Positions 1 to 64,000 are shown, numbered from the stretch's first letter. The stretch is DNA of 64,000 nucleotides from Candidatus Latescibacterota bacterium (GCA_016187725.1 JACPJE010000043.1:26086-90085); one strand, 5' to 3'. Numbers and translations are program-made. Notes: generated by a model not told the origin, from the sequence alone.

Positions 1-1
1 G

Positions 2-214
2 GCCGCCGCCCCGGGCGATGCCCTCGATCCGGCGGTGGAGGCGGGCTACCGCCAGGCAGTGGACCGCCACTGGCCCCAAACCCCGCCCATCGCCCGGGTG
101 GAGCGTTTCGCCTTCTACGAGCAGACCCGCCGCGCCTTTGCGGTGGTGATGACCGGCGAGACGGCCAAATACGGCAACCTCATCCTCAAGAAGGGCGTCA
201 CCCCGGCGGGGTGA
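2..214 (+). CDS. 3' end of an unidentified protein-coding gene (partial, runs off the window start)
   Basis: Uninterrupted frame from base 2 to TGA at 212-214. The C-terminus reads ...[36 protein letters not shown]. No family recognised by eye. Confidence 0.4.
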
Positions 215-230
215 AACGTCCTGGGCCGTC

Positions 231-626
231 ATGTTGACCGAAGCCGATACCTGCCGGAAACTCGTTGTCCCAAAGCTGCAGGCAGTCGGCTGGGACGAGG
301 AACCCCATACCATCGCCGAGCAGCGGACCATCACCGATGGGCGCATTGTGCCCCAGGGCAAGGGTTTTGTGCGCAAGCCGCCCCGACGGGTGGATTATCT
401 GCTCTGCTACACCCGAGATTTTCCGCTGGCAGTGGTGGAGGCCAAGGCAGTGTACAAAGCGGCCGCAGACGGGCTGCAGCAGGCCAAGAATTACGCTGAG
501 ATGCTCGGTTTGAAGTTCGCCTATGCCACCAATGGACACGAGGTCATCGAGTTCGATTACTTCACTTATCGCGCATTATCCCGTATGCCTGCGTTCTCGG
601 TCGATGCCTGGCATGGGGTCTGGTAG
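231..626 (+). pseudogene. Type I restriction enzyme HsdR N-terminal (PD-(D/E)xK nuclease, HSDR_N-like) stub, truncated before the helicase motor
   Basis: 131-aa ORF. TEADTCRKLVVPKLQAVGW..RRVDYLL..PLAVVEAKA..GLQQAKNYAEMLGLKFAYATNGHEVIEFD matches the conserved N-terminus of HsdR/Res subunits, which are normally 800-1100 aa. Similarity ends near nt 565-575 and the ORF stops at 626. Confidence 0.6.
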
Positions 627-695
627 CTGCCGCTGAACTCGATGCCTTGCTGCCGTCCATCCGTCTGTATGAAGTTCCTTCTGCGCCCCTCCTCC

Positions 696-1373
696 TCAGA
701 TCCAGAACACCACGTTGTCGGTCATCCCCGTAAAATAGTCGATCATCAGCCACAGCCCGGCGACGGCGAACTGCCCGGCGATCAGCCCCAGGAAGAAGGG
801 GCGGGTGCGGTGGTAGAGCTGCGACCCCCCGTACCTGATCACCGCCAGTTTGAGCAACCAGGCGATGGCGATGCTCAGCCATATCTGGTTGGTCAGCCAG
901 GTGATGGCGATGAGATAGCCCAGCGGGTGCAGGGGCCACCAGGGCAGCTGATGGCAGGCCAGCATCAGCAGCCCCATGACCAGGGCCCCGGTGGCGGTGT
1001 GCGCCCAGCCGCTCCAGTCGGGCCCGATGGGGGTGATCAGCTTGTCGGCCGTGTACTCGAAGGGCAGCTGGCAGCCCGGGCCGAAGAACCACTGATTGAG
1101 GTTGATGCCCCCGTACTGGTAGGCCAGGTGCAGCAGGGTGATGGTCGAGGCGCCCAGGCCGAGCAGGAGCGCCAGTCCCATGGCCCAGAGCAGGGGGCGC
1201 AACCGCGCACCCAGGTACTCGCCCAGTTTGAGCCCGTGGGCGCAGGAAGCCAGCACAAAGGTGCGGATGTCCCCCTGCCAGATATAGGTGAAGGCCAGGC
1301 ACACCATGCCCGCCGGTCCCAGCGCGCCCACGGCAAAGGCCCTGGCGGTGAAAACTTGCCCAGCTCTTTTCAT
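696..1373 (-). CDS. Polytopic membrane protein; resembles only the C-terminal domain (DUF6784-like, from memory) of larger DUF6785/DUF6784 membrane proteins
   Basis: 225-aa ORF with multiple hydrophobic helices. C-terminal WWPLHPLGY..IRYGG..YHRTRPFFLGLIAGQF motif. Possibly 5'-truncated relative to the family. Confidence 0.55.
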   Translation of the reverse strand: MKRAGQVFTARAFAVGALGPAGMVCLAFTYIWQGDIRTFVLASCAHGLKLGEYLGARLRPLLWAMGLALLLGLGASTITLLHLAYQYGGINLNQWFFGPGCQLPFEYTADKLITPIGPDWSGWAHTATGALVMGLLMLACHQLPWWPLHPLGYLIAITWLTNQIWLSIAIAWLLKLAVIRYGGSQLYHRTRPFFLGLIAGQFAVAGLWLMIDYFTGMTDNVVFWI

Positions 1374-1473
1374 AGGGCCTTAAGATAACACGCGCCGAGG
1401 GAGACTGCCGCACGCATTGATAGGGGGGACCGAGGGCCGTATATTGCAGGAAATCCGAAAGGAGACTGAGGCG

Positions 1474-2412
1474 ATGGAACTGGAGAAGAACTGCTGTCCG
1501 CGGCGGCGCTGGGGCAAGACCGGGCTCTCCATTCCGGTGATCCCCTTCGGCACCCAGGGCTTTGGCAACAACTTCGGCCCAGTCAGCGACGAGGAGGCCT
1601 GCCGCCTGATCCGCAGGGCCGTGGACCTGGGAGTCAACCACTTCGACTGCGCCCGCTGCTACGGGGATTCGCTGCGCAAGCTGGGGGTGGCCATCAAGGG
1701 GGGGGTGGTAAAACGCGAGGAGCTGATCATCAGCGGCCGGGTCTGCTGCCACAGCGGGGCCCAGTGGGGCGGATACGGGCAGGGCACCCCCGATTATTCG
1801 GCGGTCAGGGTGCTGGCCGACGTGGAGGACCAGTTGGGCATCCTGGGCATCGGGCGCTTCGACGTGCTCTTCGTCCACGACCCACCGGCCATCGAGCCTA
1901 CCTTGGAAGTGGGGGGCACCCTTGAAGGCCTGGAGCAGACCCGCCAGCGGGGCTGGGTGGACTGGATCGGCTACGGCATGAACCCCCACCCCTTCCACCT
2001 GCAGGCCATCGCTTCGGGCCGCATCGACGCGCTCCTGTGTTTCAGCGACTATAACTTGTTGAGACAGAGCGCCGCCCAGGACATCCTGCCGGCAGCGGCC
2101 ACCGCAGGCCTGGGGGTGCTCAACGGCTGGTCCATCATGCGCGGGTACCTCACCGGCACGCCGGTGGAGAAGTTCGTACCGCGCGAGAAGTGGGGGAAGG
2201 ACCACGAGCGGGCCGAGGCCATGCGGAACTGGTGCGAGGCGCGCGGGGTGCCGCTCTTGCGCCTGGCCCTGCACTTCTGCCTGCGCGAGGAGCGCATCCA
2301 CGGCAATCCCATCGGCAGCCTGAACATCGAGCAGCTCGAAAAGAACGTGGCCGCGGTGCTGGAGCCTCTGCCTCCCGAGGTGTTCGCAGAATTTGCAGCG
2401 GCGGGGCTGTGA
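1474..2412 (+). CDS. Aldo/keto reductase family oxidoreductase
   Basis: ATG 1474 is preceded by AAAGGAG (1458-1464). RRWGKTGLSIPVIPFGTQGFG..RRAVDLGVNHFDCARCYGDS is a typical AKR N-terminus. The TTG 1417 extension in the track is judged non-coding. Confidence 0.85.
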   Translation: MELEKNCCPRRRWGKTGLSIPVIPFGTQGFGNNFGPVSDEEACRLIRRAVDLGVNHFDCARCYGDSLRKLGVAIKGGVVKREELIISGRVCCHSGAQWGGYGQGTPDYSAVRVLADVEDQLGILGIGRFDVLFVHDPPAIEPTLEVGGTLEGLEQTRQRGWVDWIGYGMNPHPFHLQAIASGRIDALLCFSDYNLLRQSAAQDILPAAATAGLGVLNGWSIMRGYLTGTPVEKFVPREKWGKDHERAEAMRNWCEARGVPLLRLALHFCLREERIHGNPIGSLNIEQLEKNVAAVLEPLPPEVFAEFAAAGL

Positions 2413-2460
2413 TGGCTGCCTACATCACCGGCGCCACCCTCGACGTGAACGGGGGGATCC

Positions 2461-3057
2461 TCAAACGCTAGGCCGGGACCAGAGCTTTTTCAGCAGGGGG
2501 GCCAGCAGCATGAGGACCAGCAGGACGACCACCCCGGCGAAGATGGTGAGGTAGTGCTCGCCCAACAGATCTGCGGCCCGGACTCCGTAGTGCAGGCCCA
2601 GGTACCAGGCCACCCCGTAGCGCAGGGTGCGGCCCAGGACCACGGCCAGGAGCAGGCGCTGCCATTTCATGCCCAGTACCCCGGCCGAGAGCACAAAGAT
2701 CTTGGTGGGAAAGGGAGGGGGACCCAGGGCCGCGGCAAAGATAGCGGCGAACTCGTAGCGCTCCAGCTTCTGCCGCACCCATTCCCGTTTTTCCGCCCCG
2801 CCGAAACGCGTCAGCAGCGGCTCGCCGCCGCGCCGGCCCACATAGTAGAGGATCATACAGCCCAGGGTCGAACCGGCCACCGTGCCGGCCAGCAGCCACA
2901 GGCCGGTGGCCTGGGAGAAATTGGGGATCATCAGCAGCAGCAGCACGTCCGGACCCCCAAAAGTGGGCATGCCGGCCGAGTCGAGGATGGAGAGCACGAT
3001 GACCCCGACCGGACCCAGACCTGAGAGAAAGTCCTGTAACGGTTCTAGGTAATCCAT
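2461..3057 (-). CDS. DedA/VTT-domain (YqaA-like) membrane protein
   Basis: 198 aa with several TM helices. Core GRRGGEPLLTRFGG..W..LERYEFAAIFAAALGPPPFPTKIF is typical of the DedA/SNARE-associated family. Confidence 0.8.
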   Translation of the reverse strand: MDYLEPLQDFLSGLGPVGVIVLSILDSAGMPTFGGPDVLLLLMIPNFSQATGLWLLAGTVAGSTLGCMILYYVGRRGGEPLLTRFGGAEKREWVRQKLERYEFAAIFAAALGPPPFPTKIFVLSAGVLGMKWQRLLLAVVLGRTLRYGVAWYLGLHYGVRAADLLGEHYLTIFAGVVVLLVLMLLAPLLKKLWSRPSV

Positions 3058-3114
3058 GTTTGAACTATAACCCGCCTGCGCTTATTATTGGAGAACCTTT
3101 TCCCCCCGGAGCCC

Positions 3115-3681
3115 ATGCAAGAGCGAGTGCCCATCCGCGCCGAAGCCCTGGAACTGCTGCTCCAGCACAACAGCAATCCTTCGCTGATCAACCACGCCAA
3201 GGCGGTCGAGGCGGTGATGCGCTATCTGGCCCGCAAGTGGGGGGAGGACGAGGAGAAGTGGGGCGTGATCGGCCTGGTCCACGACCTGGACTACGAGCGC
3301 TATCCGGAGGTACACTGTAAAAAGACACAAGAACTGCTCGAAGTCAATGGCTGGCCCGCCGAGTACGTGCGGGCCGTGCTCTCCCACGGCTGGGGGATCT
3401 GCACCGAGGTGGAGCCGCAGAGCCGGCTCGAAAAGACCCTCTACACCATCGACGAACTGACCGGCCTGGTGACTGCCTGCGCCCTGGTGCGGCCCTCGCG
3501 CAGCGTGCGGGACCTGGAGGTCAGCTCGGTGAAGAAGAAGTGGAAGGATAAGGGCTTTGCCGCCGGGGTGAACCGCGAGGTGGTCGCCAGGGGGGCGGCG
3601 ATGATGGGCATGGAACTGGACCAGGTCATCGCCGAGGTGATCGCGGGGATGCGGGAGTCGGCGGACGAATTGGGGCTTTAA
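3115..3681 (+). CDS. HD-domain metal-dependent phosphohydrolase
   Basis: HAKAVEAVMRYLA...GLVHDLDYE (H..HD motif), about 190 aa. ATG 3115 preferred over the TTG 3088 start in the track; the start is uncertain. Confidence 0.8.
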   Translation: MQERVPIRAEALELLLQHNSNPSLINHAKAVEAVMRYLARKWGEDEEKWGVIGLVHDLDYERYPEVHCKKTQELLEVNGWPAEYVRAVLSHGWGICTEVEPQSRLEKTLYTIDELTGLVTACALVRPSRSVRDLEVSSVKKKWKDKGFAAGVNREVVARGAAMMGMELDQVIAEVIAGMRESADELGL

Positions 3682-3697
3682 CAACAAGGGAACAGCT

Positions 3698-4894
3698 ATG
3701 GCCAAGCGACCCAAGGTGGCGGCCATCGCCACCGTCTATCACAAGTACTCCCACGCCCAGCACATCGTCGACCGGTTCCTGGAGGGCTACGGCTGGAATA
3801 GCCGGCACCACCGGCCGCCCATGGATCTGGTCTCGCTCTACGTGGACCAGGTCAATCCCGAGAACGACCTGAGCGCTGACCGGGCGCGGCGTTTCCCGCA
3901 GCTGAAGATCTATCCCACCATCGCCGACGCCCTCACCCTGGGCACTTCTTCCCTGGCGGTGGACGGGGTGGTGCTGATCGGCGAACACGGCAACTACCAG
4001 ACCAATGCCAAGGGGCAGCGCCAGTACCCGCGCTACGAGTTCTTCAAGCAGATTGCCGCGGTGTACCGGCTCAGCGGCCGTTCGGCCCCGGTCTTCAACG
4101 ACAAACACCTCTCCTGGAAGTGGGAATGGGCCAAGGAGATGTACGACCTGTCGCGGGAGCTGGATTTCGGCTTCATGGCCGGTTCCTCCCTGCCGGTGAC
4201 CTGGCGCACCCCGGCCCTCGACCTGCCCTGGGGCGCCGAGGTGGAGGAGGGGATGTGTGTGGGGTACGGAGGGGTGGATTCCTACGACTTCCACGCCCTG
4301 GAGACCCTGCAGTGTATGGTGGAGCGGCGGGCAGGGGGCGAGAGCGGCGTCAAATGGGTGCAGGCGTACCGGGGGGACAGTTTCTGGAAGGCGCACCACG
4401 AGCGGCTCTGGTCGCGCGAACTCTTCGAGGCGGGGCTCTCCCGCAGCCACACCATTGCCCCGGGGCGGGCCGGCTTCAACGACGTATTCCCCACCATCGA
4501 CGAGCTGAAACAGTTGGTCAAGGACCCCATCGCCTATCAGTACGAGCACCGCGACGGGCTCAAGTCCACCATGATCCTGCTCAATGGCCTGATCCAGGAC
4601 TTCAACTTCGCCGGCCGGCTCAAGGGCCGAGCCGAGCCCTTCTCCACCCAGATGTACCTGCCCATGCCGCCGGCCCGCACCAGCTTGGCCAATTTCTTCA
4701 CCCCCCAGGTCAATCACATCGAGGCCCTGATCCTCACCGGCAAGTCCCCGTACCCGGTGGAGCGCACCCTGCTGACCAGCGGCCTGGTGGAGGCGGGGGT
4801 GGACAGTCTGCATCAGGAGCAGAGACGCATCGAAACCCCCCATCTGGAGGTGATGTACCAGGCACCGAAGGAATCGACTTTCTGGAGAACATAG
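3698..4894 (+). CDS. Conserved hypothetical protein, paralog A of an uncharacterised ~400-aa family
   Basis: 398-aa ORF with normal codon bias. It shares long motifs with 5396-6586 (IATVY..SHAQH..DRF, GEHG.Y..N.KGQ..YPRYEFFK, NDKHLS, AGSSLPVTWR, HALE..QCM.ERR.GGE.GVK). A 27-nt identical DNA stretch, ggccggttcctccctgccggtgacctgg, occurs in both. Confidence 0.75.
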   Translation: MAKRPKVAAIATVYHKYSHAQHIVDRFLEGYGWNSRHHRPPMDLVSLYVDQVNPENDLSADRARRFPQLKIYPTIADALTLGTSSLAVDGVVLIGEHGNYQTNAKGQRQYPRYEFFKQIAAVYRLSGRSAPVFNDKHLSWKWEWAKEMYDLSRELDFGFMAGSSLPVTWRTPALDLPWGAEVEEGMCVGYGGVDSYDFHALETLQCMVERRAGGESGVKWVQAYRGDSFWKAHHERLWSRELFEAGLSRSHTIAPGRAGFNDVFPTIDELKQLVKDPIAYQYEHRDGLKSTMILLNGLIQDFNFAGRLKGRAEPFSTQMYLPMPPARTSLANFFTPQVNHIEALILTGKSPYPVERTLLTSGLVEAGVDSLHQEQRRIETPHLEVMYQAPKESTFWRT

Positions 4895-4902
4895 TCGGAG
4901 TT

Positions 4903-5136
4903 ATGCCGACAGTTGTCATCGAAGGATACAAGTTCCGGTTCTATTCTTCCGATGTGAACGAGCCACCGCACTTCCATATTTTGCGCGGAGAATGCGAGGC
5001 CAAGATCTGGCTGCAGCCGGTAGTGGTGGAATACAATCGCGGCTATAACCGCGCCGAACTCAACCACGTCCTCAGGTTGACCCGTCAGCATCAGGTCAGA
5101 CTATTGGAGGTTTGGAATGAGTACTTCAGCAAGTAA
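4903..5136 (+). CDS. DUF4160 domain protein
   Basis: 77 aa, MPTVVIEGYKFRFYSSDVNEPPHFHILRGECEAKIWL, with the PPHFH motif typical of DUF4160. Markedly lower GC than the flanks. Confidence 0.8.
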   Translation: MPTVVIEGYKFRFYSSDVNEPPHFHILRGECEAKIWLQPVVVEYNRGYNRAELNHVLRLTRQHQVRLLEVWNEYFSK

Positions 5137-5383
5137 TATTGCCGAGCATGTCAGTGCGACTGAGGTGCGATTTGAGGGCAATATTTTGTATGTAACCCTG
5201 AGTGACAGTCGCCAGATCAGCGTGCCCTTAGAGAATGTACCGTGGCTGAAATGGTTGAACTCCGCCACTCCAGAACAGAGAGCCAGGTGGTCTCTTGAGC
5301 CTGGTGGTCTTGCTATCTACTGGGGCGAATTGGACGATGGCCTAGAGATCAGCCATCTATTGAGCATGCAACCGCTAATCTGA
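5117..5383 (+). CDS. DUF2442 domain protein
   Basis: 88 aa. ..VRFEGNILYVTLSDSRQISVPL..LAIYWGELDDGLEISHLL fits DUF2442. It overlaps the DUF4160 gene by 20 nt, the usual arrangement of this pair. Confidence 0.8.
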   Translation: MSTSASNIAEHVSATEVRFEGNILYVTLSDSRQISVPLENVPWLKWLNSATPEQRARWSLEPGGLAIYWGELDDGLEISHLLSMQPLI

Positions 5384-5395
5384 CTAGGGGAAAAC

Positions 5396-6586
5396 ATGGC
5401 TGATACAGCACCCAAGCGCATCGCGGTCATCGCCACGGTCTACACCTACTTATCTCACGCCCAGCATTTTGCCGACCGTTTCGTGGTGGGCTACCCCTAC
5501 GGAGGGCGTTGGCACCGGCCCAATACGCGCATCGTCTCTCTGTACGTGGATCAGAAGCCAGCCGGGGACCAGAGCGTGGACCGGGCGCGGGAGTTCGGCT
5601 TCGAGGTCTACCCCACCATCGCCCAGGCCCTGCGCTGCGGGGGGGACCAACTCGCGGTGGACGCGGTGCTGATCGTCGGGGAGCACGGCCAGTACCCGCG
5701 CAACGAGAAGGGGCAGGTGCTGTACCCGCGCTACGAGTTCTTCAAGGAGTGCGTCGAGGTCTTCGAGCAGGAGGGCCGGGCGGTGCCGGTGTACAATGAC
5801 AAGCACCTCTCCTACAGCTTTGCCAAGGCCAAGGAGATGGTGGATGACGGCCACCGCCTGAAGTTTCCTATGCTGGCCGGTTCCTCCCTGCCGGTGACCT
5901 GGAGGCTGCCGGATCTGGAGCTGCCCCTGGACTGCCAGATCGAGGAGGCCCTGATGGTGGGGGTGGGCGGCTCGGACGCCATGGATTACCACGCCCTGGA
6001 GGCCATGCAGTGCATGATCGAGCGGCGGCAGGGCGGCGAGACCGGGGTAAAGTCGGTGCAGCTGATCCAGGGGGACGAGGTGTGGGAGGCCGGCAAGGGG
6101 AAGCGCTGGTCTGAGGAACTGCTGGAGGCAGCCCTGTCGCGCAGCGACAGTCCGCAGGGGTTGACCATCGAGGACGGCCGCACCCAGGACCTGCTGGGCA
6201 ACGGGGAGTTGCCCAAGCTGGTGAAGGAGCCGGCTGCCTATTTCATCGAACACAACGACGGGTTGCGCACCACCCTGCTGATGCTCAACGGCGCGGTGGC
6301 CGACTACTGCTTTGCCGCCAAGCTCAAGGGGGAATCGACGCCGGTCTCCAACCAGTTCTTCCTGTCGCCGGTGCCCAATGTGACCTATTCGGCCTGTCTG
6401 GTGGCCAAGATCGAGGAGATGATCCTCACGGGCAAGGCGCCTTTCCCGGCGGAGCGCACGCTGATTGTCTGCGGGGCGCTGGAGAGCTGTCTGGAATCGA
6501 AGGTGCAGGGCAACAAGAAACTGGACACGCCCCACCTGAAGGTGGTGTACCAGGCGCCGGCCGAGTCGCATCACGCGCGTTTCTGA
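5396..6586 (+). CDS. Conserved hypothetical protein, paralog B of the same uncharacterised family
   Basis: 396 aa, collinear with 3698-4894 over its full length (roughly half of positions identical by eye). Confidence 0.75.
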   Translation: MADTAPKRIAVIATVYTYLSHAQHFADRFVVGYPYGGRWHRPNTRIVSLYVDQKPAGDQSVDRAREFGFEVYPTIAQALRCGGDQLAVDAVLIVGEHGQYPRNEKGQVLYPRYEFFKECVEVFEQEGRAVPVYNDKHLSYSFAKAKEMVDDGHRLKFPMLAGSSLPVTWRLPDLELPLDCQIEEALMVGVGGSDAMDYHALEAMQCMIERRQGGETGVKSVQLIQGDEVWEAGKGKRWSEELLEAALSRSDSPQGLTIEDGRTQDLLGNGELPKLVKEPAAYFIEHNDGLRTTLLMLNGAVADYCFAAKLKGESTPVSNQFFLSPVPNVTYSACLVAKIEEMILTGKAPFPAERTLIVCGALESCLESKVQGNKKLDTPHLKVVYQAPAESHHARF

Positions 6587-6587
6587 C

Positions 6588-7745
6588 GTGTCAGGGCGGC
6601 AGTCCTATCTGGAAGTGCTGTGCGCTGAGCCTTTCCGGGTTTTCTTTCCGCTGGGGTGGCTGTGCAGTCTGGTGGGGGTTTCCCATTGGCTGTGGTATTA
6701 CCTCGGCTGGATAGACAGGTACTCGGGGTTCTACCACGGGCTTTTCCAGATCCAGGGCTTTGAGCTGGCCTTTGCCGCCGGCTTTCTGATGACGGCCATG
6801 CCCCGCTTCCTGGAGACGCCGGGGGCGCGGCCCTGGGAACTGGCCCTGGGCGTGTTGCTCCTGCTCGGCGGGGCAGTGGGGCTCTATCTGGGAGACCAGG
6901 TGTGGTCGCTGGGTGGCCTGCTGGCCATGCTCCTCTTTCTGATCGTCTTTGCCGGTCGCCGCTTTCCCCGCCGACGCGACAATCCTCCTCCTGCCTTTGT
7001 GTTCGTGGCCTTTGGCCTGCTCTGCGGCCTGGCCGGGGTGCTGCTTTTGTGGTGGCCGGCGGCAGATTTTCCCCAATTGGGCCAGCGGCTGCTGGAGCAG
7101 GGGCTGCTCCTGGGGCTGATCATGGCAGTGGGCAGCTACCTGGGGCCGCGGCTTTTGTACGGGCGGCACGAGGACCCCGTTACCCAGGGCCCGGCAGCGG
7201 GCCGCCGGCTGGCGGTGTTTGCCCTGGCCGGGCTGGCGCTGGCTGCCAGCTTCCTAGTGGAGGCGGGGGGAGCGGCAGAGGCGGGCAGGCTGCTGCGGGC
7301 GGCGGTGGTCACCGCGCATCTGTTGGTAGCGGTGGGCATCTACCGGCTGCCGGTGCGCCGGTGGCATCTGTATCTATTATGGCTCTCCTTCTGGTGCGTA
7401 CCAGGGGGATTGTGGCTGGCCAGCCTCTTTCCCGAGCACGAACTGCAGACCCTGCACCTGACCTTTGTAGGGGGCTTCGGGTCCATGACCCTGGTCATCG
7501 CCACCCGGGTGATCGTCGCCCACTGCGGTTTCGAGCGGTACTGGGACCAGAACACCTGGCCGCTGGCGGTCCTGACGCTTTGTTTCGCGCTGGCCCTGGT
7601 GACCCGGGTCAGCGCCGAGTTCTTCCTCGACTACTATTTCGGGATGCTGCATATGGCCGCTGGGTACTGGCTGATCGGGGCCCTGGTCTGGGGGCTGGTG
7701 TTCGTGCCCAAGATGATGCCCTGGCACGTGGCGGCCGAGGGCTGA
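6588..7745 (+). CDS. NnrS family membrane protein
   Basis: 385 aa and highly hydrophobic. N-terminal EPFRVFFPLGW and FQIQGFELAFAAGFLMTAMPRF motifs are typical of NnrS. GTG start lies 1 nt after the upstream stop. Confidence 0.75.
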   Translation: MSGRQSYLEVLCAEPFRVFFPLGWLCSLVGVSHWLWYYLGWIDRYSGFYHGLFQIQGFELAFAAGFLMTAMPRFLETPGARPWELALGVLLLLGGAVGLYLGDQVWSLGGLLAMLLFLIVFAGRRFPRRRDNPPPAFVFVAFGLLCGLAGVLLLWWPAADFPQLGQRLLEQGLLLGLIMAVGSYLGPRLLYGRHEDPVTQGPAAGRRLAVFALAGLALAASFLVEAGGAAEAGRLLRAAVVTAHLLVAVGIYRLPVRRWHLYLLWLSFWCVPGGLWLASLFPEHELQTLHLTFVGGFGSMTLVIATRVIVAHCGFERYWDQNTWPLAVLTLCFALALVTRVSAEFFLDYYFGMLHMAAGYWLIGALVWGLVFVPKMMPWHVAAEG

Positions 7746-7764
7746 GGGCCGGCTGGAACCAGAC

Positions 7765-7805
7765 AAAAGGGGTAGCCCCGGTGTTCCGGGACCACCCCCT
7801 TTTTT
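7765..7805. terminator. Bidirectional intrinsic terminator between convergent NnrS and propeller genes
   Basis: AAAAGGGGTAG-CCCGGtgttCCGGG-ACCACCCCCTTTTTT: nested GC stems flanked by an A-run on one side and a T-run on the other. Confidence 0.5.
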
Positions 7806-7842
7806 AGTTGCGCCGCGATCCTTTCAGCCCCTGGACCTCAGC

Positions 7843-9657
7843 TCAAGGGCCCTTGGTGTCGAAGACCTGGAGTTTCTTCGCGTGCTGCTGGGAGACGTTG
7901 ATGAGAATGCCCGTGGCCTCGTCCACCTTGTACTCGGGGCCGCGGCCGTCCATCTTGACCTGGCGGTCTGCCTCCCCGGTGCGCAGGCTCACGCCCATCA
8001 CCTCGGGCTTGTTGGTCTCGCCGGTCTGGCAATAGTTGTACTGACCAAACTTCTCGAAACTCTGGAGGCGGGTGGATCGGAGATTGGCCGCCAGTTTGTT
8101 GTCCTTGACGATCTGCTTGTTCCAGTTCTCGGCTACAGACCGGTGACCGTAGGAGCCGGTCTCTGCATTATAGCTTGCAGCCGCCATCGCTACCAGGGCC
8201 TGTGACAGCCCCTTGGCCAGGCGCATGCCCAGGTCGAGTTTGGGAGGGGGGATAGAGTGCCACCAGAGAACGCTGCCATCCGCGGCACTGAAGGCGATGG
8301 TGCTCTGGGTGGTCAGGGCGAAGATCTTGTCCCCCTCCAGAGCCACCTGCACGGGCACGTCCTCGTCGAGGTTGACCAGGTCCTTCATGCCGGGGGTGTA
8401 GGGGTTGCCGCCCACGCGTATCTTGCTCTGCGATTCGTTGACATCCAGGGGCACCAAATACTTGTAGTCCAGGGTCCCCAAGTCGATGGCCCGCAGGCTG
8501 CCGCGCGTGGCAAAGTAGAGCGCGTTGTCGCGGACACGCAGGGGCGTGGTCAGGGAGATCTCGAACTTCTTGCCCTTTCTCCCGGCCTTCTCGTCCAGCG
8601 TCTTGGTATCGGTGAGCACCTGGCCAGTGGCCTTGTCGAGGATAACCACGCCGTAGGGGGTCAACTCCTTGAAGTTGGGCTTGCCGGCCTCGTAGTACGC
8701 GAAGTTCCCGCCCATGCGGGCCACCAGTTTGTCGCCGGCGATCTGCAGCTCGGGCAGGGCAGTCTTGAACTCCGGGCTCTGCCATTTGACCGCGCCGGTA
8801 TGGATATCCACGGCCACCACCCGGTCCCCGGCCACCATGTAGGCGATGCCGTTTTCGACCTGGGTCATGCCATTGGTGTTGCCCAGGGCCTTCTTCTTGC
8901 CCATCGTGCCGGCTTTGAGGGCGCGGTCCAGCTTGAGGCTGGCTACCGGAGTTCCGTCCGCAGCCTTGAAGGTGTGGAGGCCCGCCCAATCGAGCACCAC
9001 CAGGTCGTCCACGACCAAGGGCGGGGCCTCGGCATAACTGATCTCCTCGGGCAGGGCGTACAGGAAATTGATCTGGCCGGTCTCGATATCCACCCCGATG
9101 ATCGCGCCTTTTTCCAGGCTTTGTGGCCTGCCCTTGCCCTGTCCCACCATGGGGGGAATGGCCCTTACCAGCGCCGTGCCGACGATCACCTGACCGCGCG
9201 CCGGGTCCGCGCTGAGGCCGATGAAATCTCCAGGGGCGAACCACACCGGATCGCTGCCAGACATCTTCTTGAGGACGCGCTGGGCAGAGGCCAGCGGAAC
9301 ATCTGGGTTCAGCTCCCACACCACCTGGCCAGTAGTCACATCCAGACAGCGGATCTTGGCCGGCTTGATCAACCCTTCCTTGACCTGGTAGATCAGGAAG
9401 GGCAGGCCAGGCAGGGGTTTGACCGAGTCGATATCGTAGTTCTTCATCAGCTTCTCGATCTTCCACAACTCCGCGCCCGTTTCGGGGTCGAAGCCGTAGA
9501 TGGTCTGGCTGGTGCCGGCGATGATGATGCCCAGATCATGGACCAGATGGAAGCGGATCTCTGAATCCAATTCCTTTTCAAAGAGCAACTTGCCGGCCAT
9601 GGTCTGCGCCGGCAGGAACAGGGCAGCGGCCAGCAGCAGGGCTGTCTTCCTCGTCAT
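7843..9657 (-). CDS. Secreted PQQ-like/BamB-like beta-propeller repeat protein
   Basis: 604 aa. Signal peptide MTRKTALLLAAALFLPAQTMA. Recurrent propeller strands (TGAELWKI, TGQVVWEL, TGAVKWQS, DGSVLWWH). Confidence 0.75.
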   Translation of the reverse strand: MTRKTALLLAAALFLPAQTMAGKLLFEKELDSEIRFHLVHDLGIIIAGTSQTIYGFDPETGAELWKIEKLMKNYDIDSVKPLPGLPFLIYQVKEGLIKPAKIRCLDVTTGQVVWELNPDVPLASAQRVLKKMSGSDPVWFAPGDFIGLSADPARGQVIVGTALVRAIPPMVGQGKGRPQSLEKGAIIGVDIETGQINFLYALPEEISYAEAPPLVVDDLVVLDWAGLHTFKAADGTPVASLKLDRALKAGTMGKKKALGNTNGMTQVENGIAYMVAGDRVVAVDIHTGAVKWQSPEFKTALPELQIAGDKLVARMGGNFAYYEAGKPNFKELTPYGVVILDKATGQVLTDTKTLDEKAGRKGKKFEISLTTPLRVRDNALYFATRGSLRAIDLGTLDYKYLVPLDVNESQSKIRVGGNPYTPGMKDLVNLDEDVPVQVALEGDKIFALTTQSTIAFSAADGSVLWWHSIPPPKLDLGMRLAKGLSQALVAMAAASYNAETGSYGHRSVAENWNKQIVKDNKLAANLRSTRLQSFEKFGQYNYCQTGETNKPEVMGVSLRTGEADRQVKMDGRGPEYKVDEATGILINVSQQHAKKLQVFDTKGP

Positions 9658-9714
9658 AGGATGCTCTCCTGTGCAAAGAGGTGGATGGAGAAGGGTTCGC
9701 TCATTAAAAAAGGG

Positions 9715-10005
9715 TTAGTGAAAGACTACCGTCGCTCCGCAGTTCTCCAGAAGTTTTTGCATGACCAGGCGGGAGGTGTGGAAGGAGATGTCCAGGCCCG
9801 CGGGAAAGCGCTGCTGGGCTTTTTCCAGGGCCAGTTGATCGACGGAGAGCAGGCCGTCGGCCCACAGTTGCACCTCCCGCACTCCCTGTTGCTGGTACTC
9901 TGCCAGGGACTGTTCCAGCACCTGGAGGGTGGAGGCCGTGAGGGAACCTTCCACCTTGACCACCACGGCCTGACTCCTGCGCTCCAACTCTGTAAGCCGG
10001 ATCAT
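9715..10005 (-). CDS. Small STAS-like (anti-sigma-antagonist fold) protein
   Basis: 96 aa. VVVKVEGSLTASTLQVLEQSL..VREVQLWADGLLSVDQLAL resembles a STAS domain. Weak call made by eye. Confidence 0.45.
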   Translation of the reverse strand: MIRLTELERRSQAVVVKVEGSLTASTLQVLEQSLAEYQQQGVREVQLWADGLLSVDQLALEKAQQRFPAGLDISFHTSRLVMQKLLENCGATVVFH

Positions 10006-10083
10006 ACTCCCTGCTTCCCTTTTTCCTCCCGCGCTACCCTTTTTTTGCCTGGCTCAGCGCCGCGAAACCACAGGCGACCTTAG

Positions 10084-10099
10084 TGCACAAGTTGTGCCA
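10084..10099 (-). promoter_or_regulatory. Candidate sigma-54 (-24/-12) promoter
   Basis: Minus strand reads CTGGCACAACTTGTGCAC: TGGCAC, 5 nt, GTGCA versus consensus TGGCAC-N5-TTGCW. It lies about 80 nt upstream of ATG 10005 and directly downstream of a sigma-54 activator gene. Confidence 0.45.
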
Positions 10100-10268
10100 G
10101 TAAGGCAAGGGCGCTCACGGCCTGGTGGCCAAAGGCTTAAGGAATAAATAGTTAGCGGATCGTTAGGCGAGGGGGACTGAGGGGGACTAGAGAAGGACCT
10201 GTGGAAAGGAAAATCGTCGCGCTTGCACGACTATCTAAGGCAAGTGCGGTGAAAATAGGATATTGTGA

Positions 10269-10293
10269 TTTTCCGTCTCGAAGTGACGGAAAA
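10269..10293. other. Perfect 9-bp-stem hairpin just after the activator stop codon (terminator or protein-binding palindrome)
   Basis: TTTTCCGTC-tcgaagt-GACGGAAAA. There is no clean T-run after it on the minus strand. Confidence 0.3.
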
Positions 10294-10303
10294 CCGTCAG
10301 GGA

Positions 10304-13300
10304 CTAGAGGCGAGGGCGCTGCAGGCCGAGTTTGCGCATCAGCCGTCGCAGGCGTTCGGGGTGGATGCCCAGCAGCTGGGCGGCCCCGCGCGGACCATAA
10401 ACGATCCAGTTGCAGGCCTCCAGGGCCTGCTGGATAAGCCGGCGCTCCTCCTCCTGGGTCCGACTCTGGCTGCGGGCCAGATGGTCGTCCAGGGCACAGA
10501 GATCCTGGGGTTCTCTGGTGAGGGGCCGGGCCGGGGTGGCCGGGGAAAGAGCCGCTCCCCACAAGGGCACATCCGCCAGTCGGATGTGGTTGTCCTCACA
10601 CAGCAAGACAGCCCGCTGCACCAGGTGCTCCAGTTCGCGCACATTGCCCGGCCAGGCATAATTCTCTAGATATCGCAGCACCTGGGCTTCGATGCGGGGC
10701 ACCGGGCGGTTCAGGTGGCGGGCAAAACGCTCGGCGAAGTGATGTACCAGCAGGCCGATATCCTCCTGGCGCTGGCGGAGGGGAGGCAGGGGCAACACAA
10801 AAGCGCTCAGTCGGAAAAAGAGATCCTCCCTGAACCTCCCCTGCGCCATGGCGCTGCGCAGATCCCGGTTGGTGGCGGCGATCACCCGCACGTCCACCTC
10901 GATGACCTGGTGCCCCCCCACCCGCTGGAGGGTGCCCTCCTGCAGCACCTGCAGGAGCACCTGCTGGGCCTCCAGGGGCAGGTCCCCCACCTCGTCCAGC
11001 AAGAGGGTGCCCCGGTCGGCCAGTTCAAAGCGGCCGACGCGGCGGGCCACCGCCCCGGTAAAGGCGCCCTTTTCGTGGCCGAACAACTCGGATTCGACCA
11101 GGCCCTCGGGGATAGCCCCGCAGTTGACCTGGATGAAGGGGCCGCCCTGCCGCCGGCTCAACTGGTGAATGGCCCGGGCCCCCAGGCCCTTTCCCGTGCC
11201 GGTTTCGCCCAGGATCAGCACGGTCATCTCGGTCTGGGCCACGGCGCGCAACTGCTCTATGGCATTGCGCAGGGTCCTGCTATTGCCGATGAACTGCTCC
11301 AGGCCCTGGGGCTGGCTCAATTCGCTGGCCAGGGCCTGGATGCGGTCCTGCTGCGGGTTGGGCTCCACCACCAACTGCACCGAGAGGGCTTCGGAATAGT
11401 TGAGGTCGCGGTCCACGGCCCGCACCTGGAAGGTATAGGTGCCTACCGGCAGATCGTTGTATTCCACCCGCCGCTGGTAGGTGGTACGCCAGTCCTCTTC
11501 GTACCCCACTAGCCGGTACACATAGGCCATCCGGCGGGGTGCGGTGGTGAAGCTGGAACCTTGGAACTCGAAGCCGACCAGTTTCTGGGAGACGGAGATG
11601 GCGGTGGGCCCCTCTGGGCCGTAGCGCCGGTCCGCCACCACGCCCCGCAGCTTGACCATCGGCGGCGAAGCCACCGGGATATAGCGGGTGACCCCGCCCT
11701 CCGTGGCGATCCACATATGGCCGTCCCGGTCCTGGAGGACCTTCTGGACCGCGTCGTGGACCAGGCCGTCTTTTCTGGACAGGCTCTGGAACACCTGGCC
11801 GTCGAAGCGGGAAACCCCGCCGCCATAGGTGCCGAACCACAGGTGGCCGTCGCGGCTCTGGAAGATGGAGCGCACATTGTTGTCGGCCAGGCCGTCCTGC
11901 TTGGTGAAGGTGGTGAACTGCTCTCCGTCAAAGCGGGAAACCCCGCCGCCCCAGGTGCCAAACCACAGATTTCCCTCCCGATCTTCGAGGGTACACCACA
12001 CATTGTCGTGGGCCAGGCCATGCTCAGTGGTATAGGTCCTGAAGTGCTCCCCGTCAAAGCGACTCACCCCTGACCAGGTGCCGAACCACAGGTTCCTCTG
12101 CCGGTCCTGGCAGACGCACCACACCCGGTCGTGGGCCAGACCGTCCTGCGCCCTAAAGCTCCTGAAGTGCTCCCCGTCAAAACAGCTCACTCCCCCGTCC
12201 CGGGTGGTGAACCACAAGTTCCCTTCCCGGTCCTGGCAGATGCACCACACATTGTCGTGGGCCAGGCCATGCTCAGTGGTATAGGTCCTGAAGTGCTCCC
12301 CGTCAAAACAGCTCACCCCGGCCTCGTTGGTCCCGAACCACAGCCGGCCCTGGCGGTCTTCGCAGACGGTCCACAAAAAATCAGCAGCCAGCCCCTCGCG
12401 GGTGGTGTAGTTCTTGAATCGCCGACCGTCGAAGCAACTGGCTCCCCCATCTCGGGTGGCGAACCACAGATTCCCCTGCCGGTCCTGGCAGATGTCCTCC
12501 ACCTCCTCCCCAGCCAGGCCCTCCTCCCTGGTGAAGGAGGTCAGGTGTCCCCCGTCGTAGCGATTGAGCCCGCCACCCCAGGTGCCGAACCACAGATTCC
12601 CCTGCCGGTCCTCGCAGGTGCCCCATGCCCGGTTGTGGCCCAGGCCATCCCTGGGGGTGAAGATGCTGAACTGCTGGCCGTCATAGCGCCAGATTCCGCC
12701 GCCCTGGGTGGCGAACCACAGATTCCCCTGCCGGTCCTCCAGGACCCCGTTTATGCCCCCGCGCACTCCCCGGCTCTCAGCGGCGAGAGCGGTGAACTGC
12801 TGGCCGTCGTAAAAGCCCAGGCCCTGGGCAGTCGCTAACCACACCTTGCCGCCCCGGTCGACCAGCACCAGGGTGGCATGATCGGCGGGCAGGCCCTCGG
12901 CAGCAGTGAAGGTTTTGAATTGCCGGCCGTCATAGCGGCTGAGGCCGGCCCCGGTGCTGAACCATAGATTTCCTGAGCGGTCCTCCACCATGGAGCTGAT
13001 CACCGAATGGGGCAGGCCCTCGGCAGGGGGCTTGAAATCCCTGCCCTCACAGCAGATCACTCCCTCCCTCTGGGTGGCGAACCACAGGTTCCCCTTGGTG
13101 TCTGCCAGCATGGAGTGAACAGCTAAACCCTCCAGTTCGCAGCCGGCAGCAGTGAAGCGGGTGAACTGCCTGCCATCGAAGCAGCACACCTGACCATCCT
13201 GGGTCCTGCACCACAGGTGGCCCTGGCGGTCCTCCAGCATGGAGACCACGGCACTGTCCGCCAGACCATCTTCGACCGTGAAAACTTCGAACCCCTGCCC

Positions 13301-13891
13301 ATCGTACCGGCACAGCCCCTTCTGGGTGGCGAACCACAGGCTGCCCTGCCGGTCCTCCAGGATAAAGGTCACCTCATTGTCCGCCAGGCCGTCTTCGGCG
13401 GTGAAGGTCCTGAACTGCTGGCCGTCGTAGCAACACCCCCCTTCGTCGTGGGTGCGCAACCACAGCCGGCCCTGCTGGTCCTGGAGGATCTGGACGATGA
13501 GGGAGGAGGGCAGGCCGTCCTGGACCGTGAAGCAGTGCCACCCCCCCTGGTGAAAGCCGCTGCCGGCCTCGACCACCTTGCCCGTTGCCGGGGCGGAATA
13601 AACTCCCAAGCGCCAGCGACTGGACCATCCGGCCATGGCCCCCTTCCAGGACGGGTCGGCGTTGAGCTGTTTCTGGTGTTGCTTTACCTGTGAGGGGGAT
13701 TCGAGGGCGAAGAGCTGGCTGAAGATATGCGGGGGTTGAGCGCGGGGGCAGGGCGTCGGATCGGCCAGGCCCTGCTGGGTCAGCAGGGGGACCAGGCGCC
13801 GGCTGAAGTAGGCGGGAAACTCGTCCAGGCGCTCCGGCGCTAGCCAGAAGGAGAGGCGGGTCAGGGTGGTCATGGGCAGCAAGGTAGGCAT
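10304..13891 (-). CDS. Sigma-54-dependent transcriptional activator with N-terminal Reg_prop beta-propeller repeats and a Y_Y_Y domain
   Basis: 1195 aa.
- 15 tandem ~41-aa repeats (DGL..N.V..I..D..G.LWF.T..G...FDG).
- Y_Y_Y-like segment ([26 protein letters not shown]).
- AAA+ domain with [14 protein letters not shown] (about 11050-11067) and LLLDEVGD.
- C-terminal Fis-type HTH.
- No hydrophobic TM or signal segment seen. Confidence 0.9.
11994..12058. repeat. 65-bp perfect direct repeat, copy 1 (inside the propeller coding region)
   Basis: caccacacattgtcgtgggccaggccatgctcagtggtataggtcctgaagtgctccccgtcaaa, identical to 12243-12307. Confidence 0.85.
12243..12307. repeat. 65-bp perfect direct repeat, copy 2
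   Basis: Identical to 11994-12058, offset 249 bp (two propeller repeats). Both encode [22 protein letters not shown]. Confidence 0.85.
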
Positions 13892-13930
13892 GGCCCCGGC
13901 GGGCTGTCAAGAATCGGGAGTCAGTGCAGC

Positions 13931-14953
13931 TCAGACAAAAAGCGGCCCTGCCAGGTCCGTGCCTTCGGTCTCCAGGCCGAACTCCCGCAGGACGATCCGG
14001 CGGACCTGCCGCACTTCCTCCACACCTTGGGGGACCAGGGTGCCCAGCAGCAGGCGGGGGATGTGGTTGCGCAGCCACTGATCGACGAATTCGCCGGGCA
14101 CCCCCAGCCGCTTGCAGGGCCACACCATCTTGTCGGCCACCAGCTGGCAGCGCTCCAGCTTGCCAAAGGCGGAGATGGGCTGCTCGTCGAAGGTGCTGCG
14201 GTTGACCGAGACCAGGCAGGCCCCGCCCAGCAGGGCCTCGACGGTGAGCACGGCCTCGACACCGTGGCGGTAGTAGGCGCTCTCGCTCACCCCGCACAGC
14301 TGGGGCTCCTGCAGAAAGGCGGCGCGGGCGGCGCCCCGGCTGAAGAGTTTGTACCCGGAGTGGAAGTCGGGGAATTCCTCCAGGGCGGTGGCGTACTCCA
14401 GGCGCAGGGGCACACCCGTGCGGGCGGCGTGAAAGGCCAGGGCATCGAGGAGTACCCGGTCGGCCAGTTCCTCGAATTCCCCCCGCGGGAAGCCCATGGG
14501 CCGGTGGAGGGAGAGGCGTTTGCCCAGGACCATCACCTCGCCGGCGCGGGGGCGGGCATGGCGGGCAGCGCGCACCAGGTTGGGCAGTTCGTTGGCAAAG
14601 TGGTCGCCGTCAGCGTCCACCGTGGCGAAGTACTCCAGTTCCGGCTCTTCCCACAGGAGGGCGACGCCCTGGCGCAGGGCCTGGAGCTTGCCTCTGTTGC
14701 GGGGGGCGCAGCACACCTGCACCCCGTGCCGGCGGGCCAGATCCTCGGCCATTTCTTTGCCGCTCTGCTCCCCATCCACGCTCAGGCAGATGGAGGAGGG
14801 GCGCTCTACTTGTAGGAGCAGGGCCTGGACCGTGTCGGTCAGCAGGGCAGCGCCCAGGGCGGCATCGGCGCCGGCAGGGAGGTACACGGGGAGGACCACC
14901 CCAGTGTGTTGGCGCAAATCAGCCAGGGCGCCCATCAGGGAGGAGTCGGTCAT
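13931..14953 (-). CDS. GT-A fold (family 2-like) glycosyltransferase
   Basis: NRGKLQALRQG and the DADGDH (DxD) motif. ATG 14953 overlaps the upstream stop as ATGA. The track start at 15004 is judged an extension. Confidence 0.65.
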   Translation of the reverse strand: MTDSSLMGALADLRQHTGVVLPVYLPAGADAALGAALLTDTVQALLLQVERPSSICLSVDGEQSGKEMAEDLARRHGVQVCCAPRNRGKLQALRQGVALLWEEPELEYFATVDADGDHFANELPNLVRAARHARPRAGEVMVLGKRLSLHRPMGFPRGEFEELADRVLLDALAFHAARTGVPLRLEYATALEEFPDFHSGYKLFSRGAARAAFLQEPQLCGVSESAYYRHGVEAVLTVEALLGGACLVSVNRSTFDEQPISAFGKLERCQLVADKMVWPCKRLGVPGEFVDQWLRNHIPRLLLGTLVPQGVEEVRQVRRIVLREFGLETEGTDLAGPLFV

Positions 14954-16545
14954 GGCTTGGCCGGCACGTCTCCCTGGGTCCAGGCCCCGTCGATGAGGCG
15001 CCACAACTGGCCGGTGGGGTTTTTATCGCGCAGCTCGGGGGGCAGGCGGTCGGGGCGCACGTTGTCGAAGGACTGGAGCATAGCGAAGCGCCGCAGCGAG
15101 GCCGGGATACCCACGGCGGTGAAGCCCGGATGGCCGGTGGCCGGATAAGGACCGCCGTGGTTCATGGCTGGCGAGACGGCCACCCCGGTGGGCATCTTGT
15201 CGTCGAGTAGGCGGCCCACCTTGCGGCGCAGGATGGGGGCCAGGCGCTGGTACAGGGCCTCGTCGCTGCCGGCCCGATCGGTGTACAGGGCGCCGGTCAG
15301 GTTGCCCTCGAAGGTGCGGCAGATGGCTTCGGCCTGGTCGTCGTCGTCGGCCACCACCAGCAGGCTGGCATTGCCGAAGGCCTCCTGCTGGAGCGCTTCG
15401 GGGGCGGCCAGGAAACGCCCGCCGTCCACCCGCAGCAGGGTGTTCTGGAAGGAGCAGCCGGTGCCGCCGCCGGCCGCGCCGCCCACCAGCACTTCGGCCC
15501 CGGCCTGCTGCAGGGCCGTCACACTCTGCCCCAGGCTGTGCTCCACCCCCTCGCCCAGCAGGGTGCCCACGGCAGCGGCGCGGAACTTTTCCACGATCAT
15601 ACCGACGAAGGCTTCGGTCTCGGCGCCTTTGAGCAGGAGCACCACGCCCGGGTTGGTGCAGAACTGTCCGGCCCCCAGCAGGCAGGAGGTGGTGAATTCC
15701 CCGGCGATCTCGGCGGCCCGCTCGCGCAGGGCCCCCGGCAGGATGAGCACCGGGTTGATGCTGCTCAGTTCCAGGTAGATGGGTTTGCCCGCCCGGTCCG
15801 CGGCCTCCTTGAGCACCAGGCCGGCCTGGCGCGAGCCCGTGTACCCGGTGGCGCCGACCAGCGGGTGGGAGACCAGGCCCTGGCCCACCTGGTGGTCGGT
15901 GCGGTAGATCAGCTGCACGGTGGCCTCCGGCAGCCCCGCCTCTTTGACTGCGGCCAGGGCCTCTTCGGCCAGCAGGCGGGTGGTGCCCGGATGGGAGGAA
16001 TTGGCCTTGGCGATCACTGGGTTGCCGGCAGCGATGGCCGCGGCGAAATCCCCGCCGGCCGCGCTGTTGAAGGCCAGGGGGAAATTGTTCGGCCCAAAGA
16101 CCACCACGCCCCCTTCGAGCGGGGCGAAGAAGGAGCGGATGCCGGCCTTGGTGTCGATGGTGGGCAAGGTCCAGGATCCCTGGCGGGCCGCCAGGGCGGC
16201 CTGGCGCAACTGGCCGGTGGTGCGGGGCAGTTCCACCTCGTCGAGGCGGGGCTTGACCGGCAGGGCGCTCTCGGCGTAGGCCAGGGTCGTGATCTGGGCC
16301 CGGCGGGCCTCGATGCGGCCGGCGAAGAGTTCGAGGAAGCGGGCCCGGGTCTGGGGGGCGATGTCCAGCAGGGCTTCGGAGGCCCGGGCGGCAGCCTCGA
16401 TCGCCTCTTCCACTTCTTCGCGGCTGCTGACGGGGTAAAGCTCTCCGGTAGGCTGGCGGGTGGCGGGATTGAGGGGGGCGAAGGTGCCCGCGTTCTCGGA
16501 GGGGCGCCACTGGCCGGCGACCAGCACCGGTTGGAGTTGAGTCAT
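14950..16545 (-). CDS. NADP-dependent aldehyde dehydrogenase (alpha-ketoglutaric semialdehyde dehydrogenase-like)
   Basis: 531 aa. FGPNNFPLAF, YLELSSINPV and GAGQFCTNPG (catalytic Cys) motifs. Confidence 0.85.
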   Translation of the reverse strand: MTQLQPVLVAGQWRPSENAGTFAPLNPATRQPTGELYPVSSREEVEEAIEAAARASEALLDIAPQTRARFLELFAGRIEARRAQITTLAYAESALPVKPRLDEVELPRTTGQLRQAALAARQGSWTLPTIDTKAGIRSFFAPLEGGVVVFGPNNFPLAFNSAAGGDFAAAIAAGNPVIAKANSSHPGTTRLLAEEALAAVKEAGLPEATVQLIYRTDHQVGQGLVSHPLVGATGYTGSRQAGLVLKEAADRAGKPIYLELSSINPVLILPGALRERAAEIAGEFTTSCLLGAGQFCTNPGVVLLLKGAETEAFVGMIVEKFRAAAVGTLLGEGVEHSLGQSVTALQQAGAEVLVGGAAGGGTGCSFQNTLLRVDGGRFLAAPEALQQEAFGNASLLVVADDDDQAEAICRTFEGNLTGALYTDRAGSDEALYQRLAPILRRKVGRLLDDKMPTGVAVSPAMNHGGPYPATGHPGFTAVGIPASLRRFAMLQSFDNVRPDRLPPELRDKNPTGQLWRLIDGAWTQGDVPAKP

Positions 16546-16624
16546 AGTACTCTTTCTTTTTTATTGTCCGTGTTCGACGGGAGGGTTACTATGAGGCAGA
16601 GAATATTACGTCGGAGCACGGGAC

Positions 16625-17323
16625 ATGTCCAGTGAGTCCATAGAAATGGCCAAGAACCGGGGCTACAAGTTGCTAGAAGAATCAGAGGCCGCCCTCGCAG
16701 CGGGCCAGATCGACGAGGCCGGCTGGTACCAGCGGGGCATGGCAGTCATCACCCCGGCGTACCTGGCCGGCGACAACCCGCGCAGCCAGTCGGGCCACAG
16801 CGGCGACGAGGCCCACTGGCGCCAGGCCCGCTCCCTGGTCGCCGAGGCCATGGACCGGGACGGCGCTTTTCTGGACGTGGGCTGCGCCAGCGGGCACCTG
16901 ATGGAATGTGTCCAGTTATGGGCCGGGGAGCGAGGGGTGCGGATCGAGCCGTACGGGTTGGACATCGCCCCGGAACTGGCTGCCCTGGCCCGCTCCCGGC
17001 TGCCCCAGTGGGCCGAACGCATCTGGGTGGGCAATGCCATCGCCTGGGTCCCGCCCCGGCGCTTCGACTTTGTGCGCACCGGCCTGGAGTACGTGCCCCG
17101 CCGCCGCCAGCCCAATCTGGTGCGCCGGTTACTGGATGAGATGGTGGCCCCTGGTGGGCGGCTGATCATCGGTTCCGGCAGCGAGGAAAAGGACCAGACC
17201 CGGCACGGGCCCTCGCAGGAGGAGGAGGTCGCCTCCTGGGGCTTTGGCATCGCCGGCAGCCTCCGCCGGCCCCACCACCACGACGCGCGGCTGGAGTACC
17301 GGGTGTTGTGGATCGAGGTATGA
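16625..17323 (+). CDS. Class I SAM-dependent methyltransferase
   Basis: AFLDVGCASGHL (motif I) and GGRLIIGS, 232 aa. Confidence 0.75.
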   Translation: MSSESIEMAKNRGYKLLEESEAALAAGQIDEAGWYQRGMAVITPAYLAGDNPRSQSGHSGDEAHWRQARSLVAEAMDRDGAFLDVGCASGHLMECVQLWAGERGVRIEPYGLDIAPELAALARSRLPQWAERIWVGNAIAWVPPRRFDFVRTGLEYVPRRRQPNLVRRLLDEMVAPGGRLIIGSGSEEKDQTRHGPSQEEEVASWGFGIAGSLRRPHHHDARLEYRVLWIEV

Positions 17324-17326
17324 GCG

Positions 17327-17755
17327 GTGGAGGTGGTCAACGGCCGGCCCCGGCTGGCCATCCAGGATGGCGAAAACATCGATGAAAAACGGGTCGGCCA
17401 GAACCTGGTGGGGGTCACCGAGGCGCGCTCAGTGGCCGGCTGCAACGGCGACTCAGACGGCCACGGGGAGGAGGATTGCTACAAGGCGGGAGGGATACAC
17501 GCCAACGGCAAATACTGGCAGGCCGAGAAGATCTACTTCGGCCAGAACCCCGGACCGCGCTACCAGGGCGACTGGCACCACGTGCGCGCCCGCTTCAAGC
17601 TGAACCTCGACGAGCGCCGGGTGGTCTTCCGCACTGGCCAACATCCGAATATGAAGATCGACCAGCTCCTGGTGGGCCCCTATTTCGGGCCGGGGGTGCC
17701 GCACGAGCAGTGGATCTGGATAGACGAACTGCGCATCTACACCGACGCGCAGTGA
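17327..17755 (+). CDS. Hypothetical protein
   Basis: 142-aa ORF. GTG start lies 3 nt after the upstream stop and codon bias is consistent with neighbours. No family recognised. Confidence 0.45.
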   Translation: MEVVNGRPRLAIQDGENIDEKRVGQNLVGVTEARSVAGCNGDSDGHGEEDCYKAGGIHANGKYWQAEKIYFGQNPGPRYQGDWHHVRARFKLNLDERRVVFRTGQHPNMKIDQLLVGPYFGPGVPHEQWIWIDELRIYTDAQ

Positions 17756-17767
17756 GGAGGAGGAGCG

Positions 17768-19120
17768 ATGGCTCTGGAGATCGGCATCTACCGCACCTGC
17801 ATCACCCCGCCCTGGGGCGTGGAGTTGGCCGGGCTGGGCTATTATCTGCAGCGCACCTGGACCCGGGTGCGCGACGATCTGAAGGCCACGGCCCTGGTGG
17901 CCTGCCAGGGGGAACGCGCGGTGGCCCTAGTGGCCGTGGATCTGATGTACATGGACGCGGAATTCACCCGGGCGGTGCGCCAGCAGGTGGCCCGCCACAC
18001 CGATATTCCGGCCGAGGCGGTGTGCGTGAGCGCCTCGCACAGCCATAACGCGCCCACCGCCGGCTTTGCCCGCGGGGTAGGGGAACAGGATCTGGAGTAC
18101 CTGGCCCTGGTCCGGCGGCAGGTGGCCACCGCGGCCATCTGCGCCTGGCAGCAGCGCCGGCCCGCCACCCTGTGGGCGGGCCGCACCCACCTCGAAGGGA
18201 TGACCTTCAACCGCACCCGCCAGGGCGGGGCGGTAGACACCCAGGTCAGCGTGCTGCGCGCCGACGGGGCCGACGGCAGGCCCTTTGCCGTGGCGGTCAA
18301 CTTCCACGCCCACCCCACGGTGATGATGCACATGGACAACCGGGAGGTGAGCCGCGACTACCCGGGCTACATGGTCGACCTGCTGGAGCAGGCCCTGCCC
18401 GGGACCACGGCGATGTTTCTGCAGGGCTCCTGCGGGGACGTGAACTTCAATATGGAGTTGTGGGAGGCCGCCCGCTGCCTGGAGCCGGGAAGGGCTCTGG
18501 CCGGCAAGGCCCTGGAGGCCCTGGCCCGGGCGCGGCGGGTGGAGGAAGAAGGGGTGGGCGCCTGCAGCCTGCGCATCGGGCTGCCCACCAGGCGCTATGC
18601 CCGCGAAGAAGTGCTGCGGGAGAATGAGGAGGGGCACTACCGGCTCAAGAGCGGGGACACCACCGGCTGGCGCGAGACCCTGGGCCGGGTGATGGTGGGC
18701 CAGCCAGACCGCTTTCCGGAACGGTACGCTGGGGACGTGGGGCTGGCGGTCAGGGCCCTGGCGCGTTTTGCGGTGGAGTGGACTGAGGAGGTGCTGCCGG
18801 ACCTGGACACCCGCCTGGAGACGCTGGAGACCGAGGTGCAGGCCCTGCGCTTTGGCGACCTGTACGTGGCCGCGCACGGCTCGGAACTCTTCTCCAGCTT
18901 CTCGTTAGACCTGCGGCGGCGCTGGCCGCACGCCGACCTGATGGCGGTGGGCTACGCCAACGACAGCCTCAGCTACATGCCCGACGCCCACGACGTCGAG
19001 CGCTGCACCTACGCCGCTGCCCAGTCGCCCAAGTTCACCGGGCACTTCCCCTTTGTGGCCGAGTCGGGCGAGCGCCTGGTGGAGGGGATGTTGGCCGCCC
19101 TGGAGGGGACGCTCAAGTAG
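17768..19120 (+). CDS. Neutral/alkaline ceramidase N-terminal domain-like hydrolase
   Basis: Strong RBS GAGGAGGAGGAG. ITPPWGVELAGLGYY..VALVAVDLMY..VSASHSHNAPT resembles the ceramidase-like family. Confidence 0.65.
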   Translation: MALEIGIYRTCITPPWGVELAGLGYYLQRTWTRVRDDLKATALVACQGERAVALVAVDLMYMDAEFTRAVRQQVARHTDIPAEAVCVSASHSHNAPTAGFARGVGEQDLEYLALVRRQVATAAICAWQQRRPATLWAGRTHLEGMTFNRTRQGGAVDTQVSVLRADGADGRPFAVAVNFHAHPTVMMHMDNREVSRDYPGYMVDLLEQALPGTTAMFLQGSCGDVNFNMELWEAARCLEPGRALAGKALEALARARRVEEEGVGACSLRIGLPTRRYAREEVLRENEEGHYRLKSGDTTGWRETLGRVMVGQPDRFPERYAGDVGLAVRALARFAVEWTEEVLPDLDTRLETLETEVQALRFGDLYVAAHGSELFSSFSLDLRRRWPHADLMAVGYANDSLSYMPDAHDVERCTYAAAQSPKFTGHFPFVAESGERLVEGMLAALEGTLK

Positions 19121-19913
19121 GCGGGCCGGCGGTGCTGAAGGCCAGTTGGCCTTCTCGTCGCAAACGGTAGCCGCGTACCATCAGCCCGGGCCGGCCGCAG
19201 CTCTGGCCGGCGGTCTGGGTATTGTCCGGGTGGCGGTAGCCGATGCGCACCAGGCGGCGGGCATGGCTGGTGGTGTTGATGTGGGAGCCGTGGATGGTGT
19301 GGATGCAGAAGCAGACCACGTCGCCCCTTTTGGCCGGCACCGGCACAGTGTCCTCGAGGTGGTACTGGTCGGTGGGCAAATGAGGGGTGCAGGGGCCTTC
19401 GGGAGTCTGGGTGATATGCTCCAGGGCGCCCTGCTGGTGGGAGCCGGCCAGGAAGCGGATCTCGCCATTGGCATGGCAGGTGTCGTCCAGGTGGACCAGC
19501 ACGTCCACGTACCGGCCGTCCTGGTGCTGGTAGAAGGCCCAGTCCTGGTGCATGGGGAAGGGGTGGCCGGTCTCGGGGGGTTTGATGTGCATGGTGGAGT
19601 GGTGCAATTCCACGTCGGGTCCCAAGAGGTCGCTCATCGCCTCGGTGAGCCGGGGATGGGTCACGGCCTGAGACCAGGGCTGGGAGTAGAAGTGGAGGTC
19701 GTGCATGGCGGTCAACTGGGACTTCTTCTCGGTCTGCTCGTCCATGTAGACCCGGCGCCAGGGGCCGACCCAGCCCTGGTTGGTGGAAGACCAGTCGTTG
19801 ACCAGCCGCTCCAGGTCGCGGTCGAGGGCGTCGATTTCGGCGGGGCTGAAGACCTGGGGAATGTGCAGAAACCCGTTCTGTCGATAGAAGGCGACTTGTT
19901 CTCTGCTCAACAT
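19113..19913 (-). CDS. Phytanoyl-CoA dioxygenase (PhyH) family Fe(II)/2-oxoglutarate oxygenase
   Basis: MLSREQVAFYRQNGFLHI..HQDWAFY..HLDD..GSH. Internal ATG 19913 chosen; the upstream part of the 418-aa track ORF is Pro/Arg/Gly-rich junk overlapping the next gene. Confidence 0.8.
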   Translation of the reverse strand: MLSREQVAFYRQNGFLHIPQVFSPAEIDALDRDLERLVNDWSSTNQGWVGPWRRVYMDEQTEKKSQLTAMHDLHFYSQPWSQAVTHPRLTEAMSDLLGPDVELHHSTMHIKPPETGHPFPMHQDWAFYQHQDGRYVDVLVHLDDTCHANGEIRFLAGSHQQGALEHITQTPEGPCTPHLPTDQYHLEDTVPVPAKRGDVVCFCIHTIHGSHINTTSHARRLVRIGYRHPDNTQTAGQSCGRPGLMVRGYRLRREGQLAFSTAGPPT

Positions 19914-19957
19914 CTGGCGATCTCCTCGATATGTGCGGCGAGGTGTGAGAAGCTGTT

Positions 19958-21451
19958 TCAGAAGGTACTCTCCTTGGTGGTGATGGGGCACCAGCGCGAG
20001 ACCATCAGGAAGTCCATCAGGGCCTGCTGGGCCTGAGGGGTGCCGATGTGGCGCAGGGCCTCGGCGCTGTGGTTGCGCACGTAGCGGTTGCTGTCCTCCA
20101 GGGCCGCAGCCAGGGCCGGCACCGCTGATTCGGCCCGGTCCCCGAAGCGGGCCAGGGAGTAGGCGGCGTTGAAACGGGCCTGGGGGTCTTCGTCCCGCAG
20201 CAGACCCTCCAGGGCAGACACCGCAACTTTGGGATGGCGGGCGATGGTGCCCAGAGCCTCGGCCACGTGGCGCCGCACAAAGGGCGAAGGGTCGCCTCCC
20301 AGGCGGGCCAGCCGGCCCACAGCCTCGCTGGCCTGGGCCCCCATGTCTCCCAGGGCATAGGCAGCGCAACCGCGGGCCTGCTCGTCGGCGTGGCCCAACG
20401 CCTCGGTCAGGGCCGGCACCGCGGCCCGGCCGGCCAGGGCCAGGCCGTACGCGGCGCCTAGCTGGACCTCCTTGGCCTGGCTGCCCAGGGCCTCGATCAG
20501 GGCCGGCACCGCTGGACCGCCGGCGGCGCCCAGGGCGTAGGCGGCGTTGAGGCGCACCGGCTCGGCGCTGTCGCGCAGGGCCAGGGCCAGGGCCGGCACT
20601 GCCTCGGCGGCTTCGGGCCCCCTCAGTCCCAGCTGGCTGGCAGCTTTGGCCCGCGCGGCTGGATCGGCGCTTTTTAGCTGGGCGGCGGCGGCGGCCAACT
20701 CCCCCTCAGCCTTGACCGGCTGGGGGGCCTCGTTGCCCAAATGCCACTGCCACAGCTGCGCCCCCACGACCCCGCCCTGCCAGTCCCGTGACCCGTGGTT
20801 CCAGCGAGGGGTGGTGGGCTCTTCCATGCGGGTGAACTGGAATTTCATCATGTAGCGGTTGCGCTCGGTCTGGTTGGGAGTGGCCCGGTGCCACAGGTCG
20901 AAGTGGACCAGGGTGGCGGTGCCGGCCTCGCCGCACACCGGCAGCTGGACCTCGGCGGACTCATCGGCGGCCCGCTGCTCATAGCACTGGGTCCCCGGCA
21001 TCACCGCCGTGGGGCCGTTTTCCAGGATAGTGTCCTGGGGATAGTAGAAGATCATCACCCAGCGGGTGCGGTGGGAGCGCACCTTGAGAAAGCCCCAGTA
21101 GCTGTCCTTGTGCCAGCCGCCCCCCTTGCTCTTGGCGGGGTTGATGTGGCAGTGGCGGTGGGAGTGCATGAGGTAGGCGGGTCCCAGCAGGCTGATCAGG
21201 GCGCCGTCGAGTACCGGGTCGGCGAAGACCTTGTGCAGGTCGGGGATGCGGGGCAGGATGTTGTTGCCGAGGTTGCCCTCCTTGGCAAAGACTTCCTCGG
21301 TTTTCTGGTAGATGGCCTGGTGAAACTCGGGGGACAGCCCGGTCTTGAGGGTCAGGTAGCCGTATTGCAGGAAGTGCTGCATCTGGGCGTCGGTCAGCAG
21401 CAAGCGGCTGTCGGTCACGTAGGCACTCCTCTTTGCGGGGTCCAGCAGCAA
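19958..21451 (-). CDS. PhyH-family dioxygenase fused to C-terminal HEAT (PBS-lyase type) repeats
   Basis: N-terminal LTDAQMQHFLQYGYLTL..WHKDSYW..HFDLWHR. The C-terminal ~230 aa hold about seven repeats of the VR..AA.ALG.....AVPAL..AL type. The start (TTG 21451 or GTG 21418) is uncertain. Confidence 0.8.
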   Translation of the reverse strand: MLLDPAKRSAYVTDSRLLLTDAQMQHFLQYGYLTLKTGLSPEFHQAIYQKTEEVFAKEGNLGNNILPRIPDLHKVFADPVLDGALISLLGPAYLMHSHRHCHINPAKSKGGGWHKDSYWGFLKVRSHRTRWVMIFYYPQDTILENGPTAVMPGTQCYEQRAADESAEVQLPVCGEAGTATLVHFDLWHRATPNQTERNRYMMKFQFTRMEEPTTPRWNHGSRDWQGGVVGAQLWQWHLGNEAPQPVKAEGELAAAAAQLKSADPAARAKAASQLGLRGPEAAEAVPALALALRDSAEPVRLNAAYALGAAGGPAVPALIEALGSQAKEVQLGAAYGLALAGRAAVPALTEALGHADEQARGCAAYALGDMGAQASEAVGRLARLGGDPSPFVRRHVAEALGTIARHPKVAVSALEGLLRDEDPQARFNAAYSLARFGDRAESAVPALAAALEDSNRYVRNHSAEALRHIGTPQAQQALMDFLMVSRWCPITTKESTF

Positions 21452-21516
21452 AAGTATCGCCTTCTCCAGACGCTATCAAGGGGTTATATTCAGAGCCTCT
21501 GAGAAAGGAGCAGGCC

Positions 21517-22074
21517 ATGTCTTTAGATCCCAGAGAGTGCATCCTCTTCAGCGGCGGGGCCAAGGGGGCCGAAGGGGAGTTCGGGGCCAATGCCGAAAGG
21601 CTGGGCATCGAAGAGGTGAATTTCACCTTCGAAGAGCACCAGATCGTCCGCAAGCGCGGCATCCGCGTGCTCAACCACGAGGAACTGCAGAAAGGAGACG
21701 TCAGCCTGGGCTACGTCTCGCGGCTGCTGCACCGCACCTATACGGAGACCCCCACCTTCCGCAAAATCTTACAGAGCATCTGGTACCAGATCAACAGCGG
21801 CCAGGAAATCTACGTGGTGGGCAAGATCCAGGAAGACGGCACGGTGAAGGGCGGCACGGGCTGGGGCGCCGAGTTCGCCAAGTTGTGCAACAAACCCCTC
21901 TTGGTCTTCGATCAGGGCAAGGGCGGGTGGTTCACCTGGCAGGAGGAGCGCTGGATCTCCACCCAGGCGCCGGTGATCCAGCACCCCCACTTCACCGGCA
22001 CTGGGACGCGCCTCTTGGAGGAGAGCGGCCGGCGGGCCATCGCCGCGCTCTTCGACCGGTCGTTTGGGGGTTGA
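21517..22074 (+). CDS. Hypothetical protein with LOG/SLOG-like Rossmannoid glycine motifs
   Basis: ATG 21517 is preceded by AAAGGAG. ILFSGGAKGAEGEFG near the N-terminus and KGGTGWGAEFAKLCNKPLLVF later resemble the two Gly-rich loops of LOG/SLOG proteins. Assignment is tentative. Confidence 0.55.
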   Translation: MSLDPRECILFSGGAKGAEGEFGANAERLGIEEVNFTFEEHQIVRKRGIRVLNHEELQKGDVSLGYVSRLLHRTYTETPTFRKILQSIWYQINSGQEIYVVGKIQEDGTVKGGTGWGAEFAKLCNKPLLVFDQGKGGWFTWQEERWISTQAPVIQHPHFTGTGTRLLEESGRRAIAALFDRSFGG

Positions 22075-22095
22075 GGGCAGACCAAGGGGCTGCCC

Positions 22096-22761
22096 CTACT
22101 CGAACTGCTTGCGGAACTGGGCGAACTCCCCGCGGAGGGCCTCCAGCTCCCGGCTGAGGCGCTGGACCTCGGCCTCCAGGGCGGCCAGGCGCTCGTTTTC
22201 GGCCCGCACCTCCAGGGTGGCCGATTCCAAGCGGGGCGGGTGCTCCTCGGCGGGCAGTTGCGGTTCGCCACAGAGCAGGTGGGCGTAGCGCGACTCCTTG
22301 CGCCCTGGCTGGCGCGGCAGGCGGGTCACCAGGGCGCCGGCCTGGCGGTCCATCAGGGTCTGCAGCCCGGCCTCGACCTCTTCGAGGGAGGGAAACTCCC
22401 AGAGCCGGCTACAGCGGCCGCGCAGTTCGCCCACGGTCTGCGGGCCGCGCAGCAAGAGTTCGCAGACCAGCGCCAGGGCCGGCCGCTCCAGGCCCAGGGT
22501 TTCCCCGGCGCGGTGGTAGTACTTGGGCACCCGCTGGTCGGCCCCGCTGACCATACGCGCCAGTTGCTTGAGGCGCAGGTTGTCGAGGGCGCGGACCACG
22601 GCCTTCTCGTCGAAATCCGCCACCGGGTCGCGGTTGTTTTTTTGGTTGCAGGCGGTGGTGAGGGAGTTGAGGGTGAGGGGGTAGTAATCGGGGGTGCTGA
22701 TCTCCTTTTCGATGAGGGCGCCCAGCACCCGCGCCTCGACAGAGTCCAATTGGAGTTCCAT
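22096..22761 (-). CDS. YceH family protein (DUF480)
   Basis: LDSVEARVLGALIEKEISTPDYYPLTLNSLTTACNQKNNRDPV is the hallmark N-terminus. C-terminal coiled coil. Confidence 0.8.
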   Translation of the reverse strand: MELQLDSVEARVLGALIEKEISTPDYYPLTLNSLTTACNQKNNRDPVADFDEKAVVRALDNLRLKQLARMVSGADQRVPKYYHRAGETLGLERPALALVCELLLRGPQTVGELRGRCSRLWEFPSLEEVEAGLQTLMDRQAGALVTRLPRQPGRKESRYAHLLCGEPQLPAEEHPPRLESATLEVRAENERLAALEAEVQRLSRELEALRGEFAQFRKQFE

Positions 22762-22817
22762 AGAGGCAAAAATACCGCCAGACCGGCAAAAAGGTCAATT
22801 CACAAAAGGAGAAGGCT

Positions 22818-23264
22818 ATGGTCATCGATCAGCTGAAGAACGCGCATCACTACTACAACCTGGGCGAGGGGATCGCCGCGGCGCTGCGCTATCTGCAGAA
22901 CACCGACGCCACCAAGGTGGAGCCGGGGCGGTACGTCCTGGACGGGGACCAGCTCTACGCCATGATCCAGCAGTACGACACCAAGCCCAAGGAGCAGGGG
23001 TTCTGGGAGGCGCACCGCAAGTACATCGACGTGCAGTACGTGGCCCAGGGAACCGAGCACATGGGCTTTGCCCACCTCAACCAGCTGCGGCCGCAGCCCT
23101 ACGACGAGGAGAAGGACTTCCTCAAGCTGGAGGGCGAAGGGGAGTTCGTGCTGATGCGGGCCGGCACCTTCGTGATCCTGGGGCCCGAGGACGCCCACAT
23201 GCCGGGCATGGCGGTGGCCACGCCCCAGGCAGTGCGCAAGGTGGTGGTCAAGGTGCGGATCTAG
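22818..23264 (+). CDS. YhcH/YjgK/YiaL (EbgC-like, DUF386) family protein
   Basis: 148 aa. ..YVLDGDQLYAMIQQYDTKP..EAHRKYIDVQYV..G.E.... Confidence 0.8.
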   Translation: MVIDQLKNAHHYYNLGEGIAAALRYLQNTDATKVEPGRYVLDGDQLYAMIQQYDTKPKEQGFWEAHRKYIDVQYVAQGTEHMGFAHLNQLRPQPYDEEKDFLKLEGEGEFVLMRAGTFVILGPEDAHMPGMAVATPQAVRKVVVKVRI

Positions 23265-23276
23265 AGGAAGGTCTCT

Positions 23277-24521
23277 ATGATGCACGCCGAAATCGTCCGC
23301 CATACCCTGGACCGGGTGCCGCTCTCGATTATCTTCGACGATTCCACGGTGCTGGTCAACCTCAACTACTTCTTCATGCGCGACCGCAACCTGGCCGATG
23401 GGCAAGAGCGCCGCTGGGAGGACGTGCCGGTGGTCCATCCCGAGTCCTTTACCCGTGACTTCGCCGAGTGGTGCCTGGCCGAGGGGGTGAAGGGCAAGTA
23501 CAGCGTGGTGCCCTGTCCAGCGGGCCTGGGCCGCGTGGACCAGGGCCTGCCCATGTTCAGCCGGGCCCAGCAGGAGAGCTGGCTGCAGATGTGCCGGGAA
23601 CTGATCACCCCGGCCTTTGACATCACCCCGGAGATGCTCACCCACACCTTTGTGGTGGACCTGGAGACCCTGCAGCCCCTGCCCTCGCGGATCTGGGAGC
23701 AGTACGAATGGGCCGCCCTGCCTCTCGACCAGGAGGAATGGGTCACCCAGTACATCGCCACCGCCTGCCAGATCCTCGAAAACGTCGGCCTGCGCCCCCA
23801 GGGGGTGACTTCGCCCGGCGGCTTCGGGGGCAAGACCCTCGAATTCTATGCCAGGGTGGCCGGCCAGGCTCTGCGCCAGGTCACCGGCGATCCCACGCCC
23901 TATTTCTTCCAGCGCATCTGGACCGACCGGCCCATCGATACCCCGGTGTGGTACGCGGACCGAGAGCGGGGCCAGGCCGTGGGCGAGATCATCGCCGGCA
24001 CCGGCGACTGGACCGGCAGCTGGACCGGGTACGGGGAGGTGAACGCGGACAAGTACCTCACTGCCGATTTGCAGGGCGGGCGCCTGCCCCAACTCATAGA
24101 GGCGGGCGAGCCGGCCATCCTCTGCAGCCACTGGCAGGGTTTCTATGGGATGCACAACGGCGACCGCCAGGGCTTTGAAGCCTTCAAGACCGTGGTGCGC
24201 CGGCTCAAGGAACGCGATCCGCAGGGCGAGCACACCCGCTGGCGCAAGTGCAGCGAGATCTCCACCTATGCCTGCGCCCGGGAAGTGGCCCAGATGACGG
24301 TGGCGGAAGGGGTCATCAGCCTGGACCTGCCGGTGCAGGCTCCGGAGTTCACCCTGAGGTTGACCGGAGCCGCGGTGCGCGAGGTGAAGGTGGACGGGAG
24401 ACCGCTGGCGCGGGCCGCCAGCCGCGCGGCCTTTGCGAGCAATACCTTCCTGGCAGAAGGCGAGAGTACCCTCGTGGCCTTTGATCCGGACCGGCGGGCG
24501 GTGCGGGTGGAGGTGCGGTGA
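23277..24521 (+). CDS. Hypothetical protein (414 aa), family not recognised
   Basis: Long ORF with normal codon bias. Its stop overlaps the ABC ATPase GTG start (GTGA). Confidence 0.65.
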   Translation: MMHAEIVRHTLDRVPLSIIFDDSTVLVNLNYFFMRDRNLADGQERRWEDVPVVHPESFTRDFAEWCLAEGVKGKYSVVPCPAGLGRVDQGLPMFSRAQQESWLQMCRELITPAFDITPEMLTHTFVVDLETLQPLPSRIWEQYEWAALPLDQEEWVTQYIATACQILENVGLRPQGVTSPGGFGGKTLEFYARVAGQALRQVTGDPTPYFFQRIWTDRPIDTPVWYADRERGQAVGEIIAGTGDWTGSWTGYGEVNADKYLTADLQGGRLPQLIEAGEPAILCSHWQGFYGMHNGDRQGFEAFKTVVRRLKERDPQGEHTRWRKCSEISTYACAREVAQMTVAEGVISLDLPVQAPEFTLRLTGAAVREVKVDGRPLARAASRAAFASNTFLAEGESTLVAFDPDRRAVRVEVR

Positions 24522-25495
24522 GCGCGGCCATCGAGGTCCAGCAACTGCACAAGACCTACGAGGTGCCGGTGCGCGAGGGCGGGGTAAGAGCCGCCCTGCG
24601 CAGCCTGGTGTGCAAGCAGGTGCGCACCGTGGAGGCGGTCAAGAGCCTCAGCTTTGCGGTGGAGCCGGGCGAGATCGTGGGTTTTCTCGGGCCCAACGGG
24701 GCGGGCAAGACCACCACCCTCAAGATGCTCTCGGGTCTGCTGCACCCCACCGCGGGACAGGTGCAGGTGCTGGACTATGTGCCCTTTGCCAGGCAGCGCC
24801 AATTCCTGCGGCAGATCACCCTGGTGATGGGCAACCGAAACCAGCTGGTCTGGGACATCCCGGTGGCCGATTCCTTTGAGCGCAACCGGGCCATCTACCG
24901 CCTGGGCCGGCAGGAGTTCCGCCAGACGGTGGACGAGCTGGTGGGGCTGCTGGATCTGGGGGAACTGCTGCAGAAGCCGGTGCGCAACCTGTCCCTGGGC
25001 GAGCGCATGAAGTGCGAGGTGGCCGCTGCCCTGTTGCACCGGCCCCGTATCCTCTTTCTCGACGAGCCCACCATCGGCCTGGACGTGACCATGCAGCGCC
25101 GCATCCGCGCCTTCATCGCCGAGTACAACCGCCGGTACCAGGCCACGGTGCTCCTGACCAGCCACTACATGGCCGACGTAGAGGCCCTGTGCCGGCGGGT
25201 GGTGATCATCCACCACGGCCAGTTGCTCTTCGACGGCGAACTGGCCAGCCTGGTGCAGCGCTTCTCGCCCCATAAGACCATCGTGGTGGATCTGGAGCGG
25301 GAGGAGTTGGACCTGGGCGGGTACGGCGAGGTGGTGCAGCGCGAGGGCGGGCGGGTGACCCTGCGGGTGCCCAAGGCCGACACCGCGCGGGTGACGGCCA
25401 GGCTGTTGAGCGAGGTGCCGGTGGTGGACCTGACCGTGGAGGACCCCCAGATCGAGGAGGTCATCGAGCAGGTTTTCTCCCAGGAGGCGGCGTGA
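24518..25495 (+). CDS. ABC transporter ATP-binding protein (ABC-2 type)
   Basis: Walker A GPNGAGKTT, signature LSLGERMK, Walker B ILFLDEPTIGLD. Confidence 0.9.
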   Translation: MSAAIEVQQLHKTYEVPVREGGVRAALRSLVCKQVRTVEAVKSLSFAVEPGEIVGFLGPNGAGKTTTLKMLSGLLHPTAGQVQVLDYVPFARQRQFLRQITLVMGNRNQLVWDIPVADSFERNRAIYRLGRQEFRQTVDELVGLLDLGELLQKPVRNLSLGERMKCEVAAALLHRPRILFLDEPTIGLDVTMQRRIRAFIAEYNRRYQATVLLTSHYMADVEALCRRVVIIHHGQLLFDGELASLVQRFSPHKTIVVDLEREELDLGGYGEVVQREGGRVTLRVPKADTARVTARLLSEVPVVDLTVEDPQIEEVIEQVFSQEAA

Positions 25496-26295
25496 AGGGA
25501 CTGGCCGACATCTACGCCACCCTGTTCCGCACCGAGGCGGCGGTGCAGCTCCAGTACCGGGCCGCCCTGATCATCTGGCTCATCGGCCTGGTGGTGCAGC
25601 CGGTGGTCTATCTGGTGGTCTGGCTCACTGTGGCCAAGGCCCAGGGCGGGGCGGTGGGGGGATTCGCCAGCGGGGATCTGGCGGCCTACTACATCGCCCT
25701 GATGGTGGTCAACCACCTCACCTTCACCTGGATCATGTTCGAGTTCGAGTACCGGGTGCGCAGCGGCTCCTTCTCCCCCCTGCTGCTCCAGCCCCTCCAC
25801 CCCATCCACACCGACATCACCGTCAACATCGCCTACAAGGCGCTGACCTCGGCGGTGACTCTGCCGGCGGCCGCGGTGCTGGCCTGGCTCTTCGAGCCCG
25901 AGTTCCATCTCCATTCCTGGTCCCTGGCCGCGTTGATTCCCGCCCTGGTGCTGGCCTTTGCCCTGCGCTTTCTGGTGGAGTGGTGCCTGGCCCTGAGCGC
26001 CTTCTGGACCACCCGGGTGGGGGCGCTCAACCAGTTCTACTTTGCGGCCCTGCTCTTCCTCTCGGGGCGCATGGCGCCTCTCGAACTGATGCCCGCCTGG
26101 GTGCAGACCCTGGCCGCGCTGCTGCCCTTCCGCTGGATGCTGGCCTTTCCAGTGGAGCTGGCCATGGGGCGGCTGAACGCGGCCCAGGCCCTCCAGGGCC
26201 TGGCGGCCCAGGGTGCCTGGGTGGGGGCCAGCCTGGGCCTGGTGGCCCTGGTCTGGCGGCGAGGGCTGAAACAGTACGGGGCGGTGGGTGCATGA
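25492..26295 (+). CDS. ABC-2 family transporter permease
   Basis: 267 aa with about 6 TM helices; its start overlaps the upstream stop. Confidence 0.8.
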   Translation: MKGLADIYATLFRTEAAVQLQYRAALIIWLIGLVVQPVVYLVVWLTVAKAQGGAVGGFASGDLAAYYIALMVVNHLTFTWIMFEFEYRVRSGSFSPLLLQPLHPIHTDITVNIAYKALTSAVTLPAAAVLAWLFEPEFHLHSWSLAALIPALVLAFALRFLVEWCLALSAFWTTRVGALNQFYFAALLFLSGRMAPLELMPAWVQTLAALLPFRWMLAFPVELAMGRLNAAQALQGLAAQGAWVGASLGLVALVWRRGLKQYGAVGA

Positions 26296-27077
26296 ACTAC
26301 CTGCGGCTCTTCCTGGTCTTTGTGCGCCTGGGCGTGCTCAACGAACTCGCGTACCGGACCAACTTCTACTTTCAGTGTCTGCAATCCCTGATGAGCCTGG
26401 GCACCGGCCTGGCCAATCTGGCAGTGATCTTCGCCCACACCCCGGCCCTGGGGGGCTGGCAGCCAGCCGAACTGGTGGCCCTGCTGGGGGTCTACCAACT
26501 GATGGGCGGCCTGATCGGCGCCCTGATCCAGCCCAGCATGGAGCGCTTCATGGAGGACGTGCGCCGCGGGACCCTCGACTTCACCCTGACCAAGCCGGCC
26601 GACGCCCAGGTGTTGGTGAGCATGAGCGAGGTGCGGGTGTGGAAGCTGGTGGACGTGGGGCTGGGGCTGGCGGTGCTGCTGGTGGCGCTCTTGCAGTTGG
26701 GGACAGCGGTGGGGATGCAGCAGGCCCTGGGCTTCGGCCTGACCCTGCTGGCCGGGGCCGCCATCGTCTATAGCTTCTGGCTGATCCTGGCCACCCTCTC
26801 CTTCTGGTTCGTGCGGGTGGAGAACATCCTCATCATCTTCCAGGGGGTATACGAAGCGGGCCGCTGGCCGGTGGGTATGTACCCGCGCTGGCTGCAGGTG
26901 GCCCTCACCGCGCTGGTGCCGGTGGCCTTTGCGGTGACCGTGCCGGCCGAGGCGGTGGTGGGCCGGCTCACCGGGCCGATGCTGGCCCTGGCCCTGGCCC
27001 TGGCCTTGGGTCTGCTGGTGGGGGCGCGGGTGTTCTGGAATTGCGGGGTCAAGTGGTACTCGGGTGCTTCTGCCTGA
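26292..27077 (+). CDS. ABC-2 family transporter permease (second subunit)
   Basis: ATG 26292 overlaps the upstream TGA (ATGA). MNYLRLFLVFVRLGVLNELAYRTNF.. with about 6 TM helices. Confidence 0.8.
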   Translation: MNYLRLFLVFVRLGVLNELAYRTNFYFQCLQSLMSLGTGLANLAVIFAHTPALGGWQPAELVALLGVYQLMGGLIGALIQPSMERFMEDVRRGTLDFTLTKPADAQVLVSMSEVRVWKLVDVGLGLAVLLVALLQLGTAVGMQQALGFGLTLLAGAAIVYSFWLILATLSFWFVRVENILIIFQGVYEAGRWPVGMYPRWLQVALTALVPVAFAVTVPAEAVVGRLTGPMLALALALALGLLVGARVFWNCGVKWYSGASA

Positions 27078-27108
27078 GGTAGGGGCGGTTTTCAAATCCG
27101 CCCCTACC
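27078..27108. repeat. REP-like GC-rich palindromic element, copy 1
   Basis: GGTAGGGGCGG-ttttcaaat-CCGCCCCTACC, a perfect 11-bp stem starting right after the stop codon. Near-identical to 49155-49184. Confidence 0.6.
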
Positions 27109-27137
27109 TTGCAGGCACATCACTGCCTGAGTATCAT
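27109..27137 (+). promoter_or_regulatory. Candidate sigma-70 promoter
   Basis: TTGCAG (27109-27114), 17 nt, TATCAT (27132-27137), about 20 nt upstream of ATG 27158. Confidence 0.35.
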
Positions 27138-27157
27138 TGGTAAAAACAGGATGCCTT

Positions 27158-28183
27158 ATGGAGTGCGCGCGCAGGTCCTGGATCAGCGAGTGGGGGATGG
27201 CCCTGGCCTTTGGTGTGCTGTTGGCTGCGCAGGGGGCAGCGCAGGAGTCGGACCTCGACCCGGCGTTTCAGGCTGCCCAGGCGAGCGTGGCCCGCACCAA
27301 CGCGCAGCTCCTGGACATGGTGGAGCAACAGGGGCAACTGGAGAAGCGCTCCCAGGTACTGCTGGTGGTGGCCCTGGCGGCCCTGGCCCTGGCGGGGTAC
27401 GCGTCGTACGGGCGCTGGAAGCCAGGTACCCTGAAGGCCAGCCGTTTTGTGCTGCAGGGGCGCAGGGGCAAGACCCGCGCCGCCCTGCGCGTGGCCGGGG
27501 CTAGGGAGGAGGCCCTGCTGGAGTTCATGGACGAGCACGGCCGGCCCGCGGCCACCCTGGGCCTGGCGGAGGCCGCTCCCCTGCTCGAACTGCGCGACCA
27601 GCACGACCGCCCCCGGGTGCGCCTCAGCCTGGGACCGGACGGCTCTCCCACCCTGGAATTGTACGACGCTGAAGGCCGCAACCGCGCCGGCCTGGGTCTG
27701 ACCGAAGACGGCGGGGTGGGACTGGGGTTGTACGACGGCCAGAAGCAGGTGCGCGCCGGCCTGGGCCTGGGAGAGGGCGGGGAGGCCACCCTGAATTTTC
27801 TCGACGCCGGCGGACAGTGCCGCCTGCGGGTGGGGCTGACCCCTCAGGAGATCCCGGAACTGCGGATCAGCGACGCCCAGGGCCATGTGCGCGGCCTGCT
27901 GCGCATGCGCCCAGACGGCATGGTGCTCATCGAATTGGGCGATGGAGAGGGTGCGGTGCGCACCATGCTGGGGGTGCTGGAGGAGGGCACCTCGATGGTG
28001 GGGCTGATGGATACAGAGCAGCGTTTCCGCGCCGGCCTGGGGGTGGGTCCAGATGGCCGGCCGCGGCTGGATCTGTTCGACACCAAGGGAGACCCCCGGG
28101 CCTCCCTCTACCTCGAAGGAGATGGCGCTGCGGGGCTGAAACTGCTTTCGGCCAGGGGCGAGGTTCTCTTCAAGACTCCCTGA
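27158..28183 (+). CDS. Membrane-anchored repeat protein (about nine ~21-aa LxLxDxxGxxRxxLG repeats)
   Basis: Hydrophobic N-terminus, a coiled-coil stretch and a second hydrophobic helix. Then repeats such as LELYDAEGRNRAGLGL, LGLYDGQKQVRAGLGL and LDLFDTKGDPRASLYL. Confidence 0.6.
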   Translation: MECARRSWISEWGMALAFGVLLAAQGAAQESDLDPAFQAAQASVARTNAQLLDMVEQQGQLEKRSQVLLVVALAALALAGYASYGRWKPGTLKASRFVLQGRRGKTRAALRVAGAREEALLEFMDEHGRPAATLGLAEAAPLLELRDQHDRPRVRLSLGPDGSPTLELYDAEGRNRAGLGLTEDGGVGLGLYDGQKQVRAGLGLGEGGEATLNFLDAGGQCRLRVGLTPQEIPELRISDAQGHVRGLLRMRPDGMVLIELGDGEGAVRTMLGVLEEGTSMVGLMDTEQRFRAGLGVGPDGRPRLDLFDTKGDPRASLYLEGDGAAGLKLLSARGEVLFKTP

Positions 28184-28186
28184 CTC

Positions 28187-28996
28187 ATGGACAAGGCGGT
28201 GATCCTGGCCCGGGGCCTGGGCACGCGCATGCGCCGGCAGGACCCGGAGGCCGGGCTGAATCCCCTCCAGGCCGAGGTGGCGGCTACCGGCGTCAAGGCG
28301 CTCATCCCCATCGAGCGGCCCTTTCTCGACTACGTGCTCAGCGCCCTGGCCGCCGCCGGGTACCGGCGCATCTGCCTGGTGGTGGGCCCCGAACACGAGG
28401 AGCTGCGCCGCTACTACGGCCACACCCTCGAGTACCAGCGCCTGGAGCTGGGCTTTGCCCTCCAGGAAAAACCCCTGGGCACCGCCGATGCCGTGGCGGC
28501 GGCCGAATCCTTCACTGCCGGTGAGCCCTTTCTGGTGATCAACTCCGACAACTACTACCCCATCGCCGCCCTGGAGTCTCTGCGCGCCCTGCAGGGTCCG
28601 GGTCTGGCGGCCTTCTCGCGCGCGGGGATGCTGGAGGGCAGCAATATTCCCCCCGAGCGGCTGAGCCGCTTTGCCATCGTCGAAGTCGATGAGCAAGGCT
28701 GCCTGCGGCGCATCGTGGAGAAACCCGACCCCGGCCTGCTCGCTTCCCTGCCCGAGCCGGTGGCGGTGAGCATGAACTGCTGGCGTTTCGACCAGGGGAT
28801 CTTCCCGGCCTGCCGGGCGGTGACTCCTTCGCCCAGGGGAGAGCTGGAACTGCCCGACGCGGTCCAGTACGCCGCCGAGGTGTTGGGCCAGCGTTTCCAG
28901 GTATTGCTGTGCGACGAGGCTGTGCTGGACCTGTCCAGCCGCGCCGACGTGGAGCCGGTGGCCGCGCGCCTGGCCGGCCTACAGGTGAGGCTGTGA
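28187..28996 (+). CDS. Sugar-phosphate nucleotidyltransferase (NTP_transferase family)
   Basis: AVILARGLGTRM N-terminal loop, LGTADAV, 269 aa. Confidence 0.85.
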   Translation: MDKAVILARGLGTRMRRQDPEAGLNPLQAEVAATGVKALIPIERPFLDYVLSALAAAGYRRICLVVGPEHEELRRYYGHTLEYQRLELGFALQEKPLGTADAVAAAESFTAGEPFLVINSDNYYPIAALESLRALQGPGLAAFSRAGMLEGSNIPPERLSRFAIVEVDEQGCLRRIVEKPDPGLLASLPEPVAVSMNCWRFDQGIFPACRAVTPSPRGELELPDAVQYAAEVLGQRFQVLLCDEAVLDLSSRADVEPVAARLAGLQVRL

Positions 28997-30366
28997 TCGC
29001 CCTCCAAGCCCTGCTGGATCAGGGCCAAGTCGAAGCGCTGGTCCGGATGTACAGGCTGCGCCCGACAGCGGCAGAGGCCAAGGCCGACCTGTTTGGCCAA
29101 GCGGCGCGCCGTCTGGCCGCGGGCGGGACGGCGCCGCAGGCCCAGGTGCGCGCCTTCTTTGTGCCCGGGCGCATCGAGGTGCTGGGCAAACACACCGATT
29201 ACGCGGGCGGGCGCAGCCTAGTGGCAGCCCTGGAGCAGGGTTTCTGCATGGTGGCTGTCCCGCGCGCCGACGCGCAGGTGGTGGTCTGGGCCGGCCAGGG
29301 CGAACCAGCGCGCTTTGCCCTGGACCCGGAGCTGGTAGCTGCCCACGGGCACTGGTCCAACTACCCCATGACCGTGGTCCGCCGCCTGGCGCGCAATTTT
29401 CCCTCCTGCCGGCGGGGCATGGAGCTGGCCTTCTGCAGCGACCTGTCCCCGGCTTCCGGGATGAGCAGTTCCAGCGCGCTGATGGTGGGCACGTATCTGG
29501 CCTTGGCCGCCTTCAACCAGCTGGAGGCCGAACCGCGGTATCAGCGGCAGATCCGCGATCAGCTGGAACTGGCCGCGTACCTGGGCACGGTCGAGAACGG
29601 CCAGAGCTTCGGCGAACTCGAAGGCGACCGGGGGGTGGGCACCTTTGGCGGCAGCGAGGATCACACCGCCATCCTCTGCTCCCGGGCCGGTCATCTAGGC
29701 CAGTTCGCTTACTGCCCGGCCCGCTTCGAGCGGTACATCCCCCTGCCGGCGGGGCACCTCTTCGCCATCGGCTGCAGCGGGGTGGTGGCCGAGAAGACCG
29801 GCGCGGCCCAGGAACTCTACAACCGGGCTTCGGCCCGGGCCCGGGCCCTGGTGCTGGCTTGGCAGCGGGGCACCGGAAGGGCAGAGCAGCATCTCTACCC
29901 CATCCTCCACAGCGGGCCGGGGGCGGCGGAGCGCCTGCGGCAGCTGCTGGCCGTCCAGCAGGAGGGGCCTTTCAGCCCAGCGGAACTGCGCGACCGGCTG
30001 GAGCACTTCATCGCCGAGAACGAGGAGATCGCCCTGCCGGCCGGCGAGGCGCTGGACCAGGGGGACCTGGAGCACTTCGGCTGGCTGGTGGACCGCTCCC
30101 AGGAACTGACCGAGACCCTGCTGGGCAACCAGGTGCCCCAGACCGTGGCCCTGGCCCGGCTGGCCAGAGAGGGCGGGGCGGTGGCGGCTTCGGCCTTTGG
30201 CGCGGGTTTTGGCGGCAGTGTCTGGGCCCTGGTGCGGGAGGAAGGGGCGGGCGCTTTTCTGGACCAGTGGGCCAGAGGCTATGCCGGCGCCTTTCCCGCC
30301 CCATCGGGGGCCTTCTTCCTGAGTCAGGCCGGTCCGGCGACTTTTGAGTTGGCCGGGGAAGGGTGA
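28993..30366 (+). CDS. GHMP-family sugar 1-kinase (galactokinase-like)
   Basis: GTG 28993 overlaps the upstream TGA (GTGA). PGRIEVLGKHTDYAGG (galactokinase signature-like) and PASGMSSSSALMV (GHMP ATP motif). Confidence 0.8.
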   Translation: MIALQALLDQGQVEALVRMYRLRPTAAEAKADLFGQAARRLAAGGTAPQAQVRAFFVPGRIEVLGKHTDYAGGRSLVAALEQGFCMVAVPRADAQVVVWAGQGEPARFALDPELVAAHGHWSNYPMTVVRRLARNFPSCRRGMELAFCSDLSPASGMSSSSALMVGTYLALAAFNQLEAEPRYQRQIRDQLELAAYLGTVENGQSFGELEGDRGVGTFGGSEDHTAILCSRAGHLGQFAYCPARFERYIPLPAGHLFAIGCSGVVAEKTGAAQELYNRASARARALVLAWQRGTGRAEQHLYPILHSGPGAAERLRQLLAVQQEGPFSPAELRDRLEHFIAENEEIALPAGEALDQGDLEHFGWLVDRSQELTETLLGNQVPQTVALARLAREGGAVAASAFGAGFGGSVWALVREEGAGAFLDQWARGYAGAFPAPSGAFFLSQAGPATFELAGEG

Positions 30367-30439
30367 GGCGGGACAAAATTTTCTATATTCTCTGGTGAGG
30401 CGCTTGAAAAGTCCAGGGAGTTGACGAGAGAGCGGGCAG

Positions 30440-30952
30440 GTGCTGAAAAAACTGATCGGCAAACTCTTCGGCTTTGAAACCGAGATCGATCTGCTGAAGG
30501 AGCAGATCAGCCAGCTGAGCATGGATCCGGTGTTCGGCATGTGGACCCGGAATGCCTTCCTGCAGTTCTCCCACGTCATGCCCCGCGGCCTGCGGGTGAT
30601 CGCTTTTCTCGACCTGGACAACCTCCACCAGCTCAACGATCAGTACGGGTACGAGGAAGTCAACCGCCGGATCAGGGACATCTTCTCCGTCCCCTTCCGG
30701 CGCAGCGACCTGATCGCCCGCTGGTTCTCGGGCGACGAGATCGTCATCCTCTTCGACGCGGACCAGGAATTCGCCCTGCGCAAGATCGGTCAGTTGGAGG
30801 AAGCGGCCAGGCAGCAGGGGATGGGCTTCCATTTCCAGCTCGGGATCTGGGACGTGGGCAAGGACCCCGTCGAGAAGGTGATCGACGAACTGTCCGAAAA
30901 GGTCCTGGGGCAGAAAGCATGGGAAAAGCAGCAGCCCTCAAAATCCCGCTGA
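30440..30952 (+). CDS. Small stand-alone GGDEF-like domain protein with a degenerate active site
   Basis: 170 aa. Coiled-coil N-terminus, then FLDLDNLHQLNDQYGY and RWFSGDEIVILF (SGDEI instead of GGDEF). GTG start. Confidence 0.6.
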   Translation: MLKKLIGKLFGFETEIDLLKEQISQLSMDPVFGMWTRNAFLQFSHVMPRGLRVIAFLDLDNLHQLNDQYGYEEVNRRIRDIFSVPFRRSDLIARWFSGDEIVILFDADQEFALRKIGQLEEAARQQGMGFHFQLGIWDVGKDPVEKVIDELSEKVLGQKAWEKQQPSKSR

Positions 30953-31482
30953 AGCTGGCGCTGGTCTGCGTCTGGCTGCTGGTCGGCGGGGGGTGTGGTG
31001 AGGACGAGGGGGCTTCCCAGACCCCCTACGGCAGCGCCGATCAGGTGCGGGCGTACCGGCTGCAGACCAATCCCCTCATCGACTGGGTCAATTCCCTCGA
31101 ACAGGAAGTGCAGCGCCGTGCCGTGGGCGCCTCGGGCCAGGCCACGGCCGAGAACCTGGCGGCGGTGTATCAGTACGCCCAGCCTTTGCTGCAGGATGCC
31201 CGGGACAGCTTCGACCGCATCACCCCTCCTCCCCGGCTGGAGGAGCTGCACCGCGACATGCGCCAAGTGATGAGCCTGCGCCTCGAGGCCTACGCCGCGG
31301 TGCTGGCCGGCTGGGCGCTCCAGCAGGAGCAGGGGCAGAACGCGCAGAGCGACACCCTGTACCAGCAGGCCGAGGCGCAGCTGGCCCAGGCCAATGCCCT
31401 CATCGTCGCGGTGAACCAGGAGCTGAAAAAGGTGGACCTAGCTCTGGGCGAAGCCGAGGGCGAGAATCCGGTGGTTTCCTGA
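30919..31482 (+). CDS. Lipoprotein, hypothetical
   Basis: MGKAAALKIPLKLALVCVWLLVGGGC carries a lipobox (LVGGGC). The rest is helical and Gln/Ala-rich. Confidence 0.6.
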   Translation: MGKAAALKIPLKLALVCVWLLVGGGCGEDEGASQTPYGSADQVRAYRLQTNPLIDWVNSLEQEVQRRAVGASGQATAENLAAVYQYAQPLLQDARDSFDRITPPPRLEELHRDMRQVMSLRLEAYAAVLAGWALQQEQGQNAQSDTLYQQAEAQLAQANALIVAVNQELKKVDLALGEAEGENPVVS

Positions 31483-31495
31483 AAGGAGAACTGCG

Positions 31496-32731
31496 ATGGC
31501 ACGCGCCCAGTACGGCGCCCAGGCCGTGGCCGGCCTGCGCGGCAGTCTGCCCAATCCCTTTCCCCGCACCATAGGTCCCAACGCCGCCCGCTACCTGCAG
31601 GAGGTGGTGAACTCGGGCCTCACCTGCGATATGGTGGGCCGCTTCGAGCGGGCCTTTGCCCAGGAGTTGGGGGTCAAGCACTGCATCGCCACCCCCGGCT
31701 GCACCCCAGCCCTGGCGGTGCTGGCCGCCGCCTTAGGCTTTGAGCCGGGCGACGAGGTCATCGTCAGTCCGGTGACTGACTACGGCACGGTGCAGGGGTT
31801 GATCAGAGAAAACTATATTCCGGTCTTTCCCGACACCGAAGCGGGCACGGTCAACCTGAGCGCCCGCACCATCGCCCCCTGTATCACCGCCCGCACCCGG
31901 GCCATCCTGGTGGTACACAAGACCGGCTTGATCTGCGACATGGACCCCATCAATGAACTGGCCGCCCGCCACGGGCTGATCGTGTACGAGGATGTCTGCC
32001 AGGCGGTGTTCGGGAAGTACAAGGGTCGGTACGCTGGCACCCTGGCCCTGGCCGCAGGTTTCTCCTTCGACTCGGAGAAGACCCTGGGCTCGGACGTGGG
32101 CGGGTGCGTGACCACCGATGACGACCGACTGGCCGAGCGGCTGCGCTTCATCGGCCAGAGCCGGGGCGGGGAGATGATCCCCCATTTCGGTCGGGCCCAT
32201 ACTGCGCCCGGGTACGCCCACCGCATGACCCAGAGCACCGCGGCCATCACCCTGGCGCAACTGGAGATCATCAAGCCCCAGGTGGAAAAGCGCGACCGGA
32301 TGATCCGCTTGCTGACCGGGCTGCTGGGCGAGATTCCCGGCCTCATTCCCCTGCTCATCCCCGATTACGTGGAGGTGTACTCCTGCTGGATGGCCGGATT
32401 CAGCATCGAGCCGGCCGCTTTCAGGTGCAGCGCCGAGGACTTTGCCGTCCAGCTGGCCGAGGCCGGGGTCTCCGGCGCTGGGCAGGGCAAGTACTACCTG
32501 ATGCCGGCGGCCCTCACCTTCCTCCAGAAAAAGGCGGAGAAAAGGATCTACCCGTACTCGCAGCCCCCGGCCTCCCGCGCGTACCGCTACAGCGCCGATT
32601 CCTGTCCCCGGGCGCGCGACTTTCTGGAGCACTTCATCCGCTGGAGCACCTTCTGCGAAAAGTACGAGGAAGAGCACTGCGAACTGGCCGCGCAGCTGGT
32701 GGCCGAGGTAGTGGAGCGGAATCGTCTATGA
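31496..32731 (+). CDS. DegT/DnrJ/EryC1/StrS family PLP-dependent sugar aminotransferase
   Basis: 411 aa. ATPGCTPAL, EVIVSP, and FSFDSEKTLGSDVGG containing the PLP lysine. Confidence 0.85.
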   Translation: MARAQYGAQAVAGLRGSLPNPFPRTIGPNAARYLQEVVNSGLTCDMVGRFERAFAQELGVKHCIATPGCTPALAVLAAALGFEPGDEVIVSPVTDYGTVQGLIRENYIPVFPDTEAGTVNLSARTIAPCITARTRAILVVHKTGLICDMDPINELAARHGLIVYEDVCQAVFGKYKGRYAGTLALAAGFSFDSEKTLGSDVGGCVTTDDDRLAERLRFIGQSRGGEMIPHFGRAHTAPGYAHRMTQSTAAITLAQLEIIKPQVEKRDRMIRLLTGLLGEIPGLIPLLIPDYVEVYSCWMAGFSIEPAAFRCSAEDFAVQLAEAGVSGAGQGKYYLMPAALTFLQKKAEKRIYPYSQPPASRAYRYSADSCPRARDFLEHFIRWSTFCEKYEEEHCELAAQLVAEVVERNRL

Positions 32732-33492
32732 GCAAAAAAATAAAATTGCCCGTGCGCTACTACCGCGCCCTGCCCATCGACCGGCCCGGACACGAACAGG
32801 AGGTGTTCGAGCTGTCGGTAGCCGAGGTGGCCCTGGTAGGCATGCACTGTTGGAACATCGGCTGCCCGGATGGGCCGCCTGTGGATCTGAACTACTGCGT
32901 GGACCTGGGCTGGCCCCAATCCACGGCCGAAGCCTGGCGTATCATCGAGGAGATGATCCGTCCGGCCATGGATGCCTGCCGCCGGGCCGGCATCGCGGTC
33001 TGCCACGTGGAGACCGACTGGATGGACGCTCAGTACCCGCAGGTGCCCTCCCGCCGTGCGCCCCTTGCTCCCTACACCCCTCCCCAGACCCTGGCCGCAC
33101 GGATGGCCGCGCGGGCCCACGGTCCCGACTATCTGCGGCGTTCCCCCCTGGCCCGGATGAAGCGAGCGGCCCTGGTCTCGCCGGTAGGGGATGAGCCGCT
33201 CTGCTTCTATACCGACCAGCTACACGGGTACCTGCAGGAGCGGGGGGTCTCCACCCTGATCTACGCCGGCTTTGCCACCGACATGTGCGTGCTGGGCGCG
33301 GATGGCGGGGCGCGACCCATGCTGGGGCTGGGTTATCGCTGCGTGCTGATGCGCGACGCCACGGTGGGCGTGGAGACCCCGCAGAGCTTCCCCGAGCGAC
33401 TGGCCACCCGGTACGGCATCCATCTCTTCGAGTGGCAGGTGGGCTTCAGCACCACCTTTGCCGAATTCATGACTGCTCTATCCGCCACCTGA
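32728..33492 (+). CDS. Isochorismatase-like cysteine hydrolase
   Basis: ATGA overlap with the upstream gene. LIYAGFATDMCVLG (catalytic Cys context). Confidence 0.75.
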   Translation: MSKKIKLPVRYYRALPIDRPGHEQEVFELSVAEVALVGMHCWNIGCPDGPPVDLNYCVDLGWPQSTAEAWRIIEEMIRPAMDACRRAGIAVCHVETDWMDAQYPQVPSRRAPLAPYTPPQTLAARMAARAHGPDYLRRSPLARMKRAALVSPVGDEPLCFYTDQLHGYLQERGVSTLIYAGFATDMCVLGADGGARPMLGLGYRCVLMRDATVGVETPQSFPERLATRYGIHLFEWQVGFSTTFAEFMTALSAT

Positions 33493-33515
33493 ATCCCTTT
33501 GAAGTCGAGGCCCAT

Positions 33516-34547
33516 ATGTCCCTGAGAGTCTGCGACTGGAAACACGGCAAGGACTGGGTCTACTCCATCACCTACGACGAGGGCCTGGCCGACCTGCACC
33601 GCTTCGCCATCCCCCTACAAGAGGAGTTCGGCATCCCGGGGCACGTGGAGGTGGTGGCCGGGCATTTGGGCCAGGTGCGCCAGCTGGGGCAGTCCAGCTA
33701 CAACGGCTTCCGCCACATGAACGGGGCAGAACTGCGCGACCTGCTGGGCCGCGGCTGGGGGGTGGGCAACCACTCCTGGAGCCACGAGGTGATCAGCCCG
33801 CAGATGATCGACCGCGAGTTGCGCCAGGCCAGGGAGGTGATCGAAGAGGCCATCCAAGCCCCGGTGCTGCTCTACTGCGCTCCGGGCGACAACACCAACA
33901 TGTCCGACCACGTGCTGGCGGCCTGCCGGCAGCTGGGGTACCTGGGGGCCATGAGCATCACCGACGGGGTCAACCGCCCCCAGGAGGGGCTGTTCTGGCT
34001 CGATCGCACTCCGTTGCACGACCAGTTCTATGCCCCCTTCTACAGCGAGTACGACCCTTACCGCAACATCCGCCAGGCTCAAGCTCTGGGCGGCTGGATC
34101 ATCGATTACTGCCACTGTCCGCTGGAGGAGCCGGTGCACCGCAACAAGGACTGCTCCCAGGCGCAACTGCGGCAGCGCTTCGAGACCGTGCTGGGCGAAG
34201 GGGGGGAGACGGTGTGGTGCGCCGCGCCCGAGGAGGTGGTGAGCTACCACCTGTGCCGGCGCCACCTGCGCGTCGAGGTGGTCGAGGAGAGCGCCAGGCG
34301 GCAGTGTTACCGGCTGGGTTTTGCCGGCCTGCCGGCGCAGGTGCCCTGCCGGCAGCTGACCTTTGAGGCGCAGGTGCCGGGCGCCTGGTGCAGTGCCCCA
34401 CTCGTGTGGGTGCAGGGGACACCTCGGCCCGCCGCCCTGGTGCGGCCGGGGTTGCTGCGCGGCACGGTGGAGGTGGAGGAGGGGCTGGAAGTGGAGTTCC
34501 GGGGAGATCAGCCCTCGCCCTGGGCTAGGGCGAAGTCGAAGGCGTAG
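33516..34547 (+). CDS. Polysaccharide deacetylase (NodB-homology) family protein
   Basis: ITYDEGLAD (TFDDG-like) and GNHSWSHE (H-S-x-x-H) motifs. Confidence 0.75.
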   Translation: MSLRVCDWKHGKDWVYSITYDEGLADLHRFAIPLQEEFGIPGHVEVVAGHLGQVRQLGQSSYNGFRHMNGAELRDLLGRGWGVGNHSWSHEVISPQMIDRELRQAREVIEEAIQAPVLLYCAPGDNTNMSDHVLAACRQLGYLGAMSITDGVNRPQEGLFWLDRTPLHDQFYAPFYSEYDPYRNIRQAQALGGWIIDYCHCPLEEPVHRNKDCSQAQLRQRFETVLGEGGETVWCAAPEEVVSYHLCRRHLRVEVVEESARRQCYRLGFAGLPAQVPCRQLTFEAQVPGAWCSAPLVWVQGTPRPAALVRPGLLRGTVEVEEGLEVEFRGDQPSPWARAKSKA

Positions 34548-34961
34548 AGCACCGCATCCCGCAATTCCACCTGGGCGATAAGCTCTTCTTGGTACACCAC
34601 CGACAGATCCACGGTGCCGGTCCAGCCGTAGTAGGCCATCAGCGGCAGGTGGTGTCCGACTGGAGTCGCCGCATTCGATGAGGCCGTAGTCGGGCCGGCG
34701 CCAGTTGAGGCCATCCTCGCTTTCGGCGCAGGCCACGGCCACCACGTCCTCGCCATTCCAGTCCGCGGGCCAGGCCTGGTACCACATCCGGAAGCGGCCG
34801 CCCTCGCGGATCACCGAGCCGTAGATGGAGGCCCCGGAGGCGTCGGCCGGGGAAGCGCCCCAGAGCACGGGCTCCTCCAGGACAAGGGGCGGGTTGAGCA
34901 CCTGGCGCAGCCCCTCGGAAAGAGCGCGGAGCTGGGCGTGTCCTTCGCAGGCCAGTTGCAT
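34508..34961 (-). pseudogene. Frameshifted, shortened remnant of a beta-propeller glycoside-hydrolase-like gene
   Basis: From ATG 34961: ..IYGSVIREGGRFRMWYQAW..AESEDGLNWRRPDYGLIEC. The sensible reading then continues in another frame (HHLPLMAYYGWTGTVDLSVVYQ..LYAFDFALAQGEG, stop 34508). The frame switch is near 34640-34670. The total is only about 150 aa. Confidence 0.4.
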
Positions 34962-34990
34962 GGCTTTCACCTCACAGGAGTCGAGAAGAC

Positions 34991-36019
34991 TTAGAGCTTC
35001 ACCACCTGGGCGCTGCGGGCCGAGTCGTAGGCGGCTTGGATGATTTCGACCACGTGTACGGCCAGCTCGCCGGCCATGGCCGGCTGGCCCTGGCGCAAAA
35101 TACATTCGACCAGATCGGCCACAGGGGTGGGCGGGGCGGGCAACTCGTCTTCGCGCCGATGCAATTCCTCTTTGCCAGTTGCGATGCTCACGGTAAAGGG
35201 AAAGCCCCGCAGCTCCGCGGTCCCCGCCGAGCCGTAGTAGATGCTGTGCTGCCGCTTGGCCGCAGTGCCGCTGTCGGCCAGGATGGAGAGGGTGGCCAGG
35301 GCCCCGTTGCTCAGGCGCAGGTCCAGGGCGGCGCGCAGGTCCCAGCGGGGGTTGTCCATCAGCGCGCTCACCTCGGCGACCCGCAGTCCGGTGCACCACA
35401 AGAGTTCGCTGATCAGGTGCGAGCCGCCGTCCATCAGAAAGCCGCCGCCATTCTGGGCCGCGTCGCCGCGGAAGAGCGAGGGCCGCACCACCCCGGGCAG
35501 GTCCGCGGGCAGGGCCTCCAATCCCAACACCCCTTTGGCATTGCCCACCCAGTGGACATGGGCCGATTCGATGGTGCCCAGGGTTCCGGCGGCGATCTGC
35601 TCCCGCAGAAAACGGCAGTGGCTCCAGTACGGGGGATTCTGCCCCACCACCAGGGCCAACTTGCGCTCGGCGGCCAGACTCACCAGGTGGTGGCCTTCCT
35701 CGGGGGCGATGGTGATGGGCTTTTCCAACAGCACGTGCAGGCCCTGTTCGAGGGCGGCCAGGGTGTGCTCGTAGTGGAGGTGATGGGGAGAGCAGATGAC
35801 CACCGCGTCCACCAGGCTGCTGTGGATCAGCTCGCGATAGTCGGCAAAGCAGTGCTCGACGCCGAAGTGGGCGGCCAGTTTTTTCAGCTCGGCCGGATCG
35901 CGGCGGCACAGGGCGCTCAGGGTGGTTTCTGGATGCCGGAGGATGTCGGGGCAGTGGCGGCGCGAGGCGAACCAGCCGGCGCCGATCACGCCCAGGCGCA
36001 GGGGCAGGGCAGGGGCCAT
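34991..36019 (-). CDS. Gfo/Idh/MocA family oxidoreductase
   Basis: LRLGVIGAGWFASRRH Rossmann N-terminus and the LLEKP motif, 342 aa. Confidence 0.85.
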   Translation of the reverse strand: MAPALPLRLGVIGAGWFASRRHCPDILRHPETTLSALCRRDPAELKKLAAHFGVEHCFADYRELIHSSLVDAVVICSPHHLHYEHTLAALEQGLHVLLEKPITIAPEEGHHLVSLAAERKLALVVGQNPPYWSHCRFLREQIAAGTLGTIESAHVHWVGNAKGVLGLEALPADLPGVVRPSLFRGDAAQNGGGFLMDGGSHLISELLWCTGLRVAEVSALMDNPRWDLRAALDLRLSNGALATLSILADSGTAAKRQHSIYYGSAGTAELRGFPFTVSIATGKEELHRREDELPAPPTPVADLVECILRQGQPAMAGELAVHVVEIIQAAYDSARSAQVVKL

Positions 36020-36024
36020 GGCGT

Positions 36025-37125
36025 CTACCTCCCTTCCAGGAGAATGGCCGAACTGAGAAAGAGGCGCAAGGCCCGCTGGCTGGGCCAGGGTCGTTCCCGG
36101 CGGGCAGCCACAGCGCGCAGGCGCACAAAACCGCGGGCGCCGGCGGGCACGGGCAAAGACAGGTCGAGCGCGCCGGCGGGCTGGGGCCCAAAGGAGTGCA
36201 GGATGGCGGGGGCCTGGGTGCGCGAGAACTGGCCGATGAGGTCGAGGGCCTCCAGTTCCTCGCCGGCTGCCAACGTCAGCCTCAGCAGCCCCTGGCCGGC
36301 GTTCTTCCAGGTATCGCCGAGGCGGGCCTGGTCCACGCGGAAGTCCCCCAGGTCTAGCCAGTGGCCCTGGGCAGCGCAGGTGCGGCCCTGGCGCAGGGCG
36401 GCAAAGACCGCCCCACTGTCCCGCTGGCCTGGGGCCACCCCGGCGCGGATGTGGTTGAAGACTCCCGGGGCGTAGTCGGGCTTGAGGTGCTGTTTGTGGA
36501 CGTGGAAGTCGGAATTGGCCAGCAGGGCAAAGGGCCGGCCTCGGGCGTAGAGGTGGTCGGCCAGGCCACCCGGCGCAGCGCCCGGATAACTCAGCGGGTC
36601 GAGGGCCAGCACGGGTTCGCGGGTCTGGTGGCCGTGCAGGGCTTCGAGGCCGGCGACCAGGCCGCCCTGGTCAGCCGCCAGGTACAGGTCCAGGTCCCGG
36701 GTGGACCACTGCCCGGAAGCGGGGTGATTGAAGAAGAGGAGTGGGCGCTCGGCCAGGGGCAGGGCGGCCAGGAAGCCCAGGGCTTCTGGCACGGCCGGCC
36801 GGCTGCCTGCGAGGCGGTCAAAAGCCTGGGCAAAGGCCTGGGCGTGTTCGTGCTCGTGGGGCGAGGGCGGAAAGATGAGGCAGGCGTGGCCGCCGGCGGG
36901 GGTGTTCCACTCCAGGCCCGAGAAGAGGAGCAGGCCGGGCAGGGCATCGCGCATGCGGGCGACCACCTGTGCCTGTTCGCGCAGGGCCGGCTTCTGGGCG
37001 TGGTTGGTCAGGGCGATGAAGTCGAGCCGGCCCCCCACGCCTTCCAGGTAAGCGGCCGCAAGCCCGGGGTCCTCGCAGTGGGTGTGGAGGTCTCCGCGTA
37101 GCCAGTGCAGGAGAGATGAGGACAT
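36025..37125 (-). CDS. PHP-domain-like metal-dependent phosphoesterase
   Basis: N-terminal GDLHTHC, later FIALTNH and SDFHVH His clusters, 366 aa. Confidence 0.65.
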   Translation of the reverse strand: MSSSLLHWLRGDLHTHCEDPGLAAAYLEGVGGRLDFIALTNHAQKPALREQAQVVARMRDALPGLLLFSGLEWNTPAGGHACLIFPPSPHEHEHAQAFAQAFDRLAGSRPAVPEALGFLAALPLAERPLLFFNHPASGQWSTRDLDLYLAADQGGLVAGLEALHGHQTREPVLALDPLSYPGAAPGGLADHLYARGRPFALLANSDFHVHKQHLKPDYAPGVFNHIRAGVAPGQRDSGAVFAALRQGRTCAAQGHWLDLGDFRVDQARLGDTWKNAGQGLLRLTLAAGEELEALDLIGQFSRTQAPAILHSFGPQPAGALDLSLPVPAGARGFVRLRAVAARRERPWPSQRALRLFLSSAILLEGR

Positions 37126-37277
37126 GTGGTTGCACGGGGAAGAGGTTTGCTGTACACTCGAAGCCGGTCAAATATAAAGCCCCCGTCAGGGGGGCAACAG
37201 ATCGGCAATGGCGATGGAATTGCGCTGCGCCTGCATCTTAGCGCCGGGCTCTCGCGCCCCGGAGACCTAGACCAATC

Positions 37278-38432
37278 GTGAAACTGCTGATCTTCACCAC
37301 CCGTTTTGCGCCTGAGAACGTGGGCACCGCCCGCTATGTGGAACTGCTGGCCAGGGGACTGGCCCAGAGAGGCCTGGACCTCAAGGTGTTGGCTCCCGCC
37401 TATCACAGCGCCCACCCTGAGGACGCTGCCCGCGCATACCCGGTGGAGCGCATCCCCGGCGGCAACACCGCCTTCATCCCCTGGCGTTATCAGCGGGCCC
37501 GCGCCGCCCTCAGCCAGGCCGTGGCCCAGTGGCGGCCCGACGTGGTATGGGCGGCCAATGGCATGGCCACCCGGGTGGCCGGCTCTCTGCTGGACCAATT
37601 GCCTATGCCGCTGATCGGCACGGTCCACGGCACGGACGTGGCCCGCCGCCTGCCGGGACGCACGCCCTGGACCTGGCTGGAGAGCATACCCCAGCGGCGT
37701 TTCTACACCCGGGCCAGGCGCCTGCTCACCAATAGCGCTTTCACCCGCCAGTTGCTGGTGGACAAGGGCGTGGACCCCAACAAGGTGAAGGTGGTGCATC
37801 TGGGGGTCGCCCTGCCCGCCGGCGTGGAGGAGACCAGGGCCGGGGCCCCGGGCCGCCACCCCCAGTGGCAGGGCCGGCCCCTGCTTTTAACCGTGGGCCG
37901 GCTGGTGCGGCAGAAGGGCCATTGCCTGCTGCTCCGGGCCATGCGCCAGGTGGCCGATCGGGTGCCGCAGGTGCTGCACCTGATCGTGGGGGAGGGGCCG
38001 GAACGGCCGGCCCTGGCCAGGCAGATCGAAGAACTCGGATTGGGAGGCAACGTGATGCTGCTGGGTCAGGTCAGCGAGGAGACCCTGCGGGATTGCTACG
38101 CCCTGGCCTGGGTTTTTGCCCTCACCAGCCACCAGGTCAAATCCTACGTGGAGGGCATGGGGTTTGTCTTTCTGGAAGCCGCGGCCTGGGGGGTGCCGGC
38201 CGTGGGCACGCGACACGGGGGCATCGCCGAGGCCGTCCTCGAAGGGCAGACCGGGTTCCTGGTGGCGCCCCAGGAGCCGGAAGAGATCGGGGTGCGCCTG
38301 ACCGAGTTGCTGGGGGACGAGGAGCGCTGCCGGCAGATGGGGAGGCAGGCGCGCGCCCGGGTCGAGGAGTACTTCAACGCGGAGCGCATGGCTGCCCAGA
38401 GCGAGGCGCATTTGCGGGAGGTGGTGGGATGA
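37278..38432 (+). CDS. Glycosyltransferase family 4 (GT-B)
   Basis: EGMGFVFLEAAAWGVPAVGTRHGGIAEAV is the EX7E-type GT4 C-terminal motif. GTG start. Confidence 0.85.
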   Translation: MKLLIFTTRFAPENVGTARYVELLARGLAQRGLDLKVLAPAYHSAHPEDAARAYPVERIPGGNTAFIPWRYQRARAALSQAVAQWRPDVVWAANGMATRVAGSLLDQLPMPLIGTVHGTDVARRLPGRTPWTWLESIPQRRFYTRARRLLTNSAFTRQLLVDKGVDPNKVKVVHLGVALPAGVEETRAGAPGRHPQWQGRPLLLTVGRLVRQKGHCLLLRAMRQVADRVPQVLHLIVGEGPERPALARQIEELGLGGNVMLLGQVSEETLRDCYALAWVFALTSHQVKSYVEGMGFVFLEAAAWGVPAVGTRHGGIAEAVLEGQTGFLVAPQEPEEIGVRLTELLGDEERCRQMGRQARARVEEYFNAERMAAQSEAHLREVVG

Positions 38433-39772
38433 AGGCCCTGCATCTGCAAGAGAGCTGCGAATTGCACGTGCACGTAGGCGGCTGCCTGTATGCAGACGAT
38501 CTGCTGGAACTGGGCCGCGATATCTACACCGAGGTGGATTGGAGCCTCTTTGTCAGCAGTTATGAACGGGCCTTCGGAGTGCGCCCGGACCCGGAGCGCC
38601 TCTTCAGGGAAGGGCTGCGCAGCGAGAAGGGGCGGGAGTGTTTTCGGCGGCACTATGTGTACCGCCAGGAGGACGGGGGTGACTTCGGCCGCTTCCAGGC
38701 CAAGTTCGATTTGCTGATCTGCCTGTACCGGTACTGGGCCCAACACCTGCACCGCGAGGAGGAGGTGCTCTGGCGCATCGTCGAGCGCCACCGGCGGGAG
38801 GGGCTGAAGTACGTCGAGTACCGGGCGATGTTCGGGAGCGGCGACCCGGAGCATTTCCTGCACTTTCACCGCACCAATGCCCGGGTCTTCCAGCAGGCCT
38901 GCGTCAGGGATTTCACCGCCCGTTACCTGATCAGCCTGCCCCGGGGCGCGGCGCTGGAGGGGTACGAACTGGTGCAACATCTCTTCGCGGAAAGCCCCGA
39001 GTTGATCCCCTCGGTGGTGGGGTTGGATTTCTGCTTTTTCGAGGAGGGGCATCCACCCGAAAAGTTGCGGTCCTTTTTCGCGCGTCTGGAGGCGGACAAC
39101 CAGCGCCGCCCCGAACAGGCCCTAGAAGTGGCCTACCACGTGGGCGAGGTCTTTTTCGACAAGTCTTTGGAGAGCGCGGTGCGCTGGTGTCACCAGGCGG
39201 CTCGGTGGGGGGCCCGGCGCCTGGGCCACGCCATCGCCCTGGGCCTGGACCCGGAGGTGGCCGTGGCGCGGCGGCCCGGCGCCCACGAGGCGGAACCGGC
39301 GGGTGAGCGGTTGGCGCAGATCACCTACGACCTGGAGCAGGCGCGGGAGCTGGAGGCCTTTGGGGTGGAGGTGGAGGGTGGCAGGCTGCGACAGGAAGCG
39401 GAAGAGTTGCGCGGCGGTTCAGCCGGCGAATCGGTGTGCCGGCCCTACACCCCGCAGCGCCTGGAGCAGGTGCGCCGGCGCCAGGATTTTGTCCTGGCGG
39501 AACTAGCCCGCCTGGGAGTGGCCATCGAGAGCTGTCCCACCTCCAACCTGCGCATCGGCGGGGTGCCCTCACCGTCCCGGCATCCGCTGTGGCGCTTTCT
39601 GCGCTCCGAGGTGGGCCTGGTCATCGGCGCCGACGACCCGGGGGTTTTCGACCAGCCACTGGCCGCCGAGGTGGACTGGGTGGCCGCGCACGCAGGCATG
39701 GGCAAGAGGGCCCTGGCCCGCCGGCTGGGAGACCCGCGCCGTTTCAGGTTCGGACAACAGCGCCCTTCATAG
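38429..39772 (+). CDS. Adenosine/AMP deaminase-fold metal-dependent hydrolase
   Basis: ATGA overlap with the GT4 gene. Motifs ELHVHVGG, VAYHVGE, RLGHAI, ESCPTSN and IGADDPGVF. About 60 extra residues lie between the LGHA and SCPTSN motifs. Confidence 0.75.
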   Translation: MKALHLQESCELHVHVGGCLYADDLLELGRDIYTEVDWSLFVSSYERAFGVRPDPERLFREGLRSEKGRECFRRHYVYRQEDGGDFGRFQAKFDLLICLYRYWAQHLHREEEVLWRIVERHRREGLKYVEYRAMFGSGDPEHFLHFHRTNARVFQQACVRDFTARYLISLPRGAALEGYELVQHLFAESPELIPSVVGLDFCFFEEGHPPEKLRSFFARLEADNQRRPEQALEVAYHVGEVFFDKSLESAVRWCHQAARWGARRLGHAIALGLDPEVAVARRPGAHEAEPAGERLAQITYDLEQARELEAFGVEVEGGRLRQEAEELRGGSAGESVCRPYTPQRLEQVRRRQDFVLAELARLGVAIESCPTSNLRIGGVPSPSRHPLWRFLRSEVGLVIGADDPGVFDQPLAAEVDWVAAHAGMGKRALARRLGDPRRFRFGQQRPS

Positions 39773-39879
39773 GTGCAGCGCGCCAATCCCATGAAGGGGG
39801 TAAGCGGGGTCTTCACCCTGGTCTCGACCCTGGCCAGCATCTGCCGGGCCAAGGGGCCGCGCAGCGGGCTGCAATTGTG

Positions 39880-40494
39880 CTAATGCCGCAACCCCTCCAG
39901 CGCGATCTCCCCCTTGGCGATGCGCTGCAGGGTCTCGGCGTAGAGGCGGTGCTCCTGCTCCAGCACCCGGGCGGCCAGGGTGTCGGGGGTGTCATTGGGC
40001 AGCACCGGCACCCTGGCCTGGGCCAGGACCGGGCCGTGGTCGTATTCTTCGTCCACCAGATGCACGGTGGGTCCGCTCTCCTTTTCCCCAGCCTCCAGCA
40101 CTGCCTGGTGCACGGCCTGGCCGTAGAATCCCTCTCCCCCGAACTTGGGCAAGAGCGCCGGGTGGATATTGAGCACCCGGCCCCGGTACGCGGCCAGGGT
40201 CCGCGGGCCCAGGCGCTTCATGTATCCGGCCAGGCAGACGACCTCCACTTGGTGGCGGGTGAGGGCGGCACAGATGGCCTGGTCCAGGGCCCCGGGTCCG
40301 GGGTGGGTGTGGCCGCTCAGGTGGCAGGCGGGAATGCCCTCCTGCCTGGCGCGCGCCAGGGCGCCGGATTCGGAGTTGTTGCTGATCACCACCGCGGGCC
40401 GGGCGCTGAGGCGGCCTTCCCTGCAGGCGTCGATGATGGCCTGCATGTTGGAGCCCTTGTGGGAGGCCAAGAACCCCAGGCGCAGGGGGGCCAT
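39880..40494 (-). CDS. purN: Phosphoribosylglycinamide formyltransferase
   Basis: LGFLASHKGSNMQAIIDA..VVCLAGYMKRL..VLNIHPALLP..GPTVHLVDEEYDHGPV. Confidence 0.9.
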   Translation of the reverse strand: MAPLRLGFLASHKGSNMQAIIDACREGRLSARPAVVISNNSESGALARARQEGIPACHLSGHTHPGPGALDQAICAALTRHQVEVVCLAGYMKRLGPRTLAAYRGRVLNIHPALLPKFGGEGFYGQAVHQAVLEAGEKESGPTVHLVDEEYDHGPVLAQARVPVLPNDTPDTLAARVLEQEHRLYAETLQRIAKGEIALEGLRH

Positions 40495-40496
40495 GG

Positions 40497-40859
40497 TCAG
40501 AGGATCTCCAGCACCTGCTCAGGGGGCCGGCCCAGGCGAGCGCGCTGGCCGCAGACCACGATGGGCCGCTCGATGAGGATGGGGTGTTCCACCATGAGGC
40601 GGATCAGTTCGGCGCGCGTGTGTTCGCGCTTATCCAGGTCCAGTTCGGTGTAGAGATCTTCCTGCTGGCGTATCAGTTCCCTAGGCTCCAGGCCCAGCTG
40701 CAGCAGCAGCTGGGCTAGGGTGCACTCGTCGGGCGGCTCGCGCAGGTACTCGATGACCTCGGGTTCGAGGCCGCGGCTGCGCAGCAGTTCGAGGGTCTCG
40801 CGGCTCTTGCTGCAGCGCGGATTGTGATAGATCCGCAGCGGGGTTTTCGGCTGTGCCAT
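40497..40859 (-). CDS. arsC: Arsenate reductase (glutaredoxin-type ArsC family)
   Basis: 120 aa. IYHNPRCSKSRETLELL..HPILIERPIV..RLGRPPEQVLEIL is collinear with E. coli ArsC as I recall it. Confidence 0.85.
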   Translation of the reverse strand: MAQPKTPLRIYHNPRCSKSRETLELLRSRGLEPEVIEYLREPPDECTLAQLLLQLGLEPRELIRQQEDLYTELDLDKREHTRAELIRLMVEHPILIERPIVVCGQRARLGRPPEQVLEIL

Positions 40860-40910
40860 AATCGTTTTCCTGGTTTGTTCCCGGCCGGAACCAGCGCTCC
40901 TAGTCCACCG

Positions 40911-41951
40911 CTAGCGCAGCCACTGGTCCAGGTGCCGGGCCACAAACTCGTCGTCGTTGAGGTGGGGATAGGCGGCGCACACGCGGGCGATCTCTTCCTG
41001 TTGCCCGGGGGACAGACCCTCTTCCGGATCGAGGCACCAGATGCCCTGCAGCAGGCCCTGCCGGCGCAGCATCTCGTGGATGCCGGCGATGCAGCCGGCG
41101 AAGTTGTGAGCCGCGTCGAAGAAGGCAGCGTTGGCGTCGGTGATCTGCGCGGCCCTGGTCAGCAATTCCTGGGGAATGGGGGCGTTGCTCTCGACGGCGG
41201 CATGGCACTCCTGCAGCAGGGCGACGGCCTTCTGGGTCCACACGGCCCAGTGGCCCAGCAGGCCGCCGGCGATGCGCACCTCCTGGCCGCCGAAGGAGAA
41301 ACGGGTGAGCAGGTCGAGGGTGATGGTGTCGTCGTTGCCGGTGTACAGGGCGATGTCGCCCTGGCGGCCGGCCTCGGCCACGGCGCGCACCACGTCGAGG
41401 GTCTGGTAGCGGTTGAAGGGGGCGATCTTGATGGCCGCCACCTGATCGATCTCGGCGAAGCGCCGCCAGAACTCGAAGCCCAGCACCCGGCCACCCACGG
41501 CCGGCTGCAGATAAAATCCCATCACCGGGATGACCTGGGCCACGGCCCGGCAGTGGTCCAGCAGTTCGCCGGTGGAGGCGGTCTTGAAGGCCGAGAGGCT
41601 GAGCAGGCCCAGCTGGTACCCGCAATCGCGGGCAAAGCGGGCTTCGGCCAGGGCCTGGGTGGTGGGGCCGCACACCCCGGCGATGGGGATGAAACCGGGC
41701 GGCGCCTCGCCGGCGATCACCTCGCCGGCCAGTTTGAGCACGGGTTCGAAAAGCCCCACGCGCGGATCGCGGATGGCGAACTGGGTGGTGTGGACGCCCA
41801 CCGCCACCCCGCCGGCGCCGGCGGCGATATAATAGCGGGCCAGGGCCCGCTGGCGGCGCTCGTCCAGCCGCCGGCGCTCGTCCAGGGCCAGGGGGTGGGC
41901 CGGGATGACCTGGCCCTGCAGCAGTTGCTGGCGCAGGAGGGAGGGAAGCAT
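40911..41951 (-). CDS. Dihydrodipicolinate synthase/N-acetylneuraminate lyase family protein
   Basis: 346 aa, TIM-barrel DapA-like pattern (GVHTTQF.., AAIKIAPF). Substrate unknown. Confidence 0.7.
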   Translation of the reverse strand: MLPSLLRQQLLQGQVIPAHPLALDERRRLDERRQRALARYYIAAGAGGVAVGVHTTQFAIRDPRVGLFEPVLKLAGEVIAGEAPPGFIPIAGVCGPTTQALAEARFARDCGYQLGLLSLSAFKTASTGELLDHCRAVAQVIPVMGFYLQPAVGGRVLGFEFWRRFAEIDQVAAIKIAPFNRYQTLDVVRAVAEAGRQGDIALYTGNDDTITLDLLTRFSFGGQEVRIAGGLLGHWAVWTQKAVALLQECHAAVESNAPIPQELLTRAAQITDANAAFFDAAHNFAGCIAGIHEMLRRQGLLQGIWCLDPEEGLSPGQQEEIARVCAAYPHLNDDEFVARHLDQWLR

Positions 41952-41955
41952 GGCC

Positions 41956-42603
41956 TCAGCTCCTCTTGCGGGGCAGGGAACCGACGATCAGCAGGGTGCC
42001 GTTGGCGGTCACGGCGCCCTCCTCCACGTTCCATTCCTTGGTCTGGCCGCCCAGCTTTTCGGCGCAGCGCTCGCACACCTGGTTGAAGGGGGGTCGCCCT
42101 GGGTCGGCCAGCACCACCTGCTGCACGCCGGCCAGCACTGCCTTTTCGATAAGCCCGTACAAGGGGTCCACCATCTCGTCCCAGAAGCACACGTCGGCGG
42201 CCAGCATCACGTCGTAGCCGGCCAATTCCTCGGCCCTCAGCTCCTCGAAGCGGGCCTGCCGGGTCTGGACCTCCACCCCATTGACCTGGGCGTGCAGGTC
42301 CAGGTAGGGAAAGACCTGGGGATCGGCGTCGATGCCGGTCACCCGGGCGCCGAACTGCTTGGCGCAGAAGATGCCGGCCAGGCCCCAGCCGCAGCCGGCC
42401 TCCAGCACCCGGGTGCCGATGGGCAGGCCCTGGTAGCCCAGGTAATCCATAATCAGATAACTGGAGGACCAGAACTTGTTGCCGTGGATGGAGGGCTCGT
42501 GGTCTTTCTTGAGCTGCCGCATGAGGTGGTGGGCGGCCTTGAGGATGGTGAGGCCATAGGCACGGCGCTCAATGCTCTTGTCGATGCTCTTTTTTTTGGC
42601 CAT
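41956..42603 (-). CDS. Class I SAM-dependent methyltransferase
   Basis: RVLEAGCGWGLAGIFCAK..GARVTGIDAD. Start set at MAKKK (42603), because the upstream extension in the track runs through a terminator-like hairpin. Confidence 0.7.
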   Translation of the reverse strand: MAKKKSIDKSIERRAYGLTILKAAHHLMRQLKKDHEPSIHGNKFWSSSYLIMDYLGYQGLPIGTRVLEAGCGWGLAGIFCAKQFGARVTGIDADPQVFPYLDLHAQVNGVEVQTRQARFEELRAEELAGYDVMLAADVCFWDEMVDPLYGLIEKAVLAGVQQVVLADPGRPPFNQVCERCAEKLGGQTKEWNVEEGAVTANGTLLIVGSLPRKRS

Positions 42604-42671
42604 CGCGCGACAGAAAGGATAGATTATAACCTGCTCGGGCATTGAAAAGTAAGGAATTGTGCGATGGAAGC

Positions 42672-42699
42672 AAAAAAAACGCCCCTGCGCGTGGGGCGT
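42672..42699 (-). terminator. Intrinsic-terminator-like hairpin (minus-strand orientation)
   Basis: Minus strand reads ACGCCCC-acgcgca-GGGGCGT followed by TTTTTTTT. Confidence 0.4.
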
Positions 42700-42737
42700 G
42701 TGCCTGGACGTGGCCGCCTTCATGAAAGCGTGAAGGC

Positions 42738-44177
42738 GTGATCTCCTACCTGAGAAAGCGCTGGCGCGCCGAAGGCGGGTACCGGGAGTTTCTGATCCTC
42801 GCCTTTCCCCTCACGCTCAGCACCGCCAGCTGGAGCGTTCAGCATTTTATCAACCGGGTCTTCCTCACCTGGCATTCCACCGAGGCGCTGGCCGCGGCCC
42901 TGCCTGCGGGCCTGACCAACTTCATCTTTCTCAGCTTCTTCATGGGCATGGCCCAGTACACCAACACCTTTGTGGCTCAGTACAGCGGCGCCGGCCGGCC
43001 CGAGCGGGTGGGGCCAGCGGTGTGGCAGGGCCTGTACCTGGCACTGCTGAGCGGAGTACTGGGCCTGGGGTTGGCGTCCTGCTCGGCGCCGCTCTTCGAC
43101 CTGATCGGCCACAATCCGGTCGTCCGCCAGGAGGAGGTCAGCTATTTCCGGGTGCTCTGCTACGGGGTGGGACCCTTTGTGGTCTCGGCGGCGGCCTCCT
43201 GCTTCTTCAGCGGCCTGGGCCAGACCTGGACGGTGCTGGGGGTCAATGTGGCTGGGACCGCGATCAACGTGGCCCTGGATTACGGCCTGATCTTCGGCAA
43301 CTGGGGCTTTCCCGCCTGGGGGATCCGGGGTGCGGCCTGGGCCACCAACATCTCGTCCAGCTGCACGGCCCTGCTCTTTGTGGGGCTGATGATGCGGGGG
43401 GTCTACCGCCGCCAGTTCGCCACCTTGAGCGGCTGGCGGCCCGATCCCGAACTCTTCGGCCGGCTCCTGCGCTTTGGCGGGCCCAACGGCCTCAACTTCA
43501 TGCTCGACATCCTGTCCTTCTCGCTCTTTGTCCTGCTGGTGGGGCGCATCGGCACCGTCGAACTGGCCGCCACCAACCTGGCCTTCAATGTCAACAGCCT
43601 GGCCTTCATGCCCCTCATCGGCGGGGGCATCGCCGCGGCCACCATGGTGGGCCAGCGCCTGGGGCAGGAGCGGCCGGAGGCGGCGGAGTACTGCACCTGG
43701 ACCGGTTTCCACCTGGCGGTTTGCTACATGGGCGGCATGTCGCTGGCCTACGTTCTTTTTCCCGATTTTTTTCTGATGCCTTATGGCCTCCGCTCCCAGG
43801 GCGCCGAGTTCGAGGCGGCCCGCCTGCTGGCCGTCGTGCTGCTGCGCATCGTGGGGATCTACTGCGTCTTCGACGCCATGTACATGAGTTTCACCGCCGC
43901 CCTCAAGGGGGCAGGAGACACCCGTTTTCTCATGGAGATCTCGGTGGTCATGGGCTGGGTGCTGCTGGTCATCCCCGCGTGGGTGGCGTTGACCTATTTT
44001 GCCGCCTCCCTCTATTTGCTGTGGGGCTTCATGTGCTTCTACATCATTTCCATGGGGGTGGTTTTCTACTTCCGTTTTCGCGGGGGAAAGTGGAAACAGA
44101 TGCGGGTGATCGAGGAGATGCCGATCGTGCCCGCCGAGGAGGAAGTGCTCAGGCAGGAAGCCAAGGCCGGAGCCTAG
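42738..44177 (+). CDS. MATE family efflux transporter
   Basis: 479 aa with about 12 TM helices. FLILAFPLTLS..FVAQYSGAG..GIRGAAWAT are typical MATE motifs. GTG start. Confidence 0.85.
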   Translation: MISYLRKRWRAEGGYREFLILAFPLTLSTASWSVQHFINRVFLTWHSTEALAAALPAGLTNFIFLSFFMGMAQYTNTFVAQYSGAGRPERVGPAVWQGLYLALLSGVLGLGLASCSAPLFDLIGHNPVVRQEEVSYFRVLCYGVGPFVVSAAASCFFSGLGQTWTVLGVNVAGTAINVALDYGLIFGNWGFPAWGIRGAAWATNISSSCTALLFVGLMMRGVYRRQFATLSGWRPDPELFGRLLRFGGPNGLNFMLDILSFSLFVLLVGRIGTVELAATNLAFNVNSLAFMPLIGGGIAAATMVGQRLGQERPEAAEYCTWTGFHLAVCYMGGMSLAYVLFPDFFLMPYGLRSQGAEFEAARLLAVVLLRIVGIYCVFDAMYMSFTAALKGAGDTRFLMEISVVMGWVLLVIPAWVALTYFAASLYLLWGFMCFYIISMGVVFYFRFRGGKWKQMRVIEEMPIVPAEEEVLRQEAKAGA

Positions 44178-44192
44178 TGGAGGAGAAAAGGG

Positions 44193-44970
44193 ATGTCAGT
44201 CCATTGGGGGATAGACCTAGGAGGAACCAAGATCGAGGGGGTGGTGCTGGAGGCCGGCGCCGCCGAACCCCGGTGCCGGATCCGCGTCGCCACCGAAACG
44301 GAGAAGGGGTACCGGCACATCATCGGCCAGATGCACCGGCTGGTGGAGCAGCTGAAGGCCCAGACCGGCCTGCAGCCGGCCACCCTCGGCATCGGCACGC
44401 CGGGGGTGCTGGACCCCCAGACCCAGACCCTCAAGAACAGCAACACCCTCTGCCTGAACGGCCAGCCCCGGGATCATCCTGGGGACCGGGGTGGGCGGCG
44501 GGGTGGTGGTGCGGGAGCGGGTGCTCTACGGCTGCCAGGGCATCGCCGGCGAGTGGGGGCACAATGTGCTGGAGGTCGATGGGCCGGCCTGCTACTGCGG
44601 CAAGCGGGGCTGCGTGGAGCAGTTCCTGGCCGGACCCGCCCTGCAGGAGTACTACACCAGTCTGTCTGGCAAGAGCTGCCCCCTGGCCGAGATCGTCCGG
44701 CGCTGCGAGCGGGGCAGCGACGCGCACGCCGAGGCCACGGTGCAGCGGCTGATCGCCTATTTCGGCAGGGCCATCGCTTACCTGATCAACATCCTCGACC
44801 CCCACGTCATCGTGCTGGGCGGGGGGGTGAGCAACGTGGACCTGCTCTACAGCGAGGGGGTGCGGGCAGCCATGCCCTACGTGTTCAACAACCGCCTGGA
44901 GACCAGGGTGGTGAAGAATCAGCTGGGCGACAGCGCCGGGGTCTTCGGCGCGGCCATGCTGGTGGCCTGA
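44193..44970 (+). pseudogene. ROK-family sugar kinase (Mak/fructokinase-like) with an internal deletion and frameshift
   Basis: The N-part, WGIDLGGTKIEGVVL...NSNTLCLNGQP, runs to about 44468. The C-part, in another frame from 44470, reads GIILGTGVGGGVVV..GIAGEWGHN..CYCGKRGCVEQF..ILDPHVIVLGGGVSN. About 40 residues that normally lie between LNGQP and ILGTG are absent. Confidence 0.7.
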
Positions 44971-45089
44971 GGTTCAGCCGCGGCGCTGCTTCCAGCGAAC
45001 TCCTCCAGCGTCTTCTCGTCGGGTGGATAGGTGCCCACGATGCTGGCTCCGCCGCGGATCTTCTCGATGATGAAGTCCTCCTTCTCTTC

Positions 45090-46148
45090 TCAGCGGATCT
45101 TGCCGCGGGCGGCTATGGGCCAGACGGCCTCGACCCGGCCCTGGCGCAGGGCGACCAGTTCGTCGTGTTCGTTGACGCAGGGGCAGGGGTGCACGGGCAG
45201 CACCTGGACCCGCTCGCCGATCCGGGGCTTGGTGTCGCAGGCCGAGACGTCGACGTGGCCGTGCTCCTCCGAGGCGCTGTGGAAGCGGGCCTGGGGGTAC
45301 TCGACGATGTACCCCATGCTCGAGCCTTCCCCATCCTGGATGACCGAGGCGCTGAGGGATTTGCTGCCCCCGTCGAGGATGGCCCGGTCCGGGGTGGGCC
45401 GGCTGACCACGGTCATCAGCACCCGCAGGGCACACTGGGCCACGCTGTGGGTGCCGCGCCGCAGGTGCCCCACCCCGCCCACGCAGTACTCGCCGGCCCG
45501 GTGCTCGGTCAGTTCGGGGACTTGGTGGGCGCTCAGGGCGCTGGCGGTGCTGCCGCCGCTGACGATGGGATGGGGCAGGCCGGCCCGGTCGTAGAGGGCC
45601 AGGGTCTCCTGGAGCAGGGGGCGGGTCTGGACACTGGTGGGGAAGGCCATCAGGCCGCGCAGTTCCAGGCCCGGGGACTGGGCGATCTGCTGGGCCAGTT
45701 CCAGGGCTGCCTGGGGCGTGGGCACCCCGGCCCGGCTGCCGACGCCCAGTTCCACCACCACGCCCACGGTGGCGCCGGCCCGGTGGGCGGCGGCGGAGAG
45801 CCCTTCGACGGTGTAGGCGGAGTCGGCGGCCACACTGAGGCGGGTGCGCCGGCTGAGGGCCACCAGCCGGTCGAGTTTGAGGGCGCCGACGATGTTGTAG
45901 GGGATGAGCACGTCCTGGTCCACCCCGCCGGCCACCATGACCTCGGCCTCGCCCAGTTTCTGGCAGGTGATGCCGATGGCCCCCCGCTTCATCTGCTGGT
46001 GGGCGATGGCCAGGGTCTTGTGGGTCTTGATGTGGGGGCGCAGGCCGATCTGGTGCTGGGTGAAATAGCGTTGGTAGCGGTCGAGGTTTTCTTCCAGGCT
46101 GTCCAGATCCACGATCAGGACGGGAGTGTCGAGGTCTTCCACGCGCAT
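45090..46148 (-). CDS. D-threonine aldolase/D-serine dehydratase-like PLP enzyme (alanine racemase N-terminal fold)
   Basis: LDTPVLIVDLD..LRPHIKTHK (PLP Lys) ..EEHGHV.., 352 aa. Confidence 0.8.
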   Translation of the reverse strand: MRVEDLDTPVLIVDLDSLEENLDRYQRYFTQHQIGLRPHIKTHKTLAIAHQQMKRGAIGITCQKLGEAEVMVAGGVDQDVLIPYNIVGALKLDRLVALSRRTRLSVAADSAYTVEGLSAAAHRAGATVGVVVELGVGSRAGVPTPQAALELAQQIAQSPGLELRGLMAFPTSVQTRPLLQETLALYDRAGLPHPIVSGGSTASALSAHQVPELTEHRAGEYCVGGVGHLRRGTHSVAQCALRVLMTVVSRPTPDRAILDGGSKSLSASVIQDGEGSSMGYIVEYPQARFHSASEEHGHVDVSACDTKPRIGERVQVLPVHPCPCVNEHDELVALRQGRVEAVWPIAARGKIR

Positions 46149-46225
46149 GGCGGGTTCTCCTTCGGGGGTGGTTGCGCGGACAGGGGCGCCGGGAGTACTC
46201 TAATACACACTCCCCCCTCCGGTCA

Positions 46226-46786
46226 ATGCTCTCTATGCCCATCGATCTGCGCCCTCCTCCTCCCACGGTCCTCATCGCCGCGATCATGGCGCCCGACGAG
46301 CAGGTGTTGGGGCAGGCCAGGGAGGCGCTGGCCGAGCGCATCGCCCCGATCCGCAAGGTGGGGCCGGTCTATGCCTTCGACTACAGCACCTACTACGAAA
46401 AAGAGATGGGCGCCGGATTGCTCAAACAGCTGGTGTGGTTCGAGGGGTTGGTGGACCCGGCGGTGCTGGTGCAGGTGAAGCATCAGACCATGGAATTGGA
46501 GAAGGAACTGGGTCGCCGGGAAGGGGGAGAAGTGCGGCGGCGGGCCAATCTCGATCCGGGCTTAGTGACCATCGAGAGCCTGGTGCTGGCCAGCACCAAA
46601 TACAGCGGGCACCGGGCCTGCATCGGGCCCGGGCTCTACGCCGAGGTCACCCTGCTCTTTCAGCAAGGGCAGTACCGGCCGCTGGAGTGGACCTACCGGG
46701 ATTTCCGCACCGAGCAGGCCCAGGCCTTTCTGCTGGAGGTCCGCGCCTGGCTGCTGCCCAGGCGGGTCAGGGGTGGGGCGCCATGA
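46226..46786 (+). CDS. DUF4416 family protein
   Basis: FDYSTYYEKEMG..ANLDPGLVT..LVLASTKYSGHRACIGPGLYAEVTL..WTYRDF pattern. Start at ATG 46226 or 46235. Confidence 0.75.
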   Translation: MLSMPIDLRPPPPTVLIAAIMAPDEQVLGQAREALAERIAPIRKVGPVYAFDYSTYYEKEMGAGLLKQLVWFEGLVDPAVLVQVKHQTMELEKELGRREGGEVRRRANLDPGLVTIESLVLASTKYSGHRACIGPGLYAEVTLLFQQGQYRPLEWTYRDFRTEQAQAFLLEVRAWLLPRRVRGGAP

Positions 46787-47084
46787 ACACCAGCACCACC
46801 AGGCGCTGGCCGCCGGTATTGACCACCCCGTGATCCTCGCCGGGCGGGCAGCGCACCGCCAGGCCCGGTCCCAGTTCGCGCTCTTCCGCGCCCACCGAAA
46901 AGGTCCCCTTGCCTTCGAGTACGCAGTAGATCTTGTCCGCCCCCTCGTGGGCGTGCGGGGCCTGGGACTGGCCCGGCTCGAAGCAGTAGATGTCGCAGAA
47001 CATCCGGGGGCTGTCGAAGATGTTCACCTTCTGGAATTTGGCCGGGGCAAAGCGCTGTCGGGCGGCCAGTTCGACGACCTGCAT
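46767..47084 (-). CDS. Cupin domain protein
   Basis: 105 aa, with the cupin metal motif G.S.APHAHEGADKIYCVLEG... Confidence 0.75.
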   Translation of the reverse strand: MQVVELAARQRFAPAKFQKVNIFDSPRMFCDIYCFEPGQSQAPHAHEGADKIYCVLEGKGTFSVGAEERELGPGLAVRCPPGEDHGVVNTGGQRLVVLVFMAPHP

Positions 47085-47088
47085 GGGT

Positions 47089-48222
47089 TCAGCTCCGCTT
47101 ATCTACAGGGATGAAGGGGCGCTGGTCCGTCCCGCGGTACAGGTGAGCGGGCCGGATCAGCCGGTTGCGGGAGAGTTGCTCGATGACGTGGGCGGCCCAG
47201 CCGGCCACCCGGCTGGAGACGAAGATGGGGGTGTAGAGCGGGATGGGGATTTTCATCAGATAGTAGGTGTAGGCGCAGGGGAAATCCAGGTTGGGGTGGA
47301 TGCCCTTCTGCGCGAGCATGGTCCGCTCGACGATCTCAGCCACTTCGATCCAGCGGGTGTCGCCCACCGCGGCGGCCACCTGGCGGCCCACCTTTTTCAT
47401 CGCCGGCACCCGCGAATCCCCGTGCTTATACTCGCGGTGACCAAAGCCCATGATCTTCTTCTTTTTGGCCAACGCGTCCAGCACCCAGGCCTCGGCCTGT
47501 TCCACGGTGCCGATCTCCATGAGCATGTGCATGGCCGCCTCGTTGGCCCCGCCGTGAAGGGGGCCGGCCAGGGCGCCGATGGCCGCAGTGACGGCGCTGT
47601 AGAGGTCGCTGAGGGTGGAGATCACCACCCGGGCGGTGAAGGTGGAGGCGTTGAAGCCGTGCTCGGAGTAGAGGATCAGCGAGACGTCGAGGGCCCGGGT
47701 CTCGTGGGGGGCCGGCTCGCTGCCGCGCAGCATGTAGAGCAGGTTGCCGGCCTGGCCCAGGTGCGGGTGGGGAGCAATCGGCTGCAACCCCTGGCTGAAG
47801 CGGTGACCGGCGGCGATGATCAGGGGGATCTTGGCCAGCAGGCGCAGGGTCTTGCGGATATTGGCCTGGGGGCTGTTGTCTCGGGCCTCCGGGTCGAAGA
47901 AGGCCAGGGCCGAGACCGCGGTGCGCAAGAGGTCCATAGGATGGGCATCGGCGGGCGCCTGGTTCAACAGATCTGCGATCTGGGGGGGCAGGGTGCGCTC
48001 GGTCTGCAGGGCGGTCCCGAACTCCTCCAGCTGGGCGCGGGTGGGCAGTTCACCGTGGAGCAGGAGATAGGCCACCTCTTCGTAGGCAGCCCCTTCGGTC
48101 AGGCTCTCCAGGTCGTAGCCGCAGATGAGCAGGCGGTTGCGCTCGGCGTCGATGCGCGAGAGGGCCGACTCGCCGGCGATGACGCCTTCGAGGCCGGGGC
48201 TGTACGCGGGTTTTTCTGACAT
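47089..48222 (-). CDS. prpC: Citrate synthase family enzyme, probably 2-methylcitrate synthase
   Basis: GPLHGGANE, GFGHREYK and DPR-like motifs. Directly downstream of prpB. Confidence 0.85.
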   Translation of the reverse strand: MSEKPAYSPGLEGVIAGESALSRIDAERNRLLICGYDLESLTEGAAYEEVAYLLLHGELPTRAQLEEFGTALQTERTLPPQIADLLNQAPADAHPMDLLRTAVSALAFFDPEARDNSPQANIRKTLRLLAKIPLIIAAGHRFSQGLQPIAPHPHLGQAGNLLYMLRGSEPAPHETRALDVSLILYSEHGFNASTFTARVVISTLSDLYSAVTAAIGALAGPLHGGANEAAMHMLMEIGTVEQAEAWVLDALAKKKKIMGFGHREYKHGDSRVPAMKKVGRQVAAAVGDTRWIEVAEIVERTMLAQKGIHPNLDFPCAYTYYLMKIPIPLYTPIFVSSRVAGWAAHVIEQLSRNRLIRPAHLYRGTDQRPFIPVDKRS

Positions 48223-48241
48223 GTAGTGTCCTCCGGTGGTT

Positions 48242-49144
48242 CTAGCGCTCTGGAAAACGGGCGGCCAGGGCGGCGTCGAACTGGGTGTACTGGGAGTACT
48301 GGAGCAGTTCGTAGAGTTCCTGGCGGGTCTGCAACTGGTCGAGGAAGTGAGCTTGGGTGCCGGTGTCGCGCAACTGGCGGAAGGTCTGCTCCACGGCTTT
48401 CATCATCGCCCGGAAGGCGGTCATCGGGAAGATGACCATGCGGTAACCCAGGGCGGCGAACTGGGCGACCGTGAGGTAGGGCGTCTTGCCGAACTCGGTC
48501 ATGTTGGCCAGCAGGGGCGCCTTGACCGCCTCGGCGTAGCGGCCGAATTCCTCGGGGGTCTGCAGGGCTTCGGGGAAGATCGCGTCGGCCCCGGCCTCCA
48601 GGTAGCGCAAGCCCCGCTCGATGCTGGTCTCCAGGCCTTCCACGGCGCGGGCGTCGGTGCGGGCGATGAGCAGGAAGTCGGGATGACGGCGGGCCTGGGC
48701 GGCGGCGGCCAGCTTGCGCTCCATCTCCGCCGGCGAAATGAGGGCCTTGCCTTCCAGATGGCCGCAGCGCTTGGGCGCCTGCTGGTCCTCCAGGTGGAGG
48801 CCGGCCAGGCCGGCCTGCTCAAAGGCCTGGACCGTGCGCATCACATTCATCGCTTCCCCGTACCCGGTGTCCGCGTCGCAGATGGCCGGCACCTGCACCG
48901 CCTGGGCGATGTACCCGGCCTGGCGGGCTATCTCGTCCATGCCCAGGAGGCCGATGTCGGGATACCCGGACAAACCGTTGGTCAGGCCGGCGCCCGAGAT
49001 GTAGACCGCCGCAAAGCCCAGCTGCTGGGCGAGCATGGCCACCGGCGCATTGAAGGCCCCGGGCATGACCACGGTCCCCTCGGCGATGAGCCGGCGCAGG
49101 GCGCGGGGCTTGTCGACCGGCGGGTCAGGCGATCTGAGCAACAT
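48242..49144 (-). CDS. prpB: Methylisocitrate lyase
   Basis: AFNAP.A..A...GF.AVYISGAG, CDADTGYG and KRCGHLEGK motifs. Confidence 0.9.
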   Translation of the reverse strand: MLLRSPDPPVDKPRALRRLIAEGTVVMPGAFNAPVAMLAQQLGFAAVYISGAGLTNGLSGYPDIGLLGMDEIARQAGYIAQAVQVPAICDADTGYGEAMNVMRTVQAFEQAGLAGLHLEDQQAPKRCGHLEGKALISPAEMERKLAAAAQARRHPDFLLIARTDARAVEGLETSIERGLRYLEAGADAIFPEALQTPEEFGRYAEAVKAPLLANMTEFGKTPYLTVAQFAALGYRMVIFPMTAFRAMMKAVEQTFRQLRDTGTQAHFLDQLQTRQELYELLQYSQYTQFDAALAARFPER

Positions 49145-49154
49145 AACAACCTCC

Positions 49155-49239
49155 GTAGGGGGCGGGTTTGAAACCCGCCCCTACCTCAAACCCGCCCTTA
49201 CATCTGGGGCGTCTGGGATGGTTTGAGACCCGCCCTCAC
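49155..49239. repeat. REP-like palindromic element, copy 2, plus two downstream half-copies
   Basis: GTAGGGGGCGGGTTT-G-AAACCCGCCCCTAC (49155-49184), then TCAAACCCGCCCTTAC (49186-49201) and GTTTGAGACCCGCCCTCAC (49221-49239). The last overlaps the purA stop. Confidence 0.55.
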
Positions 49240-50513
49240 ACCTCGATGGTGGAATCGCGTTCGGGGCCCACCGAGACCAGGGAGACCGGGGTGCGGCTCA
49301 GGTGGGCGATGCGCTCCACGTAGCGGCGGGCCTGCAGAGGCAGGTCCCCGAAGCGCCGCACCTGGGTGGTGGGGGTGTTCCAGCCCTCTACTTCCTCGTA
49401 GATGGGGACGCACTCTTCCAGCGCCCTGGGGTCCAGGGGAAAGTCGTTCAGCACCCGGCCCTCCAACTGGTAGCCGGTGCACAGCTTGAGCTGCGGGAAG
49501 GAGTCCAGCACGTCGAGCCGGGTCAGCGCCAGGCTGGTCAGGCCGTTGATGCGCGCCGAGAGGCGCAGGATGGGGGCGTCGAACCAGCCGCAGCGGCGCG
49601 AACGGCCGGTGGTGGCCCCGTATTCGTGCCCCACTTCGCGGAGGCGCTCGCCGGTCTGGTCGAGCAACTCGGTGGGGAAGGGGCCGTTGCCCACCCGGGT
49701 GGTGTAGGCCTTGGTGACGCCGATGATCTGGTCGATGCGGGTGGGGCCGATGCCGGTGCCGGTGCAGGCTCCGCCGGCGGTGGTGCTGGAGGAGGTGACA
49801 AAGGGATAGGTGCCGTGGTCGATGTCCAGCAGGGTACCCTGCGCCCCCTCGCACAGCACGGTTCTGCCCTGGTCCAGGGCCTCGTTGAGCAAAAGCGAGG
49901 TGTCGGCGATATAGGGCCGCAGCCGCGCGGCATGGCCCAGGTAGGCCTCGATGATGGGCGCCTCCTCCAGGGGGGCATGATCGTAGAGGCGGCGCAGCAG
50001 CTCGTTCTTGGCGGCGATGGCGGCCCGCAGCTTCTGGCGCAGGTGGTCGGGGTCGAGCATGTCCACCACCCGCACGCCCTGGGCGCGCTCCACCTTGTCG
50101 CGGTAGCAGGGGCCGATGCCCCGGCCGGTGGTGCCGATCTTGTCGCTGCCCAGGCCTTCTTCAGCCAGCTTGTCCAGCAGCTTGTGGTAGGGCATGACCA
50201 GGTGGGCGTTGTGGCTGATGAAGAGCCGGCCGGCGGTGGAAATGCCCTTGGCCTGCAGTTCCTCGGCCTCCTGGAGCAGGGCCTCGGGATCCACCACCAC
50301 GCCGTTGCCGATCACGCAGGTCTTGCCCGGGTGCATGATCCCCGAGGGGATCATGTGGAAGACAAAGGTGGTGTCCCCCACCTTGACGGTGTGGCCGGCG
50401 TTGGCCCCGCCCTGGTAGCGCACCACCAGGTCGGCGCCCAGGGTCAGATAGTCGACTACCTTGGCCTTGCCCTCATCTCCCCACTGCGCTCCCAGCACTA
50501 CTTTGGTCGGCAT
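49236..50513 (-). CDS. purA: Adenylosuccinate synthase
   Basis: MPTKVVLGAQWGDEGKAKVVD..GGANAGHT..GTTGRGIGP... Start at ATG 50513; the 829-aa track ORF is an upstream extension through serA. Confidence 0.95.
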   Translation of the reverse strand: MPTKVVLGAQWGDEGKAKVVDYLTLGADLVVRYQGGANAGHTVKVGDTTFVFHMIPSGIMHPGKTCVIGNGVVVDPEALLQEAEELQAKGISTAGRLFISHNAHLVMPYHKLLDKLAEEGLGSDKIGTTGRGIGPCYRDKVERAQGVRVVDMLDPDHLRQKLRAAIAAKNELLRRLYDHAPLEEAPIIEAYLGHAARLRPYIADTSLLLNEALDQGRTVLCEGAQGTLLDIDHGTYPFVTSSSTTAGGACTGTGIGPTRIDQIIGVTKAYTTRVGNGPFPTELLDQTGERLREVGHEYGATTGRSRRCGWFDAPILRLSARINGLTSLALTRLDVLDSFPQLKLCTGYQLEGRVLNDFPLDPRALEECVPIYEEVEGWNTPTTQVRRFGDLPLQARRYVERIAHLSRTPVSLVSVGPERDSTIEV

Positions 50514-50524
50514 CGGTCTTCCTT

Positions 50525-52102
50525 CTAGAGGCTGATTTGCTTGGCCCAGACGATGTTGCTGTGGGCCAGGATCTCGGCCAGCACCGCGTCGGGGATGAGG
50601 CTGTCCACGTTGAGGACGGTCAGGGCCCGGCCGCCCACCTGATGGCGGCCGCAGGACATCTGGGCGATGTTGACGCGATGCGAGCCCATCACCGTGCCGA
50701 TGCGGCCGATCACGCCGGGGACGTCTTCGTTGATGTAGAAGAGCATGTGGCCTTCGGGGATGGCGTCGAGGCTGTACTCGTCGAGTCGCACCAGGCGCGG
50801 GTTGCTCTTGCCGAAGAGGGTGCCCGAAGTGATGCGCCGGGCAGTGGCGGTCTGGTAGATCACCGTGATCAGGCTGGCGTAGTCCTCGTGCTCGCTGCTC
50901 TTCAACTCGTCGACCCGCACCCCGCGCTGCTGGGCAAAGAGGGGGGCGTTGACGAAATTGACCGGTTCGTCGGAGATGTTCCCCATGATGCCCTTGAGCA
51001 CCGCCGCGGTCAGGGGCGAGGTGGGCATGGCGGTCACGTCGCCGTGGTACTCGACGGTGATGCGCTCCAGCTGGCCCTCGCTCAACTGGGCCTGGATCCG
51101 GCCCAGGCGCTCGGCCAGTTCGATGAAGGGGCGGAGTTTCTGGTAGGCTTCCGGTTCCACCGAGGGGACATTGACCGCGTTGCGGATGACCCCATTGAGC
51201 AGCGCGTCGCTCACCTGCTCGGCGATCTGCAGGGCCACGGTGGCCTGGGCTTCGCGGGTGGAGGCGCCCAGGTGGGGGGTGCAGATCACCCGCTCGTGGG
51301 TCACCAGCCCGGTGAGACCGGGCGGCTCCTCCACAAAGACGTCCAGCGCCGCGCCGGCCACCTTGCCGCGGTCGAGGGCGCGCAGCAGCTCGGCCTCGTC
51401 GATGATGCCGCCGCGCGCGCAGTTGAGCAAAAAGACCCCCTCCTTGCACTGGGCCAGTTGCGGACCCGAGATGAGGTGGCGGGTCTGGGCGGTGAGGGGC
51501 AGGTGGACGGTGATGAAGTCGGCCTCGGCGTAGATCTGCTCGAGGGGGGCCATCTGGGTCCCGAAAGACAGGGACATCTCCTCGGAGACAAAGGGGTCGT
51601 AGCCCAGGACCTTCATCTTGAAGGACGAGGCCCGCAAGGCCACCTCGCGGCCCACCTTGCCCAGGCCGAGGACGCCGATGGTCTTGCCGGCCAGCTCCAC
51701 CCCGGTGTAGCGACTGCGGTCCCACTTGCCGGCCTTGAGCGAGGCGGTGGCCTGGGGGATGTTGCGGGCCAGGGCCATCAGCATGGCAAAGGAGTGCTCG
51801 GCGGTGGAGACCGAATTGCCCCCCGGGGTGTTCATGGCGATGACTCCGTGGCGGGTAGCCGCGGCCACGTCGATGTTGTCCACCCCGGCCCCGGCGCGGC
51901 CCACCACCTTCAGGCGCCGGGCGGCCCGGAGGAGGTCTTCGTTCACCTGGGTGCTGCTGCGCACGATCAGGCCCTCGTACTGGCCGATGAGGCGCTGCAA
52001 CTCTTCGGGAGCGAGGCCGGGCAGCTGGTCCACCTCGAGGCCGCGCTGGGTCAGGATGGCGGCGCAGCCGGCTTCTAGTTTTTCGCTGATCAGGACTTTC
52101 AT
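50525..52102 (-). CDS. serA: D-3-phosphoglycerate dehydrogenase (long form with ASB and ACT domains)
   Basis: MKVLISEKL..GRAGAGVDNID..GLGKVGREVA..CTPHLGAST... C-terminal ACT (INEDVPGVIGRIGTVMG). Confidence 0.9.
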   Translation of the reverse strand: MKVLISEKLEAGCAAILTQRGLEVDQLPGLAPEELQRLIGQYEGLIVRSSTQVNEDLLRAARRLKVVGRAGAGVDNIDVAAATRHGVIAMNTPGGNSVSTAEHSFAMLMALARNIPQATASLKAGKWDRSRYTGVELAGKTIGVLGLGKVGREVALRASSFKMKVLGYDPFVSEEMSLSFGTQMAPLEQIYAEADFITVHLPLTAQTRHLISGPQLAQCKEGVFLLNCARGGIIDEAELLRALDRGKVAGAALDVFVEEPPGLTGLVTHERVICTPHLGASTREAQATVALQIAEQVSDALLNGVIRNAVNVPSVEPEAYQKLRPFIELAERLGRIQAQLSEGQLERITVEYHGDVTAMPTSPLTAAVLKGIMGNISDEPVNFVNAPLFAQQRGVRVDELKSSEHEDYASLITVIYQTATARRITSGTLFGKSNPRLVRLDEYSLDAIPEGHMLFYINEDVPGVIGRIGTVMGSHRVNIAQMSCGRHQVGGRALTVLNVDSLIPDAVLAEILAHSNIVWAKQISL

Positions 52103-52134
52103 TTTACCGCGTTTCAGATGAGATGACGCCACTG

Positions 52135-52163
52135 GCGAGGGCACAACGCGTTGCGCCCCTACC
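52135..52163. repeat. Possible degenerate third copy of the REP-like element
   Basis: Minus strand reads GGTAGGGGCG-CAACGCGTTG-TGCCCTCGCC. The left arm is identical to copy 1 over 10 nt, and the right arm is diverged. Confidence 0.3.
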
Positions 52164-52204
52164 CGGGTGACTCCAGGATGTTCCGACACCCTGAGGCGGT
52201 CCCC

Positions 52205-52795
52205 TTACAAAGATACCCCGGACTCCTGGTAGATCCACTCCAGCGCTTCTTCGCGCCCCTCGCCGGTGACTGCTGAGAAGGGCAGATAGGCCAGTCCGGC
52301 CAGGACGCCGCTGGCGCCCAGCTGGTCGAGGCGCGTGCGCCACTGCTGGCGCGAGAGCTTGTCCAGCTTGGTGAAGACCATCAGGAAGGGCTTGGGGTGT
52401 TCCTTCAGCCAGTCGATCATGGCCAGATCCAGGTCGGTGGGGCCGTGGCGCGCGTCGATCAGCTGGATGATGGCGCGCAATTCGGCGCGGCGCTCCAGAT
52501 ATCCCTGGACCAGCCGGCCCAGCTTGAGGCGCAATTCCACTCCGCCCTTCACAAAGCCGTACCCCGGCAGGTCCACCAGGTAGAGGGCGCTGTCGATGCG
52601 GTAGTAGTTGAGCTGCTGGGTCTTGCCCGGGGTGGAGCTGGTGCGCGCCAGGCTGCGGCGCTGCGCCAGCCGGTTGATCAGCGAAGACTTGCCCACGTTG
52701 GAGCGGCCGGCCAGGGCCACCTCGGGCAAGCCGTCGGCGGGCAGGTCGCCCTGGTCCACCGCGCTCACCACGAACTCCGCAGAGCGGATGTGCAT
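52205..52795 (-). CDS. engB: Ribosome biogenesis GTPase YihA/YsxC
   Basis: EVALAGRSNVGKSSLIN, DLPGYG and TKLDK GTPase motifs. ATG 52795 lies just after the clpX stop. Confidence 0.9.
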   Translation of the reverse strand: MHIRSAEFVVSAVDQGDLPADGLPEVALAGRSNVGKSSLINRLAQRRSLARTSSTPGKTQQLNYYRIDSALYLVDLPGYGFVKGGVELRLKLGRLVQGYLERRAELRAIIQLIDARHGPTDLDLAMIDWLKEHPKPFLMVFTKLDKLSRQQWRTRLDQLGASGVLAGLAYLPFSAVTGEGREEALEWIYQESGVSL

Positions 52796-52799
52796 GGGT

Positions 52800-54065
52800 C
52801 TAGGCCCGCCAGCGCCGGGACTGGTCCTCGCCCTCGTCCTCGTCCTCATCGCTGGCCTGCTCCACGCCCTGGGCGATCACCTCGGCAGTGACCGTGATCT
52901 GGCGCAGCCCTTCCTGCGAAGGGACGTCGTACATGATGTCCATCATCGCCTGCTCCAGCACCGAACGCAGGCCGCGCGCCCCGGTGCCTTTCCTGATGGT
53001 CAGTTCCACCACCTTGCGCAGGGCCTCCTCGGTGAATTCGACCTTCACCCCGTCCATCTCGAAAAGGCGCTGGGTCTGGCGGATGAGGGCGTTCCTGGGC
53101 TCGATGAGGATCTTGAACAGGTCGTCCTTGCTCAGCGGGTCCAGGGTGGTGACCATGGGCAGGCGCCCGACCAGTTCGGGGATGAGGCCAAAGGCCAGCA
53201 GATCCTCGGGCTGCACCAGGGGGAGCACCTCGCCGGGGGTGTCGGCCTGGGGAACCGCGTTTCCCGACCCGAAACCCATGGTGCGCCGGCCCACCCGCTG
53301 GCTGATGAACCGGTCGAGCCCCTCGAAGGCGCCGCCGCAGATGAAGAGGATATTGCGGGTGTTGATCTGGATCATCGGCTGTTCGGGGTGCTTGCGGCCC
53401 CCTTTGGGCGGGATATTGGCCACCGTCCCCTCCAGCAGCTTGAGCAAGGCCTGCTGTACCCCCTCGCCCGAAACGTCCCTGCTGACCGAGGGGGTGGCGT
53501 TCTTGCGGGCGATCTTGTCCACCTCATCCAGGTAGAGGATGCCCTTTTCGGCGCGGGCCACGTCGTAGTCGGCCGCCTGCAGCAGGCCCACCAGGATGTT
53601 CTCGACGTCCTCGCCCACGTATCCGGCCTCGGTGAGGATGGTGGCGTCGGCGATGGAGAAGGGCACCTTGAGCACCTTGGCCAGGGTCTGGGCCAGCAGG
53701 GTCTTGCCGGTGCCCGTGGGGCCGATCAGCAAGATGTTGCTCTTCTCCAGCTCGACGCTGTCGAGGTCCACCCCCGAGCGGATGCGCTTGTAGTGGTTGT
53801 ACACCGCCACCGAGAGCAGTTTCTTGACCTGTTCCTGGCCGATCACGTACTCGTCGAGGAAGGTCTTGATCTCGGGGGGCTTGGGGATCTGGCCCGTGTC
53901 CCAGGGTGTGCTCTGCTTCTTGTTCTCGGCCAGCACCTCGTTGCACAGCCGGACACACTCGTTGCAGATGTAGACCGAGGGGCCGGTGATGATCTTGTCG
54001 ACCTGGCTGGTGTTGCGCCCGCAGAAGGAACAGCGCGGCTCGGGTTTGGGAGGCCGTCGGCGCAC
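52800..54065 (-). CDS. clpX: ATP-dependent Clp protease ATP-binding subunit ClpX
   Basis: Zinc-ribbon [21 protein letters not shown]-loop region (MGFGS). GTG start. Acidic C-terminal tail. Confidence 0.95.
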
Positions 54066-54089
54066 GGGCTTGCCTCTCGTGAAAAGGCC

Positions 54090-54707
54090 TCAGCCGGCGG
54101 CTTCGGCCTTGGGGGCGCCGGCCAGGGCCGCCGGCAGGATGAGGTCGTCGATCAGGCCGTAGTCCTTGGCCTCCTGGGGGCTCATGAAGAAATCGCGCTC
54201 GGTGTCGCGCTGGATGCGTTCCAGCGGCTGGCCGGTGCGCTCTGCCAGGATGTCGTTGATCTGCTGGCGGATCTCGATGATCTCGCGGGCGTGGATTTCG
54301 ATGTCGGCGGCCTGGCCGCCGACACGGCCCATGGGCTGGTGCAGGAGGACGCGGGCGTTGGGCAGGCTCTGGCGCTTGCCCCGGGCCCCGCCGGCCAGCA
54401 GCACCGCCCCCATGCTGGAGGCCTGGCCGATGCAGATGGTGGCCACGTCGTTGGGGATGTACTGCATGGTGTCGTAGATGGCCAGGCCCGCGGTCACCGA
54501 GCCCCCCGGGGTGTTGATGTAGAGGGAGATGTCCTTTTTAGGGTCTTCGGAGGCCAGGTAGAGCAGCTGGGCGATGACCAGGTTGGCGATCATGTCGCCG
54601 ATGGGCGTGCCGATGAAGACGATGCGTTCCTTGAGCAGGCGCGAGTAGATGTCGTAGGAGCGCTCGCCCCTGCCCGTCTGTTCGATGACCATGGGGATCA
54701 GCGACAT
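54090..54707 (-). CDS. clpP: ATP-dependent Clp protease proteolytic subunit
   Basis: [30 protein letters not shown] (Ser-His-Asp context). ATG lies 1 nt after the tig stop. Confidence 0.95.
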
Positions 54708-54708
54708 T

Positions 54709-55992
54709 TCACACCGCCTGTTCTTCAAACTCGGCCCGCTGGGCGAGGAAGTCGTAAACTTTGTCCTCCAGCAGTTCCTGGCGCAGGTCGTCTAATCTGG
54801 GGGAGCGCTTGATGGTCTCCAGGTCGAGGCTGTGCTCCTCGGCGCGCCGCTGGAGAAAGGTCTCGAATTCGTCGTCGCTGACCTCGATGCCGGTCTGCTT
54901 GCGCAGCCCCTCGATGAGCAGGAAGGTCTTGAGCCGGCGCATGGCAAAGGTCCGCTCCTCTTCGCTGTGTTCGTGCTGGTGGTCGTGGTTGTGTTCGTGC
55001 TGGTGGTCGTGGTCGTGGTGCTGGTGGTCGTGGTCGCGGCGGTGCAGCGATTCCAGGTAGTTGTCGACCAGGCTCGCGGGCAGGTCGAAGGGGTTCTTTT
55101 TGATCAATTCGCTGACCAGGTCGCTGCGCAGGCGCTGGCGGGCCAGGTAATCCCACTGGCGCTGGAGCTGCTGGCCCAGATGCTGGCGCAACTCGGCCAG
55201 GGTCTGGAAGGGCTCGCCCACCGTCTTGGCGAATTCGTCGTCCAGGGCAGGCAGGGTGCGCTGGCGCACCTGGCGGGCCTGCACGCCGAAGCGTTCCTGT
55301 CTGCCGGCCAGCTCTTTGTCTGGCAGGTCGTCGCGGTAGGAGAAGTACACCTGCCGATCCTCGCCGGCCCGAATGCCCAGCAGGACCTCCTCGAACTGCG
55401 GGCTGGGGACGTTTTCGCTGCCGATGATGAAATAGCGCTCCTCGTAGCGCTCGCCCACGATGGGCAGGCCGGCTTCGTCGAGGCGCTGCAGGTCGGCGAT
55501 CAGCACGTCGCCCTTTTCCAGGGGCCGGTCCACCTGCTCCTCGGTGGCGTGGCGTTCCCGGAGTTCGTGCAGCTGCCGGTCGATCTCTTCGTCGCTCACC
55601 GTGTGCACCAGGCGCGCGGCCTTGAGCTGGTCGTAGCTCTCCACCTGCACCTCGGGCCAGATGTCCAGGGTGGCGGTGAAACTGAGCGGCTGCCCGGGTT
55701 GGTAGTCGAGCTTGGTGATGCGCGGGGGAGCAACCGGCACCAGGTTTTCGGTCTGTGCCGCCTCGCCCATCAGCTCGGGCAGCTTTTCGCTGATCACGCT
55801 CTGGCGGATGGCCTCACCGTAACGCCGCTCGACCAGGGTGAGGGGGACCTTGCCCTTGCGGAAGCCGGGGATTTCGAGCCGGCGCTGGTAATCCTTCACT
55901 GCCCGGGCGACCGCCGCCTCGATGCGCTCAGCCGGCACCTCGACTTCCAGTTCCCGTTCCCACTTGCCTTTTTCAGTGACCTTGGTTTTCAC
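54709..55992 (-). CDS. tig: Trigger factor, carrying a His-rich insertion
   Basis: [29 protein letters not shown] (ribosome-binding GFRxGxxP-like motif), then the PPIase and C-terminal domains. GTG 55992 with AGGAA 6 nt upstream is preferred over ATG 56034. Confidence 0.85.
54967..55035. repeat. 24-bp tandem coding repeat (2.9 copies) inside tig
   Basis: gtgttcgtgctggtggtcgtggtt / gtgttcgtgctggtggtcgtggtc / gtggtgctggtggtcgtggtc. Encodes the HDHQHEH(N/S) units. Confidence 0.8.
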
Positions 55993-56093
55993 GGTCAATT
56001 CCTGGGAAAGTACATAAAAAACGCAGCCGCTCATTCTGGAAAGGGCTGCAGAGCAGGACTCCTGCGGCGTGCGATCTAGTTCGGCTCTGAGCG

Positions 56094-56177
56094 TGCGAAA
56101 GGGGGGACTCGAACCCCCAAGCCCTTGCGGGCACCAGATCCTAAGTCTGGCGCGTCTGCCAGTTTCGCCACTTTCGC
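56094..56177 (-). tRNA. tRNA-Leu (anticodon UAG), type II with a long variable arm; CCA not encoded
   Basis: Minus strand reads GCGAAAG-TG-GCG-AAACTGGCAGA-CGC-G-CCAGA-CTTAGGA-TCTGG-long variable arm-GGGGG-TTCGAGT-CCCCC-CTTTCGC-A. It folds as a cloverleaf with a GTTCGAGT T-loop. Confidence 0.9.
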
Positions 56178-56246
56178 ATCCAAAAGATGACGCTCAGACA
56201 ATATATGGGTCGCCCTATATGGGGTCAAGGTGGCTCGGGTCCCGGC

Positions 56247-57575
<1,329 letters not shown>

Positions 57576-57640
57576 CGGAAGTTTCCCTTCTTTATGGTTG
57601 ATCACTGTGCGCGGTGGGGAGTGACCCACTCCGGCCTTTC

Positions 57641-57892
57641 TCAAAAGGAATCCCCCCACCTGCCGCTGCGCTGCACTGCCCCGCGGCCCAGCCCCCGCCA
57701 CGCCCCATAGTCCCGCGCCCAATCCTCCGGGCCGCCGCTGGACACGCTGATCCGTGCCTCGATCCCCACGTCAGCGGGCTGCCGGCCGGCCTCCGCCACA
57801 TAGCCCTGGAAACGCGTGATGATCTCCTGCCCCCGCTCGTCGGGCCGGAACTGCGGAAACCATCCCGACGCTATCCGCGCGATCCGTCGCAT
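57641..57892 (-). pseudogene. C-terminal remnant of an LLM-class (luciferase-like, F420-type) oxidoreductase
   Basis: RRIARIASGWFPQFRPDERGQEIITRFQGYVAEAGRQPADVGIEARISV..GGPEDWARDYGAWRGLG resembles the last ~80 of ~290 residues of that family. Its 5' end overlaps the recO 3' end by 22 nt. Confidence 0.45.
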
Positions 57893-58617
57893 CTGTGCTG
57901 GCCGCCGTGGTATTCGAGAAAACCGCGCAGCATACTGCGGATCTCGCCGCGGCGGGCCGGGGCCGGCGGCATGGCCTCCTGCTGGTAGGCGCTCAGTGCC
58001 TGCAGGCCGGCCAGCAATCTCAGGCTGTCGCCGGCCACCCGTATCCCCCCGGTGGCCGCCTCGCAGCGGGCGCACAGGCCGCCCCCCAGCGCCGGGCTGA
58101 ACCACAGCCACTCTCCCTCCAGGCGGGCGCGGCAGGAGGTGCAGTGCTGCAGCTCGGGGCGGTAGCCCAAAGCCTCGGCGGCACGCAGTTGGAAGTACCA
58201 GAACAGGGGTTCCACCTGCCGTCCCTCCACTTCTTCGAGGCCGGCCAGCACCCCCGAGAGGCAGCGGTAGAGCCGGCGGTTGGGATCGCGCTCCGCGGTC
58301 AGGCGGTCGATCAACTCGCAGGCGGCGCTGCCCAGGGAGAGGCGCTCCAGGTCCTTGAGCAGGTCTGGAAAGGCGCGCAGCGCGTCGCAGTCGCTGAGGA
58401 TCTGCAGCTCGCGTTCCTCGCGCAGATAGCAGACCACCTGGGCCTCGGTCATCAGTTCCAGCGCCCCGCCGAACTTGCTCTTGGGCTTGCGGGCGCCCTT
58501 GGCCGTGGCCTTGATTTTGCCTTCGTCCTCGGTGTAGAGGGTCACCAGCTTGCTGGTCTCGCCCAGGCGCCGGGTGCGCAGCACGATGGCCCTGGTTTTG
58601 ACGATGCGGCTGGGCAT
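57871..58617 (-). CDS. recO: DNA repair protein RecO
   Basis: KTRAIVLRTRRLGETSKLVTLYTEDEGKI (OB fold) and the C..C...C..C zinc motif (CTSCRA..CARC). Confidence 0.9.
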   Translation of the reverse strand: MPSRIVKTRAIVLRTRRLGETSKLVTLYTEDEGKIKATAKGARKPKSKFGGALELMTEAQVVCYLREERELQILSDCDALRAFPDLLKDLERLSLGSAACELIDRLTAERDPNRRLYRCLSGVLAGLEEVEGRQVEPLFWYFQLRAAEALGYRPELQHCTSCRARLEGEWLWFSPALGGGLCARCEAATGGIRVAGDSLRLLAGLQALSAYQQEAMPPAPARRGEIRSMLRGFLEYHGGQHRCDGSRG

Positions 58618-58623
58618 AGGCGG

Positions 58624-58962
58624 CTATTCTCCGACGGGCTGTTCCCCTGGCCCCCGCAGCCGGTAGACCTTCTCTCCCGGCTTGATCATGCCGTATTCCT
58701 CGCGCGCCACCTTCTCGATGTAGTCCTTGTCGTGCTCCAGCATCCAGAGGATCTGACGGAGACTGTCGTTCTCAGCCTGCAGCTGGTCCAGGCGCGCCTG
58801 CAGCAGGGCCAGGGCCTGGGACTGGCGGCGGATCTCGAGCAGGCCCTCGTCCCCGCCCACGAACAGATAGAGGATAAAGCCCAGGACCAGCAGGGCCAGT
58901 CCCAGCCGCCAGCGGGACTTGCCGGCCGGCTCGGCCTGCGACCTGAGGGGCGAGCGGGCCAC
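58624..58962 (-). CDS. ftsB: Septum formation initiator (FtsB/DivIC family)
   Basis: 112 aa. A single TM helix, a coiled coil (LQARLDQLQAENDSLRQ) and the EKVAREEYGMIKPGE motif. Confidence 0.8.
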   Translation of the reverse strand: MARSPLRSQAEPAGKSRWRLGLALLVLGFILYLFVGGDEGLLEIRRQSQALALLQARLDQLQAENDSLRQILWMLEHDKDYIEKVAREEYGMIKPGEKVYRLRGPGEQPVGE

Positions 58963-58965
58963 GCT

Positions 58966-60135
58966 TCAGCGGTCCCCGGTGGGCGAGGCTGGGTCGAGCA
59001 GGACCAGGTCGTCGCGGTGGATCACCTCCACCGGCGGGCGCCCCAGCAATTGCTCGATCTCGGGAGAGTGCTTGCCGAGGACCTGGCGCAGTTCGGCGGC
59101 GGCGTACCGGCTCAGGCCGCGGGCGAGTTCCTCTCCTTCTTCGTTCTCGACCCCGATCACCTCGCCGGCTTTGAAATCGCCCTTGCAGGCCACCACCCCC
59201 ACCGGCAGCAGGCTCCTGCCCAGGGAGACCAGGGCCCGCTGAGCGCCCCGGTCGATCACCACCGCGCCCCTGCAGGGGGAGGCGAAGGCGATCCAGCGCT
59301 TGCGGCTCTGCAGGCGCTGGTGGTCCGGGGTGAAGAGGGTGCCCAGCTCGGCGCCTTCCATGATCTCGACCAACCGGTGCTTGCGGGCGTGGGCGATGAG
59401 GGCCATCTCGCCGCAGGTGGTCAGCAGTCGGGCGGCCTGCAGCTTGGTGGCCATGCCGCCGCGGCCTACCTGGTTGGCAGAGCGGCCCACCAGGGTGTCG
59501 AGCCGCGGGTCGGCCCCCTCCACCTGGCTGAGCAGCTCGCCTCCTGGCCCCCCGGGAATGTAGGCCGCGTACAGTCCCTCCACGTCGGAGAGGAGGATGA
59601 GCAACTGGGCCTGGATCATGTTGGCCACGTACGCGGCCAACAGGTCGTTGTCGCCGATGCTCCGCTTCAGCTCGGCCACGCCCACGCTGTCGTTCTCGTT
59701 GATGATGGGCACCGCCCCGTAGGAAAAGAGCTGGCGGAAGGTGTTCTTCAGATTCAGGTAGCGGCGGCGGCTGTCGAGGATGTCCTCGGCGGTCAAGAGC
59801 ACCTGGCCGATGAGCACCCCGTGCTTCTTGAAGAGCCCCTCGTAGGTGTGCATCAAAAGATTCTGGCCCACCGCGGCCAGGGCCTGCAACTCGGCCACGC
59901 TCCGGGGGCGGGTCTGCAGGCCGAGGCGGCCCATGCCCGAAGCCACGGCCCCCGAGGAGACCAGCGCTACCTCCAGGCCGCGCTGGCGCAGCGCGACCAC
60001 CTCGCGCACCAGCTCAGCCATGACCCGCCGGTCCAGCGCCCAGGTGGCGGTGGTCAGGCTGCTGCTGCCGACCTTGATCACCACCCGCTTTACCTGGCGC
60101 AGGCGGGCGCGGCGACTCTCAGCGGCGGCCGGCAT
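58966..60135 (-). CDS. proB: Glutamate 5-kinase (with PUA domain)
   Basis: VVIKVGSSSLT..VSSGAV..INENDSV..GDNDLLAA..GMATKL.. C-terminal PUA domain. Confidence 0.95.
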   Translation of the reverse strand: MPAAAESRRARLRQVKRVVIKVGSSSLTTATWALDRRVMAELVREVVALRQRGLEVALVSSGAVASGMGRLGLQTRPRSVAELQALAAVGQNLLMHTYEGLFKKHGVLIGQVLLTAEDILDSRRRYLNLKNTFRQLFSYGAVPIINENDSVGVAELKRSIGDNDLLAAYVANMIQAQLLILLSDVEGLYAAYIPGGPGGELLSQVEGADPRLDTLVGRSANQVGRGGMATKLQAARLLTTCGEMALIAHARKHRLVEIMEGAELGTLFTPDHQRLQSRKRWIAFASPCRGAVVIDRGAQRALVSLGRSLLPVGVVACKGDFKAGEVIGVENEEGEELARGLSRYAAAELRQVLGKHSPEIEQLLGRPPVEVIHRDDLVLLDPASPTGDR

Positions 60136-60138
60136 ACC

Positions 60139-60912
60139 TCACTCCCGGACCACCACCCCGCGCGCCTTCAGGTATTCCTTGACCTGGGGGATGGTGTACT
60201 CGCCGAAGTGGAAGATGGAGGCGGCCAGGGCGGCGCTGGCCTTGCCCTCGGTGAGCACCTGGTAGATGTGCTCCGGGTTGCCGCAGCCCCCCGAAGCCAC
60301 CACCGGCACCCGCACCCTTTCGGCCACGGCGCGGTTCAGCGCGAGGTCGTACCCGTCGTGGGTGCCGTCGGCGTCGATGCTGTTGATCACCAGTTCGCCG
60401 GCCCCGCGGTCCACCAGCTCCTCCACCCATTCGAGGGCGTTGCGTCCCGTGGGCTTGCGGCCGCCGTTGACGTAGACCTCCCAGGAGGGGGGCTGGCCCT
60501 CGGCACCGGGCCGGCGCAGGGCGTCGATGGCGCCGACGATGCACTGGCTGCCGAAACTCTCAGCTCCCTGGCGGATCAGGTCGGGGTTGGCCACCGCCGC
60601 CGAGTTGATCGAGACCTTGTCCGAGCCGCTCTTGAGCAGGGCGCGGATGTCGTCGAAGGTGCGGATGCCCCCGCCCACGGTGAAGGGGATGAAGACCTGT
60701 TCGGAAACCTCGCCCACCAGGTCGCGGACAATGGCCCGGCCTTCGGCCGAGGCCGTGATGTCGTAGAAGACCAGCTCGTCCGCCCCGTCGCGGTCGTAGC
60801 GCAGGGCCAGTTCCACCGGGTCGCCGGCGTCGCGATCGGCGGAAAAGCGGACACCGCGCACGTTGCGGCCGGCCTTGACGTCGAGGCAGGGGATGATGCG
60901 CTTGGCCAGCAT
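60139..60912 (-). CDS. hisF: Imidazole glycerol phosphate synthase, cyclase subunit
   Basis: [47 protein letters not shown]. Confidence 0.95.
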
Positions 60913-60916
60913 GGTC

Positions 60917-61519
60917 TCAGTTCAACCTGGCGAAGTTCTCCAACAGCTTCAGCCCCGGCTGCTGGCTCTTCTCGGGGTGGAATTGGACCCCGAAGAGATG
61001 GTCGCGCGCGGCGATGGAGGTGTACTCCAGGCCGTACTCGGTGGTGCCGGCCACGTCCGCCGGGTGTTCCGAATCCACGTAATAGGAGTGGACAAAATAG
61101 AAGAAGCTGCAGTCGGCCACCCCATCCAGAATGCGCACCGGCTTCTGGATGGAGACCTGGTTCCAGCCGATCTGGGGCACCCGCTCATCGGGCGGGAAGC
61201 GGCGGACCCTGCCCGGCAGCAGCCCCAACCCGGGATGTTGCCCCATCTCCTCGCTCTCGGAGAACATCAGCTGCAGCCCCACGCAGATGCCCAGGAAGGG
61301 CTTGCCCCCTTCGATGCCCCGCAGCAGGGCTTCGACCCAGCCGCGCTCGCGCAGATTGCGCATGGCGTCGCCAAAGGCCGCGTCCCCGGGCAGGACCAGG
61401 TGGCTGGCCGCCTCCAGCTGGGCCGGGTCCTCGCAGATGGAGGCGGAGAAGCCCAGGTGCTCGAAGGCCTTCTGCACGCTGCGCAGGTTGCCCATGCCAT
61501 AGTCGATGACGGCGATCAT
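60917..61519 (-). CDS. hisH: Imidazole glycerol phosphate synthase, glutamine amidotransferase subunit
   Basis: [40 protein letters not shown]. Confidence 0.95.
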
Positions 61520-62328
61520 GACTTCCCCAGTTGTACCGAGCGCTCGGTGGCCGCCTGCACCGCGCTGATCAGCGCGTCGCGCAGGCCCTTCTCCTCGAGC
61601 TTGTGCAGGCCGGCGATAGTCGTGCCGCCAGGCGAGGTGACCTGGTCGCGCAGCAGGGCTGGGTGCTGGCCGCTTTCCAGGACCATGCGGGCGGCCCCCA
61701 GGGCGGTCTGGGCCGCCAGCTTGAGGGCCACCTCCCGGCTCAACCCCATCCGCACGCCCCCGTCGGCCAGCGCCTCGATGACCGTGTAGATGTAGGCCGG
61801 CCCGCTGCCCGACAGACCGGTCACCGCGTCCATCTGGTATTCGCCCACTACCACGGTGCTGCCCACCTGGTCGAAGAGGGCCCGCACCAGTTCCACCTGG
61901 GCCGGGGAGGCGTGCCTGCCGCCGCAGACCCCCGAAGCCGCCGCGCCCAGTTGGGCCAGGGTCTGGGGCATGACGCGGACCACCGGGATCGGCACCTCCA
62001 GCTGGGCCTCGATGGCAGTGGTGCTCACCCCGGCCATGATGGAGACCAGGAGCTGGTCGGGGCGCAGGTGCTGCTTTACCAATTGAAATAAGGCGGGAGC
62101 GCTCTGCGGCTTGACGCCCAGGATGACCAGCTGCTGCCCGAGGATGGCGTCCTCAGCCTGGGTGCTGGTCCGCACGCCCAGGTCGCGCAAGGGCTGGAGC
62201 ACGGCGTCGCGCAGGTCAGTGGCGGTCAGCTGAGCGGGTGGAATACGGCCGGCTGCCACCAGCCCGCTGATCAGCGCGCCGCCCATGTTGCCGGCGCCGA
62301 TGAAGCCTATTTTGCACTCTTCAGTCAT
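61516..62328 (-). CDS. proC: Pyrroline-5-carboxylate reductase
   Basis: IGFIGAGNMGGALISG..GSGPAYIY..SPGGTT. Its stop overlaps the hisH start (ATGA). Confidence 0.9.
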   Translation of the reverse strand: MTEECKIGFIGAGNMGGALISGLVAAGRIPPAQLTATDLRDAVLQPLRDLGVRTSTQAEDAILGQQLVILGVKPQSAPALFQLVKQHLRPDQLLVSIMAGVSTTAIEAQLEVPIPVVRVMPQTLAQLGAAASGVCGGRHASPAQVELVRALFDQVGSTVVVGEYQMDAVTGLSGSGPAYIYTVIEALADGGVRMGLSREVALKLAAQTALGAARMVLESGQHPALLRDQVTSPGGTTIAGLHKLEEKGLRDALISAVQAATERSVQLGKS

Positions 62329-62368
62329 AAGAGGTTTTGCGAGAGACGGAGAGATTGCGAGTGATTTT

Positions 62369-62397
62369 AAGATAGATCACCGGCACAAAACGTGCAA
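62369..62397 (-). promoter_or_regulatory. Candidate sigma-70 promoter for the proC operon
   Basis: Minus strand: TTGCAC (62397-62392), 17 nt, TATCTT (62374-62369). Confidence 0.3.
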
Positions 62398-62404
62398 TTT
62401 CTGC

Positions 62405-62434
62405 TTGACGAATCTGACTGTATGATGGTATCTT
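62405..62434 (+). promoter_or_regulatory. Candidate sigma-70 promoter for the KA-repeat/SWIB genes
   Basis: TTGACG (62405-62410), 18 nt, TGgTATCTT (extended -10, 62426-62434). It would give a leader of about 180 nt. Confidence 0.35.
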
Positions 62435-62623
62435 ACACAAAACAGTAACAAATACGTTACGTTTCGAGGGGGAGGTAATGACACGATGCGCAGAATCTTC
62501 TGGGAGGGGGTGATCAATCGAGAGTAGACCGGGATACTCACTGCAGTTGCACCAGATCACGGCCTAAAATCGTTTGATCACTCAGGATTCACATCGCGCA
62601 TAACCAAAACGAGGAGAAAAACC

Positions 62624-62755
62624 ATGGCAGCAAAAAAGAAAGCCGCTCCGAAGAAGAAGGCCGCAGCCAAGAAGAAGGCCGCAGCCAAGAAGAAGGCCGC
62701 TCCGAAGAAGAAGGCCGCTCCGAAGAAGAAGGCCGCAGCCAAGAAGAAGAAGTAA
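62624..62755 (+). CDS. 43-aa lysine/alanine repeat peptide (histone H1-like low-complexity), not in the supplied ORF track
   Basis: ATG 62624 lies 7 nt after GAGGAG. Translation is M(AAKKK)(AAPKKK)(AAAKKK)2(AAPKKK)2(AAAKKKK), with TAA at 62753-62755. Confidence 0.55.
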   Translation: MAAKKKAAPKKKAAAKKKAAAKKKAAPKKKAAPKKKAAAKKKK

Positions 62756-62896
62756 GGAGAGAAGAAAGATGGCCAAAAAAAAGGCTGCTCCGAAGAAGAA
62801 GGCGGCGGCCAAGAAAAAGGCCGCTCCAAAGAAGAAGGCCGCAGCCAAGAAGAAGGCTGCTCCGAAGAAGAAGGCGGCCAAGAAGAAGGCTGCCCC
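62627..62896 (+). repeat. Two blocks of tandem 18-bp coding repeats (GCN GCN NCN AAG AAG AAG)
   Basis: About 7 units lie in the micro-ORF and about 6-7 units at the 5' end of the next gene. The blocks are separated by TAAGGAGAGAAGAAAGATG and lie in different reading frames. Confidence 0.85.
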
Positions 62897-63167
62897 GAAG
62901 AAGGCCAAGGCTAAGCGCAAGCCCAATCCTTCCTTCATGAAGCCCCTGCAGCCCTCAGGGGCGTTGGCAGCTGTCGTGGGCGGCAAGCCCCTCCCCCGCA
63001 CGCAGGTCGTCAAGAAACTCTGGGAGTACATCAGAAAGCACGGCCTGCAGGATTCCCAGAACAAGCGCATGATCAATGCTGACGACAAGCTCCGCGCCGT
63101 CTTCGACGGCAGGAAGCAGGTGAGCATGTTCGACATGACCAAACTGGTCAATAAGCACCTGGGCTGA
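62769..63167 (+). CDS. SWIB/MDM2-domain protein with an N-terminal histone H1-like AKKKAAP repeat tail
   Basis: RBS AAGGAG lies 9 nt upstream. N-terminus MAKKKAAPKKKAAAKKK.., then LQPSGALAAVVGGKPLPRTQVVKKLWEYIRKHGLQDSQNKRMINADDKLRAVF..VSMFDMTKLVNKHL, a typical SWIB domain. Confidence 0.85.
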   Translation: MAKKKAAPKKKAAAKKKAAPKKKAAAKKKAAPKKKAAKKKAAPKKAKAKRKPNPSFMKPLQPSGALAAVVGGKPLPRTQVVKKLWEYIRKHGLQDSQNKRMINADDKLRAVFDGRKQVSMFDMTKLVNKHLG

Positions 63168-63198
63168 TCAGCGCCTCACTGCGCTCGTGTCGCTAAAA

Positions 63199-63241
63199 GA
63201 AGGGGGTTCCCTCACTGCGGGGGAAGCCCTTCTTTTTTTTT
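63199..63241 (+). terminator. Rho-independent terminator
   Basis: GAAGGGGGTTCCC-tcactgc-GGGGGAAGCCCTTC (imperfect stem) followed by a run of 9 T. Confidence 0.6.
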
Positions 63242-63290
63242 GCCTTTTTCCTTAGGTTTTACATCCCCCTCTATCAGGAGCATGGGCTGG

Positions 63291-64000
<710 letters not shown>

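Follow-up and report, generated by a model that had tools for sequence, protein, structure and literature searches.

How does a 1195-aa protein that carries Reg_prop repeats and a Y_Y_Y domain in front of a sigma-54 AAA+ core work in the cell, and does it control the genes next to it? The locus was analyzed within a stretch of 64,000 nucleotides, referred to here as the window. An earlier note had described three minus-strand ORFs of 1195, 96, and 604 aa, and all three were recovered with exactly the claimed boundaries:

10304..13891, minus strand: activator gene, 1195 aa (ORF call; Pfam and NCBIfam domains)
9715..10005, minus strand: gene for a cytoplasmic STAS-fold protein, 96 aa (ORF call; predicted structure)
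7843..9657, minus strand: gene for a BamB/PQQ_2-type beta-propeller protein, 604 aa (ORF call; Pfam)

The unit closes with the 604-aa gene, beyond which a convergent NnrS gene has its end at 7745. Translation from a second ATG, at 13873, would yield an activator of 1189 aa; no signal peptide is predicted from either start. Rfam and tRNA scans gave no match inside the module, and no sigma-70 promoter was found in a scan of positions 7500-14200. The activator, operator-like palindromes, a promoter, and a short putative target operon together form a cassette within ~6 kb. The evidence presented below suggests that the 1195-aa protein is probably a bacterial enhancer-binding protein (bEBP) of the one-component kind, soluble and cytoplasmic, with a tandem beta-propeller and Y_Y_Y sensor, controlling the adjoining STAS/propeller unit.

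Domains of the activator and location of its sensor

The domains of the 1195-aa protein follow one another in the order below, from the N terminus:

13556..13891, minus strand: N-terminal domain, ~aa 1-112 (conserved; AF2 model)
11672..13540, minus strand: 15 Reg_prop blades, ~aa 118-740 (Pfam, motif count, model)
11363..11659, minus strand: Y_Y_Y domain, an Ig-like beta-sandwich, ~aa 745-843 (Pfam and model)
11294..11362, minus strand: conserved short helical linker, aa 844-866 (model; hydropathy)
10565..11293, minus strand: sigma-54 AAA+ core with lid, aa 867-1109 (Pfam, invariant columns, model)
10322..10492, minus strand: C-terminal Fis-type HTH, ~aa 1134-1190 (Pfam just below the cut-off; model)

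The N-terminal domain was modeled by AF2 with a pLDDT of >90 over aa 10-110, and its predicted fold is beta-alpha-beta-alpha-beta. It contains the conserved motif ARLSFW...GVFSRLFE...DPxW, and the domain is conserved among relatives, those with SpoIIE or kinase outputs included. When five such domains were searched against Pfam, no family was assigned even at E ≤ 10, in line with the earlier description of a ~110-aa N-terminal domain without a family. The Reg_prop repeats were detected by Pfam with an E value of 1.7e-82, and a count of the blade motif gave 15 blades with a period of 40-43 aa. The Y_Y_Y domain matched Pfam with 39.8 bits (aa 785-842), and beta strands extend over aa 745-843 in the model. 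The Pfam matches and the motif count bear out the 15 repeats and Y_Y_Y domain that had been proposed. In a Foldseek comparison, the sensor model was aligned with the sensor domains of BT4663 and BT3049 at E values of ~1e-49 to 1e-45 and TM-scores of 0.65-0.67 on the target, and the sensor sequence also matched PDB entries 4a2l and 3v9f directly. As modeled, the regulatory module would be a tandem beta-propeller with Y_Y_Y, preceded by a small alpha+beta domain.

The C-terminal part was assigned to Sigma54_activat with 228.5 bits (aa 868-1032; Pfam cut-off, 20.2) and to AAA_lid_14 with 92.4 bits. GAFTGA is located at aa 942-947 and the Walker B residues DE at aa 966-967; Walker A, Walker B, and GAFTGA are invariant in 34 relatives, and the AAA+ core is catalytically complete. 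The model of the core gave TM-scores of ~0.9 to FlrC, FleQ, and NtrC1, and NifA, FleQ, ZraR, and PspF were found as sequence matches in the PDB. HTH_8 was matched at aa 1147-1187 with 21.7 bits, 0.3 under the Pfam cut-off of 22. The model contains the HTH helices at aa 1146-1159, 1170-1174, and 1178-1187, and the NCBIfam NifA and NorR alignments reach aa 1191 of the activator. No receiver, HisKA, HATPase_c, or AraC-type domain was detected in the 1195-aa protein by a Pfam scan at E ≤ 0.01. The claim of a complete sigma-54 core with a Fis-type HTH and no receiver is thus confirmed by Pfam and by the invariant motif columns. Judged by domain and DNA motifs, the HTH and the candidate upstream sites near a -24/-12 promoter described below would likewise fit a bEBP.

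We then considered where the sensor is located. Membrane segments were assessed by Kyte-Doolittle hydropathy over 19 residues (KD19), with internal positive controls. The maximum KD19 of the 1195-aa protein was 0.99, at a position within a propeller blade, and the scan identified no TM segment and no signal peptide. The same was true of TM segments in ~100 full-length GAFTGA-bearing relatives, whereas relatives with kinase or SpoIIE outputs reached 1.8-2.5 at the expected TM position (2.3-2.5 for the positive controls P0087, P0106, and P0115). This position corresponds to the linker, which is polar in the activator and forms a helix at aa 846-857 in the model with low monomer confidence; in relatives, its place is taken by a TM helix or by a coiled coil of some length (compared: P0087, P0073, and P0095). 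No signal peptide is hidden 5' of the ORF because no start codon lies between the upstream stop and the beginning of the ORF. Since the AAA+ core and HTH act on the sigma-54 holoenzyme and DNA, and nothing divides the sensor from them, the sensor is cytoplasmic by topology. Both parts of the original proposal, a protein without membrane segment or signal peptide and a cytoplasmic propeller sensor, therefore stand.

Promoter, palindromes, and recurrence of the cassette

Three DNA elements were located between the activator gene and the 96-aa gene:

10084..10099, minus strand: -24/-12 promoter TGGCACaacttGTGCA, one mismatch to the core, predicted start near 10073
10214..10230, strandless: candidate enhancer site B, TCGT-N9-ACGA, ~150 nt upstream of the predicted start
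10273..10289, strandless: candidate enhancer site A, CCGT-N9-ACGG, ~205 nt upstream of the predicted start

The near-consensus sigma-54 promoter that had been noticed downstream of the activator was recovered with its single core mismatch, and its position is kept across orthologous loci. The one-mismatch pattern was found twice in the window against ~6 expected and is by itself not above chance, so the significance of the promoter lies in the position conserved across loci. In 8/8 orthologous cassettes, a -24/-12 element (score, 8-10 of 11) follows the stop codon of the activator gene at a distance of 185-225 nt (background probability of a score of ≥9/11, 0.049 per 450 nt). Among more distant paralog loci, the element scored 11/11 in L005 and 10/11 in each of L004, L042, and L064.

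The two palindromes, with the promoter ~110-130 nt beyond them, are the only matches to YCGT-N9-ACGR in the 64-kb window. Counterparts were present in all orthologous cassettes, with two or three TCGT-N8/9-ACGA copies ahead of the promoter. Strict matches numbered 16 in the intergenic DNA of the cassettes (2.4 kb) compared with 63 in 1.39 Mb overall, a ~150-fold enrichment, and within the 1.39 Mb, pairs within 150 nt occurred only downstream of these activator genes. The spacer length, N9 or N8, tracks the activator clade. With its 6-bp stem and T-rich tail, site B would also fit a weak terminator hairpin. From these motifs, we infer that the activator may bind the palindromes via its HTH.

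We also surveyed how common the architecture and its neighborhood are. Approximately 100 full-length relatives of the activator were identified, mostly in Latescibacterota and Gemmatimonadota MAGs; a whole-protein scan of reference genomes for close relatives found none. Counts of output classes among the relatives are lower bounds, as a GAFTSA subgroup fell outside the pattern used. Databases name the family generically as "sigma 54-interacting transcriptional regulator," and genomes with this family carry several paralogous activators each. The architecture is a large paralogous family, neither rare nor unique. The order of activator, STAS, and PQQ_2 genes recurred in L001. L083 and L084 are syntenic with the window, and cassettes were also found in L002 and L003. 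Two tandem cassettes each were present in L081 and L082, every one with its own palindromes and promoter after its own activator. The compact sensor-regulator-output module of the earlier note is thus a recurrent arrangement, sometimes tandemly duplicated: its gene order is seen in independent contigs, with the -24/-12 elements and palindromes kept. These results suggest that the short STAS/propeller operon adjoining the activator is most likely its target.

A sigma-54 activator requires RpoN. No RpoN box was found in the window or in 84 related loci, and no examined locus of a genome with the family showed rpoN. Complete RpoN was found in the Latescibacteria MAG CAVTNQ01 (L102) and in related MAGs labelled Latescibacteria or Krumholzibacteriia, all of them other than the genomes with the family; the source genome presumably also carries rpoN.

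Proteins of the adjoining unit

The 96-aa protein was modeled by AF2 with a pLDDT of 95.3. The top 20 PDB matches of the model in Foldseek were SpoIIAA, RsbV, and STAS entries, with E values from 6.5e-6 and TM-scores of 0.68-0.78. Its earlier designation as STAS-like is upheld by this predicted fold, though no match was obtained in Pfam or NCBIfam at E ≤ 0.01, STAS models included. With 25.1 bits, a paralog from L007 exceeds the Pfam STAS cut-off of 22.6, and a profile connects it with the window family (E = 6e-6). In the family alignment, Asp56 is invariant and is followed by two positions occupied by Q/P/R/H and then L/V/R/M, leaving no phosphorylatable Ser/Thr. No RsbW-/SpoIIAB-type kinase or HATPase-type gene was found in the cassettes, and the 96-aa gene has no gene for a partner kinase or anti-sigma factor nearby. 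Comprising 42 clusters, the family is a small one of restricted occurrence. A tblastn search with the window protein reached the three nearest loci only; profiles reached L004 and L007. The STAS gene is the first after the promoter even where the cargo genes differ, including these two distant cassettes, whose cargo is unrelated. Because its first position is kept while the cargo varies among paralogous cassettes, the STAS-fold protein is most likely a feedback partner of the activator in the control circuit and not part of the exported function.

The 604-aa protein matched PQQ_2 (BamB-like) in Pfam with an E value of 9.8e-18 (65.1 bits), and its hydrophobic N terminus resembles a signal peptide (KD19 of 1.59 at aa 7). 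Both results are consistent with the secreted PQQ-like propeller that had been suggested. Homologues were found at the same place in L001, L081, L082, L083, and L002. The cargo proteins of the cassettes have N-terminal signal peptides or lipoboxes and are often BamB/PQQ_2-type propellers. For the 604-aa protein, the generic PQQ_2 repeat model is the only one whose threshold is exceeded, and sequence matches in the PDB were marginal. Assignment as a BamB orthologue was rejected (TIGR03300, 42 bits against a cut-off of 285), as was assignment as a PQQ dehydrogenase (TIGR03075, 25 bits against 480).

Proposed mechanism, alternative readings, and comparison with known systems

By analogy with characterized proteins, we propose the following mechanism. 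At rest, the sensor, as a dimer, would act through the short helical linker to hold the AAA+ domains unable to form an active ring; negative control of this kind has reportedly been described for NtrC1 and DctD. Binding of a cytoplasmic signal by the propellers would shift the relative position of the two Y_Y_Y C termini, and a scissor-like movement is said to have been proposed for the periplasmic sensor of BT4663. The shift would free ring assembly, ATP hydrolysis, and formation of the sigma-54 holoenzyme open complex at ~10073, and the output would consist of the small STAS-fold protein and proteins with export signals. On this analogy, the propellers may bind a ligand and gate the ATPase.

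The propeller module could instead be a protein-docking platform, with the STAS-fold protein or another protein setting the activity by partner switching or feedback rather than by ligand gating. This reading is compatible with the mechanism above, and PspA-PspF and FleN-FleQ are feedback-type precedents. The invariant first position of the STAS gene ahead of differing cargo, the small and restricted STAS family of 42 clusters, and the fusion of the same sensor to SpoIIE/PP2C phosphatases (P0073, P0110, and P0120) speak for it; characterized members of the latter (RsbU and SpoIIE) act on STAS proteins. However, the STAS-like protein has no phosphorylatable serine, the cassette contains no RsbW- or SpoIIAB-type kinase, many paralogous activators have no detectable STAS gene downstream, and, going by the titles of entries 4a2l and 4a2m, glycans are the ligands of the closest solved sensors. 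We therefore consider docking in place of ligand gating rather unlikely. Equally tentative is a wider idea, in which the Reg_prop/Y_Y_Y double propeller would be a general intracellular receptor in Latescibacterota, Gemmatimonadota, and neighboring phyla, with sigma-54 activators, kinases, and PP2C phosphatases as outputs and the non-phosphorylatable STAS protein as a direct partner of the propeller or N-terminal domain. If so, STAS partnering would amount to a novel form of partner-switch feedback on an AAA+ activator, through which the export of envelope propeller proteins would be controlled.

Conservation of the TCGT...ACGA sequence itself, beyond its pairing potential, argues against an incidental adjacency, in which the palindromes would be terminators or structural elements, the promoter would be served by another activator, and the protein would regulate genes elsewhere. 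The terminator-like stem and T-rich tail of site B fit such a reading, and several paralogous activators per genome make cross-talk conceivable. However, there are two or three palindromes per locus, whose centers are AT-rich and 8 nt long in some loci and which have no consistent T-tails, their N9/N8 spacer length goes with the activator clade, and tandem duplicate cassettes keep their own palindromes and promoter right after their own activator gene; an incidental adjacency is thus very unlikely. A conventional extracytoplasmic sensor with a missed TM segment or signal peptide, or a fusion artifact of assembly or gene calling, is close to refuted. It would accord with the periplasmic or extracellular location of all solved Reg_prop/Y_Y_Y sensors, and the TM assessment was made by hydropathy. 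Nevertheless, the same scan finds the TM helices of kinase relatives, the KD19 maximum of the activator lies inside a blade, the linker is polar, and the ORF cannot be extended upstream. In addition, the uninterrupted architecture was found in ~100 independent clusters from different assemblies, closed chromosomes included.

The proteins of the proposed target unit resemble known families in part. The 96-aa protein shares the predicted fold of SpoIIAA, RsbV, and RsbS but differs from them in having no Pfam STAS match, no Ser/Thr after Asp56, and no partner kinase or anti-sigma factor nearby. The 604-aa protein shares PQQ_2 repeats and an N-terminal export signal with BamB/PQQ_2 proteins, whereas it is longer than BamB, has no lipobox cysteine, and scores far below the equivalog level.

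The sensor is most similar to those of Bacteroides hybrid two-component systems (BT4663, BT3049, and BT4673; PDB 4A2L/4A2M, 3V9F, and 3OTT). Tandem Reg_prop propellers followed by Y_Y_Y are shared and superimpose over ~800 columns, and the signal, which leaves those sensors through the C terminus of Y_Y_Y, would do likewise here. By contrast, the activator lacks a signal peptide and TM helix as well as HisKA/HATPase, receiver, and AraC output domains; its sensor is joined straight to the AAA+ core. It also has an extra N-terminal alpha+beta domain and 15 blades, and it belongs to Latescibacterota/Gemmatimonadota instead of Bacteroidota. In BguR, of the BguR/SusR type in Bacteroidota, a propeller and Y_Y_Y sensor and a DNA-binding output are combined in one polypeptide without a phosphorelay, and the interval separating the regulator gene from the first gene under its control contains a palindromic operator (bioRxiv 10.64898/2026.01.10.698779). 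BguR has a signal peptide, one TM helix, a periplasmic sensor, and a GerE-type HTH with sigma-70-type transcription (bioRxiv 10.64898/2026.01.10.698779). The activator shares the single-chain organization and the palindrome 5' of the first regulated gene with this type but is wholly soluble, without the single TM helix, and its output is an ATP-driven sigma-54 activator.

Among known bEBPs, DmpR/XylR (V4R-type domain) as well as NorR and NifA (GAF) are ligand-gated one-component proteins, and NtrC1/DctD are linker-controlled. The activator has in common with these bEBPs an N-terminal sensory module, an AAA+ GAFTGA core, a Fis-type HTH, and palindromes 100-200 nt from the -24/-12 element, and its core is 45-50% identical to those of FlrC and FleQ. 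Its sensory module of ~860 aa of propellers is far larger than that of any bEBP structure matched. A literature search combining Reg_prop, propeller, or Y_Y_Y with sigma-54 or enhancer-binding proteins found no paper on a propeller-sensor bEBP or on this activator type and yielded only the preprint on the membrane-spanning BguR; in databases, the type is annotated only generically. Because the activator, palindromes, promoter, and operon all lie within ~6 kb, the cassette is a compact and directly testable system, which could reveal what such propellers detect in the cell interior and how, with no membrane involved, movement of the Y_Y_Y C terminus becomes an output. The family represents a large, expanded, and uncharacterized share of regulation in phyla known almost only from metagenomes. 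Every solved Reg_prop/Y_Y_Y sensor that we found is periplasmic or extracellular and from Bacteroides, whereas the same module is here cytoplasmic and placed on a sigma-54 ATPase, widening both the sensory-domain repertoire of bEBPs and the settings in which the propeller sensor is used.

Domain organization and location of the activator

The activator was examined by Pfam scan and in an AlphaFold2 model built on a 34-sequence alignment (mean pLDDT, 87). Its gene, its domains, and the two downstream ORFs are as follows; the three minus-strand ORFs lie at the coordinates given by an earlier note on this DNA.

10304..13891, minus strand: activator ORF, 1195 aa
13556-13891, minus strand: N-terminal alpha+beta domain of the activator (aa 1-112), motif ARLSFW...GVFSRLFE...DPxW
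aa 9-108: N-terminal beta-alpha-beta-alpha-beta fold (confident in model)
aa 118-740: repeated four-stranded blades (model); Reg_prop, E = 1.7e-82 (Pfam)
aa 745-843: beta-sandwich (model)
aa 785-842: Y_Y_Y (Pfam)
aa 846-857: short helix (model, low monomer confidence)
aa 868-1032: Sigma54_activat, 228.5 bits, with an AAA_lid_14 match (Pfam); AAA+ core in the model
aa 1147-1187: HTH_8, 21.7 bits versus a cut-off of 22 (Pfam); the model ends in a three-helix C-terminus
9715..10005, minus strand: small protein ORF, 96 aa
7843..9657, minus strand: propeller protein ORF, 604 aa

As the earlier note had read, the protein contains 15 propeller blades (motif count; period of 40-43 residues) followed by a Y_Y_Y domain and a complete sigma-54 core, with no receiver domain in the Pfam scan. 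In the alignment of 34 relatives, no variation occurs in Walker A (GETGTGKG), Walker B (DE, aa 966-967), or GAFTGA (aa 942-947). The proposed Fis-type HTH also held, with an HTH_8 score just below the cut-off and the modeled three-helix end. In NCBIfam, residues ~850-1191 aligned to activators of the NifA, NorR, and NtrC types, each under the equivalog cut-off; thus, the core is that of a generic bacterial enhancer-binding protein (bEBP) and not an orthologue of any named regulator. The top PDB matches of the model in a Foldseek search were the sensor domains of the Bacteroides thetaiotaomicron hybrid two-component systems BT4663 (4A2L/4A2M, periplasmic) and BT3049 (3V9F, extracellular), with E values of ~1e-49 to 1e-45 over ~800 aligned columns and TM-scores of 0.65-0.67 on the target, followed by the AAA+ domains of FlrC, FleQ, and NtrC1 (TM-score, ~0.9). 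A plain sequence search recovered the same two groups, BT4663/BT3049 sensors and bEBP AAA+ domains.

The absence of a signal peptide and TM helix, also claimed before, was judged by hydropathy with kinase-output relatives as internal positive controls, and it stands. The maximum 19-residue Kyte-Doolittle mean was 0.99, within a propeller blade. The N-terminus is non-hydrophobic, the ORF begins at the first start codon past the upstream stop, and the stretch joining Y_Y_Y to the AAA+ core is polar. When the 120 best database relatives were scanned in the same way, no GAFTGA-bearing protein had a TM-like window anywhere from Y_Y_Y up to the AAA+ core, and the kinase-output relatives P0087, P0106, P0111, and P0115 scored 2.3-2.5 at the expected TM places. 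These results show that the activator is soluble and runs from the sensor through a short helix and the AAA+ core to the HTH.

The earlier note had asked how common this architecture is. In a word-indexed database search, ~100 clusters from Latescibacteria, Gemmatimonadetes, and Handelsmanbacteria MAGs, several pairs of them on one contig, covered 83-100% of the activator with an identical Pfam set. In reference genomes, 104 relatives were picked up by a scan with the Y_Y_Y region; most of the best 80 were from Latescibacterota, including closed chromosomes with four to five copies among these 80, and the others came from Gemmatimonadota, Poribacteria, Zixibacteria, and additional phyla. The TM-less form is thus a family trait, not an accident of this gene.

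Other outputs fused to the same sensor are histidine kinases (with and without a TM helix), SpoIIE/PP2C phosphatases, and GAFTSA AAA+ cores. In a subgroup of TM-less propeller activators of ~1070 aa from loci L031-L046 (e.g., L041 8366-11566 and L032 8309-11590), GAFTSA replaces GAFTGA in the sigma-54 contact loop. The same propeller and Y_Y_Y sensor also occurs in histidine kinases that have no TM helix, at L012 8006-11698, L018 8315-11680, and L020 8444-11434. Their Y_Y_Y is followed at once by a coiled coil (DPRDEQIDELE...) ahead of HisKA, which suggests that cytoplasmic propeller sensors form a broader class.

The N-terminal domain, conserved but previously left unassigned, matched nothing in Pfam even with the limit relaxed to E <= 10. 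Relatives whose outputs are sigma-54, SpoIIE, or kinase domains carry it ahead of the propellers (P0073, P0087, P0095, and L012), and some paralogues lack it (the activator of L007 and those of the GAFTSA subgroup). Since it also heads P0087, whose kinase output comes with a signal peptide and TM helix, the domain seems to function on both sides of the membrane.

Operator-like sites and promoter

The activator has its own conserved operator-like sites and sigma-54-type promoter immediately downstream. Two or three TCGT-N8/9-ACGA palindromes, candidate enhancer sites, lie upstream of each cassette promoter, and their spacer (N9 or N8) tracks the activator clade. Across the 1.39 Mb of loci analyzed, the strict pattern had 63 matches, 16 of which fell within the 2.4 kb that make up the cassette intergenic regions, and all pairs <=150 nt apart directly follow an activator gene of this family, L003 and L007 included. 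YCGT-N9-ACGR has only two matches in the 64-kb window, at 10273-10289 (site A) and 10214-10230 (site B). Site B is also flagged as a weak hairpin of terminator-like type; the conserved sequence, multiple copies, and inconsistent T-tails favor a protein-binding site. Between these sites and the promoter lies a tandem decamer, AGTCCCCCTC x2 (10169-10188, minus strand), of which the closest orthologue (L081) conserves only a part.

The sigma-54 promoter proposed by the earlier note corresponds to a -24/-12 element, TGGCACaacttGTGCA, at 10099..10084, with a predicted transcription start near 10073, ~68 nt ahead of the small gene's ATG. A -24/-12 element was present 185-225 nt past the activator stop codon in 8/8 intergenic regions, scoring 8-10 of 11; windows of 450 nt drawn at random from these loci gave P(score >= 9) = 0.049 and P(score >= 10) = 0.010. 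Several more distant paralog loci scored 11/11 (L005) or 10/11 (L004, L042, and L064). No rpoN was found in the window or related loci; a degenerate RpoN-box scan detected a complete sigma-54 with AID, CBD, and DBD domains in a Latescibacteria MAG locus (L102), with close relatives in many MAGs labeled Latescibacterota or Krumholzibacteriia. Intact GAFTGA loops and conserved -24/-12 elements point strongly, if indirectly, to rpoN in genomes with the activator family.

Cassette genes and neighbors

Conservation of the STAS and propeller neighborhood, the other question raised earlier, was seen as a recurring order of activator, 95-99 aa gene, zero to two more genes, and PQQ_2 propeller (L001, L081, L082, L083/L084, L002, and L003). 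An NHL-repeat propeller replaces the PQQ_2 propeller in one cassette, and the remaining cassette genes encode signal peptides or lipoboxes. L081 and L082 each carry two tandem cassettes: the whole unit (activator, palindromes, -24/-12 promoter, STAS gene, and secreted proteins) is duplicated within one contig, and the cargo genes have diverged (L081 1-9821; L082 1-15615).

The 96-aa protein had no family match in Pfam or NCBIfam. Its model (pLDDT, 95.3) matched SpoIIAA, RsbV, and other STAS structures (TM-score, 0.68-0.78), in agreement with the STAS-like label it had been given. An exhaustive profile search of 1.84 billion representatives yielded 42 clusters at 50% identity, nearly all of 90-118 aa and starting MIRLTEL. 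Asp56 is invariant, and Ser or Thr never occurs in the residues after it, which we take to be the position of the phosphorylated serine of SpoIIAA. No SpoIIAB- or RsbW-type kinase was found in any cassette. With a broadened profile, a STAS-like first gene was also found in the distant cassettes L004 and L007; the L007 copy exceeds the Pfam STAS threshold.

L007 (12042-15671) is a distant paralogous cassette in which this canonical STAS gene is followed by cargo unrelated to that of the window: SnoaL/DUF4440-like exported proteins plus a flavin amine oxidase whose N-terminus is lipobox-like. Judged from this cargo, the activator family would control varied envelope functions.

The 604-aa protein, as proposed, is a PQQ_2/BamB-like propeller with a signal-peptide-like N-terminus. 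It is generic: it scores far under the cut-offs for both BamB and PQQ-dehydrogenase, so that no specific function is assignable. An NnrS-family membrane protein gene (6588-7745, plus strand) is convergent with it, as in L083. A small gene pair (4900-5383, plus strand), whose first ORF ends DUF4160-like by eye (MPTVVIEGYKFRFYSSDVNEPPHFH...) and is followed by a DUF2442 protein (5117-5383), resembles a toxin-antitoxin pair. Directly upstream of the activator on the same strand (13931-16545, minus) are genes for a Glycos_transf_2-like protein of 357 aa and an aldehyde dehydrogenase of 531 aa, 39 nt away from the activator start. Because the same pair precedes the L083 orthologue, the activator may be co-transcribed with them. 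L083/L084 is syntenic with the window, aldehyde dehydrogenase and NnrS neighbors included.

Proposed signal transmission and comparison with known systems

From bEBP knowledge and the model for the BT4663 sensor, which is reportedly of a scissor type, the sensor dimer would restrain AAA+ ring assembly via the linker, and a cytoplasmic signal would free assembly from this restraint. Alternatively, control may come from a protein partner, above all the STAS protein. In the cassettes compared, STAS is apparently the constant partner and the cargo the variable part, from which we infer a regulatory role for the STAS-like protein.

The finding of the activator is real and well supported. Such proteins are already in databases under generic names ("sigma 54-interacting transcriptional regulator" or [quoted passage not shown]), and a literature search found no paper in which a sigma-54 activator is linked with a Y_Y_Y or propeller sensor. 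The activator lacks the defining features of the membrane-spanning one-component regulators of Bacteroidota, BguR/SusR (bioRxiv 10.64898/2026.01.10.698779). The TM helix, kinase, receiver, and AraC output that define the hybrid two-component systems are absent from it, whereas the defining features of a bEBP that were tested are present.
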